A stretch of 45,422 nucleotides of DNA from Pseudomonadota bacterium (GTDB lineage Bacteria > Myxococcota > JACRCW01 > JAFGSX01): assembly GCA_043821645.1 (NCBI GenBank), contig JBDRCO010000123.1, positions 1 through 45,422 on the forward strand, given 5' to 3'. This document shows, in pieces, positions 1-45,422 of this stretch. Made by a program: the position numbers and the translations under genes. Numbering within the stretch: position 1 is the stretch's first letter; each line of letters opens with the position of its first letter. The notes under the pieces were generated by a model. It did no database searches, was not told the DNA's origin, and worked only from the letters and a program-made list of their open reading frames with translations.

Positions 1-153
1 GTGTGCCAGTGACCAGCATCTGCTGATCTCGCGCCCTTCTCCTCCGAAATTCCGGCCGTTTTTTTGACCCCGGATCCTCCTTGCCCTACCCTGGGACAAA
101 GGTCGCCACCTGGCGACCACTGGCGCCCGGCGGCGCCACCAGGAGGTCCGGCC

Positions 154-585
154 ATGTTCAAGCACACCCCCTCGCGCCAGTACCCTCGCGTTCCTGTCGA
201 CGTCGTGGTCTCCGAACTTGATGGCGACCAGGCCTGCGCGGTGCGGGGCCGAGACATCTCGACCACGGGCCTGTACGTGGATGCCCTGCAGGGCAGCCTG
301 CTCGAGCGCGAGCAGCTCAGCGTGGAATTCTGCCTGCCCGGCGACGACGAGCCGGTGTGGGCCCTGTGCGACGTCGTGCGCGATGACCGGGTGGGTGCTC
401 ACGATGGCCATGCCCTGCGCTTCGCTCGCCTGGCCGAGCAGGACCGCCTGCGCATCGCCCACTATGTTCGTTCTTACTTCGAGCCTGTGGCCCGGCCGGT
501 GGCGCGCATCCAGACCGTGCAGCGTGCGGCCAGCACCGCGCGCAACATCTTCCTGTTCCGGGCTGTCGGAGAAATCCTTTGTTGA
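154..585 (+). CDS. PilZ domain protein (predicted c-di-GMP receptor)
   Basis: ATG at 154 follows AGGAGG (141-146). PilZ motifs RxxxR (RQYPR) and DxSxxG (DISTTG) are present, plus a 'GHALRF' C-terminal strand. Confidence 0.85.
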   Translation: MFKHTPSRQYPRVPVDVVVSELDGDQACAVRGRDISTTGLYVDALQGSLLEREQLSVEFCLPGDDEPVWALCDVVRDDRVGAHDGHALRFARLAEQDRLRIAHYVRSYFEPVARPVARIQTVQRAASTARNIFLFRAVGEILC

Positions 586-639
586 TACAAGCACTTGGAT
601 CTTGAGCCCCGGCACGGGGAATAAGCCAGCGGGGTCCCT

Positions 640-804
640 GGTTGTGCTGGCGAAGGTCGCGCACTCCTCACACGTGACCCTCGCGGTAGCCTCGGCGCGG
701 ACCATCAGGTGGTCGGGCCACCGCGGAGCTGGGACGCCCTCCACCCTGGCTCGGTCGCGCCACTTCCCCCCGCGGGCGGCCTCTGGGCCGCCCGTGCCTT
801 TTTT
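640..804 (+). ncRNA. Putative structured sRNA (Pxr-like); 5' end uncertain
   Basis: No credible ORF here. Hairpins at 650-684 (loop CACTCCTCACA), 708-722, 726-752 (C-rich loop) and 771-796 followed by a T6 run. The resemblance to Pxr is from memory and unverified. Confidence 0.4.
771..804 (+). terminator. Rho-independent terminator
   Basis: 11-bp stem CGCGGGCGGCC-TCTG-GGCCGCCCGTG, then CC and TTTTTT (799-804). Confidence 0.85.
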
Positions 805-808
805 GTCT

Positions 809-950
809 GGAGGGTCTGTCGGGCAGACCCTCCCCCGCCGAAATGAATCCGGCGGGGCCCCCTCCCAACCAGCGCCGTCAGGGACACCTCGCGCCCTGCG
901 GGGGCTCGGTGACGTGGCATTGTCAACGTGTCTGTCGGGCAGACCCTCCC
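809..950. repeat. REP-like palindrome with a 21-bp direct repeat
   Basis: Palindrome GGAGGGTCTGT-CGG-GCAGACCCTCC at 809-833. GTCTGTCGGGCAGACCCTCCC is identical at 814-834 and 930-950. Confidence 0.7.
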
Positions 951-1043
951 ACCAATTGCTGCCGCCGAGTGCGCCCGCGCACTGCTTCCTTGATTGCTCG
1001 ATGGCAGGGCTCGACGTACCCTGCGCCTGGACCTGAGTCGACC

Positions 1044-1742
1044 ATGGAACGCGAACTCAAGGCGCTCCAGCAGCGCATCGGCTACACCTTCGGGGATGTG
1101 CACATCCTCGAGCAGGCGCTCACCCACCGCTCCTACACCAACGAGCATCCACGGGCAGCCCACAACGAGCGGCTGGAGTTCCTGGGCGACGCCGTGCTGG
1201 GACTGTATGTGAGCGATGCGCTGTTCTCGCGCTGCCAGGCCTCGCAGGAAGGCGAGCTGTCCCGCCGGCGGGCCGCCCTCGTCAACGCCCGCGCGCTGGC
1301 GCGGCAGGCCAGGGCCCTCGACCTCGGGCCCCTGCTGCGTCTCGGTCGCGGGGAGATCCAGTCCGGTGGTGCCAGCAAGGGATCCCTGCTCGCCGACGCC
1401 ATGGAAGCACTCATCGGAGCCGTCTACGTCGACGGCGGTGCGCAGGCGGCACATGGTGTCCTCGTGGGCATCCTCGAATCTGCCCTGAACCGTACCGTGG
1501 ACGCCCAGGCTCCGCACGACGCCAAGAGCGCCCTGCAGGAGCGCACGCAGCACGGAGGCCTCGGCTTGCCCGTGTACGAGGTCCTGGCCAGCGAGGGACC
1601 GGACCACGCGCGCGAGTACGCCGTTCAGGTTACGGTCGCGGGCTCCGCTCTGCCCACGGCGCGCGGCACGGGCTCGTCCAAGAAGCGAGCGGAGCACGCA
1701 GCCGCCGAGGCCCTGCTCGCACTGCTCGACGAGCCAGCGTGA
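1044..1742 (+). CDS. rnc: Ribonuclease III
   Basis: ALTHRS, the signature NERLEFLGDAVL, LADAMEALIGA and a C-terminal dsRBD (DAKSALQE...GPDH...GSSKKRAE). Start trimmed to ATG 1044 (MERELK). Confidence 0.97.
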   Translation: MERELKALQQRIGYTFGDVHILEQALTHRSYTNEHPRAAHNERLEFLGDAVLGLYVSDALFSRCQASQEGELSRRRAALVNARALARQARALDLGPLLRLGRGEIQSGGASKGSLLADAMEALIGAVYVDGGAQAAHGVLVGILESALNRTVDAQAPHDAKSALQERTQHGGLGLPVYEVLASEGPDHAREYAVQVTVAGSALPTARGTGSSKKRAEHAAAEALLALLDEPA

Positions 1743-2665
1743 TCACCAGCGCAGCACTGGTGGCTGCCGCCCTGGCCGAGGGCTTCGACCTCGCCGGCGT
1801 GTGCTCGCCAGCGGTCGAGGCCGTGGACCGCATGGCATGGCAGCGCTTCGTCGCACTCGGCTACGACGTGGGCATGCCCTTCCTGCGCCAGACCCATCAA
1901 GCCAGGGAGCGGGGCGCTGCCGGGCTCATCGCCCGGGCGCGTTCTGTCCTCGTCGTGGCCAGGAGCTACCGGCGACCGGAACTCGACCGCGCCGGACTCG
2001 CCGTGGCGCGCTATGCCCTGGGCAAGGACTACCACCTCGTGCTCAGACGCGACCTCGCGCGCATGATGTTCCGGGTGCGAGACCAGGCGCCTGGCCTCGA
2101 CTACCGTCTCTGCGTGGACACCTCACCCCTGCTCGAGCGCGCCCTCGCCCGGCAGGCCGGTCTCGGCTGGATTGGCCACAACGGGATGTTGATCTCGCGC
2201 CCCCTCGGCAGCTACACCTTGCTCGGTGCGGTGATCCTCGACCTGGACCTCGAGCCCCTGCCAGCGCTCGACGAGGCCAGTGCTCCGGGGTGTGGGCGCT
2301 GCACCGCCTGCATGACCGCGTGCCCCACCGGCGCCATCGTGGCACCCGCGGTTGTCGACCCCCGCCGCTGCATCTCCTACTGGACCATCGAGCACAGGGG
2401 ACGCTTCTCGGCAGACACTCCGGACCTCGATGGCTGGGTCTTCGGCTGCGACCGCTGCCAGGAGATCTGCCCCGTGTCCGGCGGTGACAGGCTGGGTCGG
2501 GACCCCCGCCTGGAGCCCCGCGCGGGTCTGCGTGCCCTCGATGCGCAGGCCATTCTCGAGCTTGACGACAAGAATCTGCGAGCACGTATCGCAGGCAGCC
2601 CGGTCACCCGCGCAGGCCTGGCCGGTCTACGCCGCAACGCGCGATGGATCGCGAAAAGGCGCTAG
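1739..2665 (+). CDS. queG: Epoxyqueuosine reductase
   Basis: ARYALGKDYH, VDTSPLLER, AGLGWIGHN, and the Fe-S motifs CGRCTACMTACP, CISYWTIE and GCDRCQEICP. GTGA overlap with rnc. Confidence 0.92.
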   Translation: MITSAALVAAALAEGFDLAGVCSPAVEAVDRMAWQRFVALGYDVGMPFLRQTHQARERGAAGLIARARSVLVVARSYRRPELDRAGLAVARYALGKDYHLVLRRDLARMMFRVRDQAPGLDYRLCVDTSPLLERALARQAGLGWIGHNGMLISRPLGSYTLLGAVILDLDLEPLPALDEASAPGCGRCTACMTACPTGAIVAPAVVDPRRCISYWTIEHRGRFSADTPDLDGWVFGCDRCQEICPVSGGDRLGRDPRLEPRAGLRALDAQAILELDDKNLRARIAGSPVTRAGLAGLRRNARWIAKRR

Positions 2666-3912
2666 CGCTTCTTCTTGCCCTTGGGCTTTTCGGGGGCCTT
2701 GGGTGCCGGCTCGAAGATCAAGGAGAAGTCCACGTCCACCGGCTCGCCCTCGGGCTTGACGAAGCTGTGGCCGGCCACCTCCTTCTCGATGCAGCCCCGC
2801 ACCACCGCGTTGTCGAGGGGATCCTTGACGATCTTGATGTTGCTCGCCGCACCGTCCATGCCGATGCGAGCGCTGACGCTGATCGAGGTCTGCTCGGCGA
2901 TCTTCTCCTTGAGCTCGGCGTCGCAGCAGGTCTTGACCTTGGCGTTCACGGCCTCGACGGCCGACCGGAAAGCCTCGACGTCGATCTTGCCCTTGGGGGC
3001 CGGCGGCTCCTTGGGGGTTGCCGCCTCGGTGCGGGCCTTCTCGTCGCGGATCTTCTTCTCGTCGAGGTAGTCCACATACAGCGCCGCGAAGATCACCCCG
3101 ACGGCCAGCAGCACGAAGGCCACCACTGCCAGGATGGCTGCCTTGGTCTTGTCCTTCTTGGGGACGAGGTCCGGCAAGGGGATCGAGTCGACGGTGTGGA
3201 CCCTGAAGATCTCCGCCGCGGCACCGCGCCCGGTCTCGCCCATGCTCACGCCCTGCATCTTCTCCACGGCAACCGCGTGCAGCGATGCTTCGAGGTGAGC
3301 GCGATCGATCTTGAGGTCCTTGCCCGCAGAATAGTAGGCCGCCACGTCGGGCAGCTTGTGCTCAGGCTTGTCGAGGTGAGCGCGGGCACAGGCAAAGCTG
3401 AGCGCGCGATCGAGATCGTCCGCGGTGAAGGTGAAGTTGTGCTCGGCCGCGGCCTCCTCGGCCCCGGCCGCAGGTGCAGGCTCCTGGGCCTGGGCGGGTG
3501 GCGACGCAGGCGGTGGAGGCGCGGGCGGTGGAGGCGCGGGCGGTGGCGGCTCAGGAGCGGCCGGTGGTGGCGCAGCGGCCACGGGGGGAGCGACAGGAGC
3601 CGGAGGCCGCGTGGCAGGCCGCGGTGCGGGAGCCGGAGCCGCAGGTGGCGGAGCAGCGACGGGCGGTGACACTGCCGGAGCTGGCGGACGCGTGGCAGGT
3701 CGCGGCGCAGGCGCCGGGGCGGCCGGTGACGCCACGGGCGGTGGCGCTGCAGGTGTCGGCGCGACGGCCGCCTGCATGGGCACCGTACCTCCCGCGGGCG
3801 CGGCGGGAGCCGGCGCTGGCGGTGGCGCCGCGGGCTGGCCCTGCTTGGTCCCGCAGGCCGGACAGAACTTGGCGGTATCGGGGAGATCCATCTGGCACTT
3901 GATGCACTTCAT
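2662..3912 (-). CDS. Zinc-ribbon, Pro-rich, single-TM protein with a TonB/AgmX-PglI-like C-terminal domain
   Basis: N-terminal CIKC...FCPACG, a Pro/Ala linker with a tandem repeat, one TM (AAILAVVAFVLLAVGVIFAAL) and a C-terminal domain with Cys spacing and a 'VDFSLIF' end typical of myxobacterial TonB-like domains. Confidence 0.7.
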   Translation of the reverse strand: MKCIKCQMDLPDTAKFCPACGTKQGQPAAPPPAPAPAAPAGGTVPMQAAVAPTPAAPPPVASPAAPAPAPRPATRPPAPAVSPPVAAPPPAAPAPAPRPATRPPAPVAPPVAAAPPPAAPEPPPPAPPPPAPPPPASPPAQAQEPAPAAGAEEAAAEHNFTFTADDLDRALSFACARAHLDKPEHKLPDVAAYYSAGKDLKIDRAHLEASLHAVAVEKMQGVSMGETGRGAAAEIFRVHTVDSIPLPDLVPKKDKTKAAILAVVAFVLLAVGVIFAALYVDYLDEKKIRDEKARTEAATPKEPPAPKGKIDVEAFRSAVEAVNAKVKTCCDAELKEKIAEQTSISVSARIGMDGAASNIKIVKDPLDNAVVRGCIEKEVAGHSFVKPEGEPVDVDFSLIFEPAPKAPEKPKGKKKR

Positions 3913-4024
3913 GAGGCCAGAATTTGCCACGGATGCGAGCCGGTGTCACCCCGCTTGGAGAGGCCGCGAGCCGGCGCCCTGGCGACGGGAAGGCTGCCGC
4001 GGCTGACGGGCCCGGAAGCCCTGA

Positions 4025-5371
4025 TCAACTCATCACATTGATGGTGTTGGAACCGGTTTTGAAGACCTTGAGCGGCTGGATGGCCATGCACTTCATGAAC
4101 ACGCGCAGCAGGTGGGGATCGAACTTGTAGCGCATCTCGCCCACCATCAGGGTCATGGCCACCTCGGGGCCGTAGGCCTCGCGGAAGGGGCGTGAGCTGG
4201 TCAAGGCGTCGTAGCAGGCCGCGATGGCGATGATCTTGCCAAACACGCTGAGCTCGACCTTGGGCAGCATCAGCTTGACCTTGCCATCCTTGTCCTTCAT
4301 CGGCAGCGAGTAGTCGACCTTGGACTCGTAGGCCGCCACCATGCGTTTCAGGGTGGATCGATCGATGAAGCGACCACGCAGCATGGTCTTGACGGTGTGC
4401 AGCGGGTAGAGGTCGATGACTCGCCGCTCCTGCTTGGTCAGGCCCTTCTTGCGCGTCAGGATGGTGTCCGGGATCTCGGCCATGCCGATGTCGTGAAACA
4501 GTGCGGCCATGCTGAGCTCGTGCAGCTGGACTCTATCCATGCCCAGTTCGCTCCCGAGCACCACGGACAGCAGGCAGGTGTTTACCGAATGGTACTGCAG
4601 GTATTCCTCGACGCTGCGGGTCGTGGTCATGCCCAGGAAGTGATTGCGCTGCTCGTGGCAGATGTCGACCACATCCTGCGCCAGGCGACCTGCTCGCGAC
4701 ATCGAGGGCAGGGCAGCGCCCTCCTTCATCTGCTGGAAGTACTTGCGCATGAAGTACACGGTTCGCGCGTAGACCAGCAGCGCGTACTTCTTGCGATCGA
4801 CATTCCGCTGCTCGTCGACGTCGTCGTCCTCCATCTTGTCGAGGAGTTCCTTGATGCGCGCAAAGCGCCCGATGCGCAGGTTGGCGAAGCGCTTGTCACC
4901 GATGCGGTCCTCGGCGACCTCGTCGCTGCTCTCGTGCGAGAACACCGAGATAAAATCGCGCAGCTCGGGCACCGACACGTTGCGCTGCACGGCGAAGCCA
5001 CCGATGTGGTGCGCCTTCATCTCCTCGGTCAAGAAGCGCACGTTGTCGATGGCGGTGAAATCGAGTCTCAGCTGGCGGCCATTGAGATAGCAGGTTGCTT
5101 CCACGGCCTGCAGGTTGAAGGCTCCGTCGGCGGCAACGATGGTGTTGATCTGGTCGCGCAGGGCCTCGAGAGGCTTGACGAAGATCTCGTTCTCCGCCGA
5201 GTGCAACTTGACGTTGCGGACCAGCATGTACAGGGTCGCCAGCGCCTGGCGACCAATGAGGTCGACCTTCTGGGAACGGCTCCACTTCTTGACGTCCCAG
5301 GTCTCGAGCTTGTCACCACCAAACGACGTGAACTCGGTGGATGCGCTGTCTTGAGGAGGGCTTCCAGACAC
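4025..5371 (-). CDS. HD-GYP-family protein with degenerate catalytic motifs
   Basis: HSVN, AALFHDIG, YDALTSSRPFR and KFDP are present. The HHE..DGxGYP segment is replaced by YESKVDYSLP. Confidence 0.85.
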   Translation of the reverse strand: MSGSPPQDSASTEFTSFGGDKLETWDVKKWSRSQKVDLIGRQALATLYMLVRNVKLHSAENEIFVKPLEALRDQINTIVAADGAFNLQAVEATCYLNGRQLRLDFTAIDNVRFLTEEMKAHHIGGFAVQRNVSVPELRDFISVFSHESSDEVAEDRIGDKRFANLRIGRFARIKELLDKMEDDDVDEQRNVDRKKYALLVYARTVYFMRKYFQQMKEGAALPSMSRAGRLAQDVVDICHEQRNHFLGMTTTRSVEEYLQYHSVNTCLLSVVLGSELGMDRVQLHELSMAALFHDIGMAEIPDTILTRKKGLTKQERRVIDLYPLHTVKTMLRGRFIDRSTLKRMVAAYESKVDYSLPMKDKDGKVKLMLPKVELSVFGKIIAIAACYDALTSSRPFREAYGPEVAMTLMVGEMRYKFDPHLLRVFMKCMAIQPLKVFKTGSNTINVMS

Positions 5372-5380
5372 AGTTCCCCT

Positions 5381-7189
5381 CTACTTGCGGCCGCCGACCA
5401 GGCGCTCGCGCATCTCCAGAGCTGCCACGCGCGCGGCCTCGGCGACTTCCTTGGAATTGGTATCCAGGTTCTGGGCTTGCGCTGCCAAAAACTGGAACAC
5501 CGGAATGGATGGAGACAGCGCAAGGGACTCGATGATCAGAAGCTTGATGTCATCGTGCTTCTTGCGATTGAGCAGGCCGCCCTTCTGGGCAAACACACCG
5601 GCCAGGTACTCGTTGCCCTGGGGATGGTTCAGGGTCGACAGGGCGTGCACGATGGTCTTCTGCTCGTTGCGCTCACGTTTATCAAAGCTGTCATGCTGGA
5701 TGGACTTGAGCAGGATCTCCACGGCTCGATTGGGCTCGTAGTTCGGGATCAGTCGTGCCGCTGCGGTGCGCAGCTGCGGATCGTCGCCGGAGAAACAGTT
5801 GAGCACGATCTTGAAGCACTCCTCGGTCGGGTTGCGGCCGATGGTCTGCAAGGCCTCGAGGCGCAGGATGGTGTTGGGGTGCGAGAGCACCCTGGCGAAC
5901 ATGTGGAACTTCCTGTCGAAGTCGGCCTTGTCGATGATGTACAGCATGTCCTTGACCATGTTCGACGACGGATGGTCCAGGCGTGCTCCGAACACGTGAC
6001 CGTGCTGCTTGCCAATGGCCACGAGGACATCGCAGATGAGGCGCCGGTTCGCGAAGATCTCGATCGACTCCAGCATGTCGCAGATCATCGGCACGGAGTC
6101 GCCGACGAGGGTGGTCAGGTACGCCTTGAGTCCCTCAGGGTCCTTGACCGGGCCCGTGTTGAGCCGCTGCGAGATCATCGACAGCCGCTGGGACTCCCCC
6201 ATGCGGTCGATGAAGCGCTGCGCCGCCAGCCCGACCAGAGTCCGCACGTCGGGTTTGAGGTTCTTCTGCATGCGCGATGAGAAGCGATCGCGGATCTGCT
6301 GGATCCCGGCAAAATCACCCGCCAGCAACATGGCATCGAGCAACTGTACGAAACCCTCGGCCACGTCCTCGAAGGTCTCTTGCGTGGTGTCCAGCTCGAG
6401 GAGCTGGAACAGGATGACCACCATCTTGGGGAGCAGGCGCTCGGCGTCCTCCTCCTCGAGGCTGCGCTGCACTCGCTCGCGATCCGCATGGGTCGCGGTG
6501 ACGCCCTCGATGACGCCCTCGCGCATGGTGTCGACGTCCGTGAGTTTCAGGTCCAGGTCCTCGAGCGACACGCGGGCGAAGCGCTGCACGTCCTCGCTGT
6601 TGGACTGAAGCTGGCGGTAGAGGTAGCGAACAACCTTGTCAACCTCGACCTTGACCTCCTCCTCGTCCTCGTCCTCCATGGCCTTGAAGCTCTCGACCAC
6701 GATCCATTCGATGCTCTGAAGCTGTAGCTTCCACAGGCGGGTGATCAGGTCGTCCTGGGTCAACCGCGCTTCCTTGTCGTCGATGATCAAGAGCAAGAAC
6801 TTGAGCAGCTCATCGAGGGTGAGCCCGTCCTTGAACATCAGCAGGCGGATGCCGTGCTGGTAGAAGGGGAAGCACAGGTTGCCCTCGCGGGACTCGTCCC
6901 GGAACACCTCGACGCCGCGAAAGCGGTAGTTGATGGCACCCACGCGCAGGTCGAGCATGCTGTTGCGGCGCAGGTAGTCCGACAGCCTCGAGAACACATC
7001 GGACAGGTACTCGCCGTAGCGATCCACGTTGTGGCGGTACAGCCCGATCTGCTTCAGGGCCTTGCCGAGCTTGTTGAAGATCTCTTTGACTTCATGAACC
7101 TGGGCAACCTCCTCGGCGCTCAGGTTCTGCCCGTCCACGACCGCGGTCTTGGTCTTGGTCTTGGCGTTGGTGATGCCAGTGTCGCTCAT
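5381..7189 (-). CDS. HEAT-repeat protein
   Basis: C-terminal HEAT-like repeats (LSHPNTILRLEALQTIG, DDPQLRTAAARLI). ATG 7189 follows GGAGG, and the gene ends 9 bp before the HD-GYP gene. Confidence 0.8.
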   Translation of the reverse strand: MSDTGITNAKTKTKTAVVDGQNLSAEEVAQVHEVKEIFNKLGKALKQIGLYRHNVDRYGEYLSDVFSRLSDYLRRNSMLDLRVGAINYRFRGVEVFRDESREGNLCFPFYQHGIRLLMFKDGLTLDELLKFLLLIIDDKEARLTQDDLITRLWKLQLQSIEWIVVESFKAMEDEDEEEVKVEVDKVVRYLYRQLQSNSEDVQRFARVSLEDLDLKLTDVDTMREGVIEGVTATHADRERVQRSLEEEDAERLLPKMVVILFQLLELDTTQETFEDVAEGFVQLLDAMLLAGDFAGIQQIRDRFSSRMQKNLKPDVRTLVGLAAQRFIDRMGESQRLSMISQRLNTGPVKDPEGLKAYLTTLVGDSVPMICDMLESIEIFANRRLICDVLVAIGKQHGHVFGARLDHPSSNMVKDMLYIIDKADFDRKFHMFARVLSHPNTILRLEALQTIGRNPTEECFKIVLNCFSGDDPQLRTAAARLIPNYEPNRAVEILLKSIQHDSFDKRERNEQKTIVHALSTLNHPQGNEYLAGVFAQKGGLLNRKKHDDIKLLIIESLALSPSIPVFQFLAAQAQNLDTNSKEVAEAARVAALEMRERLVGGRK

Positions 7190-7257
7190 GCCCGGTCGTC
7201 CTCCGGTCTCAGCGTAGCAAAGCCCGGGCTCGGGCGGAAGCGGCCCGGCATCTCGGT

Positions 7258-8835
7258 TCAGCGTCGGCGGCGGCGATTCAGGGCATCCAGCAGGACCCCG
7301 ATCTCGCGGCTGCCCAGGAGGTGGCTCAGCCCGAGATAGAGTGCCACACCACCTGCGATGGCCAGGCCCAGCACGGCGATGTTGGCCAGGGACCTCGGGC
7401 CAAGCCCCCAGGTCCCGAGCTGCGCCACCCCCCACACACCGACACCCATGCCCGCACTCGCTGCGAGCTGCTGAAGCCCGGCCACGACCACGCGGCGCAA
7501 GCCCATGGGTCCAAGCCTGCGCCGCAGCAACATCAGCAGCAGTCCGGCCTGGGCCGCACTCGACAGGCTCAGGGTGGCGGCCAGTCCTGCGACCTCGTAG
7601 GGGCCGACGAGGATCATGCCGACCGTCGTGTTGACGAACAGGATCACGAACGCGACCTCGACCGGTGTGCGCGTGTCGCCGAGGGCGTAAAAGGTCTGGA
7701 CGATCACTCGCACCGCGGCAATGGCCAGCAGACCCGGGGCAAAGGCCAGCAGCGCGCGTGTGGTGTAGGCCACGTCGGCGGCGTCGAAGCGGCCGTGCAG
7801 GTACAGCACGGACACGATGGGCTCACCCAGGAGAACCAGGCCCACCGCGGCCGGGACGGTGACGAAGTTGGTCAAAGAGAAGCTGTCGGTAAAGGTCCGC
7901 AGCATGCCCACGTGGTCCTTGCGCGCGGCCTGGTCGCTCAACGACGGCAGGGCCGCGGTGGCGATGGCGATGGCAAACACGCCCAGGGCGAGCTCCATCA
8001 GGCGGTCTGCGTTGTAGTAGTACGAGATGTGTCCCTCGGGCAGAAACGAGGCCAGCTGCCTGAGCACGATGATGTTGACCTGGTAGACGGCAAGTCCGAA
8101 CACCGCGGGCACCATCAGTCGCAACAACTTGCGCACGGCAGGCTGCGCCACATCGAGAGAGGGCCGCGGTATCAGGCCCCGCCGCATCATGAAGGGGACC
8201 TGCAGCAGCAACTGGGCGAGGCCTCCGGCCAGGACGCCGATCGCCACACCGAGAATGGGGGGATCGAACAGATCAGACGCCAGGGCGCCACCGACGATGC
8301 ACACATTGAGCAGCACGGGTGCTGCGGCCGGAGCCGCGAAGTGCTTGTGCGCGTTGAGCACGCCCATGCACAGCGCCACGCCGCTGATGAAGAACAGGTA
8401 CGGGAACATCCAGCGTGTCAGCGTGGTGGTCAGGGCCAGCTGGGCGGGGTGATCAGAAAAGCCCGAGGCGAAGAGCATCACCAGCGCACTGGCGAACACA
8501 CAGCCCAGGGCGACCAGCGCGCCGACGAAGAGGAACAGTAACGTGAACACCGTGTCGCTCAGGTGCTGGGCGGCCTGCAGACCCTCGCGCTCGCGGGTCT
8601 CGCTGTACACGGGAATGAACGCGATGGTCAGCGCGCCTTCGGCGACCAGTCTGCGAAACACGTTGGGGATCGTGAAGGCGATGAAGAAGGCGTCGGTGGC
8701 CGCACTGGCGCCATACATATGAAACAGCACGATGTCGCGGACGGCACCGAAGACGCGGGACAGCATGGTGAACAGCGCCACCACGCCGGCCCGGCGCGTG
8801 ATGTGAGCGACCTCCGACTGCGCAGCGTCGCTCAT
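7258..8835 (-). CDS. murJ: Lipid II flippase MurJ
   Basis: SRVFGAVRD, DAFFIAFTIPNVFRRLVAEGA, ADRLMELALGVF and FYALGDTRTP in a 525-aa polytopic protein. Confidence 0.96.
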   Translation of the reverse strand: MSDAAQSEVAHITRRAGVVALFTMLSRVFGAVRDIVLFHMYGASAATDAFFIAFTIPNVFRRLVAEGALTIAFIPVYSETREREGLQAAQHLSDTVFTLLFLFVGALVALGCVFASALVMLFASGFSDHPAQLALTTTLTRWMFPYLFFISGVALCMGVLNAHKHFAAPAAAPVLLNVCIVGGALASDLFDPPILGVAIGVLAGGLAQLLLQVPFMMRRGLIPRPSLDVAQPAVRKLLRLMVPAVFGLAVYQVNIIVLRQLASFLPEGHISYYYNADRLMELALGVFAIAIATAALPSLSDQAARKDHVGMLRTFTDSFSLTNFVTVPAAVGLVLLGEPIVSVLYLHGRFDAADVAYTTRALLAFAPGLLAIAAVRVIVQTFYALGDTRTPVEVAFVILFVNTTVGMILVGPYEVAGLAATLSLSSAAQAGLLLMLLRRRLGPMGLRRVVVAGLQQLAASAGMGVGVWGVAQLGTWGLGPRSLANIAVLGLAIAGGVALYLGLSHLLGSREIGVLLDALNRRRRR

Positions 8836-8940
8836 GTCCTGCCGCGAGGGCTGTCGATCATCATGACAGGCCGTGTGGCATGGCGATCACGACCGGTGCC
8901 GGGGCGAGACCCTGCGGTCCGCCCGGACCACGCCGTGCAG

Positions 8941-9291
8941 CTACATGGTGCTCGAGGTCGTGCCAGGATCGGGGGACACCGCCGCACCGTCGGCGGAGGT
9001 GGTGCCGGGCGACTCCACCTGGTCAACGCGCTCCTTGAGCTCCTTGCCAACCTTGAAGAAAGGCAGCTTCTTGGGAGGCACGTTGATGGTCTCGCCCGTG
9101 CGCGGGTTGCGCCCCGTGTAAGCGCCGTAGTTCTTGATGGTGAAGCTCCCAAAGCCTCGGATCTCGATGCGATCTCCCTTGACCAGGGCGTCGGTCATCG
9201 AGTCGAAGATCAGGTTGACCACCGCCTCAGCCCGCTTGCGCGTGATCTTGGCGCGCTCTGCCAGGATCTCGACCAGTTCCGACTTGTTCAT
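8941..9291 (-). CDS. ihfB: Integration host factor beta / HU family protein
   Basis: MNKSEL...RIEIRGFGSF...GRNPRTGE...PFFKVGKELKERVD. Confidence 0.9.
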   Translation of the reverse strand: MNKSELVEILAERAKITRKRAEAVVNLIFDSMTDALVKGDRIEIRGFGSFTIKNYGAYTGRNPRTGETINVPPKKLPFFKVGKELKERVDQVESPGTTSADGAAVSPDPGTTSSTM

Positions 9292-9346
9292 GGGCTTCCT
9301 CCGAAGCGACCTGGCTCCTGCCCTGCAGCGATCTGACAATCAGGCT

Positions 9347-9375
9347 TAACTATGCGTGATCCATCGCATTGTCAA
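9347..9375 (-). promoter_or_regulatory. Putative sigma70 promoter of ihfB
   Basis: Minus-strand TTGACA-N17-TAGTTA. Confidence 0.5.
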
Positions 9376-9425
9376 GCCCAAGGCCAGCCCATGGTCGGCT
9401 GACCTCCGCCGCGCCGAGCGGGTAT

Positions 9426-9499
9426 CGCCCCCGACAGGACTCGAACCTGTGGCCTACGGTTTAGGAAACCGTCGCTCTATCCTGCTGAGCTACGAGGGC
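9426..9499 (-). tRNA. tRNA-Arg(CCT); CCA not encoded
   Basis: Reverse complement GCCCTCGTAGCTCAGCAGGATAGAGCGACGGTTTCCTAAACCGTAGGCCACAGGTTCGAGTCCTGTCGGGGGCG folds as a cloverleaf with anticodon loop TTCCTAA and T-loop GTTCGAG. Confidence 0.97.
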
Positions 9500-9528
9500 G
9501 TAGTCGTCAGCGCGCAAAAAGCCTCGCG

Positions 9529-9557
9529 ATGCTAAAGAGTTGTGGCTGCGCTGTCAA
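9529..9557 (-). promoter_or_regulatory. Sigma70 promoter of tRNA-Arg
   Basis: Minus-strand TTGACA-N17-TAGCAT, about 30 bp upstream of the tRNA. Confidence 0.75.
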
Positions 9558-9567
9558 GCTGACAGCG

Positions 9568-10086
9568 TCAGCGATAGCTCAGCAAGGTGTCCACGGGAAC
9601 CTCGCCAAGAAGCTTTCGCCCCTCGAGAAAGGCCAGCTCCACGACGAAGGAGAAGCCTGCCACGCGTGCCCCGGCCTGGTGCACCAGGTCCGCGGCCGCC
9701 CGCGCCGTGCCCCCGGTGGCCAGCAGATCGTCGACGATGAGCACGCGGTCCTCCGACGACAGGGCATCGGTGTGCATCTCGATCACATCCTCGCCGTACT
9801 CCTTGGCAAAGGCGGCGCGCAGGGTCGCCCGAGGCAGCTTGCTGGGCTTGCGCATGGGCACGAAGCCGAGCCCGAGCTGGCGAGCGAGGGGTGCACCGAA
9901 GAGGAAGCCCCGCGACTCGATGCCCGCGATCTTGGTGGCTCCGCGCGAACGCGCCTGCGCGGCCAGCGCGTCGATCACGCGGTCAAAAGCCGCCGCGTCG
10001 AGGAGCACCGGGGTGATGTCCTTGAAGATGATGCCTGGCTTGGGAAAATCCGGCACGTCCGCGATCAGGGCCTCGATATCCTTCAC
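9568..10086 (-). CDS. apt: Adenine phosphoribosyltransferase
   Basis: PDFPKPGIIFKDIT, GIESRGF and the PRPP loop VLIVDDLLATGGT. Confidence 0.97.
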   Translation of the reverse strand: MKDIEALIADVPDFPKPGIIFKDITPVLLDAAAFDRVIDALAAQARSRGATKIAGIESRGFLFGAPLARQLGLGFVPMRKPSKLPRATLRAAFAKEYGEDVIEMHTDALSSEDRVLIVDDLLATGGTARAAADLVHQAGARVAGFSFVVELAFLEGRKLLGEVPVDTLLSYR

Positions 10087-10104
10087 GATGGTCTCCTCTG
10101 TGGT

Positions 10105-11187
10105 TCAGGGCTGGCCAGATCCTGGCGGCAGCAGACCTGCGGCCTGGCCCGTGTCCTCGTGCAGCTGCGGCGCCGGGGCTTGGATGGCATACCATTGTTG
10201 CAGCACTCGTGCAGCAGGCTTGCCCCGCGGGGTGTAGTCCTTGTCCTGGCTTCCGCCCGGCCCGAACCAGTTCCAGAAATACACGCCCTGCAGCAGTGGC
10301 TCGTCGTCCCAGGCCTCGATGAAGGCGCGATAGCACAGCGCCTGCTCGTCCGCGTCGCGGCGCGCCTGGCGCGTCTCGTCCCAGGGATAGCGATTGGCAC
10401 CATCGAGGGAGGGATAGCCGATCTCCGTGAACACCAGGGGCTTGCCCACGCGGCGTGCATGGGCCAGCAGTGGCGCCTGCCACCGCCGCCAGGCCGCCGT
10501 CAGCGTTGGCAGATCCGGGTCGTCCTGCTGCGTCAGCTCGTAGTAGCCGGTGACACCCAGGAGGTCGACCTGATCCCAGAAGGTCACGGGCTCGAAGTGG
10601 TCCCAGTTGGCGCTGTACAGGATCTGCCCCTTGAAGATCTCGCGCGCACTCCGGATCAGCGCGATCCAGCGTTCGCGCATGGGCTCCGTCGTCAGCAGCT
10701 CGCTACCCACCCCAAGAATGGCCACATGATGTTCGGCGGCGATGCGCGCCATCCGCAGGATGTAGCTTTGGTAGCTGTCGAACCAGTCGTCCCAGCGGGC
10801 AGGCTGGATCTTGCCGCGCCACTCGTTGCGCGCCCGGCTCTCGATGCCGACGATGGGAAACAACATCACACGCAGACCGCGCGCGTGTGCTGCGGCGATG
10901 GTGCGACGCAGGTTGGCTTCGCTGACCGTGTAGCCCGGCCGTGGGGCCAAAGTGCTCGATCGAATGTCGTGCTGGTACCACACCGTCACCAGCGACACAT
11001 GGCTCGCACCCTGCGCCACGATCTCATCGAGATACGGGCCATAGCGCGCCTCGGCGTCGGCCGAGAACAGACCCAGGGCGATGCCGCGCTGCACGGGTGG
11101 CGCCGCATGCACTCCCGCCGCCACGACGAGAGCGACGCCGGTCGCACACCACCCGGCCCGGGTTGCCCATCTTGACACCACCGGCAC
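10105..11187 (-). CDS. Secreted glycoside hydrolase, GH113-like TIM barrel
   Basis: Signal-peptide-like N-terminus; WRGKI, VGSEL (acid/base Glu), YSANWD, FTEIGYPS (nucleophile Glu) and YTPRGKPA. Exact start uncertain. Confidence 0.8.
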   Translation of the reverse strand: MPVVSRWATRAGWCATGVALVVAAGVHAAPPVQRGIALGLFSADAEARYGPYLDEIVAQGASHVSLVTVWYQHDIRSSTLAPRPGYTVSEANLRRTIAAAHARGLRVMLFPIVGIESRARNEWRGKIQPARWDDWFDSYQSYILRMARIAAEHHVAILGVGSELLTTEPMRERWIALIRSAREIFKGQILYSANWDHFEPVTFWDQVDLLGVTGYYELTQQDDPDLPTLTAAWRRWQAPLLAHARRVGKPLVFTEIGYPSLDGANRYPWDETRQARRDADEQALCYRAFIEAWDDEPLLQGVYFWNWFGPGGSQDKDYTPRGKPAARVLQQWYAIQAPAPQLHEDTGQAAGLLPPGSGQP

Positions 11188-11200
11188 TATCTACCAGAGT
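11172..11200 (+). promoter_or_regulatory. Putative sigma70 promoter of the FHA gene
   Basis: TTGACA-N17-CAGAGT. Confidence 0.45.
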
Positions 11201-11223
11201 CAAGTGCTCGAGGGGAGTGGCGC

Positions 11224-13356
11224 GTGCTCGACGCCACCCACGTGCCCGCTCGTCGAGGACTGCGCGTGCTGGTGTGCCCCAAGTGTGGACGGCAGGAGCT
11301 CGGCAAGGCAACCCAGTGCCGGGTCTGCGGTGCTGCACTGCCGTTCAAGACCGTGCTCGACATGCCGCGCTTCGGTGCGGCTCCCGAGCGCACCTGCAGC
11401 CAGTGCCAGCAGGCATTGCCGGTGCTGGCGACACGCTGTCCACTGTGCCATGCACCCGTCGAGGTCCGTCCCGACGAGGTTCCCACCGAGCTGGAGCAGA
11501 TCCTCGAACGGCCTGAAGCACTGGACCCTCAGCAGGACGTGGCCACCGAGCTTCGTGCGGCCGACTTCGATCCGGCGACCATCACCACCTCGGAGCAGCG
11601 CGGCGCGCGCATGGGCACGCAGACCGCCGCCGAGATCCGCGCCGTGTTCGCCAGCTCCTCGGATCTCGGCCCGCCGGTGCACCCCGCGGCTCCGCCCGCG
11701 GCAGCCTTGCAGGAAACCCTGGTGGGCCGGACGCCTCCCCCGGGGGCGAGCCAAGAGATACCGGAGCACGAACTCGAGACCCTGGTGCGCACCGATCCCG
11801 ACGCGCGCCCGGATCCCCAGCGCGACACCGATGACAGGGCCAGACAACGTCTGGACGCAGCATCGCGCGCGGTGGAGAAGAGCTCGGAGCCTGCACGCCC
11901 GGCTGCGGTCGTCATCGCGGCAGATGCGCGCGCCGAGGCGCGGACAGGGCCCGTGCCCGGGGTCCAGGTGGCCCTGCAAGCCCCGCGGCGCCAGGCCCCG
12001 TCCGTGCAACCTGCGCCAGCACAGGGCCCACCGGAGCAGATTTCTCCGTCGTCACTGGACCGCACGCTGCGCGACGTGGTGCCCGCCACACGGGCTGCCG
12101 GTGGTGCGGGAGTGCCGGACCCGCACTCCACCCCGACCCGGGTGTATCCGGCGATGGCCAGTCACGTCCTGGCCCGGGCCGCTCAGAGCACCGCGACGTC
12201 TTCCATCGCGTCGACGCCGACCGACACAGCCAAGGCCCCGCCCCACAGCGCTCCTCGCGCAGAGCAACCGACCGAGACGGACCTCAAACCCTTACCGCCC
12301 GCGTCCCGGGGCGCTGCACAGCCTGAGTTCTCACCCCAGGCCCCCACCGCCGCTGTCATGCGTGCGCAGGCCTCCCCGGCGCCTGCGGGCCCGCCGCCGC
12401 CAGCCGCAGCGTCGAGCGCCGTGCCCACCGAAGCCGCACTCCCTGTGCTGGTGCAGCGGACACCACCGCCCGTGCAGACTGCTTCTGCCCCGACCGAGGC
12501 CGGGCTGCCCCTGTCCACCCCGGCTGCCACGACCGACCCTGTCCCGGTGCCCTCTCATCCGGCGAAAACCTGCTGCGACGGCTGCGGTGCCACCCTGCTG
12601 CCGGGCACCAAGTTCTGCCACGAGTGCGGTTTGCCGCTGCAGCGCCCTATCACCCGCGCCTTCACACCACACCTCGCGCCAGCCGTGCTCAGCAGCCCCG
12701 AGGCGGCACCGATGCGCCTGGTGCGGGTCCGCGGCAGCGAACCGGACGGCCAGATCTTCGAGATCACCGAGGAGCAAGTGCTGATCGGGCGTCGCGAGGG
12801 CGCGATCCGCTTCGCCGAGGACCCCTGGACCTCCCCCTGCCACGCCCAGCTGCGGCGCCAGGGCCGGGTCCTGCGCATCCGCGACCTCAAGAGCCGAAAC
12901 GGTGTGTTCGTGCGGTTGCACAAGCCAGAGCGGCTTCAGGACGGCGACCGCATCTGCATCGGCCGGCAGCTGCTGTTCTACGATGAGAGTTGCACCCTGG
13001 ATCGGTCCATCCTCCCGGCCGACGACGGTCAGGGCACGCGCCTGCTGGCCAGCCCTCGCGCGGCCGAGGTGCTGCGTCTGGTGCACCTGTACGCCAGCGG
13101 TGCCTACGAGGTTCAGCAACGCCACCAAAGAGCCCTCACCCTCGGCCGCGTGGGCTGTGACATCAGCTTCCCCGACGACGACTACCTGTCCTCCCGCCAC
13201 GCCAGGGTGCTGCGGGCTGGAGCTTTCGTGGTGGTCGAAGACCTGGGGAGCCGCAACGGCACCTTCGTGGCCATCCGCGGAGAGATCGAGCTCAAAACCG
13301 GTGACGAGATCTTGATCGGTAACCAGGTGCTGCGGGTCGAGATGGACAGGGGCTGA
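11224..13356 (+). CDS. Zinc-ribbon and tandem FHA domain protein
   Basis: CxxC pairs at the N-terminus and mid-protein, a long Pro/Ala linker and two FHA domains (IGR...SPCHA...DLKSRNG; LGR...SSRHA...DLGSRNGT). Start may be slightly downstream. Confidence 0.85.
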   Translation: MLDATHVPARRGLRVLVCPKCGRQELGKATQCRVCGAALPFKTVLDMPRFGAAPERTCSQCQQALPVLATRCPLCHAPVEVRPDEVPTELEQILERPEALDPQQDVATELRAADFDPATITTSEQRGARMGTQTAAEIRAVFASSSDLGPPVHPAAPPAAALQETLVGRTPPPGASQEIPEHELETLVRTDPDARPDPQRDTDDRARQRLDAASRAVEKSSEPARPAAVVIAADARAEARTGPVPGVQVALQAPRRQAPSVQPAPAQGPPEQISPSSLDRTLRDVVPATRAAGGAGVPDPHSTPTRVYPAMASHVLARAAQSTATSSIASTPTDTAKAPPHSAPRAEQPTETDLKPLPPASRGAAQPEFSPQAPTAAVMRAQASPAPAGPPPPAAASSAVPTEAALPVLVQRTPPPVQTASAPTEAGLPLSTPAATTDPVPVPSHPAKTCCDGCGATLLPGTKFCHECGLPLQRPITRAFTPHLAPAVLSSPEAAPMRLVRVRGSEPDGQIFEITEEQVLIGRREGAIRFAEDPWTSPCHAQLRRQGRVLRIRDLKSRNGVFVRLHKPERLQDGDRICIGRQLLFYDESCTLDRSILPADDGQGTRLLASPRAAEVLRLVHLYASGAYEVQQRHQRALTLGRVGCDISFPDDDYLSSRHARVLRAGAFVVVEDLGSRNGTFVAIRGEIELKTGDEILIGNQVLRVEMDRG

Positions 13357-13416
13357 GCACGCCGATCCCCGTCGCTGGCTTGCGCGGCAACGACGCGATG
13401 ACTAACCTTACAGGAG

Positions 13417-14160
13417 ATGGCACAGAACCCCACAGGCCTGGCACTCCCCAGACTGACGCCCGCAGTCAAGGTGATCCTCATCACCAACGTCGCGGTCTTC
13501 GTCCTGCTCGGCCTCCTGGTCAAGATTGCGCCCGGCTTCTACGTCATCCTGTTCGACAACCTGGCGCTGTCCCCGAGTGCCATCGTCGATTTCAAAGTCT
13601 GGACCCTGCTCACCTACGCCTTCGTGCACAGCCTCCAGGATGTGTTCCACCTCCTGTTCAACCTCCTGCTGCTGTTCTTCTTCGGGCCGGCCCTCGAGCA
13701 GCGATGGGGCACCCGGCGTTTCGTGATCTTCTACGCCATGGGGGCGCTCGGCGGGGCTGCCCTGTTCCTGGCCTTCAATGTGCTCGTCGGCAACGAGGCC
13801 AGGGTGGTCGGAGCTTCCGGCGCCGTCCTGGCAGCGCTGGTGGCCTGGGGCCTGATCTACCCCAACATCCCCGTTTACTTCTTCGGCATCCTGCCGCTCC
13901 GTGGCAAGCACCTGATCCTGATCACCATCGGCATCGAGCTGCTGATGGCGGTGTCCCAGACGCCGGTGTCGTCGGCAACGCATTTTGGCGGCATGGCGGT
14001 GGGCGCGCTGCTGGTCACCGGCTACTGGCGGCCGCGGGCACTTTTCGAAAAACTTCAGCTCGCTCGAAAAAAAGTACGCCGACCGCGGTCACCCAAGTTC
14101 ACCGTCGTCATCAACCCCGATGACGACGACCGGGCCCCGCCGGGTGGGTGGGTGCACTAG
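13417..14160 (+). CDS. Rhomboid family intramembrane serine protease
   Basis: WTLLTYAFVH, HLLFN, catalytic GASG and HFGG; GGAG RBS. Confidence 0.92.
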   Translation: MAQNPTGLALPRLTPAVKVILITNVAVFVLLGLLVKIAPGFYVILFDNLALSPSAIVDFKVWTLLTYAFVHSLQDVFHLLFNLLLLFFFGPALEQRWGTRRFVIFYAMGALGGAALFLAFNVLVGNEARVVGASGAVLAALVAWGLIYPNIPVYFFGILPLRGKHLILITIGIELLMAVSQTPVSSATHFGGMAVGALLVTGYWRPRALFEKLQLARKKVRRPRSPKFTVVINPDDDDRAPPGGWVH

Positions 14161-14164
14161 GCGG

Positions 14165-14405
14165 GTTCCCAGTTCCCATTTCCCCGTTCCCGGTTCCAGG
14201 TTCCCGGTTCCACCTTCCACGTTTCCGGTCCCGAGTCTGTTCCTCGCAGTGGTCTTTCTACACAGGTCACGAACTCGCCGACGTCGACCAGAGGAATGCT
14301 GGCCAGCCATGCGGAGAAGCACGACACGTCAGGCTCAAGAACGTGGAACTTGGCACGTGGCACGGCGCACGTGGCCCTCGAAACTTGGAACCTGGAACAG
14401 GGAAC
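14165..14405. repeat. Inverted arrays of degenerate heptamers flanking a ~100-bp core
   Basis: About 10 GTTCCNN units at 14165-14234 and about 10 complementary NNGGAAC units at 14336-14405, between convergent genes. Confidence 0.85.
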
Positions 14406-14436
14406 GTGGTAGGTGCAACGAGATCCGCGGAACGCC

Positions 14437-15225
14437 CTACTTGACCTCACCGTCGCGCTCGGTGTTCCAGGCCACCCAGTCAGGATCCTCGGTCTGATCG
14501 TCCTTGGCAGCGAACTTGACCGCGGGCTCCATGGTGCCGTCGGCAGCGACCTTGACCGACATCCACTCGCCGCACAGCTGCTCCCACTCCTTCTTGGAAA
14601 CCTCCTTGAAGGGCTGGGCCACGGGCTGGCGGTTCTTGAAGTCGATGGGAGTCGTGGGCTCGGTGGTCGCCTCCTTCTTCTTCTCGAAGAAGGGCGCGTT
14701 GGACACCGCGACCGCGCCGGCGTAGACCTTGATCAGGGTCGACTTGTCCTCGCTGGCATTGATGCGGAAGGTGGTGCCGCGCACACCGGCGACCGCGTTC
14801 TCGGTCTTGACCTCGAACTTGTTGTCCGAGCTGACCATGGAGCTGACCTTGGCCCAGGCCTTGCCGGCCACCAGGGTCGCCGACACGTTGCGCTCCTGCT
14901 TCTTGACATCGACCTTGGCGTCGTTGACCTGCAGGGTCGACGTGGCAGCCATGCGCATCACCGAGCCATCGCTGAAGCGCAGCTCCAGGCGCGAGTCCTC
15001 GAGGGTGCGCACGAAGTCACCCAGGTACACGGGCTGGTTGCGCTTGAGCTTTTTCCACGGACCGTCAGCCTTGTCCGCGCGCTCGGCCTTGCCCTTGAGG
15101 AAGCTGATCTTGCCCACCACCGCGCCTTGCTTGGCGTCGGCAGACAGGCCCAGCAGGCAGGCCGCCAGCACCACCGACAGCAGGATGGCCGCACGCGAGC
15201 CAGGACCGACCTTCGTCGTCCTCAT
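14437..15225 (-). CDS. Secreted FecR-domain protein
   Basis: Signal peptide, GDFVRT..SRLELRFSDGS and TENAVAGVRGTTF; ATG follows GGAG. Confidence 0.85.
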   Translation of the reverse strand: MRTTKVGPGSRAAILLSVVLAACLLGLSADAKQGAVVGKISFLKGKAERADKADGPWKKLKRNQPVYLGDFVRTLEDSRLELRFSDGSVMRMAATSTLQVNDAKVDVKKQERNVSATLVAGKAWAKVSSMVSSDNKFEVKTENAVAGVRGTTFRINASEDKSTLIKVYAGAVAVSNAPFFEKKKEATTEPTTPIDFKNRQPVAQPFKEVSKKEWEQLCGEWMSVKVAADGTMEPAVKFAAKDDQTEDPDWVAWNTERDGEVK

Positions 15226-15304
15226 GGCGAGTTCTCCTTTCCCGGGGCGATGGACGCCCCCCATTTCTCACCGGGACGGCAGCGTCCCCGCACAACGCCG
15301 CCCG

Positions 15305-16471
15305 CTACTTGGTCACATTGACGACGATGCGGCCCTCGTCGACCTCGGTGACCTCGGCCTTGTAGCCGCTGAGCTTGGCGCCCGACAGCTGCTCGGCCAG
15401 TGCGTCCGCGTCGCTTTCGACCTCGACGTCGATCTTGGCCACCTTGTTGCTCAGGCCACGCTGTGTCGACTTGGACACGCCGTTGAACTTGGCCACGGCA
15501 GCGGCCAGCTCCTTGAGCACCTTGTAGTTGGGCACGTTGTTGACGACGAGCTGGATGCGCCGGGTACCGGTCTGCTCTTCCTGGGTCCAGCGCTTGGCGA
15601 TCTTGGTCATGAGCTCGTCGGCGACCTTCTTGACCACGCGCTCCTTGTACTGCTTGATGGCCTGCGCGTTGCCAAAGTCCGGGCTCACCGACAGCACGGG
15701 CCGACTCTCGGTGGCGGTGGCGATGATCTCGCGGTTGGACACCGCGAACATGCGCAGGGTCACCGTCACCTGGTAGCTGTGCATGGCCGTGCCCTCGATG
15801 CCGCCGGCATCGCGCCCCTCGGCCTTGCCGACGATCACGTACTGGGCGTCAGCGCGCTCCGCGATGGCCTGGGCATCGGCGGCCCCGATCTCGCCGGTCT
15901 TGGCGCCGCTGGACAGATCCAGCCCGGCCAGACCGGAGAGGTCCACCACCGGGAACCCGCGCTCCTGGAACATGTTGATCAGGATGTCCTCGGTCTTGCC
16001 GCGCTGGCTGGTCGACACCGAGAAATCGGCATTTCCCGCCATCTTCTCGGCCACCAGGAACGCCACCTTGCTCGACTTTTTGAGGTTGATGAGCTGGTTG
16101 ATGGCATCGCCCACGGGCTTGTCAGCGACATCAGCGCTGATCGTCACCTCGAACACGCCGCCGTTGTCACCCTCGCTCAAGATCTTGTGGCTGGTGACCA
16201 TGCCCTCGGTCTGGGCAATGATCTCGTCCTTCACGATCTCCCACTCCGCGGAGATGGTGGTGGACTGCACCCGCACGCCTGCCACCTCCTCGACGGCCTT
16301 GCGGAAGGCGTCCTTGAGGGCAGCCTTCTTGGCCGCGGCCTTGTTTCCACCCTCGATGGCGGCCTCGCCCTTGACGGTCACCGTCTTGGCACCCACCACG
16401 GTCGAGAGCGTCAGGGCCGCCAGCAATGCCAGGCCCCTCGTCAGTGCTCCCCGAACTCGGTATGTTTTCAT
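15305..16471 (-). CDS. Periplasmic protein with a FlgT N-terminal-like domain
   Basis: Signal peptide, then 'VTVKGEAAI...AKKAALKDAFRKAVEEVAGVRVQS', followed by a CsgG/TolB-N-like middle domain (ADAQYVIVG). Confidence 0.7.
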   Translation of the reverse strand: MKTYRVRGALTRGLALLAALTLSTVVGAKTVTVKGEAAIEGGNKAAAKKAALKDAFRKAVEEVAGVRVQSTTISAEWEIVKDEIIAQTEGMVTSHKILSEGDNGGVFEVTISADVADKPVGDAINQLINLKKSSKVAFLVAEKMAGNADFSVSTSQRGKTEDILINMFQERGFPVVDLSGLAGLDLSSGAKTGEIGAADAQAIAERADAQYVIVGKAEGRDAGGIEGTAMHSYQVTVTLRMFAVSNREIIATATESRPVLSVSPDFGNAQAIKQYKERVVKKVADELMTKIAKRWTQEEQTGTRRIQLVVNNVPNYKVLKELAAAVAKFNGVSKSTQRGLSNKVAKIDVEVESDADALAEQLSGAKLSGYKAEVTEVDEGRIVVNVTK

Positions 16472-16512
16472 CTTCTTCCTCCCACCATCAGGACGGTTCG
16501 CCCTGTGCAGGC

Positions 16513-17337
16513 TCAGTCCACCACGACGATGACGCGCCCATCAGCCAGGTAGGCCTGGTTGGTCTCGGGGTCGCGCAGCTTGTCCGCGTCCGCGTTCGAG
16601 ATGACAATGTCGCTCTTGCCATCCTTGCCCGTGGCAATGGCGCGCACGACCATCGGCTTCTCCTTGACCCGCGGATGGTTCTTGGCCTCCTCGAGGTCCT
16701 TGACGTAGCCGATGATGCCGCCCTCGAAGGCCGCCTTGTCGGCGACGTAAGCGACGCTGTAGATCTCCTTGCCGTTCTCGTCCAGCACGCGCGGGGCGAT
16801 GGCCGGGATCACGTTGAGACCCTTGGCGTTGATGACCAGGCCGCTGCTCTTGGCGGTGCCCTTGGTCGGTACATCCTTCTTCTTCTCTGTCGCCGTCTCG
16901 GGCAGCAGAGCCTGGGTCAGCAGGCCGTCGATGGGCATGCGCAGCACGACGTCGACCGAGAGATCCGAATAATAGACCGTGTCGATGACCTTGGCGCCCT
17001 TGATCACGCCGTCGACCTTGGCCTGGATCTCACCACCGGACAGGACCTTGTCTGCGGAGCGCTTGGCATCGACCTGCACGCCCTTCAGGGTCTCCAGGAT
17101 GTTGCGGTACGCGTCCAGCTTGGCCGCGCGCTCCGCTCCCAGCCGCGCCGCAGCCGGGCTCTTGGCTTTCTTGCTGGGTGCACCTGACCCACGCGCCGTG
17201 ATGGTCTTCGCGGTCCAGTCGATCTGGCCATGCCCCGGGATGTCCTGGGTGACGCCCTCGGCTTTGCCGGGCGCGCCCACCGCCAGCATCAGGAGCCCCA
17301 TGGCCCATGGGAGCCAATCCGCCCTCCTCCAGCCCAT
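16513..17337 (-). CDS. LPP20-like exported protein
   Basis: GQIDW..ITARGSG, AERAAKLDAYRNILE..GVQVD, SGLVINAKG and GRVIVVVD. ATG 17337 follows AAGGAGG. No lipobox Cys. Confidence 0.75.
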   Translation of the reverse strand: MGWRRADWLPWAMGLLMLAVGAPGKAEGVTQDIPGHGQIDWTAKTITARGSGAPSKKAKSPAAARLGAERAAKLDAYRNILETLKGVQVDAKRSADKVLSGGEIQAKVDGVIKGAKVIDTVYYSDLSVDVVLRMPIDGLLTQALLPETATEKKKDVPTKGTAKSSGLVINAKGLNVIPAIAPRVLDENGKEIYSVAYVADKAAFEGGIIGYVKDLEEAKNHPRVKEKPMVVRAIATGKDGKSDIVISNADADKLRDPETNQAYLADGRVIVVVD

Positions 17338-17532
17338 CGCATCCTCCTTTGCCACGCCGTCAGCGTGTGCTTCTCGCCCCGCTTTGGCGGGGAAAGGTCG
17401 CAGTCAAGGCACCCACGCTATCACCGAAAGCCAGCGCCAGGCCACTCGTCTGTGTGCCCGGCGTGCTGAGCCCCGGTTTCCAGCCCCTGATCCTGGTGAC
17501 CAAAGCTTAGGACGGCGGCCTGCGCCGGGTAT

Positions 17533-18702
17533 TCAAGCGGGTCCGGGATCTCCCAAAATTCCCAGGGCCGTGGTCACCTCGCGCATCAGCACGGCCACGT
17601 CGTGCAGATCCTCGTAGGCTTCCAGGGTCTGACTATCCGCGTAGAACAACAGCCGCGCGCGCTGACCGTCGCTGACCGGGGCCAGCAGCACGACGCCCGG
17701 ACGGGGCGGGCCAAATTGGCCAAGCAGCCGTGACCAGTGAGGATCCTCCGGCACCAGGCCGTGTACCCCCTGGAGTTCCGCCACCGCCTGGGCCACCACG
17801 GGGTATGCCCCGAGCTCGAGGCTGGGCGGAGGCGTCGTGAAGCCAAAGTGCGCCAGTGTGAGTGCCTGGGTCGGTGCCAGCTCGAAGGCTGCAGCACGCT
17901 CGAAATAGCTGCGCAGAAAGGCCACCACCACCTGGCCCACCTCCGCCAGACGGGTGGCCTCGAAGACGCGCTCGGCGGCCTCCACCACCGACTGGATCGG
18001 CCGCACCGGGTGGGCGACTGCCGAAGCCCGCTTGGGCTGCAGCAGGATGGGCTCCTCGGCAGGCCCCTCGTCGAGACCCAGCGCGCCGCCAAAGTTGCGG
18101 TTGCTGATCTCCTGCACCGGTCTCAAGATCTGGTCGGGCCGCCGACGATCCACCTGGGTGACGCTAGCGGGGCGTTCCCTCGGGGGCGAGACCGGGGACC
18201 GCGCGGCTGGCACGGGAGGCGGTGTGCTCAGGGGCACCGGACCGGCAGCAGGGAGGCGCGCCATGGGGCGAGCCAGTGCCGGATACAAGGTCGCGATGAC
18301 CCTCTCGACCACGGCCTCGTCGGACAGGTAGGCCTGTACCTTCTTGCCTGTGAAGAACGCGATCTCGGATACCGCCTCTGCCGCGGTGGGCTCGTACAGG
18401 GCGATCTGCAGCACGCCCTGGTCAAAGGCGAAGGGAACCACGCGCTGGCGCTGAACCAGTTCCTCGGGGACCAGCGCCGCGAGTCCCGAGGTCGCCTGCA
18501 GCACGTGTCGGCCGTCGACCAGGGGCAGGCCGAACTGGGTCGACAGTGCGTTCTGGAGCTGTTCGGGGGTCAGCACACCCAGAGCAAGCAGGCAGCTGCC
18601 GAGAAAGCGACCGCTCTGCCGCTGCATCTCGAGCGCCCGGTAGAGGTCCTCGCGACGCACCACCCCGGTGCGGACCAGCATCAGGCCAAGGGTCTCGGTC
18701 AC
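17533..18702 (-). CDS. GspE/PilB N-terminal (MshEN-like) domain protein lacking an ATPase domain
   Basis: Two LGxxL..G.....L..AL..Q repeats and VVPF...LQIA..P; no Walker A motif. Confidence 0.8.
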   Translation of the reverse strand: MTETLGLMLVRTGVVRREDLYRALEMQRQSGRFLGSCLLALGVLTPEQLQNALSTQFGLPLVDGRHVLQATSGLAALVPEELVQRQRVVPFAFDQGVLQIALYEPTAAEAVSEIAFFTGKKVQAYLSDEAVVERVIATLYPALARPMARLPAAGPVPLSTPPPVPAARSPVSPPRERPASVTQVDRRRPDQILRPVQEISNRNFGGALGLDEGPAEEPILLQPKRASAVAHPVRPIQSVVEAAERVFEATRLAEVGQVVVAFLRSYFERAAAFELAPTQALTLAHFGFTTPPPSLELGAYPVVAQAVAELQGVHGLVPEDPHWSRLLGQFGPPRPGVVLLAPVSDGQRARLLFYADSQTLEAYEDLHDVAVLMREVTTALGILGDPGPA

Positions 18703-19760
18703 GATCCCCTCTTCGGCGCCTCGACTTCCGGGGTCTTGAGTCCAAGCGTGCGCCCGACCAGTCCAGGAGCCAGGGCCGAGAAGGGCTCCTTCTGCTGCAG
18801 GTACCAGTCGGTGGCCGTCTCGCCAGCCTTGAGCAGGGCCGCGGGAATGGCCGCGCTGTGCTTTTCGGCCAGGTTCCGCTTCAGGGTGCGCGACGCGAAC
18901 AGCGCCGCGAACACGTCGACCAGAACCTCGTCCGGCTTGGCCACGGCGTCCGCCGCGACCCCCCGGGCTGCGAGGGCCTTGCCCACCGCAACCGGGTCCT
19001 GGGCCTTGAGCGCCCGATGCACCTCGGGCCGGAGCAGGTCGCGAAGCGCCGCCACCAGCACCGCCTGTTCGGGCTCGGTCTCGTCGACACCAGGCCCCAC
19101 GACGAGGTAGCGAGCCTCGGCATCCCGCCCCCTGAACAGGCTACCGTGCGCATCCAGCGGATTGACCACGATGATCAGTCGCGGAGCGTCTCCCTCGTCC
19201 TCGTCCTCGAGCATGCTCTCGTCGTCCGCCGACAGTCGCACCATCTCCCGGCCCCGGGCCGCGTTCTTGTCCAGGACCGTCAGCCAGGCCTTGGCCTCGA
19301 CGCGCAGCGGCTCGCGCTTGGCCTCGTACAGGGCCGCCGCATGCTTCTTGAAGAAGTCCTGCAACAGCGTGGAGAGTTGCTGCTGTGCCTCGTCCGCCCC
19401 CTCGGCCGCGGCGAAGGCGGGCGGCTGTCCCAGGCGCAGGGTGCGCTCGACGTACTCGCCCAGGGCCCATGGATTTTGCTCGACGAAGCGGCGAGCGGGA
19501 TCCAGCGTCGGCGCCTTGGGCAGCAGCTCGACGCGCAGTTCCTGCCGCAGGCTGGTGAACAGCGGAGCCTTCAGCGGCGTGGGCCCCTGACGCGTCTCGC
19601 GGTCGTAGCCCAGGGCGTTGAACAGCGCGAACAGCGTGAACACCCGGGCATCGGCCCGGACCTCGACCCCGTCCTGAGAGAACAGCCCGCCAAGATCCTG
19701 CGCCGCTCCGCGCTGGGCGACTGCTGCCATCACGATCCCCACCACCATCAGCCGCCGCAT
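18699..19760 (-). CDS. Secreted hypothetical protein
   Basis: ATG follows GGAGG; signal peptide MRRLMVVGIVMAAVAQRGAA; 4-bp overlap with the downstream gene. Confidence 0.75.
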   Translation of the reverse strand: MRRLMVVGIVMAAVAQRGAAQDLGGLFSQDGVEVRADARVFTLFALFNALGYDRETRQGPTPLKAPLFTSLRQELRVELLPKAPTLDPARRFVEQNPWALGEYVERTLRLGQPPAFAAAEGADEAQQQLSTLLQDFFKKHAAALYEAKREPLRVEAKAWLTVLDKNAARGREMVRLSADDESMLEDEDEGDAPRLIIVVNPLDAHGSLFRGRDAEARYLVVGPGVDETEPEQAVLVAALRDLLRPEVHRALKAQDPVAVGKALAARGVAADAVAKPDEVLVDVFAALFASRTLKRNLAEKHSAAIPAALLKAGETATDWYLQQKEPFSALAPGLVGRTLGLKTPEVEAPKRGS

Positions 19761-19839
19761 GTTCGATCTCCCTCCGTGCCCGGTCCACATTCTTCGGCTC
19801 TGTCCACACTGTGAAGCCATGCCGACGGCCACGCGTCGC

Positions 19840-20865
19840 TCACCCGTTATGACTCGCCCCTCGATGGCGTCGCACACGCTCGAGGTTTCGCTGGTACTTC
19901 TCATTGTCAGGATCCAGGCTCAGCGCCCGCCGCAGGTGGGTCTCGGCCTTCTCGAGATCAAAATGCGCTCTGAGCAAGGCCAGCCCGAGACGGTGGTGCA
20001 CCGCGGCCAGGGGTTCGTGCTCGTCGAGCGCTGCCTCGAGCAGGCGGACCGCGGTGGCGTGGTCCCCCTGCTGGTACGCTCGCACCGCGAGCCCGTGCAG
20101 AACCTTGGCGCGCTCGGCAGCATGCGTGGGGTCCTTGAGCGTGACCTGCCACGCCAGCGCCCGCTCCGAGTTCGGAGCGTGCACCAGCGCCAGCCGCACC
20201 AGTTCGCGCGCTCTGTCCAGGTCCGCAGCAGCCACGGCGTCCTCGGCCTGCTCCAGCAGCACGTCGGGGTCACCCTCCACCGCGGCCACTCTCGACGGAG
20301 CGGCCGCAGCCTTCTTGAGCGCGAGCCGGCTCAAGGCTGCCGAATCGTCGGCGACCGGCGCGAGCATCGACGACGGGGCGACGGTCTGGACCGGAGCGCG
20401 CTCGTCGATGTCCAGGATGCCCTTCTCGTGTAGCGAGGACATCGCGGTCACGGCCTCGAACAGGGTCAGGCCGGACATCTCCATGATGTCGTGGACCGAG
20501 GTCTGGCCATCGACCAGGGACAGCAGGTAGCCCTCGAAGGGGGTCAAACCCGCCTGCGCGAGGTCGATGCCGGGGCGCAGCGAAGGGATCACGTGGGCCA
20601 TGTGCCGGCCCGCATCGGTGACGCCCGTCAGTTCGAGGGCGCGCTGCATGCTATCCATGGCCACGACGGCCGAGTCGCTGTCCGCGAACGAGCTGTCCGC
20701 CTCGCTGGAAGTCCAGGCCTCGCTGTCGGTCAGCCCGCTGTCGACATCGATCTCGGGGGAGTCGTGCACGGGCGACGGCTCATCGCCCAGGCGCAGCCCG
20801 CAGGTCGAGCACAGGCCGGCCTCGGCGTCGATCTGCCCCCCACATCGGCTACATCTCAGGAACAC
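19840..20865 (-). CDS. Zinc-ribbon, winged-helix-like and TPR protein
   Basis: CSRC..CSTC; 'LTPFEGYLLSLVDGQTSVHDI' segment common in myxobacterial proteins; C-terminal TPRs. Start put at GTG 20865 because of an upstream TTGACA-N17-CAAGGT (20926-20898). Confidence 0.75.
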   Translation of the reverse strand: MFLRCSRCGGQIDAEAGLCSTCGLRLGDEPSPVHDSPEIDVDSGLTDSEAWTSSEADSSFADSDSAVVAMDSMQRALELTGVTDAGRHMAHVIPSLRPGIDLAQAGLTPFEGYLLSLVDGQTSVHDIMEMSGLTLFEAVTAMSSLHEKGILDIDERAPVQTVAPSSMLAPVADDSAALSRLALKKAAAAPSRVAAVEGDPDVLLEQAEDAVAAADLDRARELVRLALVHAPNSERALAWQVTLKDPTHAAERAKVLHGLAVRAYQQGDHATAVRLLEAALDEHEPLAAVHHRLGLALLRAHFDLEKAETHLRRALSLDPDNEKYQRNLERVRRHRGASHNG

Positions 20866-20948
20866 GGTGACTCGCCCCTGGCCACGACGGAGCACGAACC
20901 TTGAGTGAAGCCAGGCCCCTTGTCAACACGCCCGCGTCACGGTTGCCT

Positions 20949-21389
20949 TCATGGCACCGCGTCGTCAAAGCGCAGATGAGGGGCAAGCAGGAGGGCCCGA
21001 CGCGGTCCAATACCCGGCACGCGTTGCAGGTCCTCAGGTCCCGAGAAGGCTCCGCCTCGTTCGCGTTCATCCACCACGGCACGGGCCAGGTTTCGCGACA
21101 GGCCAGCAAGGGCCTGGAGTTCGCGCGCACTGGCGCTGTTGACGCGGAGAGCCTGCCCCAGCAGCACGGCGCGGGCCCCGCGGGGCTCCAGGCCGACGCC
21201 GTCACAGCGGGCGGTCCAGGGCTGGCGAAGGTTTGCCGGGGGCAGGTCCACCACGGACCCGACCTGTACCGGCTGCGGGCACGACGGTCGCTGCGGTCCC
21301 GAGGACAAGAAGCTCGGAGCCACGGGCACCCAGGCCAGGGCGAGAGTCGTCGCCAGGGCCAGGGCGGGACCTTGTGCGCCCCTCGTCAC
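20949..21389 (-). CDS. ComEA-like helix-hairpin-helix DNA-binding protein
   Basis: VNSASARELQALAGL...GAFSGPEDLQRVPGIGP with a hydrophobic N-terminus. GTG 21389 overlaps the upstream stop (GTGA). Confidence 0.85.
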   Translation of the reverse strand: MTRGAQGPALALATTLALAWVPVAPSFLSSGPQRPSCPQPVQVGSVVDLPPANLRQPWTARCDGVGLEPRGARAVLLGQALRVNSASARELQALAGLSRNLARAVVDERERGGAFSGPEDLQRVPGIGPRRALLLAPHLRFDDAVP

Positions 21390-21856
21390 GGCCGCGCCCC
21401 GGCCAGGCCCTCCAGCACCTCGAAACACAGGGTGCTGGCCAGCTGGCTGCTGTGCTGTTCGACCAGCAGAGCAAAGCCTCGGGGTGAGATCTCGAGCTCG
21501 ATGGGCGAGATCTGGTTGCGCACCAGGGCCTCGTTGCACAGTGCTGCGGCCTGCTGGCTGCCGTCGAGGTCGGCGACCTGGATCCAGGCCAGGTCGCGCT
21601 GCACCTCGCAGCGTGCCCCGAGCCGCCGTGCGCGCTCCCGCAGACGTCGCAGGACATCCGTACTCGCGACATCGTGCACGATGATCCGCGCTGGGCCACC
21701 GTCGTGTCCTGATCCCAGGCTGGCGCGGAGCACGGGGTTATCGGTGCGCGCCAGGGCGGCCAGGATCCGGGATCTCGTGGCGGTTTCCGGGGGCAGGTCG
21801 TGCAACGCCATCCGCTGCATGGGCTCCAGGCGAATCAGCGAAAAGCCAGCTCCCAT
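21386..21856 (-). CDS. Hypothetical protein, possibly tandem ACT-like domains
   Basis: 156 aa, coupled to the comEA-like gene; the pattern loosely resembles the aspartokinase regulatory region (DLAWIQV...ALVRNQI...ISPRGFALLVE). Confidence 0.55.
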   Translation of the reverse strand: MGAGFSLIRLEPMQRMALHDLPPETATRSRILAALARTDNPVLRASLGSGHDGGPARIIVHDVASTDVLRRLRERARRLGARCEVQRDLAWIQVADLDGSQQAAALCNEALVRNQISPIELEISPRGFALLVEQHSSQLASTLCFEVLEGLAGARP

Positions 21857-21977
21857 GCGGGTTCCCTCGCCTGCTGTGGGCTTCGGGCCGGGTCCTTGCT
21901 CGTGTGGGGCAAGGTATGACACTGCATTTTCAAAAAAACAACGAAACATGTGACGGTAAGATACGATATTGAGGGGG

Positions 21978-21993
21978 TGGCGCAGGGAGCGCT
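21978..21993 (+). promoter_or_regulatory. Putative sigma54 (-24/-12) promoter
   Basis: TGGCGCAGGGAGCGCT gives GG-N10-GC in an AT-rich intergenic region about 55 bp upstream of the LysM gene. Confidence 0.55.
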
Positions 21994-22046
21994 GGGTATA
22001 AAGATACATTCCGCGGTATAAACGGTCGACGGCACCGGAGGGAACA

Positions 22047-23390
22047 ATGACGAAGGTCACGAGCAATCCACCAAGCTACACTCCCAATGTCGGCTCGACC
22101 TCCGCGGGGTCTACGGGATCATCCGGACCCGCCGCCGGCGGTACCTACAGCGTGAAGCAAGGGGACACGCTGTGGTCCCTGGCACAGAAGGTCTATGGCG
22201 ACGGCAACCGCTGGCGCGACATCGCCGAGGCCAATCCGGGCGTCGTCGGCAAGGACGGCGGTGTCAAGGTTGGCGACAGCATCAAGTTCCCGGGCGAGGT
22301 CAAGACCGACAAGGTCGCCGGCGATCCCTCGGCCGACGCCAAGAAGGTGATCGACGACGGCAAGCCCGCGGCCACGAATCCCCCACCCGCGGGAGACCCC
22401 GCGCTCAAGGAAGACTTCAACACCCTGCGCAACCTGGCCAACACCGGCGGGCTCACCACCACCCGTGACAACTCCGGCGGCTGGACCGACGCCAAGAAGG
22501 ACGTGTCCGACGAGGCCAGGAGCGACGCCAAGTTTGCCCAGAGCAAGTCCGGTCGCAAGCTCACCGAGGCCAAGACCGAGGTCAACCTGGGCAGTACCAA
22601 GAAGAGCTACACCAGGGATGGCGGATGGAAGGACGACAAGAAGGACGTCTCGGACGAGGCTGGCGGGAACAAGCCCCGCGTCGACAAGGACTGGACCGCC
22701 CACGCCACGGTGGCCTCGGTGCAGGTCAGTGGCGAAGCCCAGGTGTGGAAGGCCGAAGGTGAAAAGAAGCTCGCCGAGGGCGTCACGGCCAAGGGACAGG
22801 TGCAGGCGCTGCATGTCGGAGGCGTGGGTTCTGCCTCGGTCGGTGTCGATCTGAAGAAGGGTACGGTCAAGGCCGATGTTTCGGGTCGCGTCGAGGCGCA
22901 ACTGATAGGCGCCGAGGGCTCGATCAAGGCGGACACCGCCCTCGGGACCACCACGGTCAAGGGCAAGGCCTTCGTCGGCGCCGAGGCCACGGGCAATGTC
23001 ACGGTCAACTTTGACCCGCGCAAGGGCGACGTCAAGCTGGGCGCTGGCGTGGATGCCTTCGCCGGTGCCAAGGCGTCGGCCGAGGTCAACCAGAGCGTCA
23101 AGATCGGTGGCCACAACATCGGCTCGGTCGGAGCCAAGGGCGAGGTCTACGCCGGCATCGGCGTCAAGGCCAAGGCCGACGTTGGCTTCGAGGGTGGCAA
23201 GCTCAAGGGCTCGATCGAGCTGGGTGCCGCCCTGGGTGTGGGCGCCGGCATCAAGATCAACGTCGATGTCGACGTGGTTGGTACCGCCAAGGCGGCCTAC
23301 GATGTTGGCAAGAAAGCCGTGAACGCGGTTGCCGACACGGCCAGCAATGCGTACAACGGGGCAAAGAACTTCTTCAAGAGCCTCTGGTAG
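22047..23390 (+). CDS. LysM protein with a Gly/Ala/Val-rich beta-strand C-terminal domain (candidate secreted effector)
   Basis: GGAGG RBS; Ser/Thr/Gly-rich N-terminus with no signal peptide; LysM (YSVKQGDTLWSLAQKVYGDGNRWRDIAEAN); C-domain with AFAGAKA..VYAGIG..LGAALGVG. Confidence 0.85.
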   Translation: MTKVTSNPPSYTPNVGSTSAGSTGSSGPAAGGTYSVKQGDTLWSLAQKVYGDGNRWRDIAEANPGVVGKDGGVKVGDSIKFPGEVKTDKVAGDPSADAKKVIDDGKPAATNPPPAGDPALKEDFNTLRNLANTGGLTTTRDNSGGWTDAKKDVSDEARSDAKFAQSKSGRKLTEAKTEVNLGSTKKSYTRDGGWKDDKKDVSDEAGGNKPRVDKDWTAHATVASVQVSGEAQVWKAEGEKKLAEGVTAKGQVQALHVGGVGSASVGVDLKKGTVKADVSGRVEAQLIGAEGSIKADTALGTTTVKGKAFVGAEATGNVTVNFDPRKGDVKLGAGVDAFAGAKASAEVNQSVKIGGHNIGSVGAKGEVYAGIGVKAKADVGFEGGKLKGSIELGAALGVGAGIKINVDVDVVGTAKAAYDVGKKAVNAVADTASNAYNGAKNFFKSLW

Positions 23391-23489
23391 CGCCCCCTCC
23401 CCGACAAAGCGGATCTCCTCCTCTGCCATCGCTTGAGCGCTCCACGCAGCCGTGCTACCTCCCTATCTTCACGAAACGGGAGGTCGGTC

Positions 23490-24680
23490 ATGGCCACTGC
23501 TGCCGCTGCCAAGAAGATCGAGGCGCTGCTTCGCGCCGGGGATGTTGAGGGTGCCGAGAAGCAGATCGCGAGTGCCTTCAAGAAGGATGCAGACGACCCC
23601 GATGCCTTGACCTTCCAGGCCCGGGTGCAGGCCTACCGCGGCGACATCGACACCGCGCTGGCCACCCTGGACAAGGCGCTCAAGATCAAGGGCGGTCACG
23701 TCGACGCCAGGGCCTATCGCGGGTCCATGCTGCTCGAGAAAGGCAAGAACACCGAGGCGCGCGCCCTGCTCGAGGCCGTGGTGCGCGATCACCCGGATCA
23801 TGCCACGGCCAACTTCAACCTGGCCCGCTGCTGGGCCCGGGCCAGCGAGTTCAAGAAGGCGGACACCTTCCTGTCTGCAGCGCTGCGCCTGGATCCGGAC
23901 AATGCCTATTACGTGTTCGCCAAGGCGCGGCTGCTGCTGGACATGGAGCAGTTCGAGGCGTCGTTCGACACGCTCAAGCAGGCCATCAAGCTCAACCCGA
24001 CCTTCGTCGAGGCCTGGCAGGTGCTCACCAACCTGCAGATCAGCCTTGGCAACTACAAGGACGCCGTGGCCAACCTGCGCGAGGCGGTCCGGGTCAACCC
24101 CGAAGTCTCCGAGCTTCGCAGCGGGCTGGTCAATGCGCTGCTGGCCGCTGGCGACGTCGCGTCCTCCGTGCTGGAAGCCGAGGCCATGGCCAAGGACTAC
24201 GCGAATGAGCCCGAGGTGCTGGCCAACCTGGGGTCCGTGTACATGGCCGCCGAGCGCTATCCCGACGCCGAGATCGCCCTTCGCCAGGCCCTGACCAAGG
24301 ATCCCGGCCACGCCCGCGCAGCCTACCAGCTGGGTATGCTGCTCGAAGCCACCGAGGACGAGAAGAACGTCAAGGAGGCCGCAGGCCTCTTCCAAAGGGC
24401 CATCGCCAGCGACGCCGACTTCTGGAAGCCCTACAATGATCTCGGGTTGATCCACCTCAACCACGAGGCCTTCAAGGACCTCGACAAGGGCTTTGGCCTG
24501 ATCCAGAAGGCGGTGGAGCTCGCCGGCGACGTGCCGGATCCCAAGTTCAACCTGGCCCTGGCCCACGCCAAGAAGGGCAATGCACAGCAGGCCACCCAGC
24601 TGTGCAACGAGGTCATGGTCCATCCCATGGCTCGCCCCGCCCTGAAAGAAATGGCCGAGGCCCTGATCAAGGCGCTCTGA
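23490..24680 (+). CDS. Cytoplasmic multi-TPR protein
   Basis: ATG follows GGGAGG; repeated TPR patterns (A..NLA, ALRLDPDN, AIKLNP, YNDLG); no signal peptide. Confidence 0.88.
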   Translation: MATAAAAKKIEALLRAGDVEGAEKQIASAFKKDADDPDALTFQARVQAYRGDIDTALATLDKALKIKGGHVDARAYRGSMLLEKGKNTEARALLEAVVRDHPDHATANFNLARCWARASEFKKADTFLSAALRLDPDNAYYVFAKARLLLDMEQFEASFDTLKQAIKLNPTFVEAWQVLTNLQISLGNYKDAVANLREAVRVNPEVSELRSGLVNALLAAGDVASSVLEAEAMAKDYANEPEVLANLGSVYMAAERYPDAEIALRQALTKDPGHARAAYQLGMLLEATEDEKNVKEAAGLFQRAIASDADFWKPYNDLGLIHLNHEAFKDLDKGFGLIQKAVELAGDVPDPKFNLALAHAKKGNAQQATQLCNEVMVHPMARPALKEMAEALIKAL

Positions 24681-24682
24681 GC

Positions 24683-25111
24683 ATGCGCAGTACGGGACTG
24701 CTGATCGCTGGACTGGCCGCCGTGCTGGCGTTCACCGCCACGGGTTGCGGCAAGCGCTGCGACAGCGCGGACGGCTGCAAGAAGACCTGCAAGTGCAATG
24801 ACTCCGCCGAAGCGATCACCATCGATTGCGCCATGACCTTCAACTGCAATCCCGACGGCAAGGTCTGCGACACCATGTACGACCGCAGCTGCGACGAGAT
24901 CTGCAACACCTATGCTGCCGTCGACGCATGCGGGCGTCAGTGCACCAAGGACGAGCAGTGCCTGCTGCGTTGCACCTGCGAGATCGAGAATGTCGGCAGC
25001 ATCATCTGCGAGCAGCCCTTCGACTGCCGCGAGGACGTCGGTGTGTGCGAGGCCGCACACGGCCTGACCAGCTGCGAGGCCCTGTGCCAGGTCTGCTACG
25101 TCGGTCCCTGA
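24683..25111 (+). CDS. Cys-rich lipoprotein with two internal 10-Cys repeats
   Basis: Lipobox-type leader ending ATGC; 21 Cys in the mature chain; starts 2 bp after the TPR stop. Confidence 0.85.
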   Translation: MRSTGLLIAGLAAVLAFTATGCGKRCDSADGCKKTCKCNDSAEAITIDCAMTFNCNPDGKVCDTMYDRSCDEICNTYAAVDACGRQCTKDEQCLLRCTCEIENVGSIICEQPFDCREDVGVCEAAHGLTSCEALCQVCYVGP

Positions 25112-25129
25112 AGCATCGCGGAGACAGCC

Positions 25130-26665
25130 ATGACAGCTGAGATCGTCGTCATCGACGGCCAGAGCCTGCGCATCGAGCAGGTCGAGCAGGTGGCCCGACA
25201 GGGCGCCCGCGTCACCCTCGGGGACGATGCCAGGGAACGCATGACCCGCTCGCGTGCGCTGGTCGAGAGACTCGCCCATGGCACCAAGCCCGTGTACGGC
25301 CTCAACACGGGGTTTGGCGCGCTCGCCGAGATCCGCATCGACGAGAAGGACCTGGAGCGTCTGCAGCGCAACCTGATCCTGTCCCACGCCGTCGGGGTGG
25401 GAGAACCGCTCCCCTTTGACGCCGCGCGGGCTTCCATGGTGCTGCGCGCCAACGTGCTGGCCACGGGTTGCGCGGGCGTGCGTGTCGAGGTGGTGGAGAC
25501 CCTCATCGACCTGCTCAACGCTGATGTGGCACCGCGGATCCCGTCGCGAGGCTCCGTGGGTGCGTCAGGAGACCTGGCGCCCCTGGCCCACATCGCCCTG
25601 CTGCTCATGGGTGACGGCGAGGCCATGCTTCGAGGTCTGCGCGTGAGTGCCGCCGAGGCCCTGGCAGCAGCCGGCCGTGGGCCCCTGGTCCTCCAGGCCA
25701 AGGAAGGCCTGGCACTGGTCAACGGCACACAGGTGATGGCTGGCCTTGGCTGCCTCGTGCTCCTCGACTCCGAGCGCCTGGCAAGCCTGGCCGACGTGGC
25801 CGGCGCGTGCACCGTCGAGGGCTACATGGGCACCTCGCGGGCCTTCGACCCCCGCATCCAGGCCGTCCGTCCGCACCCGGGCCAGGCCACCGTGGCCAGG
25901 AACCTGCGGGACCTGCTGGCGGACTCGCAGATCTACGAGAGCCATCGCTTCTGTGGCAAGGTACAGGATCCCTACTCGATGCGGTGCATGCCCCAGGTCC
26001 ATGGCGCCACCCGGGATGCGCTGGCCTACGTGCGGCGCGTGCTCGAGGTGGAGATCAACAGCGCCACCGACAACCCCCTGGTGTTTGCGGACGACGACGA
26101 GATGATCAGTGGCGGCAACTTTCATGGCCAGCCGCTGGCCCTGGCCATGGACTTTCTGGGTATTGCCATGGCCGAGCTCGCCAGCATCAGTGAGCGTCGC
26201 ACCGAGCACCTCGTCAACCCCACACTCTCGGGACTGCCCGCGTTTCTCGTCGAGGACAGCGGGCTCAATAGCGGCCTCATGATCACCCAGGTCACCGCCG
26301 CGGCCCTGATCAGCGAGAACAAGGTGCTGGCGCATCCGGCCTCGGTCGACAGCATTCCCTCCTCGGCCAATCGCGAGGACCATGTCTCCATGGGCATGAC
26401 CGCCGCGCTCAAGGCCCGGCAGATCGTGGACAATGTGTGCTGGGTCCTGAGCATCGAAATCCTGGCCGCGTGCCAGGCTCTGGAATTCAGGCTGCCCCTG
26501 AGACCAGGGGTGGGACCTGGGGCGGTGTATGACCAGGTACGCACGCGTGTGCCACCACTGCACGGTGATCGCCGACTCGAGCTCGACATGCACGCGGTGC
26601 ACGAACTGATGACCAGCGGCCGGCTCCTCGACGCTGTGCGACAGTGTGTGCCCGGGCTGAGCTGA
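25130..26665 (+). CDS. hutH: Histidine ammonia-lyase
   Basis: [15 protein letters not shown], the MIO-forming [37 protein letters not shown] and EDHVSMG. Confidence 0.97.
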
Positions 26666-26698
26666 GGTCGGCACCGCAGCCGGCAGGGGGCACCAGCG

Positions 26699-26727
26699 TT
26701 GACAGCCGGGACGTCGATCCCTAACAT
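26699..26727 (+). promoter_or_regulatory. Sigma70 promoter of the lipoprotein-lgt unit
   Basis: TTGACA-N17-TAACAT. Confidence 0.7.
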
Positions 26728-26790
26728 GGTGTGGTCGGTTTCTCGTCGACGCGTGCCCGTGGTCCAGGGGTGCGCATGGGGTCATCATCG

Positions 26791-27780
26791 ATGAAGACGT
26801 TGCACGGGATCGCACTCGCATCCTTCTCGCTGGCAGTGATGTCCCTGGTCGGCTGCGACTCGGCGAGCCTCGATCCTGCGAGCGGCGAAGATCCAAGCCT
26901 GCGCGCGGCCCTGTCCCGGACGCCCGAGGAACTCGAACTGGCGGATCTGCCCGGCCGTCGCGCCGTGGCCGAACGCATGCTGCGGACCGCCCGCACCCAG
27001 GTCGAATCGCAGGAGCGCGAGCAGCTGGAAGCGGCGGCGACGGCTGGGGTCATCGGTGCTGTCGGTGTGGTTGACGGCGAGCGCGATGCGCGGGGCGTGG
27101 ATCCTATCCTGGTCGCCGCGGTGCAGGGCGGGGACGATGCGATCCAGGTCGAAGCCACCGGCACCATCGATTTCTTCACCCCGGAACATCTGACTGCCGA
27201 GGCCCTGGATCCCCGGCTGCGCATCGACGTGGGCTTCCTTCACGAGAGCAGCGAGGCACTCGGCGGTCGCAGCGAGGCACAGACCGTCGAGGCACTGAGC
27301 GGTTTCCTGGGTTCCCTGGGCCAGCAGGCCGCACCCACGGTGACGTCCTGGACGGTGATGCGGAGGCCGGGCCTGCGTGCGGCCCTCGTGCTGCTGGTCG
27401 ACGAGGGAATCCTCGAGGTCAACCCGGCCTTCCTGTACTACATCTCGGCCATTTCGCGCCCGGTGAGCGTGGCGGTGGCCGTGCCTGCGACGGCAGGTGG
27501 TCCGGACAGCAAGCCTCCTGCGGATGACTGGCAGATCTTCCTGCGCTGGCTCGAGAGTGCGGATCCCTCGTCGTGGACCAACCTGGGCACGGGTGAGTCC
27601 CAGTCCTACGATTCGGGGTATTACGAGCCCACGCCCACACCCAACCCGTTCTTGCTCTGCCCCTGCTGCTACTGTTCATCGCTCGGCCTCGGCGTCGAGG
27701 GACCGGCCAGGGGGTTTGCCGCCATCCTGGGCGCACTGCTGCCCCTGGGTGCCCTGATCCTGATCCGCCGCCGCGGCTGA
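26791..27780 (+). CDS. Lipoprotein with a C-terminal Cys/TM/basic (MYXO-CTERM-like) tail
   Basis: Leader MKTLHGIALASFSLAVMSLVGC (lipobox LVGC); ends CPCCYCSS...FAAILGALLPLGALILIRRRG. Confidence 0.75.
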   Translation: MKTLHGIALASFSLAVMSLVGCDSASLDPASGEDPSLRAALSRTPEELELADLPGRRAVAERMLRTARTQVESQEREQLEAAATAGVIGAVGVVDGERDARGVDPILVAAVQGGDDAIQVEATGTIDFFTPEHLTAEALDPRLRIDVGFLHESSEALGGRSEAQTVEALSGFLGSLGQQAAPTVTSWTVMRRPGLRAALVLLVDEGILEVNPAFLYYISAISRPVSVAVAVPATAGGPDSKPPADDWQIFLRWLESADPSSWTNLGTGESQSYDSGYYEPTPTPNPFLLCPCCYCSSLGLGVEGPARGFAAILGALLPLGALILIRRRG

Positions 27781-27802
27781 CCTCTCCCTCGACACCGCAC
27801 GC

Positions 27803-28702
27803 ATGCGCGCCCGTCTCGCACAGTGGCTGGGACTGGATCCCACGGGTGTGTCCTCCCTGCTGATCAGCCAGCCGGCAGCTCTTGCCCTGGGGTTCGTGGC
27901 CTCGATCTGGCTCCTGCTGCGCGCTGGAAAATCGATGGGCCTGCGCCAGCGCGAGGTCGCTGAGCTGTTGATCGCGGCCTATCTCGGAGCCCTTGTTGCC
28001 GGCAGATTCCTCGACATGCTGACCTGGGGCGCGGACTTCTGGAGCCAGCCCTGGCGCATCGCGGACCCCTGGTTCGGCGGCGCGTCGACCCTGGGCGGAC
28101 TGCTGGGAGCGACCGCGGGTGTGGTGTGGCTCGGCCGGCGTCGGGGCCTCGACATCGTGCGATTTCTCGATGCGGCTGCACCGGTGGGAGGGGTGACGGT
28201 CGCACTGTTCAAGAGTGGCTGCTTTCTGGCCGGATGCTGCTATGGACAGCGCAGCGATGGACTTCTGGGGCTGCGCTTTCCGGCGAGCTCGCTGGTCTAC
28301 TACCACCAGGTGGGTCTGGGGCTCATCGACAGCCACTACCATGACAGCTTGCCGGTCTTGCCCGTGCAGTTGTTCGAAGCCGGCTGGGGCCTGCTGGTCG
28401 CCCTGGGGCTCTGGGGGACGCGGCCGTGGTTGAGACAATACGCGGGGGGGAGCTTCACGCTCGGCGCCATGCTCCTGCTCGGCGGCCGTACCGGGATCGA
28501 AGCCCTGCGCGGCGGTCAGGTGGCCACGATGCTGGGGCTGACCGCCGGGCAGATCACGTGCATCTTCTTCATGCTGGTCCTGGTGCTGGTTTGGTGGGGT
28601 CCCTGGCGAGAGCAGGTCCTGACCTGGTTGCGCCCGGGCCCCGCGCCATCGCCACTCTCCCTCCCGGCAGGCGACCCGCCCACGCCAGAGCAGCCTGGCT
28701 GA
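27803..28702 (+). CDS. Divergent prolipoprotein diacylglyceryl transferase (Lgt) family protein
   Basis: GG....GG, LD..AP, GCFLAGCCYG, LRFP, PVQLFE and R..IE.LRG in Lgt order, with several conserved residues substituted. Confidence 0.85.
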   Translation: MRARLAQWLGLDPTGVSSLLISQPAALALGFVASIWLLLRAGKSMGLRQREVAELLIAAYLGALVAGRFLDMLTWGADFWSQPWRIADPWFGGASTLGGLLGATAGVVWLGRRRGLDIVRFLDAAAPVGGVTVALFKSGCFLAGCCYGQRSDGLLGLRFPASSLVYYHQVGLGLIDSHYHDSLPVLPVQLFEAGWGLLVALGLWGTRPWLRQYAGGSFTLGAMLLLGGRTGIEALRGGQVATMLGLTAGQITCIFFMLVLVLVWWGPWREQVLTWLRPGPAPSPLSLPAGDPPTPEQPG

Positions 28703-28726
28703 TCCCACCGCGATCGCCGTGGCGCA

Positions 28727-28755
28727 TTGAAAGCCCTGGTCCTGTCTGCTACACA
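28727..28755 (+). promoter_or_regulatory. Putative sigma70 promoter of alaS
   Basis: TTGAAA-N17-TACACA with a TG extension, 45 bp before the ATG. Confidence 0.55.
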
Positions 28756-28800
28756 GCGCGCGAACCCGGCGCGGTGAGCCGGATAAAAGCGAGAGCCGCC

Positions 28801-31428
<2,628 letters not shown>

Positions 31429-31515
31429 CCCCGCTCGTCGTCGGTCCACAACCCTGCAAACTGGCCCGCGCCGTCCTGCAGTGCCATAATCTGACCATCT
31501 AAAGTCACGGGGTTC

Positions 31516-34500
31516 GTGGTGGCGGCCATCAGCGGTCGAGATCCAGTTTTACTCGAGGTGACGCTCAAATACGCGTCGGTGGAAGAGTTTGAGTCCAGCT
31601 TCGCACCCAACCTGTCGTCGCACGCTGTGTTCCTCAAGACGCGGTCCCCCAAGTCCGTTGGCACGCCAGTGCGGGTGCAGCTGCATCTCCGCTCGGGCGT
31701 GGTGGTGCTCTCCGGCGAGGGCCGCGTGCTCTGGTCCTACCCTGGAGATGCCGTTCCCATCGGGCGCAGTGCCGGCATGGGCATCGCATTCACGCCTGAC
31801 GACGCCGATAGCAGGGTTCGCATGCAGCGCATCGTGGCGAACCACGGAGAGGGCGTGTCCGCGTCGCCACCGGGGTCGCGTCTGCATGCCCTCCTGGGTG
31901 TCGCCACAGCCCTTGCTCCCTCACCTGGCGCGACGGGAGCACCTGGCAGGTCCGAGTCACCTCCCGCAAAGCCGCAGCTCCCGCCCGCGCTAGGCGACCT
32001 GGGTGACGAACTCGGGGACGCCTTCGCAGCCATCACCACCGACGATGCCATTCCGGTGGTGCCGTCACCTCCCCCGAGGCCAGTCCCCACATGGGCGGCG
32101 CCCGACGAACCCGAATGGCTCGACGCCGGGGACATCGAACTCATTGGCGCGGTGCCCGCGACCGCCAGCGATGGCATGCCTCACGGCGAGCTGTCGGCGG
32201 CGCAGGTGGAGCCCGAGACTCCGGATCCCGATGGCGCTGGGCCCAGGGACGGTTCCGTGCAGGCCGCAGCTGAAACCACCCCGTCGCCGGTCAGCGCACA
32301 GTCTGCCCAGAAAGCCGACGAGGCCATCTCAGGTCCTGGCGTGCTCGACGCGCAGGACACAGCTCTCTCCTCCAGCGACGAGACCCGGGATCTGGCCCCG
32401 GCGGAAGAGGCAGCACAGACACCTGAAGGCCCCTGGGCAGGTCCCGCCGCGACCCTGGAGAATGCGGTCGCGATCCCCACCGGGGAGCGCTCGGAGTCCG
32501 TGGTCGAGGACGACAGCCCATCGACACCAGAGCCCGAGGAAAGCAGCGCACCCGACGACGGCAACGACCAGGAGTTCGTCGCTGCGCCGGCCGCCGACCT
32601 GCCCGAGCTTGCCACGGAGATCTCGACCGTCCTCGAGCCCGTTGAGGGCATGCCCGTCCCGAAAGCACCCGTGGTCGAGGTCACAGCGGAGCACGCCCCC
32701 GAAGAAGTGGTGCCCACCCCCACGAGCAAGGAGAGCGCTCCGGAGCAGGCAAGACTCGCGGATCCACCGGTCGATCCGGCGCCTGCCCACGGCGAGGCCG
32801 GCACCCCAGCGCCTCCACCACTGCGCCCTTTGGACCGCCTCGCTGCAGGGCTGACACCGGACATCGCAGGCCAGCGCGTCGGCGATCTGGATCCCGATCG
32901 GCTACATGGACGCCTTGTCAAGGCAACGGGGGGTCCCGCCGCCGGCCCACCTGACATCAAGGGCTGGTACTGGATCGTGGGCGGGCCCTTTGACAAGCCC
33001 TGGCCGCCCCAGCCCCTAGAATGGCCCGTCGACGGAACCCGGCGCCCGGTCTCCAAGATCCCACCCCTGCTCGAGGACGATCTGTGGACCAAGCTCACCG
33101 AAGGCAACGCGGCGTCGGACTGGACGGCGAACGACCTGGAGAGCAGCCCGGCCGCGCTCGCCGATGGCGGCACCGATCTACCGCTGCCGCTCAAATCCAT
33201 CGCCGCAGCCCAGCGCATGGTGGCCGACGACGCCAGGAAAACCCTGCCCACTGTGGACCCAGGACACCTGCCAAGCGCTGGCGCCACGGATGGTGAAGTG
33301 TTCGCCACCACGGAGGACCGGACATCCGGGCTGGAACAGCTGGAGCAGTCCCCCAGGGAGCTGGACGCACCGGTCGTCGTGCCTGCGGACGATGGGGAAT
33401 TCCTGTCCTGGGGAGACGAGGTGTTCAGCTTCAGCGAGCGAGCCCCGGCTGCCAGCGGTGCGGACGAGGGACGGCTCGCCTACCAGGCGCCGCGCGTCGT
33501 CTCTCGCTCGACGCACGAGCTCGAGACGCAGGACGACGACAGCTCCGGGAGCTTGTCAGACCAAGAGACCCGTGGCCTCGAGGATGGGCCGCTGTCCGAG
33601 GCTCCGGAGAGTATCGAGAACACCGTGCCAGGCGCTCCCTCGCCGCTCCTTCTGGATGACAAGGCCAGCGCTGTTCCTGCCGCCAGCGAGGACCCTGCCC
33701 CCCCCTGGGATGAGAGCGGCGCGGACGCCGAGGACTCCGAGGGACGCATCGAGGACACCACTCCTGGTGTGGTCTCTCCCTTCGCGGAGCAGGGTCCCAG
33801 TCTTCAGGCAGTCCACGTGGACGCCGGTGACGCAGGCCCCGAAGGGACGCCTTTCGCGTCGTTACTCGACACGCCACAGGCTCCAGACTCTGCTGCCCAG
33901 GAGAGTGCGGATGCGCAGTCCGGACAGCCTGCGCCCGAGGACAGCGCGGCTCCACCCGAACAGGAGGTCATCCCGCGGGGAGAGATGGACGAACCCTCCA
34001 CCACCCTGCCCATGGCCGCCGTGCAGGCTGACAGCATCGCGCTGTCCTTGCCCGTGGGTATCGCCTTGCCGGGTGGCCGCATGCGCATCCTCCTCGAGAG
34101 TGGCACCCGTGCGCCGTACGTGTTCGAACGCAACCTGCAAGTCCCTCGGGGCCAGAACCAGCTCGAACTCGATTTCCACCAGGGCGACGCACCCCAGGTG
34201 CAGGACAATGCTGGACTCGGTGCCGTCATGGCGCAGGGTGACCCCGAGACCTTTGGGGGCCGGCTCGCCTTCGATCTGCGCATCGTGGTCGAGCCCGATG
34301 GTGTACTCGACGTCACTGTTCGCGATCCCACCGGTGCCGAGGTGGCCAGTGGCCTGCTGGCAACCCTCGATGCCACAGCCATGGGTCGCTCGCGCGCACA
34401 GCGCCGCCCGCTTCCAGTGACTGCGGCTGTGGCCATCCCCGAGGTGCCACAGACCGGCGTCCTGTCCAAGCTCAAGCGGCTCTTTGGTGGACGATCGTGA
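31516..34500 (+). CDS. TIGR02266-domain protein with a long acidic linker and an Hsp70 substrate-binding-like C-domain
   Basis: N-terminal 'LKYASVEEF...NLS...VFLKT...GMGIAF'; C-terminal 'LPVGIALPGG...NQLELDFHQGD...DNAGLG...DGVLDVTVRD'. Confidence 0.8.
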   Translation: MVAAISGRDPVLLEVTLKYASVEEFESSFAPNLSSHAVFLKTRSPKSVGTPVRVQLHLRSGVVVLSGEGRVLWSYPGDAVPIGRSAGMGIAFTPDDADSRVRMQRIVANHGEGVSASPPGSRLHALLGVATALAPSPGATGAPGRSESPPAKPQLPPALGDLGDELGDAFAAITTDDAIPVVPSPPPRPVPTWAAPDEPEWLDAGDIELIGAVPATASDGMPHGELSAAQVEPETPDPDGAGPRDGSVQAAAETTPSPVSAQSAQKADEAISGPGVLDAQDTALSSSDETRDLAPAEEAAQTPEGPWAGPAATLENAVAIPTGERSESVVEDDSPSTPEPEESSAPDDGNDQEFVAAPAADLPELATEISTVLEPVEGMPVPKAPVVEVTAEHAPEEVVPTPTSKESAPEQARLADPPVDPAPAHGEAGTPAPPPLRPLDRLAAGLTPDIAGQRVGDLDPDRLHGRLVKATGGPAAGPPDIKGWYWIVGGPFDKPWPPQPLEWPVDGTRRPVSKIPPLLEDDLWTKLTEGNAASDWTANDLESSPAALADGGTDLPLPLKSIAAAQRMVADDARKTLPTVDPGHLPSAGATDGEVFATTEDRTSGLEQLEQSPRELDAPVVVPADDGEFLSWGDEVFSFSERAPAASGADEGRLAYQAPRVVSRSTHELETQDDDSSGSLSDQETRGLEDGPLSEAPESIENTVPGAPSPLLLDDKASAVPAASEDPAPPWDESGADAEDSEGRIEDTTPGVVSPFAEQGPSLQAVHVDAGDAGPEGTPFASLLDTPQAPDSAAQESADAQSGQPAPEDSAAPPEQEVIPRGEMDEPSTTLPMAAVQADSIALSLPVGIALPGGRMRILLESGTRAPYVFERNLQVPRGQNQLELDFHQGDAPQVQDNAGLGAVMAQGDPETFGGRLAFDLRIVVEPDGVLDVTVRDPTGAEVASGLLATLDATAMGRSRAQRRPLPVTAAVAIPEVPQTGVLSKLKRLFGGRS

Positions 34501-35330
34501 CCGACGCCATGAGCCCGCCCATGCTCCCTCACGGCTTTCTACGGGGTGTTGGTTTCGCCTTCCGCGGTCTGCCCTTTGTCGCGAGGCACCCGCGGCTTCT
34601 CGCGCTCTCGCTGCTTCCCGTGCTCATCAACCTGGCTCTTCTCATCGGCATCTTCGGCGTCGGCCTGCGCTTTTACGACGACGCCCTGTCGATGGCCTTC
34701 CCGTGGGTGAAGCCGGAATCCTGGTTGGTGGTCCTGTGGTGGATCGCCTACGCCCTCATCAGGGTCGTGCTCTACCTGGCACTTCTCGTCGTCACATTGA
34801 TGTTGGTGGTGGTTTTTGGTTCCATCATCGCCTCGCCTTTTCACGATGCGCTCTCCGAGCGAACCGAGATCCTCGTGCGCGGAAAGGGCCTGGACACTCC
34901 CTTTTCCCTGACCTCCGTGCTGCGCGAGCTCGCCAGCGCAGTGGTCGACCAGATCTTCCTGCTCTCGCTCTACCTGCTCGGCCTGATCCTGGTCGTGCTG
35001 TTCGCCCTGGTGCCCGTCGCCGGCACCCTGCTCAGCTCGGTGGCGTCCTTTGTCTGGACGTGCTGGTTCTTCGCGGTGGAGTTCACGGATGGGCCGCTGA
35101 CACGGAGTGGTCGCCGGTGGCGAGAACGCTGGTCCTTCTTGATGTCCCATGCACGACTCAGCCTTGGCTTCGGGGTGGGAGCGTGGGTGATGCTGCTGGT
35201 GCCACTCACCCTCCCCTTCCTTGTCGTCTCGGGCACACTGATGGTCTGCGAGCTGACCCCAGGTCCCTTGGCATCGGCCACCACCAGACCACCGCTCACC
35301 CCTGAGGCCGAACCGTCCTCCGCGTCCTGA
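34497..35330 (+). CDS. EI24/CysZ-family membrane protein
   Basis: G..FAFRG, LLPVLIN, IASPFHDALSE, LVPV.G, EF.D.PL.R and LGFG; GTGA overlap with the upstream gene. Confidence 0.85.
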   Translation: MTDAMSPPMLPHGFLRGVGFAFRGLPFVARHPRLLALSLLPVLINLALLIGIFGVGLRFYDDALSMAFPWVKPESWLVVLWWIAYALIRVVLYLALLVVTLMLVVVFGSIIASPFHDALSERTEILVRGKGLDTPFSLTSVLRELASAVVDQIFLLSLYLLGLILVVLFALVPVAGTLLSSVASFVWTCWFFAVEFTDGPLTRSGRRWRERWSFLMSHARLSLGFGVGAWVMLLVPLTLPFLVVSGTLMVCELTPGPLASATTRPPLTPEAEPSSAS

Positions 35331-35391
35331 CCCGCGCCACGCCGCGCGTGCTATCTTTGCCGCCATACCAACATGGACCCCGGAACTCGCC

Positions 35392-37074
35392 ATGACCACC
35401 GCGCTCCTTCTGGCCAGCCTTCTTGCACTGCCCGGTCCCGAGTTCCTTCAGGGCGTCACCGTGGACGGCTGGACACAACAAGCCCTGCCGGGCGTGGTGT
35501 TGCGAGACCAAGAAGGGCGCGCCATCGCGACCAGCGATGCCCGGGGACGTTTCTCGGGCCAGATGCTGCGGGGCATGCCGGGCTTGTGGGCAGAAGAACC
35601 GCACGCGCGGTACGAGCGAACGGCGATCCTGTTGCCCAGAGATGCGGCCGGAAACCTGCTCATGACTCCTCTGCGCATCGCCCTGATCCCTTTCGTGCCG
35701 GAGGGCCCGCCTGCGCCGGGAGCCACGGGCGTCCCCGCCGAGCGCCACGGGGATGCAGACCTCGCTGGACCCGAGCCCCTGACCTCCCCCCTGTGGTCCT
35801 ACACCTTGCCGGCACAGATGCCGTCGACGATTCGCGTGCTGCGCTGCCCCGGCACCACCTGCTGCGATGCTCCAGGGGATGGCGTCCAGACCATGAGCTT
35901 CGAGGACTACGTCAAGGGTGTCGTCAACGCAGAGGTTGGCATCTTCCGCAGCATGTCCACCCTCGACGGTCAGGCTCTCGGCGAGGCCGCGCGGCAGACG
36001 GGTTCCGCCGCCGTGTTCCAGACGCTGGCTGTCGGCTCTCGAAGCTATGCCCTCAACTGGTACCTGCGCCGGCAGAGCAACAACCCGGGCTATGACATCC
36101 GCGACGGCACCTGCGAGCAGGTCTATGGCGACGAACGTCACGCGTGGATCAACAGCGCCGTCGATGCCACGGCTGGAGAGATCCTGGCCGTCTCCGGGGG
36201 CGTGTCCATCGACAGCTTCGAGTATGCCTCGAGCTGCAAGCGGCTCGGCAGCTTGCCCTATGGAGTGTCGGCGAGCAGTCCAAGCTGTGGCGACGTGGTG
36301 CCGGACCTCACCGGCGTGGTGGCCTGCGTGGGGAGCTGGTGTGGCCATGACACGCCAGACATGGGCCACCAGACCCATCCCTGCGATGCCTCGCGCTGCC
36401 GCTGCCTGGTCCGCGGGATCTGCCAGTGGGGGGCGGCCGAACGCTCGTTTGCGGGACAGGACTACCTGACCATCCTGACCCACTATCAACCCAACCTCGT
36501 GTGCTTGCACCTGGGCAGTGGCCAGTGCGGTGGAGGCAGCACCGTCACCACGGGGAAGCTCGTGGGCTACGTGCGTGAAGGGGACATCTACAACACCGCG
36601 ACACCCATCACCAACGCCAGCGTGGTGCTCAGCCTCGGTGCCAGTACCCAGAGCAGCAGCGACGGCTACTACGAGTTCCTGGCCCTGCAGCCCAGCCAGA
36701 CCGTCACCGTCGAGGCCAGTGCTCCGGGCTACACGACGACCATCGAGTCGAAGTTCCTGGACCCCGCCTTCACCACCTGGTGGAAGTCCCTGGCCCTGAC
36801 CCCTGTGGCCGATGCCGGGACCGCGGCGGATGCAAGGCCACGGGACACGTCCTCCGTCGACACCGCCCGTGATGCCACGGTGGAGGCCGGGGCGCTGGAC
36901 CACTGGGTGCTCCGCGATGCCGGGGAAGCTGGGCCGCTGGATTCCGCGACGAAGCCGCCAGACCCCCGTGTTGGCAGCGGCGGTTGCGACTGCACATCGT
37001 TGCTGCAAGACACCCGACCTGCCTGGTGGGCGGCCCTTGCTCTGCTGCTCGCGCTGCGTCGATCTCGGGGATGA
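35392..37074 (+). CDS. SpoIID/LytB-domain protein with carboxypeptidase-regulatory-like domains and a MYXO-CTERM tail
   Basis: FEDYVKGVVNAE, LAVGSRSY, CEQVY, AVDATAG, GICQWGA and ILTHY; tail GGCDC...WWAALALLLALRRSRG. Confidence 0.85.
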   Translation: MTTALLLASLLALPGPEFLQGVTVDGWTQQALPGVVLRDQEGRAIATSDARGRFSGQMLRGMPGLWAEEPHARYERTAILLPRDAAGNLLMTPLRIALIPFVPEGPPAPGATGVPAERHGDADLAGPEPLTSPLWSYTLPAQMPSTIRVLRCPGTTCCDAPGDGVQTMSFEDYVKGVVNAEVGIFRSMSTLDGQALGEAARQTGSAAVFQTLAVGSRSYALNWYLRRQSNNPGYDIRDGTCEQVYGDERHAWINSAVDATAGEILAVSGGVSIDSFEYASSCKRLGSLPYGVSASSPSCGDVVPDLTGVVACVGSWCGHDTPDMGHQTHPCDASRCRCLVRGICQWGAAERSFAGQDYLTILTHYQPNLVCLHLGSGQCGGGSTVTTGKLVGYVREGDIYNTATPITNASVVLSLGASTQSSSDGYYEFLALQPSQTVTVEASAPGYTTTIESKFLDPAFTTWWKSLALTPVADAGTAADARPRDTSSVDTARDATVEAGALDHWVLRDAGEAGPLDSATKPPDPRVGSGGCDCTSLLQDTRPAWWAALALLLALRRSRG

Positions 37075-37168
37075 GATCTGGACATTCGCCGTATCTTATT
37101 GTAATCTCTCATCTTATTAAAATGTGTGGAAAGGTATCCAAAGGTACCCGATAACGCTCGCAAGCTCA

Positions 37169-37184
37169 TGGCACAAGAAAGGCC
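37169..37184 (+). promoter_or_regulatory. Putative sigma54 (-24/-12) promoter
   Basis: TGGCACAAGAAAGGCC has a canonical TGGCAC and GG-N10-GC, downstream of an AT-rich tract (37091-37142). Confidence 0.6.
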
Positions 37185-37290
37185 AAAGCAGCGCACTCAA
37201 AGATATTGTTGACGAGCCGCCAGGCGGCTGTGACACAAAGCTCAAGCAGGAACGGCTGCTGCCACCCGAGAGGGATCCCAGGAGGACACG

Positions 37291-38382
37291 ATGTCAGATA
37301 TCGGCAGGATGATGTTCGGCTCCACCGGCATGAACGTGAACCGCATGCTCGATGCTCTCGGGCTCCCCGATGGGGTCGGGGACTTCATTGGCGCCGCCAT
37401 CGACAACTCGCGCGGCGATTTCATGGGCATGTATCGCAACATGGTCGACCTGACGTCGGGCATGAAGACCCGCGACCTGGATGCCTTCGAGGGCAAGGGG
37501 CTTCCGCCATCGCAGTTCGTGCCACGACCTTTCGATGGCATCGGGCGCTTCCGCAACATGTGGGGCGCCGGCTACTCCCAGCTCTCGCCGTCCCGCGAAC
37601 GAATTGGCTTCGGCAGGGCTGGCCGCAGCATGGAAGCGCGGCTGATGGGAGATTCCAATTTCCGTACTCGGATGGAAGAGCGTCTGGGCGGCGTCATCGT
37701 CCCGGACGGTCGCATGGATGGCAAGGTCACCGTGCTCCGCTACACGCCACAGTTCGGCGGCCAGGCTCTCACCCGCGCGCTCAGCAGGACCAATCCGCTC
37801 ATGGGTAGCGTCTTCCGCGCGCTGGCCATGACCGAGCTCAATACCAGCCGCTTGATGAACAACATGATGAACCCTGGCTTCAACGTCATGGGCGCGCCCA
37901 ACGAGATGGTGCTCAGGGATCCCGAGACCGCGCAGCTCGCCAACGGCATGGGCATGAGCCCGCCGCTGAGCTTCGAGGACCTGCTGTTCCTCATGATGAT
38001 GAAGTACGCGCGCAAGAAGGAGCGCGAGATCCTCAACAAGATGAACGAGCTCTCGGGCAAGGGCGGTCAGCAGGGCGGCGGCTTCGGTCGCTTCCTCGGA
38101 TCGGCCTGCCGCATCGGTGGCACCGTCATCGGCGGCCTGTACGGTGGCTTCCCGCTGGGCACCGCAATCGGTGGCCAGGTCGGCAACGCCGTCGGTGGCA
38201 TCTTCGACGGTCAACAAGGTGGCGAGGGTGCCTTTGGCAATGCCAACAAGGAATCTGACACCCTCAAGCAGATGCAGATGCAGAAGCTGATGGAAGACCT
38301 GAAGAAGATGTACGAGATGCTGTCCAATGTCATGAAGTCCATGCATGACATGCAGATGGCGGCCGTGCGCAACCTGCGCTAG
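37291..38382 (+). CDS. Met/Gly-rich protein with a glycine zipper and a T3SS needle/tip-like C-terminal helix
   Basis: AGGAGG RBS; no signal peptide; hydrophobic GxxxG segment; ends MQKLMEDLKKMYEMLSNVMKSMHDMQMAAVRNLR. Confidence 0.8.
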   Translation: MSDIGRMMFGSTGMNVNRMLDALGLPDGVGDFIGAAIDNSRGDFMGMYRNMVDLTSGMKTRDLDAFEGKGLPPSQFVPRPFDGIGRFRNMWGAGYSQLSPSRERIGFGRAGRSMEARLMGDSNFRTRMEERLGGVIVPDGRMDGKVTVLRYTPQFGGQALTRALSRTNPLMGSVFRALAMTELNTSRLMNNMMNPGFNVMGAPNEMVLRDPETAQLANGMGMSPPLSFEDLLFLMMMKYARKKEREILNKMNELSGKGGQQGGGFGRFLGSACRIGGTVIGGLYGGFPLGTAIGGQVGNAVGGIFDGQQGGEGAFGNANKESDTLKQMQMQKLMEDLKKMYEMLSNVMKSMHDMQMAAVRNLR

Positions 38383-38537
38383 CCCTCGACAGCTCTTCCA
38401 GTCCCTCCCCTTTTTACGTCGTCACCACCCGCTCCAATGCACCAGGGCACACCTCGTGCCCTGCAGCGCCATCGCTGCCCGGGCCCGTGTCGATTGTCAG
38501 GGTGCGCGGTCTACGCCGGCGAGGGCGCCTGGAACGG

Positions 38538-40313
38538 TCAGCGCAACTCGTGCAGGCTGTGGGCAACCCGGGCCGTCTGGTTGGGCTCGATCTTCACGGT
38601 CACTCGCATCTCACGCTTGAGCTCGGGATTGAACAGGCGCAGGGTCCGACGACCGGCGGGCAGCTCGAACTCCGTCGGGGTGATGCCCATCTTGCGCTGT
38701 CCAACCCAGACCTCGGCCCAGCCATCGGACAGGTAAACCAGGACCTTGCCCTTGCCCCGGGGAGCTCTGGGGGCGACTGTGGGCGAAGGAACCACCCCCT
38801 GGCCAGCATCGGAGACCGCCGCGTCGGCCTCCCGCACCTCCACGCCCGCGTCCAGGACCGGTGGTGTTGCAGAAGCATCCCGGCGTTGCCCAGGGATGAG
38901 GTTACTGCCGGGGTCGACGGCTCCCGATCCCGTCGGCGGATCGACGGGCTGCTCGAACCCCGACCCGGCGCTGCCCGCACTCGCCACCGGGCCCTCGGCT
39001 GTCTGGCTCGCTCTCGGCACAAGCCCGTACACCAGCGCCGTCGCCACGATCACCAGCGAGGCAGAGAGCGCGACCACCCAGCGGCGTTGCAGGCCCACCG
39101 TCGCCTCGTGCTGGGCGCGGGCCAGAGATCGAGCGGCCGCGGTCTCGATGGACGGGCTGGCCACAGGCGTCAGTGCGCGCTCGAACAGCGCTTCGTCCTG
39201 TGGCACCACGGTCGAGGTCATGGTCGTCAGGGGAACGTCCGCTGGCGCATCGATCCTCGACGAGGTGATCTGGCCTGCTGCGACCGGGGACTCGGCCCAG
39301 ACGCTGTCGTGCTCCGCATCGGGTGCGTCCTCGAAGGGTGGAAGATCCGCAACGGCCGGCAGGACCTCGGTACGAGGTCTGTCTCCGCGTCCGTCGCCAA
39401 ACAGCCGCAGTACCACGGGGCCCGGATCCAGGTCCTCGGGTCCCGGCTGTCTCTCGAAGATCCAGCGGCGCAGCGCAGCCTCCATCTCGGCCATGCTGCA
39501 GTAGCGCTGATCCCTGTCGACCCGCGTCGACCGCACCACGATCTCGGCGAGGCTGGCCGGAACCTCCGGTACCAGTTCACGCACATCGGGCACCGCACCC
39601 CGCAACGCGCTCCGCAGGATCGTCGCTTGCGATTCCCCCTCGTAGGCTCGGCGTCCGCTGAGCATCTCGAACAGCACGAGACCGGTGGCAAACTGATCGC
39701 TGCGATGGTCCAGTTCCGCCTCGCCGGCCGCCTGCTCCGGCGACATGTATGCCAGCTTGCCCTTGACGGTCCCGGTGGCGGTATGAACCATCCGGCTCGT
39801 CGCCTTGGCGATGCCGAAATCGCTGATCTTGACCTCGCCGGCAAAGGACAGCAGCACGTTGTGTGGCGACACGTCGCGGTGCACGATGTTCATGGGCATG
39901 CCGCGTTCGTGCCGCGTGTGTGCATGCCCCAGCCCACGGCACATCTCGGCAGCAATGAGCGCAGCACGCGCCGGACCAAGCGTCGCCCCCTGCCCCCGCA
40001 GGGCGTGCAGCACAGACCTCAGGTCCTTGCCCTCGACCAGCTCCATGGCAATGTAGTAGCGGTCGTCGACGACGTTGAAGTCCAGGATCTGCACGATGTT
40101 CGCGTGCCGGAGCCGTGCCGCCACGCGGGCCTCATCGATGAACATCGCCACGAAGTCCTGGTCTTCCGAGCAGTGCGGGAGGATGCGCTTGATGCATACC
40201 TCCATCTCGAAGCCACCCGGCCCCGTCGTCCGCGCCCTGAAGATCTCGGCCATGCCGCCAAGCCCGATGCGCTCGCACAGCGTGTAGCGACCAAATGCGT
40301 GCTCGCTGGTCAT
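38538..40313 (-). CDS. Membrane Ser/Thr protein kinase with a C-terminal PEGA-like domain
   Basis: IGLGGMAEI, IKR, HRDVSPHN, DFG, YMSPEQ and DHRSD; one TM; GITP...LPAGRRTL. Confidence 0.95.
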   Translation of the reverse strand: MTSEHAFGRYTLCERIGLGGMAEIFRARTTGPGGFEMEVCIKRILPHCSEDQDFVAMFIDEARVAARLRHANIVQILDFNVVDDRYYIAMELVEGKDLRSVLHALRGQGATLGPARAALIAAEMCRGLGHAHTRHERGMPMNIVHRDVSPHNVLLSFAGEVKISDFGIAKATSRMVHTATGTVKGKLAYMSPEQAAGEAELDHRSDQFATGLVLFEMLSGRRAYEGESQATILRSALRGAVPDVRELVPEVPASLAEIVVRSTRVDRDQRYCSMAEMEAALRRWIFERQPGPEDLDPGPVVLRLFGDGRGDRPRTEVLPAVADLPPFEDAPDAEHDSVWAESPVAAGQITSSRIDAPADVPLTTMTSTVVPQDEALFERALTPVASPSIETAAARSLARAQHEATVGLQRRWVVALSASLVIVATALVYGLVPRASQTAEGPVASAGSAGSGFEQPVDPPTGSGAVDPGSNLIPGQRRDASATPPVLDAGVEVREADAAVSDAGQGVVPSPTVAPRAPRGKGKVLVYLSDGWAEVWVGQRKMGITPTEFELPAGRRTLRLFNPELKREMRVTVKIEPNQTARVAHSLHELR

Positions 40314-40499
40314 CCCGCCCCAATCACCGGGGGACACGCGTCCCCGCTCCGGGTCTGCACAGGCGTTTCTTTTCCTTCGATCGTCAAGCCTAGGACCCTG
40401 CGGTTCTTCCCGCAACCGCGGTCACCGGTGATATCACCTACTCTCGTCGACGGTGCGGGCTCCAGGTAGAATGCAACTCCGATTCATAAGGAGGACCTC

Positions 40500-41027
40500 A
40501 TGCATCCACCCTTGCCAGAGGTGACCTTGCGCGCCCTGCGCGACGACGACCTGGATCTCCTCGAACGCTGGGTCCAGGTTCCCGACGTCTTTGCTTTTCT
40601 TGACGACGACACGCCACCCAGTCGAGCCCGGATCCGTGCCGAACTGCTGGCTCGCCGGCTCGACGTCCTGATCATCGACACCGCGGAAGAACCGGTCGGA
40701 TTCTTCCTGGTCTACCCCCGCCGACGGGGAGGCGTGCGTGAGTTCGACATCGCCATCCCCGAGACACGAGCCCGGCAAGGAGGTGTGGCCAAGGCAGCCA
40801 TCGCAGCCTTCGAACGCTGGGCCTTCGATGCGCAGAAACTGACCGCCGTGCACGCCAACATCTTCCCGGAAAATCGCCCCTGTCTCGAGCTGGTCCGCGC
40901 GTGCGCGTGGCCCCTGAGCCCGGTCGATCCCGGAGGTATCGAGTTCCGCGGCAAGCCCCGGGACGTCGTGTACACGCACATGAACGAGAAGCTTCTTCCC
41001 GGGGCGCGGTCGAAGCGGGGCTTCTGA
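40500..41027 (+). CDS. GNAT family N-acetyltransferase (RimJ/RimL-like)
   Basis: AGGAGG RBS; VTLRAL..DDL, acetyl-CoA loop RQGGVA, and NIFPEN. Confidence 0.75.
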   Translation: MHPPLPEVTLRALRDDDLDLLERWVQVPDVFAFLDDDTPPSRARIRAELLARRLDVLIIDTAEEPVGFFLVYPRRRGGVREFDIAIPETRARQGGVAKAAIAAFERWAFDAQKLTAVHANIFPENRPCLELVRACAWPLSPVDPGGIEFRGKPRDVVYTHMNEKLLPGARSKRGF

Positions 41028-41032
41028 ACGGC

Positions 41033-41620
41033 TCAGCGCTGGGCGAAGACGTCGACGATCAGCGTCCAGTGATTGTGCTCCGACGTCACATTGAAACGCT
41101 GTGCAGGCAGCGGCCCCTTCAATCCGACCAGGCGCAGCACGCTGCACCCCACCCAGTCGTCCCCACGGCACAGCTCTGTCATCTCCCGCCCCTCGAAGAA
41201 AACGGCAGCAAGAGTCTCGGCAACACCCGAGTTCAGGTTTGTCTCCAGCTCCCTCCGGTCCCCCAGCTGTACCAGTCTCTGGTCCTGGGTCAGGACCTGC
41301 ACGCGGTCCGGAAACTCGAATGCAGCACACACCTGCCCGATACCCTCGCCACTGTCCTCCTCGATGCCCGCTGTGAGCAGCACGAGCTGCCCTTCGCTGC
41401 GGATGCGCTCCACCCTGAGCGTGCGAGCGGTCTCGAGCTCGGCCCGTCCCGGCAACTCGCCGCCGAGGCGGAAACGGAGGGTCTCCTTGGCCAGCACCTT
41501 CATCCCATCGCCAGCCTCGCCGAGCACGCAGAGCACCACCGCAGGCTCGGGCTTGCCTCGCAGGAGACCATCGTGTCCCTTGTGAACCTCGAGGTACCGC
41601 GGCTGGATCTTCAGCTTCAT
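41033..41620 (-). CDS. Hypothetical protein
   Basis: 195 aa with globular-protein composition; fits between neighbours without overlap. Confidence 0.65.
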   Translation of the reverse strand: MKLKIQPRYLEVHKGHDGLLRGKPEPAVVLCVLGEAGDGMKVLAKETLRFRLGGELPGRAELETARTLRVERIRSEGQLVLLTAGIEEDSGEGIGQVCAAFEFPDRVQVLTQDQRLVQLGDRRELETNLNSGVAETLAAVFFEGREMTELCRGDDWVGCSVLRLVGLKGPLPAQRFNVTSEHNHWTLIVDVFAQR

Positions 41621-41644
41621 GTGGGGTCGTGCGACTCGGCGGCC

Positions 41645-42079
41645 TCAGCTGAGCTTGTCATCTAGCGTCGCGGAGCGGATGGCAAAATCAAGGGCCCTGT
41701 TGAAGGTCGAGATGTCGTGGTGCACGTTGATCTTGTTCTTGAGCACGATGTTGGCCACCTCGACACCGAATTCCACGTCTCGGGCCAGGACCAGAAGATG
41801 TGCGGACAGGAATCGATGGCGATGCACGAAGAGAAATCGCGTCAATTCGAGACGGCCGGCGGCGGTGTACCCGGAAACGTCCTTCCAATCGTGCAGAGCG
41901 TGGATCTTCCCGTGAGCCTCGAGGGCTTTCTCGGCCCACGCGATCATGGATTGCGCGATGCTCAGGCCCAGGTGGCCCTTGACCTCGAAAAGCAGGACCA
42001 GGCCCCGGTATCTGTGCATGTGAAGCACAGTGTTCTCGAGCTCGAGCCTCTCCTCGACATGAGCCTCTTCGACCGGCAT
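41645..42079 (-). CDS. Hypothetical protein (SpoIIAA/STAS-like)
   Basis: ATG follows GGGGAG; 'VKGHL...ALHDW..VSGY...R..L' pattern seen in myxobacterial STAS-like proteins. Confidence 0.6.
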   Translation of the reverse strand: MPVEEAHVEERLELENTVLHMHRYRGLVLLFEVKGHLGLSIAQSMIAWAEKALEAHGKIHALHDWKDVSGYTAAGRLELTRFLFVHRHRFLSAHLLVLARDVEFGVEVANIVLKNKINVHHDISTFNRALDFAIRSATLDDKLS

Positions 42080-42242
42080 CGCTCCCCCAAGTTCCGCCAC
42101 CGTCGACGACGGCGCGATTTGCTCTGCTCTCCTTTGTTCCCCCGGATCTCTTGACGGGTCGTGCGGCCACTCGATGCCACCCTCTTGCACGCGCACCGCG
42201 GACCACCGGGCAGCTCACGCCCCGCTCCCTGCCCAGCCAGCT

Positions 42243-42713
42243 TCAGCCCCCATCCATATCATCCTGCCATCCCGGGTCGACCTCCCCCACGGAATTGATC
42301 GAGTAGTCGTGCCTCGCGCGTTCCATCTCGAGTGACTGAAACTCGGCGCTGCGCGTACTCGGGCGACCCCGCTCGAAGCACCAGTCTACGCTGTTCTCGT
42401 ATCGATGAAAGACATCGTCCTTCATGGTCACGAAGTACTTCCAGCCATCGAATGGCGTCCGGAGGTGTATCTCCTCCCCGTCCCATCTGCACTCCAGCCT
42501 GTAGAAACCGTCCACACTTCGCCACATCCAGTCCGCTTCATGCTCCAGCCTGGTCGTGATGTGCTCGCCGTCGTACAGGAACGCCGCAGGGATGGCGAAC
42601 TCGTCCCCAAGCTCCCTGCCAAGTTTCTGTGCGCTGCGGACAGAACTCCTCGAGACCATCCAGATCCCGATGAGCGGCTTGAGTGAACGATCATTCACCT
42701 TTCCCGACTCCAT
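42243..42713 (-). CDS. Hypothetical protein (cassette-like)
   Basis: 156 aa, Trp/Phe-rich, lower GC3 than core genes; co-oriented with intI. Confidence 0.65.
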   Translation of the reverse strand: MESGKVNDRSLKPLIGIWMVSRSSVRSAQKLGRELGDEFAIPAAFLYDGEHITTRLEHEADWMWRSVDGFYRLECRWDGEEIHLRTPFDGWKYFVTMKDDVFHRYENSVDWCFERGRPSTRSAEFQSLEMERARHDYSINSVGEVDPGWQDDMDGG

Positions 42714-42925
42714 TTCCCCAATGACGCGACGACCATCTCACCTCACCAGCCCGGGACATTCGAAGAGAGACTCAACGGGTCCGGGTCTTCTCATCGATCC
42801 GGGTCAGTCTCCCAAGAGTACAAGATGATGGCAAGAAAACGAAATGACGAACTCTTCCTCTCACGCAGACCTGCCCGGAGATCCCTTCTTCCTGCTTTGC
42901 CTGCATATATTTCGGGTTCATTTTC

Positions 42926-43087
42926 CTATTCCGTAAGCACTCGATTCAATCTCCAGGCGGCGTATACTCCTACAAGACTCGCGAGACCACTTATCCAATA
43001 TGCTGACATGAAACCCAACATGCTCCCGAGCTCCCAGCCTGCCCAACCAAAAATTGAAATCACAACCAATCCCAGGAATTTTGCCAT
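42926..43087 (-). CDS. Small two-TM membrane protein (53 aa; absent from the ORF track)
   Basis: Hand translation MAKFLGLVVISIFGWAGWELGSMLGFMSAYWISGLASLVGVYAAWRLNRVLTE; GAGG RBS; low GC. Confidence 0.75.
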   Translation of the reverse strand: MAKFLGLVVISIFGWAGWELGSMLGFMSAYWISGLASLVGVYAAWRLNRVLTE

Positions 43088-43173
43088 TTCTTATCCTCTG
43101 GTGCATGCGCGCAGGAATAGTAGCAGCCTTCGCCCATGCTCCAAAGTGCCAGAAAAAAGGGAACCTTCGTGGA

Positions 43174-43246
43174 ACCTAACGCCGGCTTGTAGCGAACTGC
43201 GACACGATACGTTGGCTACTCGGTCAACCCGGTATCACATTCGTAC
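43174..43246 (-). mobile_element. Possible degenerate attC site
   Basis: Minus-strand core site GTTAGGT (GTTRRRY) at 43180-43174, preceded by an imperfect hairpin (arms 43182-43206 and 43210-43232). The inverse core is poor. Confidence 0.35.
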
Positions 43247-44223
43247 GAGCGGTCCACACATGGCGCGTTCCCATGCGCTCAATTTCTTGGAACTCGTTAC
43301 GGATCAGCAGTTCTGCTTCAGTTCCTTGTTATCATTATTCCCAACGCCTTGCCTCAAAACTCTGTGCGCAGGTTGAAAAGGGGTTTCTGCGGGTAGCGCA
43401 ATAGGAATAGTTTGTGCGGGGCTCGTCTCTCGCTGTGGGCTTGAATGTGCGCGTGGATCTGTGTTCTGGGTGTGAGAAGTGCTCACTTTGATCCGATGTG
43501 CCGCCCTTCGTTCGCCACCTGGGTAGGCTCCGCCCCATTCGGTCACATGCCCGAACCTGGGAGCTGTTGCCGGTGCTCCCGCAGCCTGCACTTCAGGCCT
43601 CCCCTTGACGTTCCGCTCGAGGTGGTGCCAGGAGCCCAGGCTGGGTCCTTGTTGGTTTTCCGAGTTTCCCCTCCCGACAGTGATCGGCAACCGAGAAAAA
43701 ACACACGCATTATACAGAGTTCTGTGGACTCGAGGAAGCAGGGCGCTGTCGTCATAAAGGAAGGGAGCGGTGTCGATGTGCATCCTGATTCCGGCCTGGT
43801 GGTGTGGCGGAGGGGACGCGGGTCGCGACGAGGCGGACGTGCCCTGGGGGCACTGCCTCAAATCCTGGGCATCACACATGCTCGCTCGAGCGCATGAAGC
43901 CTGTTGACCTGGTGCGCCTTGACCGTGTGGGCCTGTGCTGAGTTGAGCCAGATCGCGCCGTGTTCGACAAGAACGTGGTGGAGAGGAGCGCCTGCGGAAG
44001 TCACCGGAACCAGCAAGAGGTCCTCTGCAGGAGGCCATTGTTGTCGGGAACGCCGGAGGCCACATCGATGACGACTTCGGTAGTGGTATTGCGGATCTGT
44101 CGCTCGGTGTCGTGAAGGCAGCGCACTGCGAGCACAGAGCGCCCGAACAGGTGGAGTGCCCGTCCGCTGCCTGGCTTTCCAGGGAGTGGGATACCGCCCA
44201 CGGCGAAGCCTTTATGTGGCACG

Positions 44224-45255
44224 TCAGGACTCCGTGCTGCGATAGGGTGCCAATTCCCGTGACCCTCCCAGGATCCTGTCCGCCGGACTGATGACTCCCC
44301 GACCTCCACGATTGAGCACGTGTGTGTAGATCATCGTCGTGGATACATCGTCGTGACCGAGCAGTTCCTGAACCGTCCGGATGTCATATCCGTCCTCGAG
44401 CAGATGGGTCGCGAAGGAGTGTCGGAGCGTATGGCAGGTCGCGTTCTTGTGAATGTCCGCGTCACTGACGGCCCGCTTCACTGCACGCTGGAGCACGGCC
44501 GGGCTCATGTGGTGCCGGCGCGTCTCGTCACTGCGGGGATCCTCGGACAGGCGCGGCGACGGGAAGACCCAGAACCAGGACCACGAAAAGGGCGCCTCGG
44601 TGTACTTGCGATCGAGGGCTGTGGGCAGCCACACGCCGGGCCCACACCGCTCGCGGTCCTGTTCATGAAGAGAGCGAACCTGTGCAAGGTGCTCGTTCAG
44701 CAGCGGAAGCAACACGCCGGGCAGGACCGTGACTCTGTCTTTTTGACCCTTGCCGTCGCGGACCAGGATCTCGCGGCGCTCGAGGTCCAGGTCCTTGATG
44801 CGCAGCCGGAGGCACTCGCGGAGACGCAGACCGGAGCCGTACAGGATGCGGGCTGCCAGTCCCATGGCGCCGTCGATGCGCTGGAGCAGGCTGTGTACCT
44901 CACGTCGCGTGAGCACCACGGGCAGGCGCTGCGGAGTCTTCGCGCGGATCACGTCGTCGACACGGTCCAGAGGCTGACTCAGAACGTATCGGTAGAGATA
45001 GATGAGAGCGGACAGGGCCTGGTTCTGAGTGGCAGCGGCAACATGCAGGTCCACCGCAAGGTGGGTAAGGAAGATGTTGATCTCCAGCTCGCCCAGTTCG
45101 CGGAGGTCTCGCTTCTTGTGAAAGAGGATGAAGCGCTGGATCCAGCCCAGGTAGGCCTGTTCGGTGCGGTAACTGTAGTGGTGCGAGCGCAGCCTGTGCT
45201 GCAACTCGACCAACAGTCGCTCCTGATCGCTCGACGACAGGACATGACCTTGCAT
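44224..45255 (-). CDS. intI: Integron integrase
   Basis: [32 protein letters not shown], the integron-specific insertion (VWLP.AL.RKY...W.WFWVFPS...RRHH) and [12 protein letters not shown]...[19 protein letters not shown] 45255 follows GGGAG. Confidence 0.96.
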
Positions 45256-45422
45256 GTGGGTCTCCCTTCGAACACCGTGGTCGGCAGCAGTGCACTGCAG
45301 GAGACGGGCCAGCTCGGAATGACTCGATGAAACCGGGCGCAGTGGAGGCATGAGGAGCAGGCTGCTGTGGCGATTTGCGGCGGTCTGGCGCATTCTGCCG
45401 CGTGGTTGTGAGTGCGAACGAG

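Follow-up and report, generated by a model that had tools for sequence, protein, structure and literature searches.

A remodelled extra Lgt copy paired with an orphan Cys-tailed lipoprotein: a candidate for a C-terminal tail lipidation enzyme class in myxobacteria

MYXO-CTERM and similar sorting tails at the C-terminus share an invariant cysteine; which enzyme attaches a lipid to it? According to the part of the myxosortase literature covered here, it is still unidentified: in the model, the tail cysteine is lipidated by an as yet unidentified 'Lgt-like acyl-transferase' before cleavage, and Lgt itself is the leading candidate (PMC11980579). A one-enzyme, one-substrate pair would make Cys-tail lipidation directly testable, and such a pair may be at hand, since an Lgt-family gene is tied to a single Cys-tailed protein in the window, by which we mean the whole stretch of 45,422 nucleotides that was analysed. 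There, gene 1, which encodes an orphan lipoprotein with a Cys-cluster/TM/Arg tail (P0027, 329 aa; 26791..27780, forward strand), is followed 22 bp past its stop codon by gene 2, which encodes a divergent Lgt-family paralogue, 'Lgt3' (P0001, 299 aa; 27803..28702, forward strand). The original prediction placed a near-consensus promoter ahead of the two genes, and it was indeed found: the sigma-70-like, promoter-like site TTGACA-N17-TAACAT (26699..26727, forward strand; 10/12 matches), 63 nt ahead of the start codon of gene 1, is the sole match in a promoter scan of the 2.8 kb from 26300 to 29100, where shuffles expect 0.1, and it shows no clear conservation in the sister genus G001. Downstream lies alaS (28801..31428, forward strand; PF01411, 676.9 bits), a context gene outside the module. 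The idea that alaS has its own promoter fared less evenly: the same scan of 26300-29100 finds none for it, but its leader carries TTGAAA-N17-TACACA (28727..28755, forward strand) with TGC before the -10, in which TGCTACACA is invariant in 3 loci. This element probably serves as the promoter of alaS and, if so, would mark the end of the two-gene unit. An Rfam search of 26400-29000 gave no match.

What kind of protein does gene 1 encode? Its ORF extends over 26731-27780, and the start was set at the ATG at 26791, as in homologues. The lipoprotein signal peptide (26791..26856, forward strand), which begins MK and ends in LVGC, fits the lipobox pattern [LVI][ASTVI][GAS]C (PMC12462473), preceded by a basic n-region and then a hydrophobic h-region, with the codon of Cys22 at 26854-26856. 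At the other end stands the cysteine cluster C290-P-C292-C293-Y-C295 (27658..27675, forward strand), followed by a 12-residue linker with the pattern SSxGLG, a hydrophobic stretch predicted to form a TM helix (about residues 305-325), and a terminal RRRG (27676..27777, forward strand). Both ends had been predicted, and both are borne out by conservation: in 6/6 full-length relatives neither the Cys of the lipobox nor any of the four in the tail varies, and the four tail Cys are invariant in 7/7 sequences and Cys22 in all 12 family members, remote ones included, while G299-L300-G301, L317-P318 and R326-R328 of the tail are also invariant. The protein is an orphan: a search of 1.84 billion proteins gave just 5 representatives below 1e-30. 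A third homologue search (alignment A9) gave 3 proteins, a protein atlas search gave no usable match, and neither gene 1 nor its remote and tail-less relatives belong to a Pfam or NCBIfam family. Its AlphaFold model, built on an alignment of 6 sequences, is poor (mean pLDDT 54.6). Within the genome, the CxCCxC-TM-RR tail is found in gene 1 alone, 10 of the 11 regex matches being out-of-frame junk as judged by eye.

It is to be noted that such a tail resembles the MYXO-CTERM tails, which undergo cleavage by the myxosortase MrtX and T2SS-dependent surface display, as in TraA of Myxococcus xanthus, in its tripartite architecture of a Cys motif, a TM helix and an Arg cluster. This part of the comparison made in the original prediction stands. 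However, the tail of gene 1 has four invariant Cys, a longer GLG linker and, in addition, an N-terminal lipobox on the same protein, and its neighbour is an Lgt paralogue, not a protease. Membership in MYXO-CTERM itself was tried and rejected: the tail alone has no TIGR03901 match at E up to 10 (membership threshold 20 bits), and it reaches just 8.0 bits on an HMM built from 43 tails of this genome, which themselves score 28.7-59.4 on it. With 150 of 262 candidates scored, at least 44 tails of the genome exceed the TIGR03901 cut-off, and the gene 1 tail is not among the 92 own-genome matches listed. A myxosortase core is present in the genome, split over two contig ends. Another system offers a parallel in gene arrangement. 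MrtJ is a membrane enzyme encoded beside its single Cys-tailed target, a JDVT-CTERM protein (PMC11980579; bioRxiv 10.1101/2023.06.07.544157). MrtJ is a CPBP-type intramembrane protease, gene 2 belongs to the Lgt family, and the lineage is different. No CPBP protease is adjacent to the pair, and the matches listed in a literature search on MYXO-CTERM/myxosortase and lgt paralogues contain no Lgt paralogue tied to a C-terminal Cys tail.

Is gene 2, then, an Lgt? It matches the Pfam LGT family (PF01790) with 108.9 bits, against a cut-off of 24.9, over model positions 18-239 of 240, and it matches the E. coli Lgt structure 5azb_A directly by sequence (E 6e-07). It fails the equivalog TIGR00544 (63.6 bits vs a cut-off of 118.9) and NF000778 (67.6 bits vs 334). 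The 7.07 Mb myxobacterium-like genome has 3 PF01790 genes, of which gene 2 is the weakest match and the copy on contig C136 is canonical. Thus gene 2 is not the sole lgt of the genome. Aligned with E. coli Lgt (from NC_000913; structures PDB 5AZB/5AZC), it reads SQP where the YG motif should stand, STLGG in place of F(H/Y)GG, FKSGC in place of GRxGC and LPVQLFE in place of HPxQLYE, which confirms all the motif alterations noted in the original prediction, with the nuance that the H-to-L/F change in HPxQ occurs in 4 of the 10 proteins found for the Lgt3 clade (P0001-3 and P0005), the other 6 keeping H. Gene 2 therefore differs from E. coli Lgt in having Q23, P24, L97, K137 and L225 at the positions of Y26, G27, H103, R143 and Y235, a shorter TM6-TM7 loop, and the standing of a third copy beside a canonical one, paired with one Cys-tailed protein. 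Q23, L97, K137 and L225 are invariant in 10/10 members, and P24, like Q23, L97 and K137, is invariant or nearly so. Residues required in E. coli Lgt, i.e. Y26, G27, H103 (with natural variants W/Y) and R143, are accordingly lacking (PMC4728403 and PMC13251419, both covered in part), and E. coli Lgt is reported to be inactive as R143A/E/K, Y26A/F/Q, G27L/Q/W or H103A/N/Q/R/Y (PMC4728403). On the other hand, gene 2 keeps, like E. coli Lgt, the equivalents of G154, E202, R239, E243 and R246 (G148, E192, R229, E233 and R236), and these are invariant in 10/10 members. All of the 11 mapped cavity positions are invariant in the 10 clade members, compared with 68 of 299 positions overall, and judged from this alignment the altered Lgt3 cavity is under constraint. 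By the same kind of evidence, the lipobox and tail features of gene 1 and the residue changes of gene 2 are conserved and not a product of chance.

If required residues of the E. coli enzyme are replaced, can the protein still transfer a lipid? Since R143K and Y26Q inactivate E. coli Lgt, the main rival to an enzyme is a non-catalytic escort, namely a paralogue without diacylglyceryl transfer that has kept the Lgt fold only to receive, within the membrane, the tail helix and Cys cluster of gene 1; it might hold gene 1 in the inner membrane, act as its chaperone, or keep the general Lgt/myxosortase pathway away from it. In the clade, K, Q, P and L match the inactivating changes, and the hydroxyl-bearing cavity residues Y26, Y30 and Y235 of E. 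coli Lgt have become Q, L and L. The clade also sits on a long stem branch (1.03), and the sister group, including the Lgt paralogue of the genome G008, retains Y26, R143 and Y235, so that their loss is specific to the Lgt3 clade. An escort does not sit well, however, with the equivalents of R239, E243, R246, E202 and G154 and the whole signature-motif region being invariant in 10/10 members, a constraint that exceeds the need of a simple helix-binding groove, and the Lys at the position of R143 would still be able to bind a phosphate or ester oxygen. We regard an escort as rather unlikely.

Does the tail of gene 1 contact the paralogue at all? A complex model of Lgt3 with tail residues 262-329 scored 0.64, while the best of 3 controls scored 0.00. 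Of 157 solved complexes, 116 attain that mark, as do 2 of 215 mismatched pairs; these counts are roughly valid here as own alignments were used. The runs share at least 61% of contacts, with a partner pLDDT of at least 50. On Lgt3 the modelled interface comprises TM1 (23-39), TM2 (48-64) and residues 89-94 and 140-146; the Arg end of the tail is placed at the TM1-TM2 loop on the cytoplasmic side, with C292/C295 on the periplasmic side. The front cleft of Lgt is the proposed substrate entry site, and no structure of Lgt with a protein substrate exists according to the same source (PMC13251419), so the model is unlikely to have passed by reproducing a solved complex. It speaks for the tail binding to Lgt3; it may also reflect generic docking of a hydrophobic helix, and it fits an escort as well as an enzyme.

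The reading that we favour, tentatively and as quite possible, is that of an enzyme-substrate module, in which gene 2 is an Lgt-family enzyme devoted to the cysteines in the tail of gene 1. Starting from what was observed, i.e. the pair, its conservation, the residue changes and the binding model, we infer the following course for the catalysis, the lipid, the modified Cys and the later cleavage. Gene 1 would be exported and lipidated at Cys22 via the ordinary lipoprotein pathway, while its C-terminal helix would hold it in the inner membrane with RRRG in the cytoplasm, presenting CPCCxC at the periplasmic membrane face. The Lgt paralogue would take the tail helix into the TM1/TM2 'front cleft' and transfer a lipid to at least one of the clustered Cys, and the product would be a protein lipid-anchored at both ends, from which the TM-RRRG stub may then be cut off by the genome's myxosortase. 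The remodelled cavity, with Q, L, K and L for Y26, H/Y103, R143 and Y235, might thus reflect a changed acceptor, namely an inverted helix without a lipobox, and possibly a changed lipid donor. This enzymatic reading is supported by the constrained cavity, by the restriction of the tail to gene 1 within the genome, by the one-enzyme/one-target precedent of MrtJ and JDVT-CTERM, and by the published expectation of an Lgt-like acyl-transferase for Cys-bearing tails (PMC11980579). It is weakened because K, Q, P and L of the clade sit where changes inactivate the E. coli enzyme, because the TIGR00544 cut-off is missed, and because no CPBP protease lies beside the pair. Even if the path led from enzyme to escort instead, the Lgt3 clade would document that path; otherwise it would show how far an Lgt cavity can be remodelled.

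How firmly are the two genes tied to each other? They adjoin with a gap of 22-28 bp in 3/3 loci readable at the DNA level, namely the window, the sister genus G001 and the metagenome contig L006, and 3 more pairs are deduced from both genes lying on contigs of identical size (2333, 3592 and 3664). The pairing is thus conserved, as had been supposed. The close pair is restricted to one family-level lineage: 2 of 301 phylum genomes reach 476 bits on the clade profile, with a next best of 152.7. As alaS is also syntenic in that lineage, the order of the genes may simply have been handed down there without selection. The relatives of gene 1 that have a lipobox but not the tail (family f11, found in 155 of 172 genomes) provide a comparison: none of their 27 loci, which all belong to one family and are not independent, has an Lgt within 1.5 kb. 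This argues that the Lgt neighbour goes with the tail and not with the lipobox. The neighbours of these tail-less relatives are a SpoU methylase and a SAICAR synthetase, which give no functional hint. Among distant Lgt relatives in metagenomes (the best 20 of 80 loci), a Cys-tailed neighbour occurs only at L006, a true clade member. A profile search of genome contigs with gene 1 returned only the contig of G001, which was already known, and one metatranscriptome yielded 0 contigs. DNA contigs from three other metagenomes come from a near-identical strain only and are not independent; one of them bridges the junction of genes 1 and 2.

Could the paralogue instead serve the lipobox at the N-terminus of gene 1 as a private Lgt, the tail being handled by other machinery or left unprocessed? 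Lgt enzymes do work on a lipobox Cys, that of gene 1 is invariant in 12/12 family members, and extra lgt genes are encoded with particular lipoproteins on plasmids of the Bacillus cereus group (PMC13251419). Such second lgt copies, also described in Streptomyces coelicolor and Mycobacterium smegmatis, resemble gene 2 as extra Lgt genes; unlike it, in the part of that source covered here, they are described for N-terminal lipoboxes and none is tied to a C-terminal Cys-TM-Arg tail. The lipobox of gene 1, however, is ordinary, a canonical Lgt is present in the genome, tail-less relatives with the same lipobox do without an adjacent Lgt in 27/27 loci, and HGGL, the motif proposed to bind the lipobox peptide (PMC4728403), is altered in gene 2. 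We therefore take a private lipobox enzyme to be very unlikely.

A pair of similar design was found in another class. In G008, whose order and class are represented by 2 genomes each, a 389-aa protein combines a lipobox with a Cys-rich region, a TM helix and RRKRPK. LspA stands upstream of it and an Lgt paralogue (PF01790, 102.4 bits) comes directly after it, and alaS, which follows the pair in 3/3 close loci, does not follow here. The protein scores 48.3 bits against the gene 1 family profile and is a remote homologue of gene 1, hhalign with the subfamily profile giving a probability of 51.6% over 81 columns. In a quick tree of 37 rows, the Lgt paralogue of G008 groups with P0012 (SH-aLRT 99), and their group is sister to the Lgt3 clade with a support of 90. 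A search of 400 other phylum genomes gave no close orthologue of this paralogue at E up to 1e-40.

The recurrence bears on the possibility that there is no functional link, in which case gene 2 would be a redundant Lgt paralogue subject to drift, and its place beside gene 1 would be synteny inherited within a lineage of which few members have been sampled. Lgt paralogues occur widely in the phylum: genomes have 0-7 PF01790 matches, and 60 of 61 have at least one. The sampling is thin, and alaS is syntenic too in the three close loci. Mere drift is nevertheless hard to reconcile with a pairing that recurs in another class in another context (LspA upstream and without alaS), with 68 positions that are invariant in the clade, with a complex model that passes its controls, and with a short intergenic gap in all loci; we judge it unlikely. 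The original prediction, a transferase or else an escort for the neighbour's tail, thus gains from the count of Lgt copies, the conserved pairing, the G008 pair, the 27/27 tail-less loci and the binding model, but the choice between transferase and escort is not supported by them.

A wider proposal, which we hold to be somewhat doubtful, is that the missing transferases for C-terminal Cys are to be sought in the Lgt3 clade together with its sister group (P0011-13 and the G008 paralogue), as Lgt-derived enzymes adapted to an inverted TM helix, a Cys N-terminal to that helix and Cys-rich tails. In that case gene 1 would be lipid-anchored at both termini, and with gene 2 it would be the first example of an enzyme and a substrate linked genetically for the lipidation that the myxosortase model postulates. 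The G008-type pair, in which the canonical catalytic residues are kept, may be the better first system to try.

Gene 1 and gene 2, an orphan lipobox protein and an Lgt-like protein, probably make up one functional module, with the C-terminal tail of the former at its centre. In the source genome (7.07 Mb, 67% G+C, 140 contigs), the pair lies on contig C123, which is the window, between a gene for an aromatic amino-acid lyase upstream (PF00221, 677.9 bits) and alaS downstream. Although the ORF of gene 1 is listed as 26731-27780, every homologue starts at the ATG at 26791 (MK...), giving 329 aa at 26791-27780 (+), and gene 2 (27803-28702 (+), 299 aa) begins 22 bp past its stop codon. A sigma-70-like site, TTGACA-N17-TAACAT at 26699-26727, is the only such site found by the promoter scan within 26300-29100, where 0.1 would be expected from shuffled sequences, and the same scan found no terminator-like site in that region. 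The original prediction also gave alaS, which starts at 28801, its own promoter. Judging from its leader, alaS likely has a separate predicted promoter: the element TTGAAA-N17-TACACA at 28727-28755 has TGC ahead of its -10, and TGCTACACA is invariant across three loci (the window, the sister genus genome G001, and the metagenome contig L006), while the scan of 26300-29100 did not score this element as a promoter. Rfam gave no match at it either. A near-identical strain is found in three other metagenome runs (X2-X4, recorded as groundwater, biofilm and aquatic) as low-depth contigs over 26650-28850, one of which spans 27642-27981; the sole indel seen in these contigs, at 28783, removes 1 nt from the alaS leader. 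Elsewhere the window has genes for a rhomboid protease (13417-14160 (+)), a SpoIID-domain protein (35392-37074 (+)), and a Ser/Thr protein kinase (38538-40415 (-)).

The gene 1 product begins with a lipoprotein signal, in which a basic start is followed by hydrophobic residues (3-22) and the lipobox LVGC with Cys22, and it ends with C290-P-C-C-Y-C295, SSLGLGVEGPARG, a hydrophobic helix at about 305-325, and RRRG. Among six full-length and one partial relatives (42-69% identity), Cys22, C290, C292, C293, C295, S296, G299-L300-G301, L317-P318, and R326-R328 are invariant. Neither Pfam nor NCBIfam has a family for the whole protein or for the tail by itself, the protein atlas gave no match, and AlphaFold predicts its structure poorly (mean pLDDT 54.6). 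When 1.84 billion representatives were screened exhaustively with its profile, five came out below 1e-30 and 11 below 1e-3; gene 1 is present in two of the 61 relatives searched, and its profile found one locus in the genome collection, the G001 contig. Five weak matches (P0035, P0036, P0038, P0039, and P0040) have in common with gene 1 the lipobox Cys, seen in 12/12 of the family, together with the N-terminal LRxAL..SPE and central ...NPxLLY... motifs, and in all except P0040 a Cys-rich stretch and a TM helix lead up to a terminal Arg cluster.

This tail has the same three-part architecture as MYXO-CTERM, of which the source genome has 44 examples above the TIGR03901 cut-off. Membership of gene 1 is ruled out, however, since its tail does not match TIGR03901 and scores 8.0 bits against an HMM of 43 tails of its own genome, whose self-scores are 28.7-59.4 (gene 1 family, -9.9 to 10.6). 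Within the source genome the CxCCxC-TM-RR tail is unique to gene 1. A myxosortase core (NF040914) is found as two halves, G000:C26:59301-59546 (-) (model 27-108, 72.1 bits) and G000:C102:12-212 (-) (2-68, 66.7 bits), which, lying at contig ends, are probably one gene split by the assembly. Six Rce1-like genes all lie away from the window; the genome also has a tandem lspA pair at G000:C118:155166-156337 (-) (117.8 and 114.8 bits). A 605-aa protein on C123 has a MYXO-CTERM-type end, GCDC...RRSRG.

What kind of Lgt is gene 2? It scores 108.9 bits against Pfam LGT and 63.6 bits against the NCBIfam equivalog, under the cut-off of 118.9, and it is one of three LGT genes in the genome, with those on C136 (196 bits) and C49 (138.6). 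In this phylum it is usual to have multiple copies (0-7 PF01790 matches per genome, at least one in 60 of 61 genomes). The copy on C136 has the canonical motifs (Y-G, F-Y-GG, G-R-L-G-C, H-P-x-Q-L-Y-E, Y...R...E..R). The C49 copy (G000:C49:43057-43833 (-); L002:1432-2349) is a second divergent paralogue on a very long branch (1.85), with W-H at Y-G, VWYPG in place of F(H/Y)GG, and a shortened head domain; downstream of it is, by eye, a PEGA-domain membrane protein-like gene. Gene 2 and its relatives make up the Lgt3 clade, ten proteins (P0001-P0010) 45-100% identical, below which scores drop from 208 to 84 bits. When E. coli lgt (NC_000913) is aligned with the three own copies and relatives, the clade shows Y26 to Q23, G27 to P24, H103 to L97, R143 to K137, and Y235 to L225, while equivalents of G154, E202, R239, E243, and R246 are retained. 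The H-to-L change originally noted in HPxQ holds for four of the ten members and not for the other six. Changes described as abolishing E. coli Lgt function include R143A/E/K, Y26A/F/Q, G27L/Q/W, and H103A/N/Q/R/Y (PMC4728403); W and Y are mentioned as natural variants at position 103 (PMC13251419). Since it differs at positions where changes inactivate the E. coli enzyme, the clade is not an ordinary Lgt. Its cavity is nevertheless not in decay: each of the 11 cavity positions mapped has one and the same residue in 10/10 members, compared with 68 of 299 positions overall. K137, Q23, and L97 speak for a non-catalytic escort, one of the two roles originally proposed, which ranks second among the readings at a fairly low probability.

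The pairing itself recurs in close relatives. Among 301 phylum genomes the Lgt3 profile reaches 476 bits in the source genome and G001 only (next best 152.7), with no match in two class-level relatives. G001 and L006 both keep the window's succession of gene 1, Lgt paralogue, and alaS, with 27 and 28 bp between the first two; the contig end truncates gene 1 in L006 but leaves its tail. Three further pairs (P0002/P0029, P0007/P0030, P0005/P0031) are suggested only by the equal lengths of their source contigs, and no counter-example was seen in a comparison that covered contigs other than those of P0003, P0006, P0009, and P0010. A functional link of some kind is quite probable, and mere adjacency of two unconnected genes distinctly improbable.

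A wide gene 1 profile, including the five weak matches, was run over 401 phylum genomes and matched the source genome, G001, 155 of the 172 genomes in the Myxococcota family f11, and G008 (family f7, of a different class). The G008 protein (389 aa) combines a lipobox with a long Cys-rich region and a TM helix followed by RRKRPK, and is a remote homologue of gene 1 (48.3 bits with the wide profile; hhalign probability 51.6% with the narrow one); P0042, its 51% identical relative, retains lipobox, Cys-rich region, and tail. In its cluster (L111, G008:C9:122207-125947), LspA (PF01252, 144.7 bits) and a 184-aa membrane ORF precede it, and an Lgt paralogue (PF01790, 102.4 bits) is directly 3'. No alaS is near; the next gene is, by eye, NAD-dependent epimerase-like. 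Over 188 residues this paralogue shares 35% identity with gene 2, and it retains Y26, R143, and Y235. In a quick tree of 37 rows, leaving out L016, L096, L097, L101, L102, and L103, whose ORFs were not cleanly extractable, it branches with P0012 (SH-aLRT 99), and the group that holds them is the sister of the Lgt3 clade (support 90), apart from the housekeeping enzymes. The f11 proteins are tail-less lipoproteins of about 194 aa ending right after an NPxFLY motif; the family (e.g., L116:1306-1887, and 26 other loci, L108-L110 and L112-L135) is uncharacterised and homologous to the gene 1 N-domain, has no Pfam or NCBIfam model, and adjoins housekeeping genes. In 29 loci scanned, each with a gene 1 relative and some 1.5 kb of sequence on either side, Lgt is found only at the two tailed loci (G001 and G008) and beside none of the 27 tail-less relatives (0/26 without L113, which is from an unpublished genome), these 27 loci being kin. 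Therefore, the Lgt neighbour goes with the tail, not with the lipobox. That gene 2 acts on the lipobox of gene 1, which does carry one, is accordingly very improbable. Lipid transfer to the clustered tail cysteines by the Lgt paralogue is the favoured role, though still a tentative one; it also accounts for the G008-type pair, whose catalytic residues are intact, and agrees with an Lgt-like acyl-transferase predicted for Cys tails (PMC11980579).

For this pairing of tail and Lgt, a complex was modelled from alignments of 10 sequences for Lgt3 and 6 for residues 262-329 of gene 1. It scored 0.64 (individual runs gave 0.52, 0.64, and 0.72), against 0.00 for the best of three control partners, which may or may not have been membrane helices; of 157 solved complexes 116 attain the 0.64 mark, as do 2 of 215 mismatched pairs, counts that hold only roughly for a model built, like this one, from custom alignments. 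Runs share at least 61% of contacts, with partner pLDDT of at least 50. According to PMC13251419, no structure of Lgt with a protein substrate exists, and the front cleft of TM1/TM2 is the proposed substrate entry site. The modelled tail helix packs on TM1 (23-39) and TM2 (48-64) of Lgt3 with its Arg end at the cytoplasmic TM1-TM2 loop, and the interface also takes in residues 89-94 and 140-146 together with C292 and C295. Contacts between helices, and not those of the Cys residues, are the pairs predicted with most confidence.
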